Under the pieces are notes generated by a model. The model made no database searches. It was not told where the DNA came from and saw only the letters and a list, made by a program, of their open reading frames with translations. This document shows positions 1 through 46,296 of a stretch of 46,296 bases of DNA, one piece after another; the stretch's first letter is position 1; each line of letters opens with the position of its first letter. The position numbers were made by a program, and so were the translations under genes. This stretch comes from Candidatus Adlerbacteria bacterium (GTDB lineage: Bacteria; Patescibacteriota; Minisyncoccia; Phycocordibacterales; SBAW01). Location: positions 1 through 46,296 of the forward strand of contig JAYVXU010000021.1 of NCBI GenBank assembly GCA_043784925.1. Direction: 5' to 3'.

Positions 1-2
1 AC

Positions 3-107
3 AAAGGAAAGGCAACCGTCGCATACCGCATTCAGATCTCGGACCTTCAGGAAGCAGGTAACGACTACACCAACACCTTGACGTACGTTGCGACGCCTAA
101 GTTTTAA
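3..107 (+). CDS. 3' end of a CDS that starts upstream of the window; possible cell-surface (WxL-like?) protein C-terminus
   Basis: Frame 3 is open from the window edge to TAA at 105-107 and reads KGKATVAYRIQISDLQEAGNDYTNTLTYVATPKF*. The beta-strand-like C-terminus and the DUF916-like gene immediately downstream suggest a surface protein. The functional guess is weak. Confidence 0.35.
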   Translation, partial: KGKATVAYRIQISDLQEAGNDYTNTLTYVATPKF

Positions 108-234
108 ATAAAGGCAGCTCATGTATTATCCACAATCACTCTATTTCTGATTGAGAAGAGTGCTACCCTAATAGAGAAATCGAAGTGATTATTACCGCAA
201 AGCATGGTACAGTTTGGTTATAATATAAGAACAT

Positions 235-1320
235 ATGAACATTTTTTTTAGAAGGGCTGCAAAAGTTGTAACTGGAGCTTGCTTACTTGTTCTTAGTGCA
301 TACGGGGCTCCACTCAGTCATGCACAAACCGCAATTGGCTTGCAGCTCAAACCAGCCGTAGTCGAAGACCAAGTAAATCCGGGTGAAGACCATCAGTACT
401 CACTTTCGGTGACTAATGTGAGCAAAATACAAACAACTTTGTATATTCTTGCAGAGGACATCAAAGGTCTAGATAGCCAAGGTAGGCCAATATTTTCCTC
501 CCCCGGAGAAGTAACAGGGTACGAGCTCAGTTCTTGGATTACTCTCCCTGTAACAACCCTCATCTTGGCTCCCGGAGAAGTAAAAAATATGCCATTTTCT
601 GTTCGAGTCCCGACAGGTGCCACTCCGGGCTCCCATTTTGCTAGTATATTTTTTAGTGATAAACCAGTGGCACCAACAACCTCCGGTACCGGGGTCGGGT
701 TTAACATAGGCGCCATAGTGAGTTTGCGTATATCAGGAGACATACAAGAAGAAGCGCAGCTTCGTGAATTTTCAACTAATAAACTTATCTATTCCTCGGC
801 TGATGTGCAATTTATATCTAAAGTTCAAAACCTGGGTAATGTACTAGTACAGCCAACAGGAGTAATTCAGGTGACCAGCATGTTTGGTCATGAGGTTGCA
901 AATATTCCCGTCAACGAAACACTGGCGTCAGTATTTCCAAAGGCTGACCGGTCCTATACTTCACAGTGGAAGTCTGATGGATTTGCATTCGGTCGCTACC
1001 AAGCAATAGTAAGTCTTGTATACGGCACTGATGGTCGAAAAACTATCTACAGTACGACCTCTTTTTGGATTTTGCCTTTGGTGCCGATTCTTATTATTGG
1101 AGGAGTTCTTATAGGCATTTTGATACTCGCGTATTCTCTGATGAAGATATATATTCGAATACAACTCAAGAGTATGGGAGTGTCTCGCGTTAGCAAAGCT
1201 GACACGGACTTCTATAAAAAGAAATATCAAAAATCAAACTCGAGCCTTGTTGTCGTCACCATAGCGGTGCTGCTCATATGTATTGTCTTTCTTGTCCTTA
1301 TGTTTGTATTGTTTGCCTAA
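235..1320 (+). CDS. Secreted, membrane-anchored cell-surface protein, DUF916/DUF3324-like (CscA-like)
   Basis: 361-aa ORF. It has an N-terminal signal peptide (ACLLVLSAYGAPLSHAQT) and Ig-like segments (YSLSVTNVSK...TLYI; PGEVKNMPFSVRVPTGATPGSHFASIFF). It has a hydrophobic span (WILPLVPILIIGGVLIGILILAY) and a second C-terminal TM. The architecture matches DUF916+DUF3324 anchors of Gram-positive WxL/Csc loci, judged by eye. Confidence 0.55.
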   Translation: MNIFFRRAAKVVTGACLLVLSAYGAPLSHAQTAIGLQLKPAVVEDQVNPGEDHQYSLSVTNVSKIQTTLYILAEDIKGLDSQGRPIFSSPGEVTGYELSSWITLPVTTLILAPGEVKNMPFSVRVPTGATPGSHFASIFFSDKPVAPTTSGTGVGFNIGAIVSLRISGDIQEEAQLREFSTNKLIYSSADVQFISKVQNLGNVLVQPTGVIQVTSMFGHEVANIPVNETLASVFPKADRSYTSQWKSDGFAFGRYQAIVSLVYGTDGRKTIYSTTSFWILPLVPILIIGGVLIGILILAYSLMKIYIRIQLKSMGVSRVSKADTDFYKKKYQKSNSSLVVVTIAVLLICIVFLVLMFVLFA

Positions 1321-1336
1321 GTAGGGAAGGAGTTCT

Positions 1337-1738
1337 ATGCAAAAACGAGTCGGATATATAAACGCAAGTGGGCTCGCACTTTCAGCCCTTTTGTTTATGT
1401 ACTTTGCAGTAACCACAACGCCAACGTCTCTTCGTCATAGTACCCAAACCCTGCTTTCTGCCGTTGGCGTCACGATCGGAGTATCTTCTAACCCTTACAA
1501 CGAAGTTGCAAAAGAATTAAGTGATAAGGAAAATAAACTTACTCAACAAGAACAAGCAATGGCACAGCGAGAAAGTGCGTGGTCCAATCGTCCTCGCATA
1601 TTTGGTATTGATCTTAGTTTCTATAGTTTTGGGATGAGTATGATTTTATTTGTATTAGTACTTATTAACTTCTCCCAAAATTTGCGTCGAAAAGGGCGAC
1701 CTATAAACTCTCAGAAACTTTCCATAGATCTACGGTAA
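1337..1738 (+). CDS. Small membrane protein (N- and C-terminal TM segments with a central coiled-coil-like region), function unknown
   Basis: 133-aa ORF preceded by a good SD (GGAAGGAG at 1324-1331). Hydrophobic segments lie at both ends, with a charged KELSDKENKLTQQEQAMAQRE centre. Confidence 0.6.
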   Translation: MQKRVGYINASGLALSALLFMYFAVTTTPTSLRHSTQTLLSAVGVTIGVSSNPYNEVAKELSDKENKLTQQEQAMAQRESAWSNRPRIFGIDLSFYSFGMSMILFVLVLINFSQNLRRKGRPINSQKLSIDLR

Positions 1739-1757
1739 GATACATACAGAAAAGAAT

Positions 1758-3422
1758 ATGCGAAAATATTTACTTATCCTTATATTTTTTTTCGCTACAA
1801 CAGGGGTAGTGCACGCAAATGTTTTGAGCCAAGTTAGCGACCTGCTCTCTACCTCTGCTCCCGGGAGTCCTGCTAATCACACAATTCAATTTACTGTCCC
1901 GCATACCATACCTCCCTCAGGAACTATTGTTGTCAAATTTCAAAGTGGAGCTTTTACAATTCCTTCAGGTTTTGACTATACCGACGTAGACTTTGCAGTT
2001 TGGGATGGAAGTGTCTACGTGGATCGACCACTCGCAGCTGTTTCCGATGCAACAAACGACGGGGTCGCTGTTGTTTCGGGAAGTAGTGGTGTTATTACCG
2101 TATCTCTTTCATCAACCTCGGGTATACCAGCTGGAAGTCAGGTGCAACTACGTCTTGGATTGCACGCGGTATTTGGCGACGTACCACAAAGTGCAATTAG
2201 TAATCCTAGTCTTGTAAAATCATATTCGATCAGTCTTGTAACAACGGATGACTCTGGAATCCAGCTAGATTACGGTACAGCGATGATAGCAGTAGTGAGC
2301 CCTGTTACTTTGAACGTACCACTTAAAAACGTTGCACCAATTCCTACAAATTTGCGGCCAGGTGGTGAATTGGCTGCAGGAACGAGATCCATTGAGCTAA
2401 CGCTTGAAACCGATAGGACGTCAACATGCAAATATTCACTCACTCCCAATACTGCGTACGCAAGTATGACCCAATCCTTTTCGCCTCGTCAAGGGACTTT
2501 TTTCTATACGGTGTTAAGTGGGTATACGGATGGAACTTCCTATAACTACTATGTGCGCTGTGTAGGTACGCAAGGGGCTGTCGATACCCAAGACTACCCG
2601 CTTAGTTTTTCCCTTAAAGGTACCCCTATATCTCACACCTCTGTTACATTACCCGGTCAGATTATTGGGTCAGGAGATGTGCCAAATGGAAGTATGGTCT
2701 TGTATGAATCATCGGCACAGTTGTCGGGGCTTACTTCTCCTCTAAGTTCGATCAAAATAGTACAAGATGGAAAGGATTTGTTTACAGTTCAATCCGGGGC
2801 TGACGGTGCATTTCAAGCAGCTATTACCAGGCTCGAACGTGGTACGTATACCTTTACTATGTATTCTATAGATTCAAAACAAAGAAAGTCCGCTCCCTAT
2901 TCGGCAACTATGGCGATTGGGGCGGGTACGAGCAATACTATTTCAAACATTGTGTTACCCCCAACTCTAGCTTTAGAGGGTGACCAAGTTCCTATTGGTT
3001 CAAAAATTCATGTGTTTGGCGAAGCAACACCCAATAGCGTGATTGCAGTCACGATCACCCCCAAACCTGATACCGCGCACGAATCAAAAGTATATGCTGC
3101 AACTACCAGTGCAGCGGGCATCTGGGACTTTGCTACCAGTGCTCCTAAAAAAGGCACCTATGGTGTGAGAGCTCGACAAAAAATTGCTTCGGCCGAAAGT
3201 GATTTTACAAATTACGCATATATTGGGGTGGGGCAAAGTCCGTCCGTGCCAGCGTCCTCAGCCTCGCAGTCCGACATTAACGGTGATGGCAAAGTAAACT
3301 TAATCGATTTTTCGATCTTGCTTTCTGCCTGGGGAACGAGTAAAGCCAACTGTGACTTAAATAATGATGGTACGGTCAATCTTGCAGACTTTAGTATTCT
3401 GCTATTTAATTGGACAGGATAG
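1758..3422 (+). CDS. Secreted surface protein with a C-terminal type-I dockerin-like duplicated Ca-binding repeat
   Basis: 554-aa ORF with a signal peptide (LLILIFFFATTGVVHA). The C-terminal 50 aa carry two EF-hand-like dockerin repeats, DINGDGKVNLIDFSILLSAW and DLNNDGTVNLADFSILLFNW (about nt 3270-3419). Confidence 0.75.
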   Translation: MRKYLLILIFFFATTGVVHANVLSQVSDLLSTSAPGSPANHTIQFTVPHTIPPSGTIVVKFQSGAFTIPSGFDYTDVDFAVWDGSVYVDRPLAAVSDATNDGVAVVSGSSGVITVSLSSTSGIPAGSQVQLRLGLHAVFGDVPQSAISNPSLVKSYSISLVTTDDSGIQLDYGTAMIAVVSPVTLNVPLKNVAPIPTNLRPGGELAAGTRSIELTLETDRTSTCKYSLTPNTAYASMTQSFSPRQGTFFYTVLSGYTDGTSYNYYVRCVGTQGAVDTQDYPLSFSLKGTPISHTSVTLPGQIIGSGDVPNGSMVLYESSAQLSGLTSPLSSIKIVQDGKDLFTVQSGADGAFQAAITRLERGTYTFTMYSIDSKQRKSAPYSATMAIGAGTSNTISNIVLPPTLALEGDQVPIGSKIHVFGEATPNSVIAVTITPKPDTAHESKVYAATTSAAGIWDFATSAPKKGTYGVRARQKIASAESDFTNYAYIGVGQSPSVPASSASQSDINGDGKVNLIDFSILLSAWGTSKANCDLNNDGTVNLADFSILLFNWTG

Positions 3423-3425
3423 TAT

Positions 3426-3983
3426 ATGAAAAAACGACTACATCTACTGATTAAAATAATTAAAAAAGTTTCTTTGCGCACCTATTTTCAGATAGCAGGT
3501 GTGCTCGTGGTAGTACTTATTGTGGCTCTCATTATTAAAGCGCATACTCCGCGTCCGGGCACCGTTGCTTTTACGCACGAATACAAAGTTTCTCTTTTTG
3601 ATTATTCTGGACATGAAGTGCGATTTGATTCTTTTACTCAAAAAGCGCTGGTAGTATTTTTCTGGGCATCGTGGTGCCCTTATTGTAAGGCGGAGTTAAC
3701 TCATTTAGGAGAGTTAAAAGCACAGTATGGAGACAAAATTCAAATTTTAGCGGTAAACAGGGGAGAGTCTCTCAGTGATGCTAAAACATTTTCGGATTCC
3801 TTACTATTGCCGCCGGGAGTGCTTTTGCTGTTAGACCCTAATGACGGATTATTTAAACAACTGCAAGGGTATGCCGTACCCGAAACTATTTTTGTAAATA
3901 GTCGAGGCGAACAAGTCGTTCATCAACGAGGCCCAATGAAACCCGAAGAGGCAGACCAGGCTATACAAAAGATTTTGCAGTAG
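3426..3983 (+). CDS. Membrane-anchored thioredoxin-fold thiol:disulfide oxidoreductase (TlpA/ResA/redoxin family)
   Basis: 185-aa ORF with an N-terminal TM (YFQIAGVLVVVLIVALII). It has the CxxC motif in typical context (VVFFWASWCPYCKAEL) and the cis-Pro region YAVPETIFV. Confidence 0.8.
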   Translation: MKKRLHLLIKIIKKVSLRTYFQIAGVLVVVLIVALIIKAHTPRPGTVAFTHEYKVSLFDYSGHEVRFDSFTQKALVVFFWASWCPYCKAELTHLGELKAQYGDKIQILAVNRGESLSDAKTFSDSLLLPPGVLLLLDPNDGLFKQLQGYAVPETIFVNSRGEQVVHQRGPMKPEEADQAIQKILQ

Positions 3984-4038
3984 GGCGGGTAATAGTAGCC
4001 TATAACAAAAGGGGATTGTGGTGTAATGTACAAATATC

Positions 4039-4237
4039 GGGCATGTGGCGGAACTGGACTACTTAAAGTGTTCTGAATTGAGTGGGCGTGTGGCGGAATC
4101 TGGTATACGCGTACGTCTCAGAAGCGTATCCCTTACGGGTTGGGAGTTCGAGTCTCCCCACGCCCACTCAGTTCAGAATGGCGTCGTCTCAGAAGCGTAT
4201 GGAGTAATCCTTGGGAGTTCGAGTCTCCCCATGCCCA
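4039..4237 (+). pseudogene. Interrupted tRNA-Leu(CAG)-like gene: 5' part at 4039-4062 and 3' part at 4181-4237, split in the D-arm by an insert of about 118 nt that contains a complete tRNA
   Basis: The 5' part GGGCATGTGGCGGAACTGGACTAC and the 3' part GCGTCGTCTCAGAAGCGTA..GGGAGTTCGAGTCTCCCCATGCCCA align to the inner tRNA. They have their own complementary acceptor halves, GGGCATG/CATGCCC. The anticodon-stem 5' strand lacks 1 nt (GTCGT versus TACGT), so only 3 bp pair. Confidence 0.45.
4084..4166 (+). tRNA. tRNA-Leu (anticodon CAG), class II with a long variable arm; CCA not encoded
   Basis: Manual cloverleaf: acceptor GGGCGTG/CACGCCC; D-arm GCGG-AATCTGGTAT-ACGC; anticodon stem TACGT/GCGTA with loop CTCAGAA. 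The variable arm is TCCCTTACGGGTT, the T-arm is GGGAG-TTCGAGT-CTCCC, and the discriminator is A. Confidence 0.85.
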
Positions 4238-4371
4238 CAATGATTCGCAAAGACGGCTGGGTGCCGTCTGCGCGAAGTATCATTGTGCGTGCCGGGGGAG
4301 ACGAGAAGGCCGCAGGCGCGTCGGCGCCGAGGTGGGGTCGCGCAAATTTTTAGCAAAAAATTATGTGTGAC

Positions 4372-4390
4372 CGAGTCTCCCCATGCCCAC
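4372..4390 (+). repeat. Orphan 19-nt copy of the tRNA-Leu 3' end (att-core-like direct repeat)
   Basis: CGAGTCTCCCCATGCCCAC at 4372-4390 is identical to 4220-4238 and differs at 1 nt from 4149-4167. No matching T-stem 5' half lies upstream of this third copy. Confidence 0.8.
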
Positions 4391-4391
4391 T

Positions 4392-4583
4392 AAAATAAGG
4401 AGCAAAGCGACTATATTTTAGTAGGGTGCCGCAAGTATATGCGGCCGAACGAAAATACAGTAGGGTGCCTCACTAAAAAGTGAGGCCGAACAGAAAATAA
4501 GGCGACAATATTTCTGTCTGCACTCAAAAGTGTGACGAGGCGTCATGTGCCGCAAGTATATACAGAAGCGACAGAAAAATAAC
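4392..4583 (+). repeat. Irregular tandem array of short hairpin-containing repeats
   Basis: There are two units of about 40 nt: AGTAGGGT-GCCGCA(agtata)TGCGGC-CGAACGAAAATA at 4420-4458 and AGTAGGGT-GCCTCAC(taaaaa)GTGAGGC-CGAACAGAAAATA at 4459-4499. The motif AAAATAAGG..GCGAC..ATATTT recurs at 4392-4419 and 4494-4515. A partial GTGCCGCAAGTATATA copy lies at 4548-4563. Confidence 0.6.
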
Positions 4584-4676
4584 AAGCATGTTCTAATATC
4601 CGGAAAATTGGGTGGGTGATGAGAAGACTCTTGAACTTCCTAAAAAGCCTTATTTTGTGGCCCCTCTTGACATTAA

Positions 4677-4705
4677 TTGACAAATATTGTATTTGGGTGC
4701 ATACT
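4677..4705 (+). promoter_or_regulatory. Candidate sigma70-like promoter for the glycine-zipper peptide gene
   Basis: TTGACA at 4677-4682, a 17-nt spacer, then CATACT at 4700-4705. A second TTGACA lies at 4667-4672. The ATG at 4711 is only 5 nt past the -10 box, which implies a leaderless or near-leaderless mRNA. Confidence 0.3.
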
Positions 4706-4710
4706 TAAAG

Positions 4711-4983
4711 ATGAAACTGATCTTTAACGCTCTGGAGGACGACATGTTTACTTTTGCCCATGCTGGCGTCGGTGTCTTTACTGGTGTTGGCATAATGATT
4801 GGCGTCGGCGCATTTGTCGGTGTTGGCGTGCATCTCGGCTTGAATGTTGACAGTCCTGTTGGTGCAGGCGTCATGGTCGGCCCTGGCATCATGATTGGTG
4901 CTGGAGTTTTCACAGGCGTCGGCATCGTCATCGGTATCAAAGTCGGCCTTTGGTGGCCGAAGAAGTCAGAAGCAGTGTCGTAG
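4711..4983 (+). CDS. Small glycine-zipper hydrophobic protein with GxGxxxG repeats, function unknown
   Basis: 90 aa counted from ATG 4711 (the ORF track starts at TTG 4687). Two Gly/Val/Ile-rich blocks, GVGVFTGVGIMIGVGAFVGVGVHLG and GAGVMVGPGIMIGAGVFTGVGIVIGIKVG, are separated by NVDSP. The unit is bracketed by the promoter-like element and a rho-independent terminator on this strand. Confidence 0.45.
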   Translation: MKLIFNALEDDMFTFAHAGVGVFTGVGIMIGVGAFVGVGVHLGLNVDSPVGAGVMVGPGIMIGAGVFTGVGIVIGIKVGLWWPKKSEAVS

Positions 4984-4992
4984 TCATCTACC

Positions 4993-5040
4993 AACCGCCC
5001 ACTGAAAGCCTCACGGCTTCGGTTGGGCGGTTTTCTTTTT
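4993..5040 (+). terminator. Rho-independent terminator
   Basis: The outer stem AACCGCCC (4993-5000) pairs with GGGCGGTT (5025-5032). The inner stem is AAGCC/GGCTT, and a T-run TTTTCTTTTT follows. Confidence 0.7.
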
Positions 5041-5134
5041 ACTTTCCTCGAGGAAACTGTTTTTCGATTTCTTCCAAAACTCTTTTTTCAACCTCCTTAA
5101 GTGCTCTACGTACTCATTTGCATCTTTTACCTAC

Positions 5135-5362
5135 ATGAATGAAGTTAAAGGCTCGCACTCTGTTGAAGTGATTTATTTTGCAACTTTTGTAAGTCCGATT
5201 GAGAATATCCAAATCAACCCTGAAGATCATTCCAGATTTGAGTGGATTGAGGAAAATAGTCTGGAAAAGATATATACAGAGAATAAACGAGGCGATGATC
5301 CTGAAATCAAAGCATTGCGAAAAGGTTTCGCACTTTTATCGGGTAAGTCGCTAGAATTTTAA
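5135..5362 (+). pseudogene. Possible C-terminal remnant of a Nudix-family gene (no Nudix box present)
   Basis: The 75-aa ORF (..VEVIYFATFVSPIENIQINPEDHSRFEWIEENSLEKI..) resembles the post-Nudix-box part of Nudix hydrolases, including the paralog at 6172-6672 (..PQYNPDDFTEAFWLTPQELLRRI..). No upstream frame supplies the N-terminal half. Confidence 0.3.
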
Positions 5363-5478
5363 AAATAAACTATGCGGTAATCAGCAGTATTAAATGTTGA
5401 TGTAGTGAAGGAACCCACGCACATACCATTAAAAACAAAGGTAAAATGAGGATCCAACTAGTATGATATTATTTTGAT

Positions 5479-6120
5479 ATGGAAAAATTTAATTTTCGTG
5501 CTAAGAAAAAAGCTGAAGATAACGCGCCCGAGAATCCAACGAGACGCGCCTTTTTAGCGGGAGGGTTGGCAGCGGCAGCGTCTCTGGCAGCAGGGTCACA
5601 AGCGGAGGCTCGAAAGAAGGACCCATCTAAACCCACCCCACGTCAGGCGGCAGTAGCCCCAAGTGCTCCTGAGGCTGTAGCAAAAAAAGAATGGACGGTG
5701 AGAGAAACAAGACTATTGCTGGACGACAAATTGCAAATTGACCGCGCGTTCCTTCCCTTAGTTGATCAAGGGATGAGTGAACTCGGCTGGATTCTCGAAG
5801 ATTTTGAAGACGAACCGACCACTGACCCTGAAGTAAAGTCTCTTCGAGAAAGATATCCGGACTATCCTGAAATGAAAGAATTATACCGATACTTCCTTGA
5901 ACTTAAAATTGAATTTGCTCGAGCTCAAAGTGAGTTTAAAACTTTCTCAGTGGAAGTGAGGTGGGATGAAGCTCAAAAATCTCTAGACTCTATGAATCAT
6001 CTACTTCAAGAAATCCAGGGACTTCGCCGACACGTTAGTTTGATCCCGGGGAATCAAGAATACCTTATAGAAAAAAATGATTCAGAGGCGGAAGCTATAA
6101 AAAGAACCGGCTCTGCTTAA
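5479..6120 (+). CDS. Hypothetical exported protein with a twin-arginine (Tat) signal peptide
   Basis: 213-aa ORF. The N-terminus carries the TRRAFLAGGLAAAASLAAGSQAEA motif (RR at about nt 5542-5547). The remainder is helical and charged, and I recognised no family. Confidence 0.7.
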   Translation: MEKFNFRAKKKAEDNAPENPTRRAFLAGGLAAAASLAAGSQAEARKKDPSKPTPRQAAVAPSAPEAVAKKEWTVRETRLLLDDKLQIDRAFLPLVDQGMSELGWILEDFEDEPTTDPEVKSLRERYPDYPEMKELYRYFLELKIEFARAQSEFKTFSVEVRWDEAQKSLDSMNHLLQEIQGLRRHVSLIPGNQEYLIEKNDSEAEAIKRTGSA

Positions 6121-6171
6121 AAATATTGAAATTAAAGAGTTGAGTTCGTTATAAATTAATTTGAATAGAAC

Positions 6172-6672
6172 ATGCACCCAGAAGAATATTTAGATTTAAT
6201 TGATGCCGATGACAAGGTTATTGGGCGCAAATTACGCTCAGACATATATGCGGAAGGGTTAAAGAACTTTCGGGTTATTAATGTTTTTCTTAAAAATTCA
6301 AAAGAAGAGTTGTGGATCCCAAGACGTACTGCACATAAAGCCACTGCACCGCTGGCACTGGATTTCAGTGCCTCGGGGCATGTTTCAAGTGGGGAGTCCT
6401 ACGAGGAAGCTTTTGCAAAAGAGGTACAAGAAGAGCTCAATATAGATGTATCAAAAGTTCCTTACAAAGAACTCGCGTACCTAACGCACAAAGACGGGTT
6501 TGATTTGTTTATGAAAATATTTGAGATTCAAAGTGACGAAACACCACAGTATAATCCCGACGATTTTACTGAAGCCTTCTGGCTTACTCCTCAAGAACTA
6601 TTAAGAAGGATAGAAAAAGGAGATCTCGCAAAGACCGATATCCCCACTCTGGTTAAACGCTTTTACTGCTAA
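6172..6672 (+). CDS. Nudix hydrolase family protein
   Basis: 166-aa ORF with the Nudix box GHVSSGESYEEAFAKEVQEELNI (G-x5-E-x7-KEVxEELxI) at about nt 6376-6444. Confidence 0.8.
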   Translation: MHPEEYLDLIDADDKVIGRKLRSDIYAEGLKNFRVINVFLKNSKEELWIPRRTAHKATAPLALDFSASGHVSSGESYEEAFAKEVQEELNIDVSKVPYKELAYLTHKDGFDLFMKIFEIQSDETPQYNPDDFTEAFWLTPQELLRRIEKGDLAKTDIPTLVKRFYC

Positions 6673-6758
6673 TTACACAATATAATTACTTCTTAAATTA
6701 CGACAGATAGTTAAATATGTTGTAGGATAGAATCTTTAATAAATTGAGGTGGCTCCAT

Positions 6759-8066
6759 ATGAAATGGTTACAAAAAAACTCAACCGAAGTGCTCAGTAGC
6801 GTACTTATTTTTTCACTACTATTCGCTATGGTGAGTTTTGTTTTTATTTCAAATTACTCAGCGGAAAAAAAGAAACAAGGTACTGTTAAAAATGTAAAAA
6901 CTCTTGATGGACAAATTGGGAGACTCCGCACCCAAATTCAAGAAAATCCTCACAACGTAGCTCTATACATAAGTTTAAGCCAAGTCTATTTGCAAAAAGT
7001 CCGCGAGACGGCAGACAGCTCCTATTACACAAAAATTGATGAGCTCATGGACCAGGCGCAAAAGATTGAGCCGGCAAATGCTGATGTGCCGGCCACACGT
7101 TCGAGTGTGGCGCTTGGTCGGCACCATTTTTTGGAGGGGAAAAAGTATGCACAGGAAGCTATCGCTTTGGACTCACATCGAAACACCTACTACGGGTTGC
7201 TGGGAGACGCAGAAATTGAACTTGGGCACTACACGCAAGCGGTTGCTGCGTTTCAAAAAATGATGAATCTTCGCCCTGAGTACAGTGCGTATGTCCGCGT
7301 CGCCTACATTCGAGAGTTAAAGGGAGACATTTCCGGAGCCCGAGAATTTTTACGCCTTGCCATTAGTTCGGGTAGTAGTTTTAAAGAAAATATAGCTTTT
7401 GCGTATGTTGAGTTAGGTAAACTTGATATGCGGGGTAATACGTCAGAAGCAGAGACTGATTTTAACCACGCCCTCGCCACAGTTCCTGAATATCCGACAG
7501 CACTTGAGGGTCTGGGCAAAATTGCATTTTTTAATGGAGACCTACCTAAAGCAGAAGCATACTTTTTACAGGCGTATCAAAAGCTTTCGATTGTGCAGTT
7601 TGCAACTGATCTTAGTGATGTGTATACACAGGAGCACAAAACAAAAGAGGCAGAGCAATATATAACCTTGGCAGAGCTAGCGTTTGCTCAGTCCGAAAAA
7701 AGTGGGGTAGACACCGACTTGGAAGAGTCGTTGTTTTTAAGCGACCACGACCTGCAACTGCAAAATGCACTAGTGCGCGCTCAAAATGCATATACTGCGC
7801 GTCCGAGTATATACGCTGCCGACTATCTGGCGTGGGCACTCTATAAAAATGGACAATTCACTAAGGCGGCCGGGTACGAAAAAGAAGCATTGCGCCTAGG
7901 TGAAAATGACCCTCTTATACTGTTTCATCAAGGGCTTATAGCAGCAAAAAATAATCAAAATCTGAAAGCTTCGAAGTATCTAACCAAGGCGCTTGCGCTC
8001 AACCCGCGATTTTCTATACTCCAGGCGTCAGTAGCATCTTCTACCCTCCGCACACTCTCACAATGA
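6759..8066 (+). CDS. Membrane-anchored tetratricopeptide-repeat (TPR) protein
   Basis: Start placed at ATG 6759, which lies 6 nt after GAGGTGG (the track's TTG at 6744 is less likely). It has an N-terminal TM (VLIFSLLFAMVSFVFI) and multiple TPR-like A/Y/L-periodic repeats (e.g. YYGLLGDAEIELGHYTQAVAAFQKMMNLRP). Confidence 0.8.
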   Translation: MKWLQKNSTEVLSSVLIFSLLFAMVSFVFISNYSAEKKKQGTVKNVKTLDGQIGRLRTQIQENPHNVALYISLSQVYLQKVRETADSSYYTKIDELMDQAQKIEPANADVPATRSSVALGRHHFLEGKKYAQEAIALDSHRNTYYGLLGDAEIELGHYTQAVAAFQKMMNLRPEYSAYVRVAYIRELKGDISGAREFLRLAISSGSSFKENIAFAYVELGKLDMRGNTSEAETDFNHALATVPEYPTALEGLGKIAFFNGDLPKAEAYFLQAYQKLSIVQFATDLSDVYTQEHKTKEAEQYITLAELAFAQSEKSGVDTDLEESLFLSDHDLQLQNALVRAQNAYTARPSIYAADYLAWALYKNGQFTKAAGYEKEALRLGENDPLILFHQGLIAAKNNQNLKASKYLTKALALNPRFSILQASVASSTLRTLSQ

Positions 8067-8869
8067 AAAAAATATTACTTGCCATGGTTCTGGTTGTATC
8101 CGCACTAGTGCCTGTTGTGGTTATGGCCCATGATTTAATCCCGAAGGAATTAACAACGTATATACAGACACACCCAAATGCAACCCCTGAGGAAATTTTG
8201 CAGTTTGCCAATGCCCAAGCGCCCGACTATGCACAAAAATTTAGAGACGGTGCAGAGATAGTAAGAATAGTTAAAAATCAACAAACATCTTTTGTAGATA
8301 ATCTGATTGATTTTGTAAAACTGGGCATCAATCATATTTTAAGTGGGCCAGATCATATTTTATTCGTACTCTCCCTCCTTTTAGTTTTTATTTCTTGGAA
8401 GGATATTTTAAAATTAACCACCACATTTACTGTGGCACACAGTATTACGCTCCTGCTCGCTGGTAGTGGAGTACTCACGGTAAGTCCGGCTATTGTTGAG
8501 CCCATGATAGCGCTCTCTATAGCGTACGTTGCCATTACTTCGGTTTTCTTTAAAAATAAAAAATTTATTGGCGAAAACAATGGCAAAATTGCAGCAGTTT
8601 TCTTTTTCGGACTCTTCCATGGGCTTGGTTTTGCAGGACTCCTGCGAGAAATTCAAATTCCAACTGACAAATTTATTTCCTCACTTTTTGCATTTAACCT
8701 TGGTATTGAAGGAGGGCAATTGGTTATTGTGAGTTTGGCCTTTCCTTTAATCTATCTGTTTAGAAAAAAAGCATGGTATTCACGAGCTGTACAGGTGGTG
8801 GCTGCTATTATTGCAGCAATAGCTATATTTTGGTTTATAGAGCGAGTATTTTTTGGTATTGGCTTGTAG
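8063..8869 (+). CDS. HupE/UreJ family membrane protein (putative Ni/Co-type metal transporter family)
   Basis: 268-aa polytopic ORF with a signal peptide. It has the signature GINHILSGPDHILFVLSLLL and a later GLFHGLGFAG motif. Its start overlaps the TPR gene stop by 4 nt. Confidence 0.8.
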   Translation: MKKILLAMVLVVSALVPVVVMAHDLIPKELTTYIQTHPNATPEEILQFANAQAPDYAQKFRDGAEIVRIVKNQQTSFVDNLIDFVKLGINHILSGPDHILFVLSLLLVFISWKDILKLTTTFTVAHSITLLLAGSGVLTVSPAIVEPMIALSIAYVAITSVFFKNKKFIGENNGKIAAVFFFGLFHGLGFAGLLREIQIPTDKFISSLFAFNLGIEGGQLVIVSLAFPLIYLFRKKAWYSRAVQVVAAIIAAIAIFWFIERVFFGIGL

Positions 8870-9015
8870 GTACTGTTGCGTGTATGAAGCGTCTTCATTG
8901 AAACTTAAGTTACTTAAGTATATAGTAGCTCGTATTATTCTTAATAAATAGCAATAACAAAAGAGCTTACATCACGACCCAGTACCCTTATTATTATATT
9001 CGCAAAAGAAACTAT

Positions 9016-10881
9016 ATGTTTAAAGACAAAGTAAAACGCTTAGTAACCACCATCACGCTATTTGGGTTTTTGTTTTCTTCAGTAGCACCTCTGGCCTTGG
9101 CCTCAAGTCACCGTGAAGCGCCCCTTATAGCTGGTGACCCAAAAGCAGATGCCACCGACCTGTATGCTTTCGTGAGTCCGGACGCTCCAAACACGGTGAC
9201 TCTGATCGCAAACTACAGTCCTTTCGAGGAGCCGGCCGGCGGTCCTAATTTCGATTCATTCGACGATAATGTTTTATATGAAATTAATATAGACAATAAC
9301 GGCGATGCAAAACCAGACATTACCTACCAATTTAAGTTTAAAACGAGCACTGTAAACCCGAATACATTTTTGTATAACACGGGTCCTATCGGCTCGCTTA
9401 CGGACCCAAACTGGAATGTAAGACAAACATACACACTAACGAAAGTACAAAACGGTTCAAGTACAGTATTGGGCACCGACCTACCGTCGCCTCCAGTTAA
9501 CATTGGGCCTAAATCAACCCCAAATTATGCGACACTTCAGTCGCAAGCCGTACATATGCTGCCAGGTGGAGCAAAAGTGTTCGCAGGGCAAAGTGATGAT
9601 CCGTTCTTTGTTGATCTAGGAAGTTTGTTTGACCTTCTCAGTATAAGGAAACTTCCTGGAAACGCGGGAGGGGGAGTTAATACAACGCAAGGATTTAATG
9701 TGCACACTCTTGCACTACAGGTTCCAATTTCTGACGTGACTATGGGCCACAATCAACCTGCAAGTTCAACCGACCCACGTGCGGTCATTGGAGTTTGGAC
9801 AACTGCGTCGCGAAAAGCAACCACAGTACTTTCTTCAACAGGTAAAAACTCTATGCAGGGGGACTGGGTTCAAATCTCACGTTTAGGAAGTCCTTTGGTG
9901 AACGAAGTAGTTGTGCCACTTGCTGCAAAAGACATCTTTAACGGTTCAAAACCCGAGAATGACGCACAGTTTGCAAATGGTGTAGCTAACCCTGAAGTCG
10001 CAACACTTCTAAAATCAATCTACAATATTGCGGTCCCTCCCCAAGGGAACTTTGGGAGTTCAACACAGCGCGATGACCTCGAGTCGATATTCTTGACCGG
10101 TATACCCGGGCTTACAAAACTGTCCCAGAATGTTCCTGCAGAAGAGTTGCGATTGAATGTAGCTATTCCATCAACCGTATCTCCAAATAGAATGGGAGTC
10201 TTGGGTGGCGATACACAAGGATATCCAAATGGTCGACGCTTGACTGACGACGTGGTGGACATATCACTTCAAGCCGTCGCAGGTGAAGCATACCCACTCT
10301 TCCACCCAGGGTTTACTGTGGACCCAACAGGTGCAAAGCTTGGGGACGGAGTTGATGCTAATGACCTTCCTTTCCGCACTAGCTTCCCATACGTTGCATT
10401 ACCGCACGCAGGGTACGAGAGTATGCCACATACAAATTCAAATATGATTGCGTATTTGATGGACATCATTGCAAAGCTTAAGGCTCAGATCGCAAGCATG
10501 ATGGGAATGGGTAATGGCACTTCTTCAAACACTGACAATAATGGTGGTAATTCGGGCAATACTACCGGAAGCACGACACCAATGAGTAACTTTCAAGGCA
10601 CGGTTACTACGGGCTCAACGATGGTAAAACCTGGTCAACATCTTGACTTCACGGGACACAATTTTACCCACGAAACAGATGTACAGGTGTCTGTTAACGG
10701 CGTGATGCAGGCAAAAACACATGCTGATGGAGGAGGAAATTTCTCAACGGGTTCAATCATTGGTCCTGAGAAAGAGGGCACATACACCTATGTGTTTAGT
10801 GAAATGGGCTCGTCTAATAAAGTAAGTGTAATGGTGACGGTAGGACTTGGAAATACATCTTCGACAACATCAGCACAATAG
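9016..10881 (+). CDS. Secreted DUF4331 family protein with a Gly/Asn/Ser/Thr linker and a C-terminal Ig-like domain
   Basis: 621-aa ORF with a signal peptide. The mature N-terminus SSHREAPLIAGDPKADATDLYAFVSPD is the hallmark start of DUF4331. Confidence 0.8.
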   Translation: MFKDKVKRLVTTITLFGFLFSSVAPLALASSHREAPLIAGDPKADATDLYAFVSPDAPNTVTLIANYSPFEEPAGGPNFDSFDDNVLYEINIDNNGDAKPDITYQFKFKTSTVNPNTFLYNTGPIGSLTDPNWNVRQTYTLTKVQNGSSTVLGTDLPSPPVNIGPKSTPNYATLQSQAVHMLPGGAKVFAGQSDDPFFVDLGSLFDLLSIRKLPGNAGGGVNTTQGFNVHTLALQVPISDVTMGHNQPASSTDPRAVIGVWTTASRKATTVLSSTGKNSMQGDWVQISRLGSPLVNEVVVPLAAKDIFNGSKPENDAQFANGVANPEVATLLKSIYNIAVPPQGNFGSSTQRDDLESIFLTGIPGLTKLSQNVPAEELRLNVAIPSTVSPNRMGVLGGDTQGYPNGRRLTDDVVDISLQAVAGEAYPLFHPGFTVDPTGAKLGDGVDANDLPFRTSFPYVALPHAGYESMPHTNSNMIAYLMDIIAKLKAQIASMMGMGNGTSSNTDNNGGNSGNTTGSTTPMSNFQGTVTTGSTMVKPGQHLDFTGHNFTHETDVQVSVNGVMQAKTHADGGGNFSTGSIIGPEKEGTYTYVFSEMGSSNKVSVMVTVGLGNTSSTTSAQ

Positions 10882-10907
10882 GCAAATTCAATTCATAGGA
10901 AATGGTA

Positions 10908-10945
10908 ACAAATAATCACCGGACAAAAGTTCGGTGATTATTTGT
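10908..10945 (+). terminator. Stem-loop, likely terminator of the DUF4331 gene
   Basis: A 14-bp perfect stem ACAAATAATCACCG (10908-10921) pairs with CGGTGATTATTTGT (10932-10945). The T-tract is weak and lies within the stem end. Confidence 0.5.
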
Positions 10946-10993
10946 ATGTAAAAGTGAAGTGTAAACAAGTAAGAAAAAGTGTAAAATAAATAT

Positions 10994-11479
10994 ATGCAAT
11001 TATATAGATTCAGTCCCATAACGACGACAGGAGCGCTACTTCATGCGGTTGAGTACGTAAACGAAGCGTCAACGCAAATGTGCAAGAAAATAGTTGGGGA
11101 AGTCTATCCTATTTCGTCACTCACAATATTTGCTCATTACCAGGAGGAATTTGAAACTTTAAAAAAAATAGTAGGAGAGCTCGGTACTTTCATTGGAGAA
11201 ACGCTGGGCCCACGAGTAGTGCTTCATGACCCTATTATGACGGGAAATAATGCTATTACGCACCTGCGTATTCGCAACCCCGACCCGTACCACACTCATG
11301 CGGGTTCAAACGACTATGAGATTGATGACTATGTTAGTTTTAAAGAAAAGTTTTTACGTGCAAAACCACATAATTTAATTTTGCAGCAACGGGTGGGCTA
11401 CGAGTTAATTGAGTTCTGGGATCCTGAGTTTGATGTGTTGGGATATGTTCTGTCTGAACCCGAGCGGTCCCGGAAATAG
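10994..11479 (+). CDS. Hypothetical protein
   Basis: 161-aa ORF with ordinary composition. I recognised no family. Confidence 0.55.
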   Translation: MQLYRFSPITTTGALLHAVEYVNEASTQMCKKIVGEVYPISSLTIFAHYQEEFETLKKIVGELGTFIGETLGPRVVLHDPIMTGNNAITHLRIRNPDPYHTHAGSNDYEIDDYVSFKEKFLRAKPHNLILQQRVGYELIEFWDPEFDVLGYVLSEPERSRK

Positions 11480-11580
11480 GCAGAAGTTGTTCTTCAGAAG
11501 GTCTTCATATGCAAGCTGTACTGTTGTAGTATTACTCTATAGTAGTGGTAGGCAACTTATATTAATAAAATTCTTTACAT

Positions 11581-12183
11581 ATGAAAGGAACAACATGGGG
11601 AATAGTAGCAGTAGTTTTAATAGCGTTATTTATGGGGTTGTGGTGGTTTACTACAGGCATGAACCTGGCTCGAAACGCACCTCCCACTCCTGAAGCTTCT
11701 ACCAATCCGACAGCTGCTAGTGATGCGGCAATAGCGAGTCATAATGTGCCCACTACCCAGACTCTGACCTCAAAAGTCCTACCGAAAGACATAACTTCTG
11801 TGCTTGCAACTATCCCAAATGCTTCAGGTTTTACAAAACTACTTACAAGTTCGGGAGTGGTATCGGAAATTAGTAGTAAAGGCCCGTATACTATTTTTGT
11901 TCCTATGAACCAACGCTTTCCTCCACTCCCTCCGACCATGACAAAAGCAGAAATTAAACGTCTCGTTGAGTACCATATTGTGTCTGGCAAAGATATAGAT
12001 ATTAACATTCAACAAACAGGAACAATCCAAGCTTTGTCAAAAGATATGCTCAATTTCAGTGTACGTCCCGGAGACAAGAGTGCCCGTGTTAACAGCTCTG
12101 TAGCGCTGGAGAAATACACAACAACAAACGGGACAATCTACCTTATTGACCAAGTGTTATTACCACCCCAAAAAACACAATAA
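11581..12183 (+). CDS. Membrane-anchored fasciclin (FAS1) domain protein
   Basis: 200-aa ORF with an N-terminal TM. FAS1 motifs are present: YTIFVPMNQRF, LVEYHIVSGK and NGTIYLIDQVLLPP. Confidence 0.8.
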   Translation: MKGTTWGIVAVVLIALFMGLWWFTTGMNLARNAPPTPEASTNPTAASDAAIASHNVPTTQTLTSKVLPKDITSVLATIPNASGFTKLLTSSGVVSEISSKGPYTIFVPMNQRFPPLPPTMTKAEIKRLVEYHIVSGKDIDINIQQTGTIQALSKDMLNFSVRPGDKSARVNSSVALEKYTTTNGTIYLIDQVLLPPQKTQ

Positions 12184-12201
12184 TTACATTTGGGGTTTAG
12201 G

Positions 12202-12238
12202 AAAAGCCGTCGCATAATTACTCTATGCGACGGCTTTT
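12202..12238 (+). terminator. Rho-independent terminator-like hairpin that overlaps the alr start codon
   Basis: AAAAGCCGTCGCATA (12202-12216), loop ATTACTC, then TATGCGACGGCTTTT (12224-12238), a 15-bp perfect stem ending in TTTT. The alr ATG (12225-12227) lies inside the 3' arm. Confidence 0.6.
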
Positions 12239-13349
12239 ACGATATGTAGAAAAATTACGCCCAAAACCTGAGACTCTCATTGAGGTGCGTATTTCAGGGG
12301 GTGCATTAGAGTCTAATATCGAGGCATTCAAACAAACATATGCTTTGCCCATTGCCCCGGTCCTTAAAAGTAATGCATATGGTCATGGACTACTAGAAGT
12401 GGCTCGTTTGGTCGCGCCTATGTCTCCACCTTTTCTGGTTGTTGACTCATACTTTGAAGCACAGTTTTTACGCCTTAAAGGAATTGCAACTCCACTGCTC
12501 GTTATAGGATTCGTTCCACTTCAACAGATACTTACAAACCGATTACATGCTGTTTCTTTTGTAGTCACGAGTTTTGAAGCATTGCAGATGCTGGCGAACT
12601 CTAATGTTCGAACATCAGTCCACATAAAAATTGATACCGGCATGCATCGGCAAGGGATACTTCCTCCACAAGTTGAGGACGCTTTTGACCTGCTCCAGAA
12701 ATCATACTTGCGTGTGGAGGGAATATGCTCCCACTTCGCAAGTGCCGACTCAGACCAAGAGTTTACTCATAAGCAAATTAAGGTATGGAATGAGCAAGTT
12801 TCAAAATGGCGACAACACTTTCCAAGGATGAAATACTGGCATATTGCAGCTAGCGCAGGTGCCGCATATGGCGAATTGTGTGAAGCAAATCTTATACGTC
12901 TCGGGGCAGGTCTCTATGGGTTCGAAAGAATTCCTTCGCGTTCTTTGCCTCTTGCGTCAGCACTATCTATGCATAGTCAACTAACGGTAGTTAAAGAAAT
13001 TAAAAAAGGTGACTCGGTTGGATACAACAATACATTTTTTGCAACGCAGACAATGAAGATAGCAACCGTTCCCGTGGGATATTTTGAAGGGTATGACCGT
13101 CGGCTGAGTAATAAGGGAGTAATGTTGGTTGATTCAGTTACGTGTCCAGTTATTGGAAGAGTCAGTATGAATATGACTACAATTGATGTGAGCCAGTGCA
13201 AAACTACCCTGATTGGTACCAGGGTAGTTGTTATTAGTAATTCTCTAGAGGACCCTAACAGTGTTGAGAAGTTGGCTGCGCTGTGTGACATGTCACCCCT
13301 TGAGTTTTTGGTCCATATTCCACAACACCTGCGAAGAGTGGTAGTCTAG
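12225..13349 (+). CDS. alr: Alanine racemase
   Basis: 374-aa ORF with the PLP-lysine motif PVLKSNAYGHG (Lys codon at 12366-12368). Length and the C-terminal VSMNMTTIDV region are typical of Alr. Confidence 0.88.
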   Translation: MRRLLRYVEKLRPKPETLIEVRISGGALESNIEAFKQTYALPIAPVLKSNAYGHGLLEVARLVAPMSPPFLVVDSYFEAQFLRLKGIATPLLVIGFVPLQQILTNRLHAVSFVVTSFEALQMLANSNVRTSVHIKIDTGMHRQGILPPQVEDAFDLLQKSYLRVEGICSHFASADSDQEFTHKQIKVWNEQVSKWRQHFPRMKYWHIAASAGAAYGELCEANLIRLGAGLYGFERIPSRSLPLASALSMHSQLTVVKEIKKGDSVGYNNTFFATQTMKIATVPVGYFEGYDRRLSNKGVMLVDSVTCPVIGRVSMNMTTIDVSQCKTTLIGTRVVVISNSLEDPNSVEKLAALCDMSPLEFLVHIPQHLRRVVV

Positions 13350-13353
13350 GGCT

Positions 13354-14724
13354 ATGGAAGCTGCAGAATTTTTTAAAGGAAAGAAGATTACCCTTATGGG
13401 GCTGGGGGTTTTGGGACGTGGAGTGGGCGACGCGCTGTTTTTAGCTGAATGCGGAGCAGAGTTGATAGTGACTGACCTTAAAACTAAGGAACAGCTAGTT
13501 GATTCAATTGCAAAGCTTAAAGCATTTCCCAACATAACTTTTCATTTAGGTGGCCATAACATGAAGGATTTTGAAGATCGGGATCTGGTTATTAAAGCAG
13601 CCGGAGTTCCGCTTGATTCAGTATATATAGAGCACGCAATTGAACACAATGTGCCCGTTGCTATGTCGACGGCACTCATGGCAGAGTTGACCCAGAGTGC
13701 AGGAGCTCTTATTGTGGGAGTGACCGGGACCAGAGGCAAATCAACAGTCACTCAAATGATTTTTGAAATTTTAAAACTTGAGTGTCAGAGGAATCAGACT
13801 ATGTCTTTTCATAACGTACACTTGGGTGGCAATGTACGAGGCCTATCAACTCTCGGGCAATTGCCAATGATCGAACCTGGAGATGTAGTGGTACTTGAGC
13901 TTGATTCTTGGCAACTCCAGGGGTTTGGTGATTTGCGCTTGAGCCCCCATGTTGGAGTCTTCACAACCTTTTTGCCGGACCATATGAATTATTATGGAGG
14001 TAGTATGAAGCGCTATTTTGCTGACAAAGCAAATATTTTTCTTAATCAAAAAGAGATCGATACTATTGTTGTAGGGGAACAGCTCGAGCACTATCTCAAA
14101 GATTTTGGATATGACGCAAAAGTAATAGGAAAGTTAAAAATTGCGAGCGCAAAAAACATACCCGAAGATATACAGCTTCAAATCCCAGGCGAGCATAATC
14201 GCTACAACGCAGGATTGGCTTGCGAAGCTGCTCGCTCGCTCTTCGTTTCGGAGGATGTTATCAAATTGGCTCTGGAATCTTTTACGGGTGTGCCGGGCCG
14301 GCTTCAGTTTTTGAAAGAAATAGGTGGTGTCAAAATCTATAACGATAATAATGCGACTACTCCTGATGCTACCATAGCTGCACTTCAGTCTTTTGGTGAG
14401 ACAAAAAATATTATTTTAATTACCGGCGGCTCTGACAAAGGACTGGAAACGCAAAAGTATATAGAGGAAATTACAAAACACTGCAAAGGTATATTTTTAC
14501 TTGGCGGGACTGGCACTGACCGGGTTAAAAAAGAATTTCCCGAAAGTTTAGTGGGGACAGCTCCTGTGTACCTGGATATAGCAAAGGCGACACAAGACGC
14601 TTTTGCGAGTGCCGCAGCAGGAGATATCCTCATCCTTTCCCCGGGTTTTGCCTCCTTTGGAACCTTTAAAAACGAATACGACCGCAACGACCAGTTTGTT
14701 GAAGCAGTAAATAAATTGAAGTAA
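13354..14724 (+). CDS. murD: UDP-N-acetylmuramoyl-L-alanine--D-glutamate ligase
   Basis: 456-aa ORF. It has an N-terminal Rossmann motif GKKITLMGLGVLGRG, a Mur ligase P-loop GVTGTRGKST and the C-terminal region DNNATTPDA. Confidence 0.88.
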   Translation: MEAAEFFKGKKITLMGLGVLGRGVGDALFLAECGAELIVTDLKTKEQLVDSIAKLKAFPNITFHLGGHNMKDFEDRDLVIKAAGVPLDSVYIEHAIEHNVPVAMSTALMAELTQSAGALIVGVTGTRGKSTVTQMIFEILKLECQRNQTMSFHNVHLGGNVRGLSTLGQLPMIEPGDVVVLELDSWQLQGFGDLRLSPHVGVFTTFLPDHMNYYGGSMKRYFADKANIFLNQKEIDTIVVGEQLEHYLKDFGYDAKVIGKLKIASAKNIPEDIQLQIPGEHNRYNAGLACEAARSLFVSEDVIKLALESFTGVPGRLQFLKEIGGVKIYNDNNATTPDATIAALQSFGETKNIILITGGSDKGLETQKYIEEITKHCKGIFLLGGTGTDRVKKEFPESLVGTAPVYLDIAKATQDAFASAAAGDILILSPGFASFGTFKNEYDRNDQFVEAVNKLK

Positions 14725-14726
14725 AT

Positions 14727-15371
14727 ATGAATGAGGTAGATGTACAAGCGAAAATAATTTGGGACTATATGCTTATGCATCATGAGCTAAAACAAGCTGA
14801 TGCTATTTTAGTATTTGGAAGTCACGATACTCGCTGCGCGGAAAGAGGTGCGCAGCTATTTCTTGAGGGCTGGGCACCACTTCTTGTATTCTCCGGTGGT
14901 TTCGGAAGTAAAATGCCAAGCGAAAATTGGGATAGAACCGAAGCCGAAGTTTTTGCAGAAGTGGCTATACAAAAAGGAGTCCCTCCTGACAGGATCTTGC
15001 TAGAAGATGCAGCAGAAAATAGCGAACAGAATGTTACTTTTACTCGAAAACTTTTGAAAGAAAAAGGATTGAATCTAAATACCTTTATCGTAGTCCATAA
15101 ACCATACATGGAGCGTCGAGCATACGCAACTTTCAAAAATTTTTGGCCGGAACCAGAAATTATTATGACTTCGCCAGAACTGTCCTTTGAGGAATATCCA
15201 ATAAAAAAGGAAGCTAAGGATAGACTTATTCATTTATTGGTCAGTGATTTACAACGCATCAAAGAATACCCGGCAAAAGGTTTTCAAATTCCTCAGGAAA
15301 TTCCAAGTGATGTGTGGAAAGCATATGAAAAACTTGTTCAACTAGGTTTTACCAGATACTTAATTAACTGA
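14727..15371 (+). CDS. DUF218 / YdcF (ElyC/SanA-like) family protein
   Basis: 214-aa ORF. AILVFGSHDTRCAERGAQLFLEGWAPLLVFSGG is typical of the DUF218 fold. Confidence 0.72.
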   Translation: MNEVDVQAKIIWDYMLMHHELKQADAILVFGSHDTRCAERGAQLFLEGWAPLLVFSGGFGSKMPSENWDRTEAEVFAEVAIQKGVPPDRILLEDAAENSEQNVTFTRKLLKEKGLNLNTFIVVHKPYMERRAYATFKNFWPEPEIIMTSPELSFEEYPIKKEAKDRLIHLLVSDLQRIKEYPAKGFQIPQEIPSDVWKAYEKLVQLGFTRYLIN

Positions 15372-15385
15372 TATTGTATTTAAGA

Positions 15386-15499
15386 AGGTCCCTCCCTAAA
15401 GGACGCAGGTCGGATTTCAAAGGATGAATCCGACATGATCCAGCGGGATCACATAATTTCGACAAGGTCCCGTTTCAAAGGACGTAAACGGGACACGAT
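15386..15499 (+). repeat. Three related hairpin units with a conserved (T/C)AAAGGA(C/T)G loop, immediately upstream of murC
   Basis: Unit 1 is GTCC-ctccctaaa-GGAC (15388-15404). Unit 2 is GTCGGATT-tcaaaggatg-AATCCGAC (15408-15433). Unit 3 is GTCCCGTTT-caaaggacgt-AAACGGGAC (15467-15494). The stems differ but stay complementary and the loops are conserved. An ATTTCGAC motif follows units 2 and 3. Confidence 0.6.
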
Positions 15500-15513
15500 T
15501 TCGACTAAATCGC

Positions 15514-16833
15514 ATGAAAGGAAAAAAGATTTACATAGTGGGGATAGGAGGGATAGGGTTGTCTGCTTTGGCCCAGCTTTTTTTGCATGAGGGCGCTTCG
15601 GTTTCGGGGTCGGACAGGAGCGAATCCCCAACAACCGCAATGCTTCGTGCTGCTGGAGTCACTGTACACATAGGACACAATGCTACTCAGGTGCCCGAAG
15701 AGGCTTCTATGATTGTCTACACCGACGCTATTATTGAAGGGTCTGAAGGTTACGCCGAGCGTGTTCAAGGTCGCGAACTGGGTATCCCAGAGCTCAGTTA
15801 TTTTGAGGCGCTAGGTGCGTTTGCAAGTGGCAAAGCTCCTTTTAATTTTCAAAATGAAACTCCTAAAAAAGTTATTGCTATTTCGGGCACTAATGGCAAA
15901 ACCACAACCACTGCAATGCTCGCTAAAATTTTGATTGATGCAGGCGAAGACCCAACGGTTGTTGTGGGGAGTATTGCAGCCGACATGAAGAGTAATTTTC
16001 GAGCAGGAAAAAGCAATTTATTTGTTGTTGAAGCTTGCGAATATAAGCGCCACTTCCTTACCTTTAATCCGCATCTTCTTGTTATAACCAACATTGAGCT
16101 TGACCACACCGATTATTTTAAAGATGAAGAGGATTTTATACGTGCATTTAAAGAAGTGGTTGCCAATGTCGATGATGGGGGAGATATAGTAACTAACCCC
16201 CACAGTATAAACGTTGCAAAAGCCATTGCTGATACGTCCAAAAATATTGTCGACTATACAAAAGAAGATGTGCCCGAACTTTTGCAGCCGGGAGAATTTA
16301 ATCGCGAAAATGCACGGGCTGCAAAAGCAGCAGTACACGCACTAGCTCCACATATCAAAGACTCTGTTATAGATGAATCACTCAAAACTTTTCGTGGCAC
16401 TTGGCGCCGGTTTGAATATAAAGGCATCTTGCCACATGGGGCTATGCTCTATGACGATTATGCACACCATCCGTCAGCAATTGAAAAAACGCTTATTACC
16501 GCTCGAGAAAAATTTCCGAACAAGAAAATTGCAGTCTTTTTCCACCCCCACTTGTACTCTCGCACCCGGGACTTATTTGACGAGTTTGCACGAACTTTAG
16601 CGCTTGCAGACGAAGCATATGTTCTTCCCGTGTTTGCAGCGCGTGAGGCATTTGACATGAGTGTTTCAAACGAAGCTCTGGCAAATGAAATAAATAAAAA
16701 GCGTGGCAAGGCACAAGCGATTGAAGGGATGGTTGCCACAACTCAAAAACTTAGAACTTTAGACGCTGGAGTAATCGCATTTACTATGGGGGCGGGGGAC
16801 GTATATAAAGCAGGGGAAGAGGCTCTAAAATAA
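15514..16833 (+). CDS. murC: UDP-N-acetylmuramate--L-alanine ligase
   Basis: 439-aa ORF with the N-terminus KIYIVGIGGIGLSALAQLFLHEGASVSGSD, the P-loop ISGTNGKTTTTAM and the YDDYAHHPSAI motif. Confidence 0.9.
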   Translation: MKGKKIYIVGIGGIGLSALAQLFLHEGASVSGSDRSESPTTAMLRAAGVTVHIGHNATQVPEEASMIVYTDAIIEGSEGYAERVQGRELGIPELSYFEALGAFASGKAPFNFQNETPKKVIAISGTNGKTTTTAMLAKILIDAGEDPTVVVGSIAADMKSNFRAGKSNLFVVEACEYKRHFLTFNPHLLVITNIELDHTDYFKDEEDFIRAFKEVVANVDDGGDIVTNPHSINVAKAIADTSKNIVDYTKEDVPELLQPGEFNRENARAAKAAVHALAPHIKDSVIDESLKTFRGTWRRFEYKGILPHGAMLYDDYAHHPSAIEKTLITAREKFPNKKIAVFFHPHLYSRTRDLFDEFARTLALADEAYVLPVFAAREAFDMSVSNEALANEINKKRGKAQAIEGMVATTQKLRTLDAGVIAFTMGAGDVYKAGEEALK

Positions 16834-16861
16834 AAATCCGCCTAGGTGTACCCAGACGGAA

Positions 16862-17764
16862 TTAATTTCGCGTTGCTAAAACTAAATAGCGACGGCTTCT
16901 GTTTTTTTCTTCTAGGGCACGTGTTGTTGGGAATGAGAAATCGTTGTTGGGTAAAATGCTGTGATCTAAATGAACTTGATTCCAAGGTACTCCGCGGGCG
17001 ATACATTGCTTGGCAATTATAGTGGGTAGGTTGAGGTGTAGCTTTTTGTTTTCTACAGCCGCACACGCATACTGCGGGGTATCCTTAAGAGCAAAATAGG
17101 GTTTGTTGCGTAGTTCCTCCCATAGTTTTTCATTCGATGCTCTATAGAGTGAGTGAAGCATAGGATGGAAATACCGCTCCGAATCAATGGAATAAAAAAT
17201 CCATACTTGAACCTCGCGTGCTGTGGCGGTTGATAATGCTTTGAGCTCCGCCAGTATTGAGTCAATCACAGTAGGATATCTCCGCGCCGCTCCTCCCAGC
17301 AGTGCTCTGTGGTCAAAAAGACTTTTTTCTCCCGCATGTGCAACAATTACTGTATTTCCCCGACTCATAACGACTATGGGGCAACCACCAGGGCTTATAA
17401 CCACACAATGACCTCGGGTTGATAAAGAAGTACCCTCAGCCGGCATGAATGGGTTATAGCGTACTTCAACAGTACCTACTTGAAGAGTCTGTATAAACTG
17501 AGAAGGAAATAGGATCCGAGCATTGTTTTGCCAAGTTCCGGGTAAAAATGCACAGGTTACTTCCTGTTCGATTAATACAAGCCCCAGCTTCTTTTTAAAC
17601 TCTTCCCCAGGTTTAGAGATTTGGTCCAGAGACCAGTTTGGCACATCCTCGCTGCAGGGGATAAGTGAGAAAGTGAATGACACATCTCTGGTGCCACACA
17701 CATGAGTTTTTTTCCACGAAACTAACGGGACCACCGTGTTCATACGATTCTCCTGAAAGAACAA
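16862..17764 (-). CDS. Hypothetical protein; weak resemblance to the YfiH/PgeF (DUF152) peptidoglycan-editing/laccase-fold family
   Basis: 300-aa ORF. GGCPIVVMSRGNTVIVAHAGEKSL resembles the DUF152 core (aDCxPvll....xxvAaiHAGWRG). LHLNLPTIIAKQCIARGVP resembles the C-terminal DLxxxxxxQLxxxGV. This is judged by eye only. Confidence 0.4.
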   Translation of the reverse strand: MFFQENRMNTVVPLVSWKKTHVCGTRDVSFTFSLIPCSEDVPNWSLDQISKPGEEFKKKLGLVLIEQEVTCAFLPGTWQNNARILFPSQFIQTLQVGTVEVRYNPFMPAEGTSLSTRGHCVVISPGGCPIVVMSRGNTVIVAHAGEKSLFDHRALLGGAARRYPTVIDSILAELKALSTATAREVQVWIFYSIDSERYFHPMLHSLYRASNEKLWEELRNKPYFALKDTPQYACAAVENKKLHLNLPTIIAKQCIARGVPWNQVHLDHSILPNNDFSFPTTRALEEKNRSRRYLVLATRN

Positions 17765-17819
17765 TTACTCCCATTGTGTACTATTTTTCAAAGTATGTAA
17801 AGTGTGGTACAATATGTGT

Positions 17820-18533
17820 ATGGAACTGTCAGCGGAAGGAAATCAGGGTACTTTATCTGTCGTTGCAACCCCTATTGGTAATCTTGAAGATATAACACTG
17901 CGTGCACTCAGGATTCTCAAAGAGGCAGATATTATTGCCTGCGAAGATACTCGTACGTCGAAAAAACTGCTAATCCATTTTGATATACATACGCCGCTTA
18001 CCTCATTTCATGCCCACAGTGGTGAAAAAGGTTTTGCAAAAATTTTATCTTTCCTCCAGGAAGGGAAAAAAGTTGCGCTCATTTGTGACGCCGGCACTCC
18101 CGGAATCTCTGACCCGGGGCTTGAGTTGGTCTCCATTGTCCGCGAGAGCTTACCGCAAGTTAAAATTGAAACTATTCCAGGAGCTTCTGCGCTTGCGGCA
18201 GCATTGGCTATTGCGGGATTACGTGCCCAAACATTTATTTTTTATGGATTTCTACCTCTTAAAAAAGGTCGCGAAACTCTTTTTAAAACAATTGCTGAAC
18301 ATGAACAGGCAAGTATTTTTTACGAGTCACCTCACCGTATACTCAAAGCGCTTACAAGTTTGCAAAAATTTTTGTCACCTGACAGGCGAGTTGGAGTCTT
18401 TCGAGAATTGACCAAAATGTATGAAGACGCACAGGTTGGTACCGCTCATGAGCTCCTCGGTATCTTTACAGCCGATTCTCAAAAGCAACGAGGAGAGTTT
18501 GTGGTCATTGTTGAGGCGCAGGGTAGAGGGTGA
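17820..18533 (+). CDS. rsmI: 16S rRNA (cytidine1402-2'-O)-methyltransferase
   Basis: GTLSVVATPIGNLEDITLRALRILKEADIIACEDTRTSKKLL and AGTPGISDPG are typical RsmI motifs. The start is uncertain (GTG 17802, ATG 17814 or ATG 17820). ATG 17820 was chosen because TACAAT at 17808-17813 looks like a -10 box. Confidence 0.88.
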   Translation: MELSAEGNQGTLSVVATPIGNLEDITLRALRILKEADIIACEDTRTSKKLLIHFDIHTPLTSFHAHSGEKGFAKILSFLQEGKKVALICDAGTPGISDPGLELVSIVRESLPQVKIETIPGASALAAALAIAGLRAQTFIFYGFLPLKKGRETLFKTIAEHEQASIFYESPHRILKALTSLQKFLSPDRRVGVFRELTKMYEDAQVGTAHELLGIFTADSQKQRGEFVVIVEAQGRG

Positions 18534-18545
18534 TACTATAGACTC

Positions 18546-18770
18546 ATGTCAAAAGAGATGAGTCTTATTTTATTGGGGATAGGTATAGCAGTTTTGCCGC
18601 ATCTTGGATTTCCGAGTGATATGAAAGGAGTGCTACTGGCTGTTTTTGGAATTACTGTCGCTAGTATTGGTTTTTTGCTTCGGGGCGAAACCCTGTCTCG
18701 AGGACATGATGAGTCAGAAAGTAGGCCCCAAGTACCGCGTATTCCCTTGTCTGAATTTTCAGACCAATAA
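18546..18770 (+). CDS. Small two-TM membrane protein
   Basis: 74-aa ORF with two hydrophobic spans (LILLGIGIAVLPHLGF; VLLAVFGITVASIGFLL) and an acidic tail. It sits directly upstream of the P-loop ATPase. Confidence 0.5.
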   Translation: MSKEMSLILLGIGIAVLPHLGFPSDMKGVLLAVFGITVASIGFLLRGETLSRGHDESESRPQVPRIPLSEFSDQ

Positions 18771-18811
18771 TTCATATTTCTTCTTTGCACCGAATGATAT
18801 AATTAAATCCA

Positions 18812-20926
18812 ATGCTAGAAGATATAAACAAAATAACCTATTTTGCCAAAACCAACTCTCGGGGCAAAGAAACACCTTTTGGTATTAAACGTCGCGACCG
18901 TCGTCGACACATGTATGTGATAGGGAAAACGGGCATGGGTAAGTCTACGTTGCTTGAAAACTTAGCTATACAAGATATCCGCAATGGCGAAGGAATGGCG
19001 TTTATAGATCCCCACGGTGGTACAGCGGATCGTATCATGGAATATATTCCTGAACATAGGATAAAGGATGTAATCTATATTGCGCCTTTTGATATGGAGC
19101 ATCCTGTAGCTTTTAATGTTATGGAAGATGTTGGATATGATAAGCGCCATTTGGTCGTGTCAGGGCTTATGTCTGCGTTTAAAAAACTCTGGGTAGACGC
19201 TTGGAGCGCTCGTATGGAATACATCCTCTCCAACACCCTTCTGGCGCTTCTTGAGTATGAAGGCTCAACGCTTCTGGATGTAAACACCATGTACACCAAT
19301 AAGGCGTTCCGAAAGAAGGTAGTAGATAACGTCAAAGACATGGTTGTTAAAAGATTCTGGACAGAAGAATTTGCCAATTTTACCGACCGGTTTGCAGCAG
19401 AAGCTACCCCTGCTATTCAAAATAAGGTGGGGCAATTTACGAGTAACCCTCTTATCCGAAATATTATTGGGCAACCAAAGTCGAGCTTTGATATCCGCCA
19501 GGCAATGGACGAAAAGAAAATTCTTATTATTAACTTGTCCAAAGGGCGGGTCGGGGAGGTTAATGCAGCACTTTTGGGCTCGATGCTCGTGACTAAAATC
19601 TATTTAGCGGCAATGTCACGGGCTGACGTACCGGCAGCAGTACTTAATGGGTTACCAGACTTCTATTTTTATGTGGACGAATTTCAAAACTTTGCAAACG
19701 AGAGTTTTGCAGATATTTTGTCTGAAGCTCGCAAATACAAACTCAATCTTTTAATTGCACATCAGTATGTCGAGCAAATGGAGGAAGAAGTAAGAAATGC
19801 AGTGTTTGGTAACGTCGGCACTACGGTCGCTTTTCGAGTTGGCCCCTTTGATGCAGAGGTTCTTGAAACCATATTTACTCCCCAATTTACCGCAACTGAC
19901 CTTGTCAATTTAGGTATGGCTCAGGTATATCTGACCCTTATGATAGATGGCGTCGGGTCGCCCCCCTTTAGTGCTACCACTTTGCCACCGTTTGACCCCT
20001 CTCCACACAACTACACAGACCGGGTGATAGCGAGTTCGCGTCAAACATATGCCAAACCTCGAGCAGAGGTTGAGGCGTTTATTAAAACATGGAGCGAAGG
20101 GGACGCACCCGCACCCGCTGCGCCCAAAACTACACCCTATGTTCCTCGAAGTTCTGCTCCCTCCTCATCTCCATCTCACTCTCAATCTAGTGCTCTACCT
20201 CGTCCCGAACATGCGCGACCCCATGAAGAGCCGCAACGTTCGGTGGCGCCTGAGCGCCGCGAATCTCGGCCATATGTGCCTCCGACAAGACCAGCCCCTC
20301 CACATGAAGCTGTTCAAGAGCAGCCGAGTCAGGAGTTGGGTCGCCATACACCTTCTACTCCAGCACCTGTCACATCTCGCGAAATGGTACCCAAGCCTCC
20401 TTCTACTCCAGCGCCACGTCCATCATATACACCTTCTACCCGCCCTCCTGAGGCACGGCCACCGAGACCCGAACTACGGCGAGAAGAACCTAAGCCTCCG
20501 CTTGAGGGTGCAACAAATCTGCGAGATGCCCTACGTATGGTGGGTGCAAACAAACCCCCGGCAGCGCAACCTGCCCCGATTCCCACGCCACAACCATCAC
20601 CTCGCGCTGTGCCTCCTGAGCCGCCTAAAACTCATCACCCACAACCTGACCTCAGAGATACGTTGAGCAAAATTGTTTCAAGTGTTGAGGTGAACCCCAA
20701 TCCTCCAGAACCAAAGCCAACACTACAAGCTCCTTCCAAACCTATACAACAAACTCCTCCTGCCTCAATTCCCAAGATTCCACCAGTGGTTGAATTGCCA
20801 CCTGTCGCGACAGAACAAAAAGCAAATGTACATGAACCAGCGCCGTCCAGTGCTGTAGGCTTGCCAGAGGATGTTCTGAAAGCTATGCTAGCCGTCGATG
20901 GATTCGACTCTGAAAACCCCCACTAG
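18812..20926 (+). CDS. P-loop NTPase of the VirD4/TraD (type IV coupling protein) / HerA-DUF87-like class, with a C-terminal proline-rich disordered tail of about 280 aa
   Basis: 704-aa ORF. Walker A is YVIGKTGMGKSTLLENL, followed by the IDPHGG motif, and Walker B is FYFYVDEFQNF. It has no N-terminal TM. From about nt 20084 onward the sequence is P/S/T/A/R-rich low complexity. Confidence 0.68.
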   Translation: MLEDINKITYFAKTNSRGKETPFGIKRRDRRRHMYVIGKTGMGKSTLLENLAIQDIRNGEGMAFIDPHGGTADRIMEYIPEHRIKDVIYIAPFDMEHPVAFNVMEDVGYDKRHLVVSGLMSAFKKLWVDAWSARMEYILSNTLLALLEYEGSTLLDVNTMYTNKAFRKKVVDNVKDMVVKRFWTEEFANFTDRFAAEATPAIQNKVGQFTSNPLIRNIIGQPKSSFDIRQAMDEKKILIINLSKGRVGEVNAALLGSMLVTKIYLAAMSRADVPAAVLNGLPDFYFYVDEFQNFANESFADILSEARKYKLNLLIAHQYVEQMEEEVRNAVFGNVGTTVAFRVGPFDAEVLETIFTPQFTATDLVNLGMAQVYLTLMIDGVGSPPFSATTLPPFDPSPHNYTDRVIASSRQTYAKPRAEVEAFIKTWSEGDAPAPAAPKTTPYVPRSSAPSSSPSHSQSSALPRPEHARPHEEPQRSVAPERRESRPYVPPTRPAPPHEAVQEQPSQELGRHTPSTPAPVTSREMVPKPPSTPAPRPSYTPSTRPPEARPPRPELRREEPKPPLEGATNLRDALRMVGANKPPAAQPAPIPTPQPSPRAVPPEPPKTHHPQPDLRDTLSKIVSSVEVNPNPPEPKPTLQAPSKPIQQTPPASIPKIPPVVELPPVATEQKANVHEPAPSSAVGLPEDVLKAMLAVDGFDSENPH

Positions 20927-21758
20927 CCTACTCTTCGTTGTTGGAGCTGTACTTCTGCTGTATACACACACGGCTCCAGTGTACGCACAATCGGGCGTGC
21001 ACATAACTGAGGTCATGTACGATGCGCCAGGAAATGACAGTGGTCTCGAATGGATAGAGCTGACAGGAGAAGGAGAGCAAAGTGTAGATATAGGAAAATA
21101 TAAAATCTTTGAATCAAAGAAAAAACACCCTCTTGTTGTAGTAAAAGGAGGAGTACAGCTTAATCCAGGAGACAGCGTTATTGTTGCACTAAATCCTGAG
21201 AAGTTTATGCGCGAGTACCCAACCTATAAGGGAACTATTTTCAAATCTTCTTTTTCGCTCTCAAATTCTGGGGAAACTATTTCACTTCTCGACGCTTCGA
21301 GTACTCCAATTGAAACTACTTATTACAGTACTTCCATGGGGGCTAAAGGGGATGGTAACTCTCTTCATGACTCCCCAGAGGGTTTAATGTCAGGACCTCC
21401 AGACCCAGGTGTATATTCAAAAATGACAATAGTCTCTGCTAACCCTTCAAAAATATTAGTAGGGAAGAAAGATGCACTTGTAGTAGCGCAAGTTCCTACT
21501 CTAATAAAACAAAAGCTGAGTAGTGGAGTTTCGTCATCATCTGCAGTGTCGAACCAGATACCTGCGAGTGATGTTGCGACTATGGCCCCAGCTATTCCCA
21601 GAGCCTCCAAATCATTTTCATATTTGTGGGCGCTTCTGGGGCTCGTTGGATGTTCAATTTTAGGGGTGAGTTGTGTGTGGTACGCTAAAACTACATCAGA
21701 TATTCTAGCACCACATCCCGAAACTACTTTTGATCCTGATGAGTTCCATATAGTATGA
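20898..21758 (+). CDS. Secreted lamin-tail-domain (LTD) protein with a C-terminal TM anchor
   Basis: 286-aa ORF with a signal peptide (LLFVVGAVLLLYTHTAPVYAQ). It has the LTD signature ITEVMYDAPGNDSGLEWIELTG...FSLSNSGETISLLD and a C-terminal TM (YLWALLGLVGCSILGVSCVWY). It overlaps the upstream ATPase gene by 29 nt. Confidence 0.75.
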   Translation: MDSTLKTPTSLLFVVGAVLLLYTHTAPVYAQSGVHITEVMYDAPGNDSGLEWIELTGEGEQSVDIGKYKIFESKKKHPLVVVKGGVQLNPGDSVIVALNPEKFMREYPTYKGTIFKSSFSLSNSGETISLLDASSTPIETTYYSTSMGAKGDGNSLHDSPEGLMSGPPDPGVYSKMTIVSANPSKILVGKKDALVVAQVPTLIKQKLSSGVSSSSAVSNQIPASDVATMAPAIPRASKSFSYLWALLGLVGCSILGVSCVWYAKTTSDILAPHPETTFDPDEFHIV

Positions 21759-22933
21759 AAAAAATTCTCATATTTTCTCTTGCGTACTATCCTTATGTCA
21801 GTGGGGCGGAGATTGCAGTTAAGGAGATTACAGAAAGAATCTCTCCTAAGGAGATTGAATTTAGTATGGTGACTATGCGTTTTTCAAGTACAGATACAAC
21901 GCAAGAAAAAATTGGAAACGTACTGGTGTACAGAGTAGGGAATAACTCTTCATATATTTCAAAAATCCTATTTATTCCTCGGGCCGCATTTTTAGCCCGT
22001 AGACTACATACAGAAAAAAAGTTTGATGCATGGTGGGCGCTTATGTCGTATATGGTATGGCCAATCGTTTTGCTTCGGGCGGTCGGGTTTAAGTTGCCGT
22101 ATGTACTAACGCTCCAAGATGGTGATCCTTTTGAACATGTATTTGACCGCCCTATGATCAGACCTTTTAGACCTCTCCTTATGTCTGGGTTTAGGCATGT
22201 CAAGGTTGTGCAGGTGATTTCCCAGTACTTAGGTACTTGGGCCAGAAAAACAGGGTATACAGGGCCTATAGAAGTAATCCCTAATGGAGTTGAGGCCTCG
22301 CTTTTCGGAGAAAAAATAGAGGAGTCCAAAATTGAAAGTATCAAGGAACAAATTGGAAAGAAGAAAGGGGAAGTGTGGCTCGTACACACAGGTAGGTTAG
22401 TTAAAAAAAATAGCCTTGATACGGTTATAAAAGCATTACCACTTTTGCCTCCACACGTACACTTTGTTTTGATTGGTGATGGGGTAGAAAAAGAAGCACT
22501 CGAGGGCTTAGTTGATGAGTTGGATGTTGGGGATCGTGTGCATTTTATAGGGAATATTGAAAATAAAAAACTCCCTACATTTTTACAAGCCTGTGACATT
22601 TTTATTCGGCCCTCACTCACAGAAGGGTTAGGTACGTCGTTTATAGAAGCTATGGCGGCAGGGCTCCCAGTTATTGCAACCCAAGAAGGTGGGATTGCTG
22701 ACTTTTTGTTTGACTCTAAGAGAAACCCTAGTAAAAATCCTACCGGCTTCGCTGTTGATGTGAACTCTTCAAAACAAATTGCACAAGCAGTCGAGAGAAT
22801 CCTCCAAAACCCTGAACAAACAAAAAAAGTAATCCAAAATGCAAAAAACCTTATAAAAAAAAAATACGACTGGGACCTTATATCGAGGGATATGCAAGAA
22901 AAGAGCTTCTCTCGAGTGTTTAAAACTGATTAG
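21755..22933 (+). CDS. Glycosyltransferase family 4 (GT-B, 'group 1')
   Basis: 392-aa ORF with MKKILIFSLAYYPYVSGAE and the E-x7-E region PSLTEGLGTSFIEAMAAGLPVIAT. Confidence 0.85.
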   Translation: MKKILIFSLAYYPYVSGAEIAVKEITERISPKEIEFSMVTMRFSSTDTTQEKIGNVLVYRVGNNSSYISKILFIPRAAFLARRLHTEKKFDAWWALMSYMVWPIVLLRAVGFKLPYVLTLQDGDPFEHVFDRPMIRPFRPLLMSGFRHVKVVQVISQYLGTWARKTGYTGPIEVIPNGVEASLFGEKIEESKIESIKEQIGKKKGEVWLVHTGRLVKKNSLDTVIKALPLLPPHVHFVLIGDGVEKEALEGLVDELDVGDRVHFIGNIENKKLPTFLQACDIFIRPSLTEGLGTSFIEAMAAGLPVIATQEGGIADFLFDSKRNPSKNPTGFAVDVNSSKQIAQAVERILQNPEQTKKVIQNAKNLIKKKYDWDLISRDMQEKSFSRVFKTD

Positions 22934-22937
22934 AAAA

Positions 22938-22978
22938 CTAACAAAACTAACGTAGTCTGACTACGTTAGTTTTGTTAG
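22938..22978. repeat. 41-nt near-perfect palindrome (REP-like; may also terminate the upstream GT4 gene)
   Basis: CTAACAAAACTAACGTAGTC (22938-22957), then T, then GACTACGTTAGTTTTGTTAG (22959-22978). The arms are 20 bp and perfectly complementary. Confidence 0.85.
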
Positions 22979-22990
22979 AATGTTAATGCC

Positions 22991-23674
22991 ATGCGAGTTG
23001 AGCCATTTACAGTAGATTCTTATATACACGTGGTCAAACGTGGGGCGCGAGGCTTGCCTATTGTTATTGATGATGCTGACCAGTGGCGTTTCCTGCGTCT
23101 TATGTACTATATGAATGATGAATATTTGGATGAGAATTGGGACCAGGTTACTAAATCTGGAGATTTATTCAACAGACCAGATTGGTGGCCCGAACGTTTG
23201 CCCATTGTGAGAATATTAGGATTCACTCTTATGTCAAACCATTTACATTTGATTCTTCAAGAAATGCGAGAAGGAGGGGTGTCAATGTTCATGCGTAAAC
23301 TGGGGCAAAGTATGACCAATCACCATAATGAGAAGTATCGTCAGCGAGGCAGCCTTTTCCAAGGCTCGTATAGAGCTCGGACAATTCAGAGCGATGAATA
23401 CCTGCGTTATGTTGCGGTATATGTAATGGTAAAAAATATTTTTGAGCTGTACCCAATGGGTGGGCTGGAGGGGGCAATTAAAAACTTTGAAGCAGCTTGG
23501 AGCTGGGCAGTCACGTATCCATTTTCGAGTCTTGGAGAGTACGCGTCAGAAAGAAACTTTCCCATTATTGATAAAGGAATTTTCGGAGAAATATATGCAA
23601 CCTCAAAAGACTTTAAAAGGTTTGCTCATGAAGTAATCAAGGGAGGCAAATGGTTGAATACTGATTTTGAGTAA
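22991..23674 (+). CDS. Y1 (HUH) tyrosine transposase, IS200-like / REP-associated tyrosine transposase (RAYT)-like
   Basis: 227-aa ORF. It has YIHVVKRGARGLPIV, the HUH motif SNHLHLIL (His-Leu-His at nt 23240-23248) and a Tyr-containing helix LFQGSYRARTIQSDEYLRYVAVYVMVKN. Confidence 0.75.
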   Translation: MRVEPFTVDSYIHVVKRGARGLPIVIDDADQWRFLRLMYYMNDEYLDENWDQVTKSGDLFNRPDWWPERLPIVRILGFTLMSNHLHLILQEMREGGVSMFMRKLGQSMTNHHNEKYRQRGSLFQGSYRARTIQSDEYLRYVAVYVMVKNIFELYPMGGLEGAIKNFEAAWSWAVTYPFSSLGEYASERNFPIIDKGIFGEIYATSKDFKRFAHEVIKGGKWLNTDFE

Positions 23675-23681
23675 TCCTCTA

Positions 23682-23710
23682 AAACTAACGTAGTCAGACT
23701 GCGTTAGTTT
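23682..23710. repeat. Right-hand REP-like palindrome
   Basis: AAACTAACGTAGTC-A-GACTGCGTTAGTTT has the same core as the left palindrome, with one G:T position. Confidence 0.8.
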
Positions 23711-23986
23711 GACGGAATAGCTAGTAATGATACTGTATAGGACTCGAGACGGTACCGAGTTGGTCCAAAGGAACATAAAATGAGCAGGCAAGCTAGAATA
23801 CCTCCTCCGCCAACAATTGGTGGCACTGAGGGAGAGCCACTTGGCCTTCTGGCATGTGAGCAAACGAGTCGCAGTGGTAAGTAACTATTTTAGTTCACTA
23901 ACCTAACATAAAATCTCCTCGTTTAACGTCGACAGCGTATTTATCTACGCACTGGGAGGCTAACCTTCTAAAGCTCTCAACAACAG

Positions 23987-24018
23987 CCACTCATCATGTA
24001 TGGGTGGTTGATTTTTTT
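23987..24018 (+). terminator. Rho-independent terminator-like hairpin
   Basis: CCACTCAT (23987-23994), loop CATGT, then ATGGGTGG (24000-24007), followed by TTGATTTTTTT. Confidence 0.55.
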
Positions 24019-24118
24019 ACTCAGCTTTTGTTTTATGTTTTACGACAAATTGTACTCTCAGAGTTTTTGTTATAAGAAACTTCTCGCAGAAGGGTCGAGT
24101 TTACGTTAGAGTTACAGT

Positions 24119-26302
24119 ATGAAGATTGTTTTAGCAGCGGGGTTATATCCGCCGGATATTGGGGGGCCCGCAACTTTTGCTAAGCAATTGGTAGAGTCTT
24201 TGACTTTGCAAGAAAATGTTCAGGTAGAGGTGGTGTCTTTTAGAGAAGTGCGCCACCTAAAGCCTGGTATTCGCCATATGGTGTATTGCCTTAAGCTGTG
24301 GCAAAAAAGTCGAAGTGCAGAGGCTATAGTCGCTTTAGACCCGGTGAGTGTAGGGTTGTCAGCGCTTGTTGTTTCAAAACTCCGAGGTATAAAATTTTTT
24401 GTGCGAGTTGGAGGTGATTATGCGTGGGAGCAGGGTGTGCAACGATTTGGTGTAACAGAAACACTAGATTCATTTGTAAGTAATAAGCCCAATCACTATT
24501 CCTTTGGAGTTCAGGGTCTTATTTTACTGCAGTCATTAGTTGCCCAAAGTGCAACGCGTGTAGTGGTGCCCAGTGACTATTTAAAAAGTGTAGTACTTCT
24601 GTGGGGAGTAGCAGCCCAAAACAGTACTCGCATATATAGTAGTGCTCACGTAGGAACTCTTACTTCTAAAGAAGAGGCACGATCCCAGTGGAAGTTTACT
24701 AATGAAAAAGTGATTCTCTCAGCTGGACGATTTGTGCCCTGGAAGGGTTTCCCTGTATTGATTAATGTAGCTCTTGAACTGAAAAAAGTATTCCCCAATA
24801 TTCTCTTGGTTATAGCAGGCAGTGGGCCCGACGATGCAAAAATTCGAGAATATGCACAAGTAAGTGGGGTCCCGGTTCGGTTTATGGGTGACATGAAAAA
24901 AGAAGAGCTACTTTCGCTTGTTGTAGCATCGGATGTTTTTGCACTTAATACCAACTACGAAGGATTGTCGCACCAGCTGATTGAAGTAATGCAAGCGGGT
25001 ACGCCTGTTGTGACGACCCATGTTGGGGGTAATGTGGAACTTATTGAAGACGGGGTTTCGGGACGACTCCTGGCCTTTAATGACAAGGATGCATTTGTTT
25101 CTGCCATTACCGACGTGTTCAATGATATAGGAAAGGCTGGGTCAAAAACTGAACAGTTGGTTCATAATGCAAAAATTCGAGCGCAAGAATTTTCGTCCGT
25201 CAATTCAATGGAGGAGTGGCAAAAACTTTTACATACCAGCCCTTGTGCTCGTCTGCATGTGCTTATGATAAGCGGGGATGCGTTGGTTCAGACTCAAACG
25301 AGCGGAGTATATAAACGACTACTCGTTCAAGCTCGGCAGGTTGCAAGTTTGATAGTTTTTGTTCGGGGAAGTAAAAACACTACACCCCTTCTTTCAGAGG
25401 GAGAAGTACGAGGCTTTGGAGGATCTAAAATACTCGTGGCTTTAGCTATGATGCGCGCAGGGAGACTCATGGAACATGTCGATGTGGTAACTGCGCAAGA
25501 CCCTTTTTTACTGGGATTTGTTGCGTGGCGAATAGCTAGGTCACAAAAAGTGCCTCTGCAACTGCAAATCCATACTAATATATTTGCTGCCGCATTTAAG
25601 AAAAAATATTTTTTCAAAAGTCACTTGGCCCATTTCTTACTCAGGCGAGCCGACTCGATTCGAGTTGTGTCAGACGAATTAAAGCAGCAATTACTCCAAG
25701 CCGGGGTCAAGGCACCCATATCCGTTTTGCCTATATATATTGATACAGAGGCTATACAAAAAGTCGCACCATTTGATTTTAGTTCACAGTATCCGCAGTT
25801 CACCCATAGTGTAGTGGTTGCTGCTAGGCTTGAAAAAGAAAAACATGTGGAAGAGATACTTGATGCATGGCCTGAAGTATTAAAACAATTACCGGATGCG
25901 GGCCTTTTTATAGCGGGCGAAGGAAAAGAAAAAGCTGCCCTTCAAAAACATGCAGTAGCCCTTGGTATCGCTGGCCACGTAGTTTTTTTAGGATATAGAA
26001 ATGATGTGTATGAGTTGTATAAAGGAGCAGATGTTGTGTTTGCAGCAACGGCAGAATATGAAGGGTATGGTGCCACCGCTGTGGAAGCGCTTGCAGCTGG
26101 TACCCCTGTTGTTTCTGTACGAGATGCGGGGGTTGTAAAACAAGCAGGAGGAAGTGTAGTACCCCAACCTTCGCTCGCGGAAGAAATAGTGCGAATACTT
26201 AACGCTAACTTACGAGGCGAGCTCCGCATGACACTACCCACAATGGAGGAGTGGGCAGTGCTCTGGCAAAAGGGTCTTATAGGCAGTAGGGTAAAGGTAT
26301 AG
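24119..26302 (+). CDS. Tandem-fused double glycosyltransferase (GT4 + GT4-like modules)
   Basis: 727-aa ORF. The N-terminal half has MKIVLAAGLYPPDIGGPATF and EGLSHQLIEVMQAGTPVVTTHVGG. The C-terminal half has LHVLMISGD.. and EGYGATAVEALAAGTPVVSV. Confidence 0.82.
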   Translation: MKIVLAAGLYPPDIGGPATFAKQLVESLTLQENVQVEVVSFREVRHLKPGIRHMVYCLKLWQKSRSAEAIVALDPVSVGLSALVVSKLRGIKFFVRVGGDYAWEQGVQRFGVTETLDSFVSNKPNHYSFGVQGLILLQSLVAQSATRVVVPSDYLKSVVLLWGVAAQNSTRIYSSAHVGTLTSKEEARSQWKFTNEKVILSAGRFVPWKGFPVLINVALELKKVFPNILLVIAGSGPDDAKIREYAQVSGVPVRFMGDMKKEELLSLVVASDVFALNTNYEGLSHQLIEVMQAGTPVVTTHVGGNVELIEDGVSGRLLAFNDKDAFVSAITDVFNDIGKAGSKTEQLVHNAKIRAQEFSSVNSMEEWQKLLHTSPCARLHVLMISGDALVQTQTSGVYKRLLVQARQVASLIVFVRGSKNTTPLLSEGEVRGFGGSKILVALAMMRAGRLMEHVDVVTAQDPFLLGFVAWRIARSQKVPLQLQIHTNIFAAAFKKKYFFKSHLAHFLLRRADSIRVVSDELKQQLLQAGVKAPISVLPIYIDTEAIQKVAPFDFSSQYPQFTHSVVVAARLEKEKHVEEILDAWPEVLKQLPDAGLFIAGEGKEKAALQKHAVALGIAGHVVFLGYRNDVYELYKGADVVFAATAEYEGYGATAVEALAAGTPVVSVRDAGVVKQAGGSVVPQPSLAEEIVRILNANLRGELRMTLPTMEEWAVLWQKGLIGSRVKV

Positions 26303-26305
26303 GCT

Positions 26306-27340
26306 ATGAAATTACTTATTACAACACAGGCGGTTGATAGCCAAGATTCAAATTTAGGGTTTTTCCATCGATGGATTGAAGAATTTGCACTTCATTGTGA
26401 AGAGGTGACTGTCATTTGTTTGCGTAGGGGAGATTATGTTTTGCCCCCGAATGTCAGGGTGCTTTCACTCGGTAAAGAAGAGCGAACTTCACGGGTTGTT
26501 CGGGTTGCGCGCTTTCTCAAATATATTGTTATGTATCGCAATTCCTATGACGCAGTGTTTGTACATATGAACCCCGAGTATGTTTTGCTCGGCGGTCATA
26601 TATGGCGCCAATGGCACAAAAAAATAGGGCTCTGGTATGCACACAAGAGTCTGACTCAAAAACTTACGTGGGCAGTTACATTGGTCGACCGAGTTTTTAG
26701 TGTGGCTCTAGACAGTTTCCCTATCAAGACTCCTAAATTAGCTGCACTCGGGCATGGGATTGATACAGAGCTTTTTAAGCCTGAATTTCATTTAGAAAGC
26801 ACAGCAACAAGGATACTAACAACAGGAAGGATTGCCGAAACTAAGCATTTGGTCGAAATGCTCGAGACACTCGATATGCTCCATGTGCAGGGCGAAAAGT
26901 TTGTTTTTACTATTGTAGGGGTGCCCACTTCTGCAGCTGAAGCTGAATATGCAACCAAACTCAATCACGAAATTTCTCGCAGGCCATATGCGCACCAAGT
27001 GCATTTGCTTGGGGCGGTGCCACATCATCATTTGCCAAAACTTTTGAATGGGCAAGATTTATTTTTTAACTTTAGTACCACCGGTAATATGGACAAGGCC
27101 GGACTTGAGGCGCTGGCTTGTGGCATACCTCTCGTAACAACAAACAAAAATTACGAGCCTCTACTTGGAGCCTATGAGCTGTATGTGCCAACAATGGCAG
27201 GAGAGACAGTAGCAAAAGCTATGATCAAATTCCTCAATCGTCCCGACCGAGCTGCCATAGTGGCAACTTTGCGGAATAAAGTAGTAGCTGAACATTCATT
27301 AAGTCTACTTATTCCTAAAATACTACACGAATTACAATGA
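26306..27340 (+). CDS. Glycosyltransferase, GT4-like
   Basis: 344-aa ORF with MKLLITTQAVDSQDSNLGFFHRWIEEFA and NMDKAGLEALACGIPLVTT. Confidence 0.78.
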   Translation: MKLLITTQAVDSQDSNLGFFHRWIEEFALHCEEVTVICLRRGDYVLPPNVRVLSLGKEERTSRVVRVARFLKYIVMYRNSYDAVFVHMNPEYVLLGGHIWRQWHKKIGLWYAHKSLTQKLTWAVTLVDRVFSVALDSFPIKTPKLAALGHGIDTELFKPEFHLESTATRILTTGRIAETKHLVEMLETLDMLHVQGEKFVFTIVGVPTSAAEAEYATKLNHEISRRPYAHQVHLLGAVPHHHLPKLLNGQDLFFNFSTTGNMDKAGLEALACGIPLVTTNKNYEPLLGAYELYVPTMAGETVAKAMIKFLNRPDRAAIVATLRNKVVAEHSLSLLIPKILHELQ

Positions 27341-28407
27341 GGCTACATAAAAACTTTTTTGTTGATCCTGAGTGGAAACAAGAGGGACTGTATTCACCAC
27401 TCATGTTTCCGTTTTGGGGAAATTTTTTTGATCCGATTAAAACCCCTTTTCACCATGCCCTTTTTGAAAAATACTCTTTTGACACAAAGTATTATGATAT
27501 AACGGATGACCCAGAGAAAGCTGATATGGTTTTAATGCCTTTTTCACACAATATAGCACTCAGGCATTACCCGCATATTCTTGAGGCATGCACTTCCATG
27601 TCAGCCAAAATTAAAAAGCCTCTACTAATTGATGGGATCGGTGATATTGTGCACGAAGTAACTATTCCTAATACTTTTGTACTTAGGTATGGGGGATATA
27701 AGTTCGAAAAAAAACCAAATGAAATAGTCATTCCACCTTACGCTGATGATTTATTAGAGATCTATTGCAAGGGTATTTTACCAATACGTGAAAAGTCTGT
27801 CATTCCAACTATTGGATTTGCAGGATGGAGCAACTTAACAGGAAAGCAGAAGTTTCGAAGTTTTGCTAAAGAATTTAAAGACAGATTGCACGGTATTTTT
27901 AACAGTAACTATCGTGCAAAAAAGAAGGGAGTTTTTTTTCGAGCTCAAGCCCTTAAAATTTTAGAAGAGTCTTTTTTACTCAAGACTTCTATCGTACGAA
28001 GATCTTCATACTCCGGACATGCAGACACGGTCGAGGGTGGAGCTGAACTAGTACGTTTAGAATTTGTTGAGAACCTTTTGGGGTGTGACTACGGGCTTGA
28101 TGTCAGAGGAGATGCAAATGCTTCAATTCGCTTGTTCGAAATACTATCACTAGGTCGCATCCCTATAATTATAGATACTGAAAGAAACTTTCCCTTTTCT
28201 GACAAAGTAGACTATTCGCGGTTCGCGTGCATTGTCGATTTTCGAGATATGCACATACTACCTCAAAAAATTATGGAGTTTCACAACTCACTCAGTAACG
28301 AAAAATATAAAGAAATGCAGCAATATGCTCGCGACAGCTATGTTAAGTATTTTCGAGTAGATGCTTTAATGCAAGGTATTATCCAGGAAATTGATGAGAG
28401 AATGTAG
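27337..28407 (+). CDS. Exostosin-like (GT47-type) glycosyltransferase family protein
   Basis: 356-aa ORF. DYGLDVRGDANASIRLFEILSLGRIPIIIDTERNFPFSDKVDYSRFACIV matches the exostosin C-terminal pattern (S.R..E.l..GcIPVii.d...lPF...ldw..f.v), judged by eye. Confidence 0.58.
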   Translation: MRLHKNFFVDPEWKQEGLYSPLMFPFWGNFFDPIKTPFHHALFEKYSFDTKYYDITDDPEKADMVLMPFSHNIALRHYPHILEACTSMSAKIKKPLLIDGIGDIVHEVTIPNTFVLRYGGYKFEKKPNEIVIPPYADDLLEIYCKGILPIREKSVIPTIGFAGWSNLTGKQKFRSFAKEFKDRLHGIFNSNYRAKKKGVFFRAQALKILEESFLLKTSIVRRSSYSGHADTVEGGAELVRLEFVENLLGCDYGLDVRGDANASIRLFEILSLGRIPIIIDTERNFPFSDKVDYSRFACIVDFRDMHILPQKIMEFHNSLSNEKYKEMQQYARDSYVKYFRVDALMQGIIQEIDERM

Positions 28408-28411
28408 ATAG

Positions 28412-29038
28412 TTATTTTTTTATTTTGGCGACAAAAGATAAGGCGAAAAAATTTGGAGCAAGGGTTGTGAAAAAAGTGCCAAATAATCTAAAGAAAGAGA
28501 ACGTATTCATTCGTAGCGCAACTATTGGAAGATTGTTTTCTTGAAAGATTTTTTTAAGCTGTACATAATTAAACCAATAAATATGACCTTTGTGTGGGTA
28601 ATTATTTTCGGGTACCCGGCCCCGCATTGTTTGTACGCGCGCAGGAAAAGAAGAAAAGTTAGGAACACTAACAATTATATATTCTTTCGATACTCTTTTT
28701 GCCTCTGCTAAAATTGGCGTTGGATTATATGCATGTTCAAGCACATCCAGCAAAACTACATAGTCAAAACTGTTGTCCGGAAAAGGCCAAGGAGTGTCGA
28801 GAGGTAATAACTCCACAGCGAGACCCTTTTGAATGCAGGCGTCTCTTGCGCTCTCTGAAATTTCTAAACCGGTAGCCTCTATTCCTTTTTGCTTTAGCAT
28901 TTCAAGCAACAGTCCATCACCACAAGCAAAATCTAGAACAGAGCCGTGCTCAATTAACCCCACTGCGCTAGTGTGTCTAAATTCCACTTGTTGCGTAAAA
29001 GAATCCCATCTTTTATTTTCAAATTCTATAACACTCAT
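28412..29038 (-). CDS. Class I SAM-dependent methyltransferase
   Basis: 208-aa ORF with motif I VLDFACGDGLLLEML and post-I/II DYVVLLDVLEH. Confidence 0.8.
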   Translation of the reverse strand: MSVIEFENKRWDSFTQQVEFRHTSAVGLIEHGSVLDFACGDGLLLEMLKQKGIEATGLEISESARDACIQKGLAVELLPLDTPWPFPDNSFDYVVLLDVLEHAYNPTPILAEAKRVSKEYIIVSVPNFSSFPARVQTMRGRVPENNYPHKGHIYWFNYVQLKKIFQENNLPIVALRMNTFSFFRLFGTFFTTLAPNFFALSFVAKIKK

Positions 29039-29114
29039 ACCAACAGTATCAATGCTAGTCTTATTTTATGCAAGAAATAGTATATTTTTTTGAAATAGGG
29101 TATTTTCACTTATT

Positions 29115-29555
29115 TTAATTATTTTGGTTGGATTTTTTCCATACCCAAAAATGGTATCCTGCAAAGTTTGAACCAAATCCAATACACACGCCGGCGATGT
29201 ATGCCCCATGGATCAGCCAAACGTTTGTAGTCCAGTGTTCGGTTAAAAACAAAAATAGCCATTGTATAAAAAGTGAGCCGGATACAACAATATGAAAGCG
29301 TGCGAGCTTTGCTAAAACCGGCGAGCGTATTGGGCTGGGATCAGTAAAGGAAAATTTATTGTTTAGATAAAAATTACACAAAACACCAATCTCTGCGCCT
29401 ATGAGAGTTGCAGATGATGGTTCGAGCACGTGCATGTAGACGCTCAAGAGTTCAAAAAAAACAGTTTGTATCGCAAATCCAACACCCCCAATCAAAAGGA
29501 CGCGAAATAGCCGAGCTGAAAGAATTTTTTTATAAAGAATCCTATATCTGTCCAT
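29115..29555 (-). CDS. GtrA family membrane protein (polyprenyl-phosphate-sugar flippase-like)
   Basis: 146-aa ORF with 4 TM segments. LIGGVGFAIQTVFFELL...GVLCNFYLNNKFSF is typical of GtrA-like proteins. Confidence 0.78.
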   Translation of the reverse strand: MDRYRILYKKILSARLFRVLLIGGVGFAIQTVFFELLSVYMHVLEPSSATLIGAEIGVLCNFYLNNKFSFTDPSPIRSPVLAKLARFHIVVSGSLFIQWLFLFLTEHWTTNVWLIHGAYIAGVCIGFGSNFAGYHFWVWKKSNQNN

Positions 29556-29665
29556 AAGCCCTTACTATACCTCGAGCCGATTGAGTTTTGTAGTATATTT
29601 TGCATGTATATTATTGATGTCTGCTGATACAATTTGGATATTATTTTGGCGACGGCAATATTTAC

Positions 29666-30367
29666 ATGAATGTAAAATACGAAGGTAAAGATCTTGAGGC
29701 AATGTCTTTTGCGCACAACTACCATACATGGGTTTTGAGTAAGTTTCGCCCGTACCTGGGCAAAGTAGTGGCTGAAGTTGGGGCTGGCTCCGGTAATGTC
29801 ACCACAATGCTTCTGGGGCAAGGGGTAGAGGAGCTTGTTGCGGTCGAGCCTTCAGACGAAATGTATCCTCTACTTACTCAAAAATTCCACAGTATGCCTC
29901 AAGTGGTCAGTGTTCATGCATTGTTTGCTGACATATATCAAAAATATATTGGGCATTTTGACTCGGTCGTATATGTAAATGTGATGGAGCATGTGGAACA
30001 CGAGCAGCAAGAATTGCAGTATATAAAGCAAGCGCTCAAACCTGGCGGGCATGTGTGCATTTTTATACCCGCCTTACCGTGGTTATATAGCGAGTTTGAT
30101 GCTTCAATTGGCCACTACCGAAGATATACTAAAAAATATATAAAAAAACTTCTCGTTGAAGCTGGGTTTGAGATAGTTACACTTTCTTATTTTGATGTGT
30201 TGGGGATAATCCCCTGGTTTATAGTACTTACCCTTTTTAAGAAAAAATTGAGCTCAGGAAATACGGCGCTATATGATGGGTATGTTGTGCCATTTTCAAG
30301 AATACTTGAGTCGGTTTTGCCTGTTCCTATAGGAAAAAATATCCTTGTTGTTGCAAGAAAAAAATGA
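29666..30367 (+). CDS. Class I SAM-dependent methyltransferase
   Basis: 233-aa ORF with motif I VAEVGAGSGNVTTML, DSVVYVNVMEHV and LKPGGHVCIFIP. Confidence 0.8.
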   Translation: MNVKYEGKDLEAMSFAHNYHTWVLSKFRPYLGKVVAEVGAGSGNVTTMLLGQGVEELVAVEPSDEMYPLLTQKFHSMPQVVSVHALFADIYQKYIGHFDSVVYVNVMEHVEHEQQELQYIKQALKPGGHVCIFIPALPWLYSEFDASIGHYRRYTKKYIKKLLVEAGFEIVTLSYFDVLGIIPWFIVLTLFKKKLSSGNTALYDGYVVPFSRILESVLPVPIGKNILVVARKK

Positions 30368-31731
30368 AAGATTTTTTAAAACAGTATAAAATTGAGATAG
30401 GTATTTTTTTTCTAGCCCTACTCGTGCGGTGCGTATACCTGTATCTGAGTATACGTTTTCAAAACGGAGACCTTATAGGGGCAATTAGTGGTGCGGATAG
30501 TTACTATACAATTAGCCGAAATATAGTACTTGGACACGGCTACTCGGCATATACCACGGCGCCGTATCTCCTCAATTCTGTGCGACCTCCTGTCTTCCCT
30601 TATTTTTTAGCATGGACATATATGCTTTTCAAAAGTTATTGGACACCACTCATTTTGCAGTTATTGATCGGAAGTTTTTTGCCTATTTTAACTATGCGTA
30701 TAGGTAGGTATATAACACCTGTACGTTCCATAGTGGTTGGGGTTGGAATTTTCCTTGCTCTTGAGCCGGTGTCTATTCTATTTTCAACATTTTTTTATAG
30801 TGAAACTTTTTTTACTCTGCTCTTTTTAGTATCGATACTCTATTTATTTTCGTATCTTAAAACTGAACGTTTTTTACATCTACTTTTTTCCTCTGCATTT
30901 TTAGGGTTTGCCACATTAACCAAGCCAACAGTAACATACCTTCCCGCTCTTATTGCAGTAGTTTTGGTTTGGCATTTTAGAAAAAACCTACCTAAGATTT
31001 TGTTACACACCGTGGCCTACGGGGCACTTTTTCTTGCCGTGTTAGCCCCGTGGGCACTTAGAAATTATAGAGAGTTTGGTGTGGTGTCGGTGAGCTCTTT
31101 GTCTGGCGTTGCGTTGTACGACGTGCTTGTGCCGTCTGTGTTGAGTTTAAAAAACGGCACAACCTTTGCAACTGAATATCAGGCTATTCTACAGCAAGGA
31201 GGAGCCGACCCCAACTTTTCGGATGTATCACAGTCAAGAGAATTTACAAAGCGAGCTACGCATATATTACTTGCAAACCCGAAGCCGCTGGTGTTGATCC
31301 TCGGTAATACGGCATTAAACTTTTTTATCCATGATGGTATGTACGATGTGTTGCGCCATATAGGGCAGAAGCCCGGTACACTGCTGGGTAAGCCGGCGCT
31401 TTTTGTTTTACTTTCAAATCCTCTAAAATTGGGTGCGTTTATACTACAGTACACAACGTCGCCATTTATTTTAATTTTGGTAGGACGTGTGCTTTGGATT
31501 AGTGTGACCATATTAGCATTTTTAGGAATCGTGCGATATATAAGAAAAGAAGTTACGCCAGAGTATGCATGTATGAGTGGTGCAATAGTGCTGTACTTTA
31601 TGCTCACAACGCTGGTTATTGGCCTCACGGTGAATGCGCGCTACCGTTTACCGGTTGAAGGTCTTATTGTTATGTTTGCATTTTATGAGCTCATATATTG
31701 GAAGAGGAAAAAAACGCATGAACAAGCTTAG
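30364..31731 (+). CDS. Polytopic GT-C fold glycosyltransferase (GT39/GT83, ArnT/PMT-like)
   Basis: 455-aa ORF with more than 10 TM segments. The first-loop acidic motif is ISGADSYYTISRNIVLGHGYS, followed by RPPVFPYFLAW. Its start overlaps the upstream stop (ATGA). Confidence 0.7.
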   Translation: MKDFLKQYKIEIGIFFLALLVRCVYLYLSIRFQNGDLIGAISGADSYYTISRNIVLGHGYSAYTTAPYLLNSVRPPVFPYFLAWTYMLFKSYWTPLILQLLIGSFLPILTMRIGRYITPVRSIVVGVGIFLALEPVSILFSTFFYSETFFTLLFLVSILYLFSYLKTERFLHLLFSSAFLGFATLTKPTVTYLPALIAVVLVWHFRKNLPKILLHTVAYGALFLAVLAPWALRNYREFGVVSVSSLSGVALYDVLVPSVLSLKNGTTFATEYQAILQQGGADPNFSDVSQSREFTKRATHILLANPKPLVLILGNTALNFFIHDGMYDVLRHIGQKPGTLLGKPALFVLLSNPLKLGAFILQYTTSPFILILVGRVLWISVTILAFLGIVRYIRKEVTPEYACMSGAIVLYFMLTTLVIGLTVNARYRLPVEGLIVMFAFYELIYWKRKKTHEQA

Positions 31732-32419
31732 TATTATTATCCCGTGTTACAACGAATTGAATACAATTCGCCCTCTTGTTTCGCGTGTGTTAGCGGCTCC
31801 GACAGGAGGCTGGGAGCGTGAAGTAATTATTGTGGATGATGCGTCGACCGATGGGACTCAAGCTCTGCTCGAAGAATTCCGACCTCACGCACGTATTATT
31901 TTGCGGGCGCAAAATGGAGGAAAGGGGAGCGGGGTCCGCGAAGGGTTAGTGGCAGCTTCGGGCACGCATGTGCTCATTCAAGATGCAGACCTCGAGTATG
32001 ATCCTGAAGAAATTGAGTCTCTTGTAGCGGTGATAGACGGGGGCAAAGCTGAAGTGGTGTACGGCTCGCGCAATTTACGCCCGCGAGAACGCGAAGGGGC
32101 ACTCATTCCACGGCTCGGCGTGTGGATTATTACACAAATAATAAATATTTTACATAAGCAAAAACTCACCGACGTGTGGACTTGTTACAAACTTTTTCCG
32201 CATGAAGCCTCGGGAGATTTTAAGCCAGGACGTTTTGAATCTGAGTTATTGTTTACGGCGGCACTTTCGCGCCGTGGCTATCGATTCCAAGAGGTACAAA
32301 TTTCCTACCACCCACGCCCAACAAACGAAGGTAAAAAAATCCGCTACCGCGACGGCGTCTACGCGATCATCATCATCATCTGGGACTGGATTTTATATGG
32401 GAGCGGAGAGGCGGCATAG
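31718..32419 (+). CDS. GT2 glycosyltransferase, polyprenyl-phosphate sugar synthase (GtrB/DPM1-like)
   Basis: Start placed at ATG 31718 (MNKLSIIIPCYNE). It has the IIVDDASTDGT and IQDADLEYDPEE (DxD) motifs. The longer track ORF from 31634 would overlap the GT-C gene by about 100 nt. Confidence 0.85.
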   Translation: MNKLSIIIPCYNELNTIRPLVSRVLAAPTGGWEREVIIVDDASTDGTQALLEEFRPHARIILRAQNGGKGSGVREGLVAASGTHVLIQDADLEYDPEEIESLVAVIDGGKAEVVYGSRNLRPREREGALIPRLGVWIITQIINILHKQKLTDVWTCYKLFPHEASGDFKPGRFESELLFTAALSRRGYRFQEVQISYHPRPTNEGKKIRYRDGVYAIIIIIWDWILYGSGEAA

Positions 32420-32466
32420 GGTCAAGGAACTCTAAAGTTGAACGTTGAGTTATAGTACTACTAGCT

Positions 32467-33597
32467 ATGCAAAAGATTTACTATGTAGCGAATGCAAGGA
32501 TGCCTAATGAAAAGGCGCATGGGATACAAATTGCGAAAATGTGTGAGGCTTTTTTGTCGCTTGGGGTGGATGTAACTCTTATTATCCCGGGGCGAAAAAC
32601 TGAGAGCAAAACTTTACAAGAGTTTTATTGTTTGAGGTGCGCGGTGCCGGTAGTTAAAATCCCAACACTCGACCTCTATGTGCTTGGTCGAACTGGCTTT
32701 GCCGCGAGTTCATTTGTTTTTATGATGTTTGTTGAGTTTTATTTGTGGTTTAAAAAGCTGCAAGGAGAGACATTTATCGTGTACACAGTCGATATGGACA
32801 ATTTTTCTTACGCATTTTTACCATGGGCGGGCAAAACTTTTACCGAGATGCATACACCAAAAGACTCCTCATGGCTTCAAAAATTTTTCTTTAAAAAAAT
32901 TAGTGGAGTAATTGCGACTAATAAATTGATTCAAAAGCGTTTTATAGACGACTACTCACTGTCAGAAGCTAAAGTTATTTCTGAGCCCAACGGTGTCGAC
33001 TATGAGGCATTTGCTACTCCTGTGGAGCAAACAGAGGCACGAAAAAAACTTTTGCTCCCACTCGACAAAAAAATTGCAGTGTACATAGGTCGGTTTTATG
33101 CATGGAAAGCGCTCGATATTTTAGCTGCCTCAGCAAGTATGAGCTCCAATATTCTATATTATATTATTGGTGGTTCACAAGAAGAATTTATTCACGTTAC
33201 CAAAGTTGCGACCATTCCACCAAATTTACTTTTTGTGGGCGGCAAAACATCCCAAGAAATTCCTCTGTGGTTGCATGCAGCTGATGTGCTTTTAGTGCTC
33301 GGCTCTAAAAAAAATGAAGATTCAAATCAATACACCTCGCCTATGAAAGTGTTTGAGTATATGGCCTCGGGTATCCCCATTGTGGCAAGTGCCACACCTG
33401 CAAATACCGACATACTGTCTGAAATTCAAGCATTTTTATACGAGCCCGACAATGCAGAGTCACTTTCAAAAACAATCCAATTGGCCATTAAAAGCCCAAA
33501 GGCTCATGAGCTTGCTCGGGAGGCGCAGTGGAAAGTGCAAAACTACACCTGGACAAAGCGCGCAGAGCGGATTTTAGGATTTATGAAAGAGGTGTAG
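32467..33597 (+). CDS. Glycosyltransferase family 4
   Basis: 376-aa ORF with MQKIYYVANARMPNEKAHGIQIAKMCEAF and the C-terminal SPMKVFEYMASGIPIVAS motif. Confidence 0.85.
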   Translation: MQKIYYVANARMPNEKAHGIQIAKMCEAFLSLGVDVTLIIPGRKTESKTLQEFYCLRCAVPVVKIPTLDLYVLGRTGFAASSFVFMMFVEFYLWFKKLQGETFIVYTVDMDNFSYAFLPWAGKTFTEMHTPKDSSWLQKFFFKKISGVIATNKLIQKRFIDDYSLSEAKVISEPNGVDYEAFATPVEQTEARKKLLLPLDKKIAVYIGRFYAWKALDILAASASMSSNILYYIIGGSQEEFIHVTKVATIPPNLLFVGGKTSQEIPLWLHAADVLLVLGSKKNEDSNQYTSPMKVFEYMASGIPIVASATPANTDILSEIQAFLYEPDNAESLSKTIQLAIKSPKAHELAREAQWKVQNYTWTKRAERILGFMKEV

Positions 33598-34303
33598 CTA
33601 AAATGTCGTAGTGTCGAGGACGACGCAAGTAGTACCTTGCTACAAGTTCTAAATAGAGGCGAGGAATAGACACTTCTTTAAGGCTCGGGAAATACTGCAG
33701 TTTGTATCCTTGTAAAATTTTTGGCAATGAAAGAATGCCGCCATATTTGACGGTGAGGTCACAAATCTCAAAAAGAATAGTTGGTTTATTTTCAGTAATA
33801 GTTTTTTGAGCCCCTTGTAGAACTCGCACATCAAGCCCTTGCACATCGATCTTTATAAAATTTGGCTTGAGGCTAAAAGAGTCGAGTGTATTGAGCGGTA
33901 TAGTGCCTTGCCCGGTGACACGGTATGTCCCTGAGTTGTTCTTTGTGTCGGGAGTCAGGTCCACACTTCCTTCTTTGTTACCTAATGCGCAGGCTATAAC
34001 CTCGACATTTGATTGAGTTGCAACATTTTTTTTCAAAAGTTCTCGAGATCGTAACACAGGTTCAAATGCATAGATCTTTTGAACGAGGGGGGCGACTGCA
34101 AAAGAAAACTCACCGATATTCGCGCCAACATCTACGACCGTTGAGTGGGGGGTAACGTAGGGTTTAATTAATGCCGCATACTTTTCATCAAAAAAAATGC
34201 CGAGCTTTGCTATATTATAAAACATCTTCACATCTTGCGAAGGCGAAGCGTAAAAAGTTCCTTGTTGTATAGTAATGGCCTGTGAGTCATCGCTTGTGTC
34301 CAT
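33581..34303 (-). CDS. FkbM family methyltransferase
   Basis: 240-aa ORF with VVDVGANIGEFSF, IYAFEPV and ALGNKEGSVDL. Its 3' end overlaps the convergent GT4 gene by 17 nt. Confidence 0.75.
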   Translation of the reverse strand: MDTSDDSQAITIQQGTFYASPSQDVKMFYNIAKLGIFFDEKYAALIKPYVTPHSTVVDVGANIGEFSFAVAPLVQKIYAFEPVLRSRELLKKNVATQSNVEVIACALGNKEGSVDLTPDTKNNSGTYRVTGQGTIPLNTLDSFSLKPNFIKIDVQGLDVRVLQGAQKTITENKPTILFEICDLTVKYGGILSLPKILQGYKLQYFPSLKEVSIPRLYLELVARYYLRRPRHYDILATPLS

Positions 34304-34364
34304 GTGTAGATGCTAGCATGCCTGCGTATTTTTTCTAAGCACTTTTTATGTTACCGTTCTATAC

Positions 34365-34964
34365 ATGGATACACTATGGGCCCCAAAAATTTATGCACCC
34401 GGCGGGTTTACTAAGGACAATATTTTAGATGGGGCAAAGGCTCTTGATTTTGGATGTGGCGGACGCAAACTGCCCGGGGCCATCGGTATGGATATTTTAC
34501 AACTCCCCGGAGTTGATATTGTCCATGATGTGAATATTCGACCCTGGCCCATTCCCGACAATACGTTTGACTTAACTTTTGGTAACCATGTGCTTGAACA
34601 TGTCACAGACATTTTAGCCACGTTGGGCGAGTTGCATCGCATCACCAAACCAGGCGGCCACGTTTTGGTGCAAGTGCCATACTTTCGCTGTGTGGACGCA
34701 TTTAATGACCCAACCCACGAGCATTTTTTTGCTACGCAAACTCTCGACTACTGCATTGAAGGCACAAAGCTGAGCGAGTATCACTACACGCCATTTTTGT
34801 TTCATGGAGCAGGATTTTGGTATGGCTGGCCGCATCCGTCAAAAAGCCCGATTAAACGAGCATTTAAGTCGTATATACAATCCCATTCAAAATTTTACGA
34901 TCAGTACTTGTCTTTAGTGGTGCCAACCGAGTGTCTGACGTGGGAGTTGAGAGTGATAAAATAA
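34365..34964 (+). CDS. Class I SAM-dependent methyltransferase (Methyltransf_11-like)
   Basis: 199-aa ORF with ALDFGCGGRKLPGAIGMD, FDLTFGNHVLEHV and TKPGGHVLVQVP. Confidence 0.75.
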   Translation: MDTLWAPKIYAPGGFTKDNILDGAKALDFGCGGRKLPGAIGMDILQLPGVDIVHDVNIRPWPIPDNTFDLTFGNHVLEHVTDILATLGELHRITKPGGHVLVQVPYFRCVDAFNDPTHEHFFATQTLDYCIEGTKLSEYHYTPFLFHGAGFWYGWPHPSKSPIKRAFKSYIQSHSKFYDQYLSLVVPTECLTWELRVIK

Positions 34965-35671
34965 ATATTGTGATTAAACGTTTGATACCGGCTAAATACC
35001 ACTACACGCTTTCAAATATAAAAAATTCGTGGGCTTTAGGGTATGCACAAACCCACTATTCGCAATTTGGAGAAGACGTTGTGATTTCTAAATTACTAAA
35101 ACAAAATAATGGCTTTTATATAGACGTAGGCGCACATCATCCAAAACGGTACTCCAATACCTATTTGCTGTATAAACGCGGCTGGCAAGGCATAAATATT
35201 GACCCAAACCCGGAGTCTATACGATTGTTTAATAGCGCACGTCCACGTGACATAAATATTTGCATGGGCGTTGGTGCAAAAAAAGAAGAACTCACATACT
35301 ATATGTTTTCAGACCCTGCGGTTAACTCTTTTCAAGAAGAGGAGGCAAAACGGTGGGCGAATAAAAGTTGGATAACATCGCTTGGAGTAAAGCAGGTGCC
35401 GGTAGATACTCTCAAAAATATTCTTGCAACCTTACCCGAGGTGCCACATGTCAACCTCCTGACTATTGATGTAGAAGGAATGGATTTAGAAGTGCTGCAG
35501 TCACATGACTGGGAAAAAATATGCCCTGACGTTGTGGTGGTCGAGAGTGACACATTTAACCCGAGCAAACCATTTCAGGATCCACTGTTTGATTTTTTAG
35601 TTTCAAAGCACCACTATATACTCCGCGGGTTGGTTGGACCCTCGCTCATTTTTGAAAACTCACACGTATGA
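34931..35671 (+). CDS. FkbM family methyltransferase
   Basis: FYIDVGAHHPKRYSNTY and GINIDPNP are FkbM-like motifs. The start is uncertain: GTG 34931 overlaps the upstream gene by 34 nt, and GTG 34970 is an alternative. Confidence 0.7.
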   Translation: MSDVGVESDKINIVIKRLIPAKYHYTLSNIKNSWALGYAQTHYSQFGEDVVISKLLKQNNGFYIDVGAHHPKRYSNTYLLYKRGWQGINIDPNPESIRLFNSARPRDINICMGVGAKKEELTYYMFSDPAVNSFQEEEAKRWANKSWITSLGVKQVPVDTLKNILATLPEVPHVNLLTIDVEGMDLEVLQSHDWEKICPDVVVVESDTFNPSKPFQDPLFDFLVSKHHYILRGLVGPSLIFENSHV

Positions 35672-36693
35672 AATCTCGAGTCATAAAAAAAGCGTTAACT
35701 TTTCGTGCGTCCTCAATTGGGGATGGGCTCATGGCCAAATATTTGCTCGAAAATGTGCACGCACAATTTCCTGAGGCAAAGCTCGGTATCGTTGTTGCCA
35801 GTCGCGGTAGCATGATTGCAGATTTATTTTCAAATTCGCCATATATCGAAGTGGTTGAGACAAACCGTCGAGACATCAAAGGGTTGTGGAGGCTATGGAA
35901 GAATTTTCACGGAAGTGATTTTGTGGTGACCCAGTATGCAGGTAAGCACTCTGGTGCGTTTGGGCTCGGAAGCAAATTTTTTGCTCGACTACTTGCAAGT
36001 CCTGGTGGGCTTGTGGGGTTTGCAGATGTGTCAAAGTGGAATCCTTTTTTATATACGCGCCTGCTGCCTGTGCGACGAGATTTCCCCGTTGTTGAGCACG
36101 AACGTGAGGCGCTTCGAGCAGCAGGTCTCGTGCTCCCAATCCCATATCCACGATTATCTATTGATTTGAAACCGGCGGTGCTAGAAAAATTTAATCTTAA
36201 AAAAAATGCATATATTGTTGTTCATTTTTTTGCAGGTAACGCGGGACGAAGTATTAACCCTGCCAACGCTCGGTTGCTTGTAGTAGAATTGCAAAAAAAA
36301 TTTCCTACAGTAAAGATTGTGCTTAGTGGGGGAGCGGGAGATAGAAAAAGTGCAGAAGAAATAATAAAGGACATTGCACATACCCAGGTTGTGGCAGGTG
36401 AAGCGTCTCTTCAGGAAATGATGCAATTGATCCAATCGAGTATTGGAGTTGTAAGCGTTGACACAGGGATTGCACACATCACGGCCCAACTCGAGAAGCC
36501 ACTTGTGGTGATGCGCACCTGCCTCGGGCCTAATTGGTGGTTTCCCGAGCAATATGGGACAGATGCAAAAGTTATACAATTTTCGCGCGAAGAGTTATGT
36601 ACACCACACGTCAGTCAAAACTATCCGGACTGTATAAACCTAGTAGATATGGCAAAAGTTGCAGAAGCGTTTATTTATATATCCGCGAAATAG
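35668..36693 (+). CDS. Glycosyltransferase family 9 (heptosyltransferase-like)
   Basis: 341-aa ORF with ALTFRASSIGDGLMAKYLLENV, the pattern Y..v.hp.a and VSVDTGIAHITAQLEKPLVVM, which is typical of GT9. Confidence 0.72.
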   Translation: MKSRVIKKALTFRASSIGDGLMAKYLLENVHAQFPEAKLGIVVASRGSMIADLFSNSPYIEVVETNRRDIKGLWRLWKNFHGSDFVVTQYAGKHSGAFGLGSKFFARLLASPGGLVGFADVSKWNPFLYTRLLPVRRDFPVVEHEREALRAAGLVLPIPYPRLSIDLKPAVLEKFNLKKNAYIVVHFFAGNAGRSINPANARLLVVELQKKFPTVKIVLSGGAGDRKSAEEIIKDIAHTQVVAGEASLQEMMQLIQSSIGVVSVDTGIAHITAQLEKPLVVMRTCLGPNWWFPEQYGTDAKVIQFSREELCTPHVSQNYPDCINLVDMAKVAEAFIYISAK

Positions 36694-36695
36694 CT

Positions 36696-37760
36696 ATGAC
36701 TATCCATTTTTTTACTAAAGAAGATATACTGCCTGGCTGCTCACGCCAACGAGCCTTTCGAGTAGCAGAAGAGTTGCGGGCTCGTGGTGTTGATGCTGTA
36801 GTGCATTGGCCTTCCGCTGTGCTTATTTCAACGACGAGATGGCCTAAAAAACTAAATCTCATTGTTGCGATTCTTCGCGCCCTCCGCACTATAAAAAAAG
36901 ATGACATTGTGTATCTCCAACGAGCTATTTCAAACAAATACTTCTTTTGTATTATGGTTATGTATTTGATGGTCTGGAGAAGAAAAATGATTTTTGACTA
37001 TGACGACGCAATATATATACATGATCACTTTAAGACAAAAATCTTTACCTGTATGGCCGACGCAGTAGTTGTAGGGAGTGTAGTGCTTGCAGACTGGGCC
37101 CGACAATATAATTCAAATGTGCATATAGTAAATACATCACTTAAGTTTGCTACATATAAAAAATTTACAAAAGATTATACGAAAAATAGTAACCCTTGTG
37201 TCATAGGATGGATAGGAACTGCAAAAGATCACTATAGAAACCTCGAGTTGCTGGCATCAGTCTTAGAAAAATTACTTAAGAAAACAAAAATTCCATTTAC
37301 TTTTGTGGTCGTGGGGGTGCTTGGTCATCAAAAAACCATGGATCTTTTTAACGCAATACCTGGGTTGCCTGTCATGTTTGTTGACCGACTTGAGTATAGC
37401 AACGCTGAGGCTGTGCCAAAAAGTATCCAAACTTTTGATATTGGCACAATGCCTCTAACTGATAGAGGAGAATGGAACAAGGCTCGGTCGTCTTTTAAAC
37501 CACTTGAGTATATGGCATGTGGGGTGGCGACAATTTGCAGTACTATTGGGGAAGTCACGCATATAATCCAAGATGGAAAAAATGGGTTTTTAGCAGATAG
37601 TGAAGATGAGTGGGTAGAAAAATTAGTGAAACTACTTTCAGACAAAAAACTTCGCCAGACCTTAGGGGAGGCAGGTCAAGTGCGTGTGCAGGACAACTAC
37701 TGCTACGAAGCTATAATACCTCGAATGATAGATATGTTTACTTCACTTCAAAAAAAATAA
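36696..37760 (+). CDS. Glycosyltransferase, GT4-like
   Basis: Start placed at ATG 36696 (MTIHFFTKED), directly after the GT9 stop. It has the C-terminal FKPLEYMACGVATICSTIGEV motif. Confidence 0.72.
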   Translation: MTIHFFTKEDILPGCSRQRAFRVAEELRARGVDAVVHWPSAVLISTTRWPKKLNLIVAILRALRTIKKDDIVYLQRAISNKYFFCIMVMYLMVWRRKMIFDYDDAIYIHDHFKTKIFTCMADAVVVGSVVLADWARQYNSNVHIVNTSLKFATYKKFTKDYTKNSNPCVIGWIGTAKDHYRNLELLASVLEKLLKKTKIPFTFVVVGVLGHQKTMDLFNAIPGLPVMFVDRLEYSNAEAVPKSIQTFDIGTMPLTDRGEWNKARSSFKPLEYMACGVATICSTIGEVTHIIQDGKNGFLADSEDEWVEKLVKLLSDKKLRQTLGEAGQVRVQDNYCYEAIIPRMIDMFTSLQKK

Positions 37761-37763
37761 TTT

Positions 37764-38684
37764 ATGCCTAAAGCAATAGTAACAGGAGGGACAGGGTTTG
37801 TAGGGCTACATCTGGTTCACGCGCTTGTGGCAGATGGTTTTGATGTTACAGTGTTCATTCGCGCAAGTTCAGACGAAACGGTATTTGGAAACGTGCTACC
37901 AAAAATTACAGTACGACGCATTGATCTCTCTCGCCGTGAAGAACTCTTTGCCGCTTTTGCTGATACGGGTCCTGCACATCTATTTCACTTGGCAACCTCA
38001 ACGCTTATGAGTGGTAAAACTGCTGACCCACAAACCCTTCTTTCAACGAATGTGATAGGGACAGTAAATGTTATGGATGCTGCGCTTGAAGGCGGTGCGC
38101 TCTCGTGTATCAACATGGGGAGTTTTGCTGAATATGGCCCCAAGGATCATCCTGTTAAGGAAGACGAGAGGTGTGATCCTGTAGAACTGTATGCCGTATC
38201 AAAATTAGCAGCGACACTGTACGGCCAAGGGCTTGCAAGACGAAATACTTTTCCATGTATTACATTTAGACTTTTTACTCCATATGGACCCGGTATTCAA
38301 AAAGGTCGTTTGCTTCGAACTATGATTGAGAAAATTAAAGCAGGAGAGCCGGTACCTTTAGCGACCCCTACGATTTCGCGCGACTTTGTTTTTGTGTTAG
38401 ATATACCTCCTCTTTTAATCGACGCTGCACGACACGCCTCTGAGCAAGCTGGTCGAATATATAATTTGGGAAGTGGGACACGAACTTCTCTTCAAGAGCT
38501 CATTACTCTGGTTGAGCAGCAGCTTGGAGTCAAAGCCCAGCCGGAGTGGAATGCATTTCCTATTCAAAGTTACGATAGCGAATTGTGGCAAGCTGATATG
38601 AGTCAAACTTTTTCTGCATTTAATTGGCGTCCTACAACATCGCTTGTGGATGGGGTAAAACAGGTTATTGCGAGCTTACAGTAA
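37764..38684 (+). CDS. NAD(P)-dependent sugar epimerase/reductase (extended SDR)
   Basis: 306-aa ORF with the Rossmann motif VTGGTGFVGLHLVHAL and the catalytic YAVSK motif. Confidence 0.85.
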   Translation: MPKAIVTGGTGFVGLHLVHALVADGFDVTVFIRASSDETVFGNVLPKITVRRIDLSRREELFAAFADTGPAHLFHLATSTLMSGKTADPQTLLSTNVIGTVNVMDAALEGGALSCINMGSFAEYGPKDHPVKEDERCDPVELYAVSKLAATLYGQGLARRNTFPCITFRLFTPYGPGIQKGRLLRTMIEKIKAGEPVPLATPTISRDFVFVLDIPPLLIDAARHASEQAGRIYNLGSGTRTSLQELITLVEQQLGVKAQPEWNAFPIQSYDSELWQADMSQTFSAFNWRPTTSLVDGVKQVIASLQ

Positions 38685-38702
38685 GTCTTATACAATTGGC
38701 TC

Positions 38703-39929
38703 ATGTCGAAAAAAAAAGATTTGAGAGTCCCGTATGCTCTTGCTGTATTTGGAAAAGAAGAAATAACCGCGGTTACTAAAGTACTTTCCAATGCTTTAAA
38801 AATTTCTCCGGGTGAACAGGCTAAAAAATTTGAACTAGCAGTAGCAAAACTTTTTGGTAAGGAATTCGGTGTCATGGTTAACTCAGGATCCTCTGCCAAT
38901 TTATTAGCAGTCGAATCGCTCGATTTGCCTCCCGGATCTGAAGTGATCACCCCAGTTCTAACCTTCTCAACAACTATTGCGCCGCTTCTTCAAAAAGGTC
39001 TTACTCCGGTGTTTGTTGACGTACTTCCAGGAACTTACAATATTGATGTGGGACAAATCGAAAAAGCTATCACGAGTAAAACAAAAGCATTAATGATCCC
39101 ATCGCTACTGGGCAACATCCCTGATTTGGCTCGAATCCAAAAAATAGCTAAAAAAAATAACCTCTTCTTTATTGAAGACTCTTGCGACACGCTTGGTGCC
39201 ACTTTTGATGGAAAACCCACTGGCTCGTATTCAGACATCTCTACCACAAGTTTCTACGCATCGCATATTATAACTGCGGCAGGGTCTGGCGGCATGGCAT
39301 GTGTTCATGATCCTAAACTCGCCCGAAAAATTTTGATTAAAAGTAGCTGGGGGAGAGACTCAACTTTGTTTGGTATGCACGAAAAGTCTGAGGATATTCA
39401 AAAGCGTTTTGCCGGACATATAGGCGAGCAGCCGTATGATGCAAAATTTGTATTTTCCGAAGTAGGATATAACTTCCAGTCTGGCGAACTTAATGCAGCT
39501 TTTGGGTTAGAGCAACTAAAGCGTTTAAAAAAGTTTGCGGCAAGACGCCGAAGCAATTTTAAACGACTTTATCGTTTTTTTGAAAAATATAAACACTATT
39601 TTGTTCTTCCAATTCAAGACCCAAGAGTTGAAACAAGTTGGCTTGCTTTCCCTTTGACGATTGCTCCAGGCGCACCCTTTACTCGACTTGAGATTACTCG
39701 CCATCTTGAAGAGTGTAATATCCAAACAAGGCCAATATTCACAGGCAACATACTTCGGCAGCCAGCGTTTAAGTCATTGGTGGGCTCACTTTCGGATGAT
39801 GCTTTTCCTGTTGCAGATGATGTTATGCGAAATGGTTTTGTTGTTGGGTGTCATCATGGTTTAGAAAATGAGCAGCTCGACCACTTGGAGTCGGTGTTAT
39901 CAGATTTTTTAGGGGCTCATGCTGCGTAG
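38703..39929 (+). CDS. DegT/DnrJ/EryC1/StrS-fold enzyme of the RfbH(DdhC)/ColD type: putative NDP-4-keto-6-deoxyhexose 3-dehydratase
   Basis: 408-aa ORF with NSGSSANLLA. In the active-site segment STTSFYASHIITAAGSGG, His (aa 188, nt 39264-39266) stands where aminotransferases of this fold have the PLP lysine (SFHxxK). Confidence 0.75.
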   Translation: MSKKKDLRVPYALAVFGKEEITAVTKVLSNALKISPGEQAKKFELAVAKLFGKEFGVMVNSGSSANLLAVESLDLPPGSEVITPVLTFSTTIAPLLQKGLTPVFVDVLPGTYNIDVGQIEKAITSKTKALMIPSLLGNIPDLARIQKIAKKNNLFFIEDSCDTLGATFDGKPTGSYSDISTTSFYASHIITAAGSGGMACVHDPKLARKILIKSSWGRDSTLFGMHEKSEDIQKRFAGHIGEQPYDAKFVFSEVGYNFQSGELNAAFGLEQLKRLKKFAARRRSNFKRLYRFFEKYKHYFVLPIQDPRVETSWLAFPLTIAPGAPFTRLEITRHLEECNIQTRPIFTGNILRQPAFKSLVGSLSDDAFPVADDVMRNGFVVGCHHGLENEQLDHLESVLSDFLGAHAA

Positions 39930-40980
39930 CTCAGGAAAGCATTTTCTCGTGACCGGTGGGTGTGGATTTATAGGTTCAAATTTTATTCGCCATATTTATA
40001 AAACGTATCCGAACGACACAATCCTTAATGTAGATGCTTTGACGTATGCTGGTAATGAAGAAAATCTTAAAGATGTTGAGTCTCTAGATTCAGCGGGCGA
40101 CCCAACGCAACGACGCTACACTTTCGTTAAAGGAGATGTGTGTGATATTGAGAGGGTCCGCTCGCTTATCGCTTCTCAACCTTTTGATTATGTGATCCAC
40201 TTTGCTGCTGAAACGCATGTCGACCGTTCTTATTTTGACGTAACAAATTTTTTACATACTAATGTGCAAGGCACACACACCCTAATAGAAGTGCTCCGTC
40301 GCGAGCAGCCTCAGGCCCGATTTGTACATATTTCAACCGATGAGGTGTATGGCTCTATTCCAGAAGGTCAGTCAAATGAAACTGCACCTATGCAACCTAC
40401 CAACCCCTACGCGGCTTCAAAAGCTGCAGCTGATTTGCTTGTGCAGGCTTATGTAAAGACGCACGGTCTTCAAGCAAGTATTGTGCGCGGGTCAAATAAT
40501 TATGGGTTTTTTCAATATCCTGAAAAACTAGTGCCTCTTGCTATAACTAATTTACTTGATGGTATTGCCATCCCATTGCATGGAGAAGGAACCCACGTGC
40601 GTAGTTGGTTACATGTGCTAGATTTTTGTAATGCAATTGATTTGGTCGCAAGAAAAGCAGAAAGCGGAAGTATATACAATGTCTCAGGGGAAGAGTGTAC
40701 AAATTTAGACCTCTTGTCTTTAATTGAAACAAGTATTGGTGCTCCAAAAAAACTACAAGTGCAACACGTGCCCGACAGACCAGGTTCTGATATGCGCTAT
40801 GCGCCCGACTCGTCGCGCATTCAACAAGAACTCGGCTGGCAAAGGAAATGTGAACTTAAAAGAAGTATTCCAGAAAAAGTAGAGTGGTATCGAAAAAACC
40901 GTGACTGGTGGTCGAAGATTAAAATAAAAAAGGAATATTTTGATCATTACGAAAAACAATCTAAAGGACAATGGTATTAA
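39919..40980 (+). CDS. rfbB: dTDP-glucose 4,6-dehydratase
   Basis: 353-aa ORF with LVTGGCGFIGSNFIRH, STDEVYG and YAASKAAADLL. Confidence 0.9.
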   Translation: MLRSSGKHFLVTGGCGFIGSNFIRHIYKTYPNDTILNVDALTYAGNEENLKDVESLDSAGDPTQRRYTFVKGDVCDIERVRSLIASQPFDYVIHFAAETHVDRSYFDVTNFLHTNVQGTHTLIEVLRREQPQARFVHISTDEVYGSIPEGQSNETAPMQPTNPYAASKAAADLLVQAYVKTHGLQASIVRGSNNYGFFQYPEKLVPLAITNLLDGIAIPLHGEGTHVRSWLHVLDFCNAIDLVARKAESGSIYNVSGEECTNLDLLSLIETSIGAPKKLQVQHVPDRPGSDMRYAPDSSRIQQELGWQRKCELKRSIPEKVEWYRKNRDWWSKIKIKKEYFDHYEKQSKGQWY

Positions 40981-40981
40981 G

Positions 40982-41551
40982 ATGATTATAAAAAAAACAA
41001 AGTGTGCAGGGCTTTTCCTTATAGAGCTCGAGCCAAAAGGTGACGAGCGTGGTTTCTTCTTAGAAGTGTACAGAAAAGACATATTTTCGGCGTTTGGAAT
41101 TCCTACAGAATTTGTGCAAGAAAACCATACCAAATCTAAAGAAGGGGTGCTTCGAGGATTGCATTTTCAATATGAACCAATGCTCGGAAAACTTATACGG
41201 ATAGTTCGAGGAAAGGCATTTGCGGTTGCTGTTGATATTAGAGTAGATTCTCCAACGCTTGGTGAATGGGTAGGTGGAGAATTCTCTCTTGAAAATAATA
41301 TGCAAATGTATGCACCTCCCGGGTTTGCTACAGGCTTTTGCGTTACCGGAGATACTGCTGAGGTAGAGTATCATTATACCTCTCTGTATAACCCCACAGG
41401 CGAGTCTAATATTATTTGGAACGACAAAGAAATTGGTATAGACTGGCCAATTAGCGCACCCCTAGTATCTGAAAGAGACAATAATGCACAAACTATAGAT
41501 GACTGGCTTCTTCGCCCCGAGGCGCAACTATTTAGAACTTTATCTGAATAA
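40982..41551 (+). CDS. rfbC: dTDP-4-dehydrorhamnose 3,5-epimerase family (RmlC cupin)
   Basis: Start placed at ATG 40982 (MIIKKTKCAGLF). It has DERGFFLEVY, VLRGLHFQ, KLIRIVRGKAFAVAVDIR and IIWNDKEIGIDWP. Confidence 0.85.
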   Translation: MIIKKTKCAGLFLIELEPKGDERGFFLEVYRKDIFSAFGIPTEFVQENHTKSKEGVLRGLHFQYEPMLGKLIRIVRGKAFAVAVDIRVDSPTLGEWVGGEFSLENNMQMYAPPGFATGFCVTGDTAEVEYHYTSLYNPTGESNIIWNDKEIGIDWPISAPLVSERDNNAQTIDDWLLRPEAQLFRTLSE

Positions 41552-41584
41552 ATAGAGTTATATAAAAGTGCTTTGTGAAGTGGT

Positions 41585-43465
41585 ATGAAAGAAAAAATAA
41601 TAATTGCCTACGAACTCCGTCACCTCAAAGAAGTTGAGGACTATATTCAAACCCAAAAGGGGAAGATGCGTGTCATTGCATGTAATTTTTGGGTTGAACG
41701 TGAATTAAAGAAAAAAAATATTGTCTGTGAGTCCTGGGAGAAATGGAAATTTTCGGATTACGACCGGGAAGAGTGGCTTGTGCGGGCGGGGGATATAGCC
41801 CGTGAGTGGTACAGGCAATCAGAGATGTCTTTTTTTATACATCAAGGTGTGCGCTTAGGCGAAGCTTCAGAGCCAGCCATAGAGGCTTATTTGCAGGACC
41901 TTCTTTATTTTTTTGTGCCTTTACAAAAGATGCTCAATCTCTGTGGCGAAGGGACGGTAGTTGTCGTACCACACAGGCAAGTGCATGTGTCTGCATCGGC
42001 AGGTTCATTTGCTCAGTTTGAGTCTAAGGGTATTGCAGATGCTGTACATTTTTTATCTGGGCAGTATGGTTTCAAGGTGGAGGAAATCGGTTTACCACCC
42101 ACGGGTAAAGCAGAGGCTTTTCCTGTGCAACCATTCACCGTTACATTTTTGCTCATGTGGAATTTTTTTGCTCGTATGTTCTTACCACATAGAACCCTTG
42201 CATTATTTGCAAGTGAAAATTGGTATCACATTGCCCCATTTCTTGAGACTATGAAGGACACAGAGCTCGTGCTGATGGATAGGAGCGAAATTCGCAATAT
42301 TTCTTGGCGGCAAATTTTAAAGCACCGTATTCGTTTTGTACATCCTTTGGATATACAAACAAAATCATTACGACACACAGCAGCAAACAAACAAAAGGAA
42401 TTTAAAATAGCATGGCATAGCGCGAAGGAAGTTGTAAGTCGTATGCCCCAGTTTACCTATGAAGGCATTCATTGGTGGCCTCTGGTTGAACCAGCTTTTA
42501 CCTTTTTTGTTGAAGAATATGCCGAGAGGTTAGTGTATGACACAGACGCGCTCCAACACATCTATGTACACGAGAATATTCAAAAAGTGTTACTACGTGC
42601 AAGTGTTAGTGGCCACCAGCATCACTTTTTTATTGCAGCTAAAGTTGCCTCACGTATGAATATGCCCTCAATTGAGCTCCAGCATGCCGGCGCAGTGTTA
42701 GACCCCAGGTCAGTCCATTCACGAATGGAAGCTTCGTATTTGGCAGGGTATGGCACTCTTACTCAAAAAATTTACTCAAAAAATCATGGATACTCTTCAG
42801 ATCAAATTCGTGCCATAGGATCTCCTCGGTTTGACCGCTATGTGGACACCTCTCCACTTTCTACTCTAGAACGGGCTCAGTATTTGAAAGATATAGGTTT
42901 AGACCCTGCTCGCCCTGTGGTACTGATAGGTGCTCCGGAAGATCATAATATGCTTATACCACACGCATTCGACTCATATGAAAATGCTAACTTTTTTTCA
43001 GTACTGGCTGAAGTGCAAAAAGCATTACCTAACATACAGGTGTTGTTTAAATTTAGATCTCATATTGGTCTTGCACTTCGAGCGGAATATATAGACGCAC
43101 TTTTCGAGGGTAAAAATTATGCTATAGTTTCGGACGATTTATTTTTTCGCATTCAAATATGCGATGTGGTGTTGTCGAGTAACTCGACTGTCATGTACGA
43201 AACCGTGATAGCAAAAAAACCTCTGGTCTTGTTTCATTGGCGAAAGACCGATTCCTACGCCATAGACGTCTACACGCAAGCAGCGCCTATCTTTTTTTCA
43301 ACAGACGAACTTACAGTAGTGCTTCGTCGTATACTTTCAGACTCGAGCTACTCTCAAGAACTGGTGGAAAAAGGTCGTCAGTTTTTAAAGAAAAATTATT
43401 CTTTTGATGGTCACGCTTCACAGCGTACGGCACAATTATTGCGTGAAGAGCTCAAGGTCTACTAG
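41585..43465 (+). CDS. Hypothetical protein; the C-terminal half resembles TagB/TagF-type glycerophosphotransferase or capsule-synthesis GT-B proteins
   Basis: 626-aa ORF. IGSPRFDRY...PVVLIGAPED...VVLSSNSTVMYETVIAKKPLVLF is reminiscent of CDP-glycerol glycerophosphotransferase or KpsS-like C-terminal domains, judged by eye. I did not recognise the N-terminal half. Confidence 0.45.
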   Translation: MKEKIIIAYELRHLKEVEDYIQTQKGKMRVIACNFWVERELKKKNIVCESWEKWKFSDYDREEWLVRAGDIAREWYRQSEMSFFIHQGVRLGEASEPAIEAYLQDLLYFFVPLQKMLNLCGEGTVVVVPHRQVHVSASAGSFAQFESKGIADAVHFLSGQYGFKVEEIGLPPTGKAEAFPVQPFTVTFLLMWNFFARMFLPHRTLALFASENWYHIAPFLETMKDTELVLMDRSEIRNISWRQILKHRIRFVHPLDIQTKSLRHTAANKQKEFKIAWHSAKEVVSRMPQFTYEGIHWWPLVEPAFTFFVEEYAERLVYDTDALQHIYVHENIQKVLLRASVSGHQHHFFIAAKVASRMNMPSIELQHAGAVLDPRSVHSRMEASYLAGYGTLTQKIYSKNHGYSSDQIRAIGSPRFDRYVDTSPLSTLERAQYLKDIGLDPARPVVLIGAPEDHNMLIPHAFDSYENANFFSVLAEVQKALPNIQVLFKFRSHIGLALRAEYIDALFEGKNYAIVSDDLFFRIQICDVVLSSNSTVMYETVIAKKPLVLFHWRKTDSYAIDVYTQAAPIFFSTDELTVVLRRILSDSSYSQELVEKGRQFLKKNYSFDGHASQRTAQLLREELKVY

Positions 43466-44193
43466 TCATTTATTGTAGGCCCATCATACATCACGTCTTT
43501 TGGGTCGAGGCGTCGGTATGGCTTTTCTCGAGTCACTTCTTCTAGCGCGTGAGCCATCATGCCAGGCATCCGGGCAAATGCAAACAGCGCTCGGCCCAGC
43601 CGCCAATCGAGCCCAAGTTCGCACATGCAGGCAGCAAGCGCGCCGTCTATATTGAATGGTAGGTGTTTGCCCGATTGCGCTTCGAGCTCGAGCTCGAGCT
43701 CTTGAACTTTTTGTATATAAGGACCTGCCAGACCCAACTCTGCGGCTTTTTGTAACAGCGCCTGTGCACGTGGGTCCTGGTCTTTATATACTGCGTGTCC
43801 AAATCCAGGAACACGTTTTTTCTGACTTAGTATATTTTTGACAATGTCGTTGGACGAGGTATCGCTATACAAAAGTTTTGCCAGTTCTTCTGCGGCGCCG
43901 CCATGCCAATCACCAATAGTAAGAAGTCCTGCCGCGACGGCGATATTGAGTGGATTCCCAACAGAGGCAGAGACGCGGGGCACAAAATCGGAGGGGGCTT
44001 CAATACCATGCTCAATGCACGCAGTAAGAAGCATATCAAACAGTTTTTGCTCGGGGACCCTTGGCAGGTGACCACTAAATAAAAAGAAGGCAACTTCTGT
44101 GAAGGTGTGTTCTTGTAGTAATTTTGCGTGTGCAATACCCCTAATAAAAAGCTCGTCATTAGCGCGAGTACTTATAGCAGTATTCCATTTCAT
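43462..44193 (-). CDS. Short citrate-synthase-family protein, citryl-CoA lyase-like
   Basis: 243-aa ORF with GDWHGGAAEE, VPGFGHAVYKDQDPRA and RMPGMMAHALEE, which are citrate synthase catalytic-region motifs. It is too short for a full citrate synthase. Its start overlaps the upstream stop (ATGA). Confidence 0.72.
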   Translation of the reverse strand: MKWNTAISTRANDELFIRGIAHAKLLQEHTFTEVAFFLFSGHLPRVPEQKLFDMLLTACIEHGIEAPSDFVPRVSASVGNPLNIAVAAGLLTIGDWHGGAAEELAKLLYSDTSSNDIVKNILSQKKRVPGFGHAVYKDQDPRAQALLQKAAELGLAGPYIQKVQELELELEAQSGKHLPFNIDGALAACMCELGLDWRLGRALFAFARMPGMMAHALEEVTREKPYRRLDPKDVMYDGPTIND

Positions 44194-45089
44194 ATATGTA
44201 ATTTATTTTTTAATACTAAAGAAATTTCTTCTACCGTTGATACGAGGGCGACTCCTGCATGTTGCAATGCTTTGATTTTAGATTGATAACTACCTCTGCC
44301 GCGCGACACGATGGCGCCGGCATGTCCTAAAACGGTGTCTTCTGGAAGGGTAGCCCCAAACTCACCTGCAACAATTGCAACTACAGGTTTGGTAAATTTT
44401 GTTTGTAGTATAAAATCAGCAGCGTCTTCTTCGTAAGTACCCCCGACCTCAGCAAATAATACAACCGCTTTTGTCTCACTATCTTCTGCAAAAATGGCAA
44501 GCATGTCTGCAAACGAAGATCCTGCAATTAGGTCGCCCCCTAACCCAATCGCTGTTGATTGCCCCAGGCCCGCACGTGTGAGAGTAAAACAAATTTCAGA
44601 TGTCATTCCTCCACTTTTAGACAACACTCCAATTGGGCCGGGTTTAAAACCTCGTATCATATCTCCCATGCCAATTGACCCTATTTTTGCTTTGCCGGGG
44701 GAAATGATGCCAATGGCCGATGGTCCTATGACACGCACTCCCGCATTCTTTGCATATGATTGTATCCATGCCGAGTCCTGAGTAGGAACGTGCTCGGTTA
44801 AAATAACAATAAGAGGAATACGTGCATGTATAGCCTCCAGTGCAGCATCTTTAACAAATGCAGGAGGAGTTGCAATAAAAGTTGCGTTTATTTCAGGATA
44901 TTTTTGTAAAGCCAACGCGACACTATCAAATACGGGGACTCCTTCAACACTCGCCCCACCTTTGCCCGGGGTGACTCCGGCCACGACTTGTGTGCCGTAG
45001 AGTAAAGACTCTTTGCATGCACGGGTCCCTTCCTTACCACTGAGGCCTTGAATGAGGAGCCTGGTGTTTGTATCGATTAAAATACTCAT
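44190..45089 (-). CDS. Succinyl-CoA synthetase alpha-like subunit (CoA-binding + CoA-ligase domains); candidate citryl-CoA synthetase small subunit / ACL alpha N-part
   Basis: 299-aa ORF with RLLIQGLSGKEGT, VAGVTPGKGG, SKSGGMTSE and the phosphohistidine loop LGHAGAIVS. Confidence 0.8.
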   Translation of the reverse strand: MSILIDTNTRLLIQGLSGKEGTRACKESLLYGTQVVAGVTPGKGGASVEGVPVFDSVALALQKYPEINATFIATPPAFVKDAALEAIHARIPLIVILTEHVPTQDSAWIQSYAKNAGVRVIGPSAIGIISPGKAKIGSIGMGDMIRGFKPGPIGVLSKSGGMTSEICFTLTRAGLGQSTAIGLGGDLIAGSSFADMLAIFAEDSETKAVVLFAEVGGTYEEDAADFILQTKFTKPVVAIVAGEFGATLPEDTVLGHAGAIVSRGRGSYQSKIKALQHAGVALVSTVEEISLVLKNKLHI

Positions 45090-46159
45090 GATGTTTTGTA
45101 TGCCAAGTCAACCATAGTTTGTGCGGTCAGAACCATAGGAGTGTTTGAGTCAAATAGATGAAAGTTGTATCCTTCAGTTTTGCCTACTTCGCGCAGCATA
45201 GCGAAAGCCTCTTGTGTTCGTGGGCCATCACGCCTAATCACAATGGGGTAGGTAGGTTTTGGAGTAATTTCTCTAAGGCCCTCTAGAAAACCTGAAAGGG
45301 TGATGTAAATGTCAGTAAAGTTAGCTGCAGCACCAACCACCCAGCAACCTTTCAGATCTTTTTTAGATAAAACTTTTTTTGTAAGCTCGCGGACAATGTC
45401 TGCTCCTGGGTTACCTGAGTACTCTGTATAATTGGCTGGCTTGCCTCCGGCACGAAGGAGTGCATCCATGTTGAGCATCGAAGCTCCGCCACCTGAGGCT
45501 AAAATTGCAATGTCACCGTCCATGTCTATATATTGTTTTTCTTGGGGGCGCCATTTTTCATCATCAAGTATAATTTTTGCATCACCGGCGATAAAGTTGC
45601 CTTCAGTAGTTTTGAAGAGGGGATTAATTTCGACCAAGAGCGCGTATTCTCGCATAAACAAATCCCATAATTGCAATACTATTTTCGTAATTGGAGGAAT
45701 TTCTTCTGGCGGAAAGGAAGCTTGAAGTAGTGCGTCTCGTATAAAAAAAGAAGGGAGACCCCATAGAAGATCAATAGGGAAGAGATGTGCATTTGCCACC
45801 CCGCTACCGCCTATGCTACTTACAGACAGTACAGGCATGCGCGTACTGGAGTCATAGCTAAAACTTATGTAGTACTCTTTTTCAAATTTTACTATTTCTT
45901 CGACCAGTACTTTTTCGATCTTTTCGTTAAGAAGTATTGAGCCCAACAGTGCCTCGACCGTATGTCGTACGTCTTGAACAGAAGTGGCTTTGACAATACC
46001 GCCTTCTTTTTTGCGATCTCCAAAACGTACTTGGGCTTTCACAATCCCACTTATTTGAGTTATAGGTAGATCTTGAATACTGGACACTAATATACCCTGC
46101 GGAGTCGATATACCATACTTTTTGAAGAGTTCCTTGCCCTCATGTTCGTAGAGCCTCAT
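45086..46159 (-). CDS. Succinyl-CoA synthetase beta-like ATP-grasp subunit; candidate citryl-CoA synthetase large subunit / ACL beta
   Basis: 357-aa ORF with MRLYEHEGKELFKKYGI, VEINPL, GDAKIILDD and ASGGGASMLNMDALLRAGGKPANYTEYSGNP. Confidence 0.8.
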   Translation of the reverse strand: MRLYEHEGKELFKKYGISTPQGILVSSIQDLPITQISGIVKAQVRFGDRKKEGGIVKATSVQDVRHTVEALLGSILLNEKIEKVLVEEIVKFEKEYYISFSYDSSTRMPVLSVSSIGGSGVANAHLFPIDLLWGLPSFFIRDALLQASFPPEEIPPITKIVLQLWDLFMREYALLVEINPLFKTTEGNFIAGDAKIILDDEKWRPQEKQYIDMDGDIAILASGGGASMLNMDALLRAGGKPANYTEYSGNPGADIVRELTKKVLSKKDLKGCWVVGAAANFTDIYITLSGFLEGLREITPKPTYPIVIRRDGPRTQEAFAMLREVGKTEGYNFHLFDSNTPMVLTAQTMVDLAYKTS

Positions 46160-46168
46160 GTGGCACGA

Positions 46169-46197
46169 ATTGTAACTATTTATACGGTATTACTCAA
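46169..46197 (-). promoter_or_regulatory. Candidate sigma70-like promoter of the minus-strand three-gene operon
   Basis: On the minus strand: TTGAGT (46197-46192), a 17-nt spacer, then TACAAT (46174-46169). The ATG (46159-46157) is 9 nt downstream and has no SD. Confidence 0.35.
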
Positions 46198-46296
46198 GAA
46201 GTGTAGCCCCAAAGTGATAATGTCCTACTAGACCAAAGTAATTCTGTCCTCTTGACACCGAATGTCGTACTGTTTGGGTATTAGACCAGTAATCCC

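Follow-up and report, generated by a model that had tools for sequence, protein, structure and literature searches.

A complete tRNA-Leu(CAG) nested inside an interrupted tRNA-Leu(CAG) copy in Candidatus Adlerbacteria: a probable tRNA-replacement cassette

Layout of the nested tRNA-Leu(CAG) locus

The window, that is, the whole stretch of 46,296 nt analyzed here, comes from Candidatus Adlerbacteria (GCA_043784925.1, contig JAYVXU010000021.1, positions 1-46,296, forward strand). Downstream of a thioredoxin/AhpC-like gene it contains a complete tRNA-Leu(CAG) lying between two pieces of a second tRNA-Leu(CAG), followed by a structured element that we call TLE (tRNA-linked element) (Table 1). The insert that separates the outer pieces is 118 bp long (4063-4180), has no ORF and consists of a short spacer, the complete inner tRNA and an inverted repeat that forms its leader and trailer. 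The locus was first noticed from the sequence alone, and the coordinates and sequences of that original prediction were all correct on re-check.

Table 1. Features of the nested tRNA-Leu(CAG) locus (window coordinates).
Feature	Coordinates	Strand	Evidence or remark
Thioredoxin/AhpC-like gene, directly upstream	3426..3983	+	Pfam AhpC-TSA/Redoxin; synteny anchor to L092 and L077
Outer tRNA-Leu(CAG), 5' part: acceptor 5' strand GGGCATG through D-loop; apparently now a pseudogene fragment	4039..4062	+	
A/T-rich spacer TTAAAGT, left end of insert	4063..4069	+	
Inverted repeat, left arm: leader strand of the predicted helix extending the acceptor stem	4070..4083	+	
Inner complete class-II tRNA-Leu(CAG), 83 nt, discriminator A, CCA not encoded	4084..4166	+	ARAGORN, RF00005
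Inverted repeat, right arm: trailer strand; its first base is the discriminator base	4166..4179	+	
Outer tRNA-Leu(CAG), 3' part: D-stem 3' strand, anticodon arm, variable arm, T-arm, CATGCCC and A	4181..4237	+	
TLE start: variable hairpin	4238..4288	+	Homologous hairpins in L104 and L105
TLE conserved structured core: three-way junction	4282..4393	+	Covariance model R1
tRNA-Leu 3' end, third copy (CGAGTCTCCCCATGCCCACT, outer-type allele): right arm of TLE	4372..4391	+	

ARAGORN reports one tRNA in the whole 46-kb window, a tRNA-Leu(CAG) at 4084-4167, and RF00005 matches 4084-4166 with 54.2 bits (gathering threshold 29); no other Rfam family was detected in the insert. The inner copy has the CAG anticodon, a 13-nt variable arm and an A at 4166, as required for a class-II tRNA-Leu, and its original description as a canonical member of this class is upheld by both programs. 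Compared with the inner tRNA of a syntenic relative (L077), it has 3 differences in 83 positions, and it is presumed to be the working tRNA-Leu(CAG) gene.

The outer pieces were proposed to form a second tRNA-Leu(CAG) with its own compensated acceptor stem, and the repeat matches and acceptor strands bear this out. Over the first 15 nt of the inner tRNA the 5' piece shows 93% identity, the 3' piece belongs to a 54-nt repeat that is 83% identical to the inner tRNA at a spacing of 71 nt, and the acceptor strands are matched within each copy (outer, GGGCATG/CATGCCC; inner, GGGCGTG/CACGCCC). After excision in silico, ARAGORN, a permissive program, finds a tRNA-Leu(CAG) at the junction 4062|4181 and at many neighboring junctions as well. 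The spliced copy has a non-canonical D-loop, and its anticodon stem has a 1-nt deletion, as the original prediction had stated. We also found that the 5' half ends in ACTAC, where a normal D-loop has TATAC, a feature that the original prediction did not mention; a D-loop of the ACTAC type occurs in none of the uninterrupted tRNAs among 80 relatives.

The two arms of the inverted repeat (4070-4083 and 4166-4179) form 12 Watson-Crick pairs and 2 G:T pairs, and together with the acceptor stem they make a 23-nt arm that is 91% complementary. In the predicted RNA fold a continuous 21-bp helix closes the cloverleaf (-56.2 kcal/mol, z = -5.9; whole locus, z = -5.1), in agreement with the early proposal of a 14-bp repeat stacked on the inner acceptor stem. 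The arm sequence was not found elsewhere in the window. Across 31 loci, compensatory changes occur in 12 of 15 pairs and 87% of the cells are paired, compared with 30-55% in slid controls; moreover, G·U exceeds A·C by 48 to 6 in loci chosen on Watson-Crick pairs alone. This covariation and the strong bias toward G·U argue that the repeat is a helix at the RNA level, and processing of this helix by RNase III is plausible. Part of the covariation could come from quasi-palindrome correction at the DNA level and not from RNA selection. The repeat is conserved beside the tRNA and most variable at its outer end.

TLE (4238-4393), absent from existing annotation, is an RNA element with covariation support that is found after many tRNA genes in relatives. 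Covariance model R1 scores its core at 116 bits, and about 40 further copies were found in relatives, each just 3' of a tRNA. Its structure is 95% paired, with compensatory changes in 20 of 24 pairs. The 5' strand of the core is antisense to the 3' strand of the tRNA T-arm, and its 3' end copies the tRNA 3' end, which explains the third copy of this end at 4372-4391, absent from the original prediction. A hairpin like the start of TLE also follows uninterrupted tRNAs in L104 and L105. TLE has no match in Rfam; among the ribozymes considered, hammerhead, HDV, hatchet and twister gave no Rfam match, and a hammerhead is also at odds with the junction lengths.

Empty sites and recurrence among relatives

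Another Adlerbacteria genome (L092) is collinear with window positions 1-3983 and has at the same position a single uninterrupted tRNA-Leu(CAG), with no tandem pair. The product of the thioredoxin/AhpC-like gene shares 77% amino-acid identity with its L092 counterpart and 72% with that of L077 (tblastn), and the genes upstream are collinear too. Outer positions 1-19 are those of the L092 tRNA save for one C/T polymorphism, and the outer variable-arm type GGAG..ATCC is common to the L092 orthologue and not found in the inner tRNA. Once spliced in silico, the outer copy differs from the L092 tRNA at 6 of 82 positions and has its acceptor and variable-arm allele, whereas both are unlike those of L092 in the inner copy. 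Since the uninterrupted tRNA of L092 is thus the orthologue of the outer copy, the outer copy represents the resident gene, split by insertion. A second pair of orthologous sites is given by L005 (plain) and L018 (nested), so that filled and empty alleles, as expected of homing elements, occur at WIN/L092 and at L018/L005, WIN being the window.

The other syntenic genome, L077, contains a related cassette, and there the outer copy is heavily decayed (about 30% divergence, against about 7% in the window). Amino-acid identities are 80% and 65% between L092 and L077, 77% and 59% between the window and L092, and 72% and 60% between the window and L077. Because the window stands farther from both the plain L092 and the nested L077 than these two stand from each other, the insertions in the window and in L077 are independent. 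Furthermore, a single cassette repeat subfamily occupies resident genes whose acceptor alleles differ from one another, each being matched within itself (GGGCATG/CATGCCC versus GGGTGCG/CGCACCC).

Related cassettes recur in other Patescibacteria genomes. In a genome scan seeded with the T-arm and acceptor sequence of the window tRNA, and thus confined to resident alleles of that acceptor type, to the exclusion of GGGTGCG and others, a repeat-extended acceptor stem was present at at least 30 of the 111 public Patescibacteria tRNA-Leu(CAG) loci listed, one of them in the complete curated chromosome CP066682. Among the matches listed for other tRNAs, the extended stem was found in 0 of 32 Val-TAC, 0 of 25 Arg-TCT and 0 of 23 Leu-GAG. 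Outer remnants are still visible at at least 14 of the extended-stem tRNA-Leu(CAG) loci, while about half of such loci among the matches listed have none; the extended-stem form could for this reason be the ancestral gene in some lineages. Nesting was also found in a tRNA-Ser (L109) and a tRNA-Ile (L106). A metagenome scan with the left arm of the window gave 21 matches, 20 by chance and one real (L142, a recombinant form).

The break lies in the D-arm at most loci and in the anticodon loop or T-loop at some, a variety that argues against one sequence-specific nuclease. At least 12 loci have the D-arm junction in common, and short T-rich spacers comparable to that of the window are present in all loci of this class. 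At positions 20-24 the 5' half has a sequence peculiar to the cassette subfamily and absent from all uninterrupted genes examined. Elsewhere the outer copies show decay, truncation or additional small insertions, or recombination has resolved them (L142, for example); decayed, truncated or re-interrupted copies are those of L017, L024, L063, L077, L115 and L047, and that of L084 looks intact. The possibility, raised at the outset, that the outer copy is dead is favored by this comparison, from which we infer a young pseudogene in the window. Being nearly intact, the window copy may retain some residual function.

Origin of the nested arrangement

We consider it likely that a recurrent cassette bearing a cognate replacement tRNA split the resident tRNA-Leu(CAG), which was probably single-copy, and that the inner gene is functional while the outer halves are a young pseudogene. 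Three readings had been offered at first: an insertion that brought its own replacement tRNA, an intron-like transcript and a scar of duplication and deletion. The first is favored by the empty site with an orthologue of the outer copy, the decayed outer copies elsewhere and the independent recurrence; the other two are disfavored.

A local scar of duplication and deletion, formed by slippage or template switching at a palindromic tRNA with no foreign or mobile cassette, is unlikely in the window. Plain partial tandem duplications do occur elsewhere, as a 5' part that has a left repeat arm of its own in L025, L043 and L045 and as a 3' part followed by the same right arm in L056. In L106 (Ile) and L109 (Ser) there is almost no difference between the inner and outer pieces, and small hairpins resembling snap-back products are seen at several junctions. 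However, the syntenic L092 has a single plain gene, and the inner and outer alleles of the window differ in an acceptor base pair, the variable arm and the D-loop (83 nt versus 82 nt). Moreover, the inner flanks are unrelated to the flanks of the outer copy and homologous to cassette flanks in unrelated genomes, L018 and L048 among them, and two independent deletions would hardly leave complementary halves time after time.

Quite improbable is also the remnant of a larger prophage or island, bearing an integrase and a tRNA-Leu and later deleted to about 118 bp. tRNA genes are classic integration sites and elements often carry a displaced tRNA segment, an archaeal example being the tRNA-Thr(GGU) locus of Caldiarchaeum subterraneum (PMC3293823). 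In addition, some of the break points lie at the anticodon loop or T-loop, known integrase sublocations, and the neighboring TLE lies between 19-nt direct repeats of the tRNA 3' end that recall attL/attR. Nevertheless, no integrase or element gene is present at any of roughly 30 loci, and the same minimal unit of spacer, repeat, tRNA and repeat is found every time. Recombination with a tRNA-bearing attP would yield two hybrid flanking tRNAs and no nested copy, the D-arm is not among the known integrase sublocations, and IMG/VR viral contigs gave 0 matches to the cassette junction pattern.

The third alternative, which we regard as very doubtful, is an intron-like or split tRNA. A single precursor would span the locus, excision of the inner tRNA would leave the outer halves, held by the 14-bp repeat, to be joined or to act as a two-piece tRNA, and both tRNAs would be functional. 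In its favor, the outer halves fit exactly at the D-arm with matched acceptor strands, their spliced product is accepted by ARAGORN, the whole locus folds as a nested double cloverleaf, the window copy is close to the functional L092 orthologue (6/82 positions), and the outer copy of L084 looks intact too. On the other hand, outer copies are not conserved in most relatives, and that of the window has the anticodon-stem deletion and the non-canonical D-loop. A group I intron core is absent, the predicted fold has no bulge-helix-bulge at the junctions, and two tRNAs with one anticodon bring no obvious benefit.

Finally, stitching of two strain alleles of one tRNA gene by the metagenome assembler is extremely improbable. 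Logan contigs of the same run do break at 4129 and 4210, within the repeated tRNA segments, which could be strain variation. The spacer and the repeat arms, however, are unique and have to come from real DNA, and an independent assembly reproduces the left junction (Logan, SRR23617254, identical over window positions 70-4129, a span that takes in the outer 5' half and the left repeat arm and runs into the inner tRNA). Moreover, 14 or more genomes, from different studies and put together with different assemblers, show the same architecture, one of them a curated complete chromosome. An exact-protein look-up of the spurious ORF at 4045-4353 returned no record of a second assembly of the full locus.

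For the replacement cassette we propose the following course. Transcription would start from the resident promoter; a sigma-70 promoter and terminator scan around the locus gave nothing informative upstream of 4039. Leader and trailer would then pair and stack on the acceptor stem in the predicted, covariation-supported 21-bp helix, which may let the inner tRNA fold apart from the look-alike outer halves. The inner tRNA would be freed by a double-strand RNase (RNase III) and/or by RNase P and RNase Z, and CCA would be added post-transcriptionally, since none is encoded. Related cassettes seem to enter the cognate tRNA gene repeatedly and independently within the phylum, and because of this the cassette behaves as a small gene-replacement, homing-like element. 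Our best guess for its putative spread is DNA uptake and gene conversion between genomes, with the conserved adjoining tRNA halves as homology arms, and a break in the resident gene may aid it. Only cognate insertions would survive, we propose, because in such small genomes every tRNA gene is essential and present once.

No donor form, enzyme or target-site duplication was found for the cassette. All-against-all clustering of the ORFs at 32 cassette and 88 plain loci linked no nuclease or recombinase to it and gave only families due to clade synteny (for example, a PrkA-like fragment). A simple crossover core or microhomology was considered, as the distal right arm (..GRAYGG) resembles the D-loop (GGAAYTGG), and was rejected as inconsistent across subfamilies. 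A MITE or IS-type transposon was likewise rejected: the outer tips of the repeat are variable, there is no target-site duplication and the arm is unique in the window.

A broader and more tentative possibility is a protein-free mobilome of tRNA loci in Patescibacteria, with helix-clamped cassettes homing into loops of cognate tRNA genes (Leu-CAG, Ser-TGA, Ile-GAT) and replacing them, and with TLE as its second component. TLE would in that case be a structured element of about 110-150 nt in tRNA 3' trailers, whose arms are antisense and sense copies of the 3' end of its own tRNA. Such a mobilome may use a folded-RNA or a single-stranded DNA hairpin intermediate, and its cassettes would persist because each tRNA gene is single-copy and essential.

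Significance and comparison with known systems

The insert looks like a small, protein-free, self-replacing tRNA cassette that is new to the literature. The original prediction knew of no bacterial precedent, and our literature searches agree: they returned no description of nested bacterial tRNA genes or of a trailer element such as TLE. If true, renewal of bacterial tRNA genes by nested self-replacement would constitute a third mode beside group I introns and integrase-borne partial copies, and a bacterial counterpart to the archaeal debate on the origin of disrupted and split tRNA genes and on mobile elements as its drivers. The finding also has a bearing on annotation, as tRNA finders report the inner gene alone; the pseudo-halves and the trailer element stay unannotated in thousands of CPR genomes, which can confuse the detection of integration sites. 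Furthermore, the covarying leader-trailer helix suggests a hypothesis on pre-tRNA processing in organisms with a reduced RNA-processing machinery, and TLE, strongly supported by covariation, is a candidate for a new RNA family.

Integrative elements that target tRNA genes (prophages, islands, archaeal elements of the pNOB8/SSV type) resemble the cassette in their target and in the fragment of the old gene left behind. Both restore a tRNA of the same identity, and both vary in presence among close relatives. The cassette, however, has 118 bp with no integrase or any other gene, and it brings a whole tRNA that gives a nested gene, whereas those elements bring the missing part and give one hybrid gene and a distant fragment. 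Its main site is the D-arm, and no direct repeat of the attL/attR type flanks it, the 19-nt repeat belonging separately to TLE.

The disrupted tRNA genes of archaea (non-canonical introns, split and permuted genes) are also interrupted away from the anticodon, including in the D-arm, and in the split halves of Nanoarchaeum complementary sequences beside the break form a helix, as in the cassette. Here, in contrast, the host is a bacterium, the intervening sequence is a complete tRNA and the interrupted copy decays in relatives. The archaeal genes are processed at bulge-helix-bulge motifs; at 4062/4063 and 4180/4181 the predicted folds have no 3-nt bulges and show the continuous 21-bp helix instead, and none of the 30 proteins scanned from this 46-kb part of the genome is an EndA splicing endonuclease.

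The RNase III leader-trailer stems of rRNA and the intervening sequences of 23S rRNA are like the cassette in the long helix of flanking repeats around a stable RNA and in its compensatory changes. The helix of the cassette differs in having one tRNA alone within it and in running on unbroken into the acceptor stem, and its cleavage by RNase III is putative.

Group I introns are the only well-described class of interrupted bacterial tRNA genes. They home into the cognate intron-less gene by means of flanking exon sequence, which recalls the homing-like behavior of the cassette. Intron_gpI has no match at the gathering threshold, nor at E<=10 in 3900-5600, and the cassette, without a ribozyme core and placed in the D-arm, would have the interrupted gene replaced and not spliced back.

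Layout of the nested tRNA locus and its host

The original prediction described a complete tRNA-Leu(CAG) lodged within an interrupted second copy and clamped by an inverted repeat, and this layout was borne out by the sequence at each coordinate, by ARAGORN and Rfam, by a repeat search, by RNA folding and by the left junction in an independent assembly. The inner tRNA is complete: it is the sole ARAGORN call in the whole 46-kb window (4084-4167) and scores 54.2 bits against Rfam RF00005, with no other Rfam family reaching threshold at the locus. In the repeat search, the outer pieces are partial copies of the inner tRNA with acceptor strands of their own that match each other. When the 118-bp cassette (4063-4180) was deleted in silico, ARAGORN, which is a permissive caller, returned a tRNA-Leu(CAG) for the joined outer halves. 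The repeat arms form the predicted 12 Watson-Crick pairs plus 2 G:T, and together with the acceptor stem give a predicted continuous helix of 21 bp (z = -5.9; whole-locus fold, z = -5.1). Logan, an independent assembly of run SRR23617254, reproduces 70-4129 exactly, left junction included. Its contigs L001/L002 end at 4129/4130 and 4209/4210, exactly where inner/outer identity ends, as would be expected if the sample also held an empty-site or recombinant allele.

Features of the nested locus and neighbouring elements in the window
Feature	Positions	Sequence or content
Outer tRNA, 5' half	4039-4062	GGGCATGTGGCGGAACTGGACTAC
Left-end spacer of cassette	4063-4069	TTAAAGT
Left repeat arm	4070-4083	GTTCTGAATTGAGT
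Inner tRNA	4084-4166	83 nt
Right repeat arm	4166-4179	ACTCAGTTCAGAAT
Single base	4180	G
Outer tRNA, 3' half	4181-4237	GCGTCGTCTCAGAAGCGTATGGAGTAATCCTTGGGAGTTCGAGTCTCCCCATGCCCA
tRNA-linked element (TLE)	4238-4393	directly 3' of the tRNA locus
Right arm of TLE	4372-4391	third copy of the tRNA 3' end
Small repeated hairpins	4418-4600	two similar units, AGTAGGGTGCC-hairpin-GGCCGAAC (about 4421-4451 and 4462-4494); GTGCCGCAAGTATAT at 4426 and 4547
ORF of 18-nt periodic repeats	4687-4983 (+) / 4650-4994 (-)	TGGCGTCGGTGT.. units
Coupling protein, then lamin-tail-domain protein	18812-21758 (+)	VirD4/TraG type
Y1 transposase-domain protein	22991-23674 (+)	227 aa; IS200-like, Pfam Y1_Tnp, E = 1e-6

The window also encodes Mur ligases, alanine racemase, a dockerin protein, a lamin-tail-domain protein, a VirD4-like ATPase and many glycosyltransferases. 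Among public genomes, those of Candidatus Adlerbacteria are its nearest relatives, which places its host in the Patescibacteria (CPR, Paceibacterota). The small repeated hairpins sit in a 1.2-kb non-coding stretch 3' of the tRNA. The 18-nt-repeat ORF may encode a Gly/Val-rich small protein or be non-coding repeat DNA; Logan gene calls in this region are of 90 and 75 aa.

Resident gene and recurrence of the insertion

A scan of one genome per species, using as query the T-arm and acceptor sequence common to both tRNA copies, matched at least 119 loci, all in Patescibacteria-type genomes. In two of these, L092 (plain) and L077 (nested), collinearity with the window extends over the 361-aa, 133-aa, dockerin and thioredoxin-like genes, which end just 5' of the tRNA. 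At this syntenic site L092 has one uninterrupted tRNA-Leu(CAG) of the outer type, without flanking repeat, from which the outer copy spliced in silico differs at 6 of 82 positions. Both share the acceptor pair A5:T68 and the variable arm GGAG..ATCC, where the inner copy has G5:C68 and CCC...GGG. The outer copy is therefore the resident gene, split by the insertion of 4063-4180, in agreement with one of the readings offered earlier, a small insertion that carried its own replacement tRNA. A second filled/empty pair, L018 (nested) and L005 (plain), has both flanks in common, and the outermost 5' remnant of the doubly nested L018 begins exactly at the tRNA start of L005. L018 (4300-4620, - strand) resembles a Russian doll, with a nested tRNA-Leu, then a 3' half with its own right repeat arm and then the start of another 3' half, which suggests repeated insertion at one site and later deletion between repeats.

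L077 carries a cassette related to that of the window: the inner tRNAs differ at 3 of 83 positions and share an unusual AATCTGG D-loop, and the repeat arms are similar, while the outer copy of L077 is about 30% diverged. By protein identity (thioredoxin-like/dockerin protein), L092 and L077 form the closest pair (80%/65%); identity to the window is 77%/59% for L092 and 72%/60% for L077. A single ancestral insertion would demand exact restoration of the gene in L092 and decay that differs four-fold between the other two lineages; two insertions of related cassettes at one site, independent and in the window recent, are the simpler account. Likewise, one repeat subfamily occurs in resident genes with acceptor GGGCATG/CATGCCC (L024, L063, L026, L017) and with GGGTGCG/CGCACCC (L084, L047); these are separate events because matched strands cannot co-evolve in a pseudogene.

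Among the public tRNA-Leu(CAG) loci listed, 30 of 111 have at least 10 leader-trailer pairs extending the acceptor stem and the remainder at most 9, a bimodal distribution. No such stem was found in neighbouring tRNA genes for Val(TAC) (0/32), Arg(TCT) (0/25) or Leu(GAG) (0/23); it occurs in 2 of 12 tRNA-Ser(TGA) and 2 of 30 tRNA-Ile(GAT) genes, and nesting with cognate tRNAs is also present at L109 (Ser) and L106 (Ile). These comparisons show that the insertion is recurrent and cognate-specific and that the outer copies decay. Recognisable outer pieces are broken in the D-arm at no fewer than 14 Leu loci, after the anticodon loop at L025, L043, L045, L101 and L112, and in the T-loop at L086. 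L142 (780-1060) retains a 5' half, spacer and left arm, followed, without a right arm, by a hybrid tRNA with inner 5' and outer 3' ends (GGGCGTG...CATGCCCA, G·T in the acceptor stem) and a TLE directly 3'; this is the expected product of a deletion between inner tRNA and outer 3' half (repeats spaced by 71 nt), or of one-sided illegitimate recombination.

Long leader-trailer repeats with cognate 5'/3' tRNA fragments surround Ser(TGA)/Ile(GAT) genes at L109:4630-4940, L106:2640-3000, L094:4351-4640 and L093:2470-2710. Several of these fragments have small perfect GC-rich hairpin insertions in their stems, as does the outer anticodon stem of L047. MAG REEB120 holds a nested (L024) and a plain (L057) tRNA-Leu(CAG) on different contigs, which may reflect strain heterogeneity, bin contamination or a two-copy genome.

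The flanking helix and the trailer element

Thirty-one cassettes were aligned together with 18 nt of flanking sequence at either end. Pairing across the 15 leader-trailer pairs is 87%, and in 12 of them both partners have changed; when the partner is shifted by 1-3 columns, overall pairing falls from 95% to 30-55%. G·U pairs exceed A·C by 62 to 9 (48 to 6 if loci are chosen by Watson-Crick pairs only), and the helix is therefore kept on the tRNA-sense strand, at the level of the transcript. The repeat is most conserved beside the tRNA (..TGAGT / tRNA / ACTCA..) and most variable at its outer tips, a pattern opposite to that of transposon terminal repeats. The repeat is thus a conserved RNA helix and probably serves as a processing or insulating stem; for a helix of 21 bp, RNase III would be the obvious enzyme. 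The inner tRNA is probably the functional gene, with CCA presumably added post-transcriptionally.

The TLE begins with a variable hairpin, followed by a strand antisense to the 3' strand of the tRNA T-arm; it continues with a conserved three-way junction (GAGAAGGCCG.., GGGGTCGCGC..AGCA loop..GTGTGACCG) and closes with the tRNA 3' end copied in the sense direction, 19 nt long in the window. With a covariance model, the window yields one copy and roughly 0.9 Mb of sequence from relatives yields about 40; all of them lie immediately 3' of a tRNA, on its strand (Leu-CAG, Leu-GAG, Val-TAC, Ile-GAT, His-GTG or Arg). Many end with a 14-19-nt copy of their own tRNA 3' end, and in homologues the arms match their own tRNA. 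The structure is 95% paired, compensatory at 20 of 24 pairs, and one G·U is invariant in 34/34 copies. The TLE has no match in Rfam, is absent 3' of the tRNA in L092 and L077, and lies also within the disrupted outer tRNAs of L112 and L014. It may be a trailer RNA that helps the tRNA to mature, or else a miniature mobile element. Tandem TLE-like units, each ending in tRNA-3'-end-like CAAATCCCTCCCTCTCCG, occur in L145 (IMGVR_UViG_3300033463_005745, 2900-3319), in a stretch where ARAGORN finds no tRNA and whose neighbours (GalE, cytidine deaminase) resemble cellular genes; the family may reach beyond Patescibacteria.

Mode of entry and relation to known systems

As a hypothesis, we prefer entry by recombination and selection: the cassette would spread by recombination with the tRNA halves as arms, and non-cognate insertions would be lost by selection, each tRNA gene being single-copy. 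At positions 20-24, the 5' half carries a sequence (ACTAC here, NCTRN generally) that is specific to the cassette subfamily and never seen in the uninterrupted genes compared, as predicted by co-conversion of junction-proximal flanks if spread uses tRNA-half recombination. Break points vary, all in loop regions, which argues against a single sequence-specific nuclease. Clustering the ORFs around cassette and plain loci revealed no linked enzyme, and we found no target duplication at the window locus, no second cassette copy within the window and no phage copy in IMG/VR viral contigs. DNA hairpins are substrates of IS200-like Y1 transposases, and the Y1_Tnp protein is conceivable as a trans-acting factor for hairpin-shaped cassettes, as a candidate only. 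Pairs of coupling protein and lamin-tail genes in CPR bacteria have been linked to DNA uptake or secretion, which makes the pair in the window relevant to a possible spread of the cassette by uptake.

An integrase element deleted down to its present size is possible in principle, but about 30 loci show no trace of one. That the outer copy is functional, as an intron-like or split tRNA, is unlikely, since outer copies are not conserved. A purely local duplication and deletion fits some other loci (L025-type, L056) but not this one, where inner and outer copies are different alleles and a relative has one gene. Independent assemblies with the same layout rule out an assembly artefact, and so does the nested L047, a chromosome of Kaiserbacteria that is both complete and curated.

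Archaeal non-canonical introns and split tRNAs have bulge-helix-bulge motifs, and integrative elements that enter tRNA genes bring with them the tRNA part they displace. One such integration, in Caldiarchaeum, left a 5' fragment beside a new tRNA-Thr gene (PMC3293823). For bacterial tRNA genes, the interruptions on record are group I introns, which lie in the anticodon loop (10.1101/2020.01.27.920355). None of these is a 118-bp, gene-less insert in the D-arm with a whole cognate tRNA, and our literature search found no published description of such a nested cassette, in keeping with the earlier remark that no bacterial precedent at a D-arm position was known. The cassette belongs with the known insertions that supply a replacement for the tRNA gene they enter.
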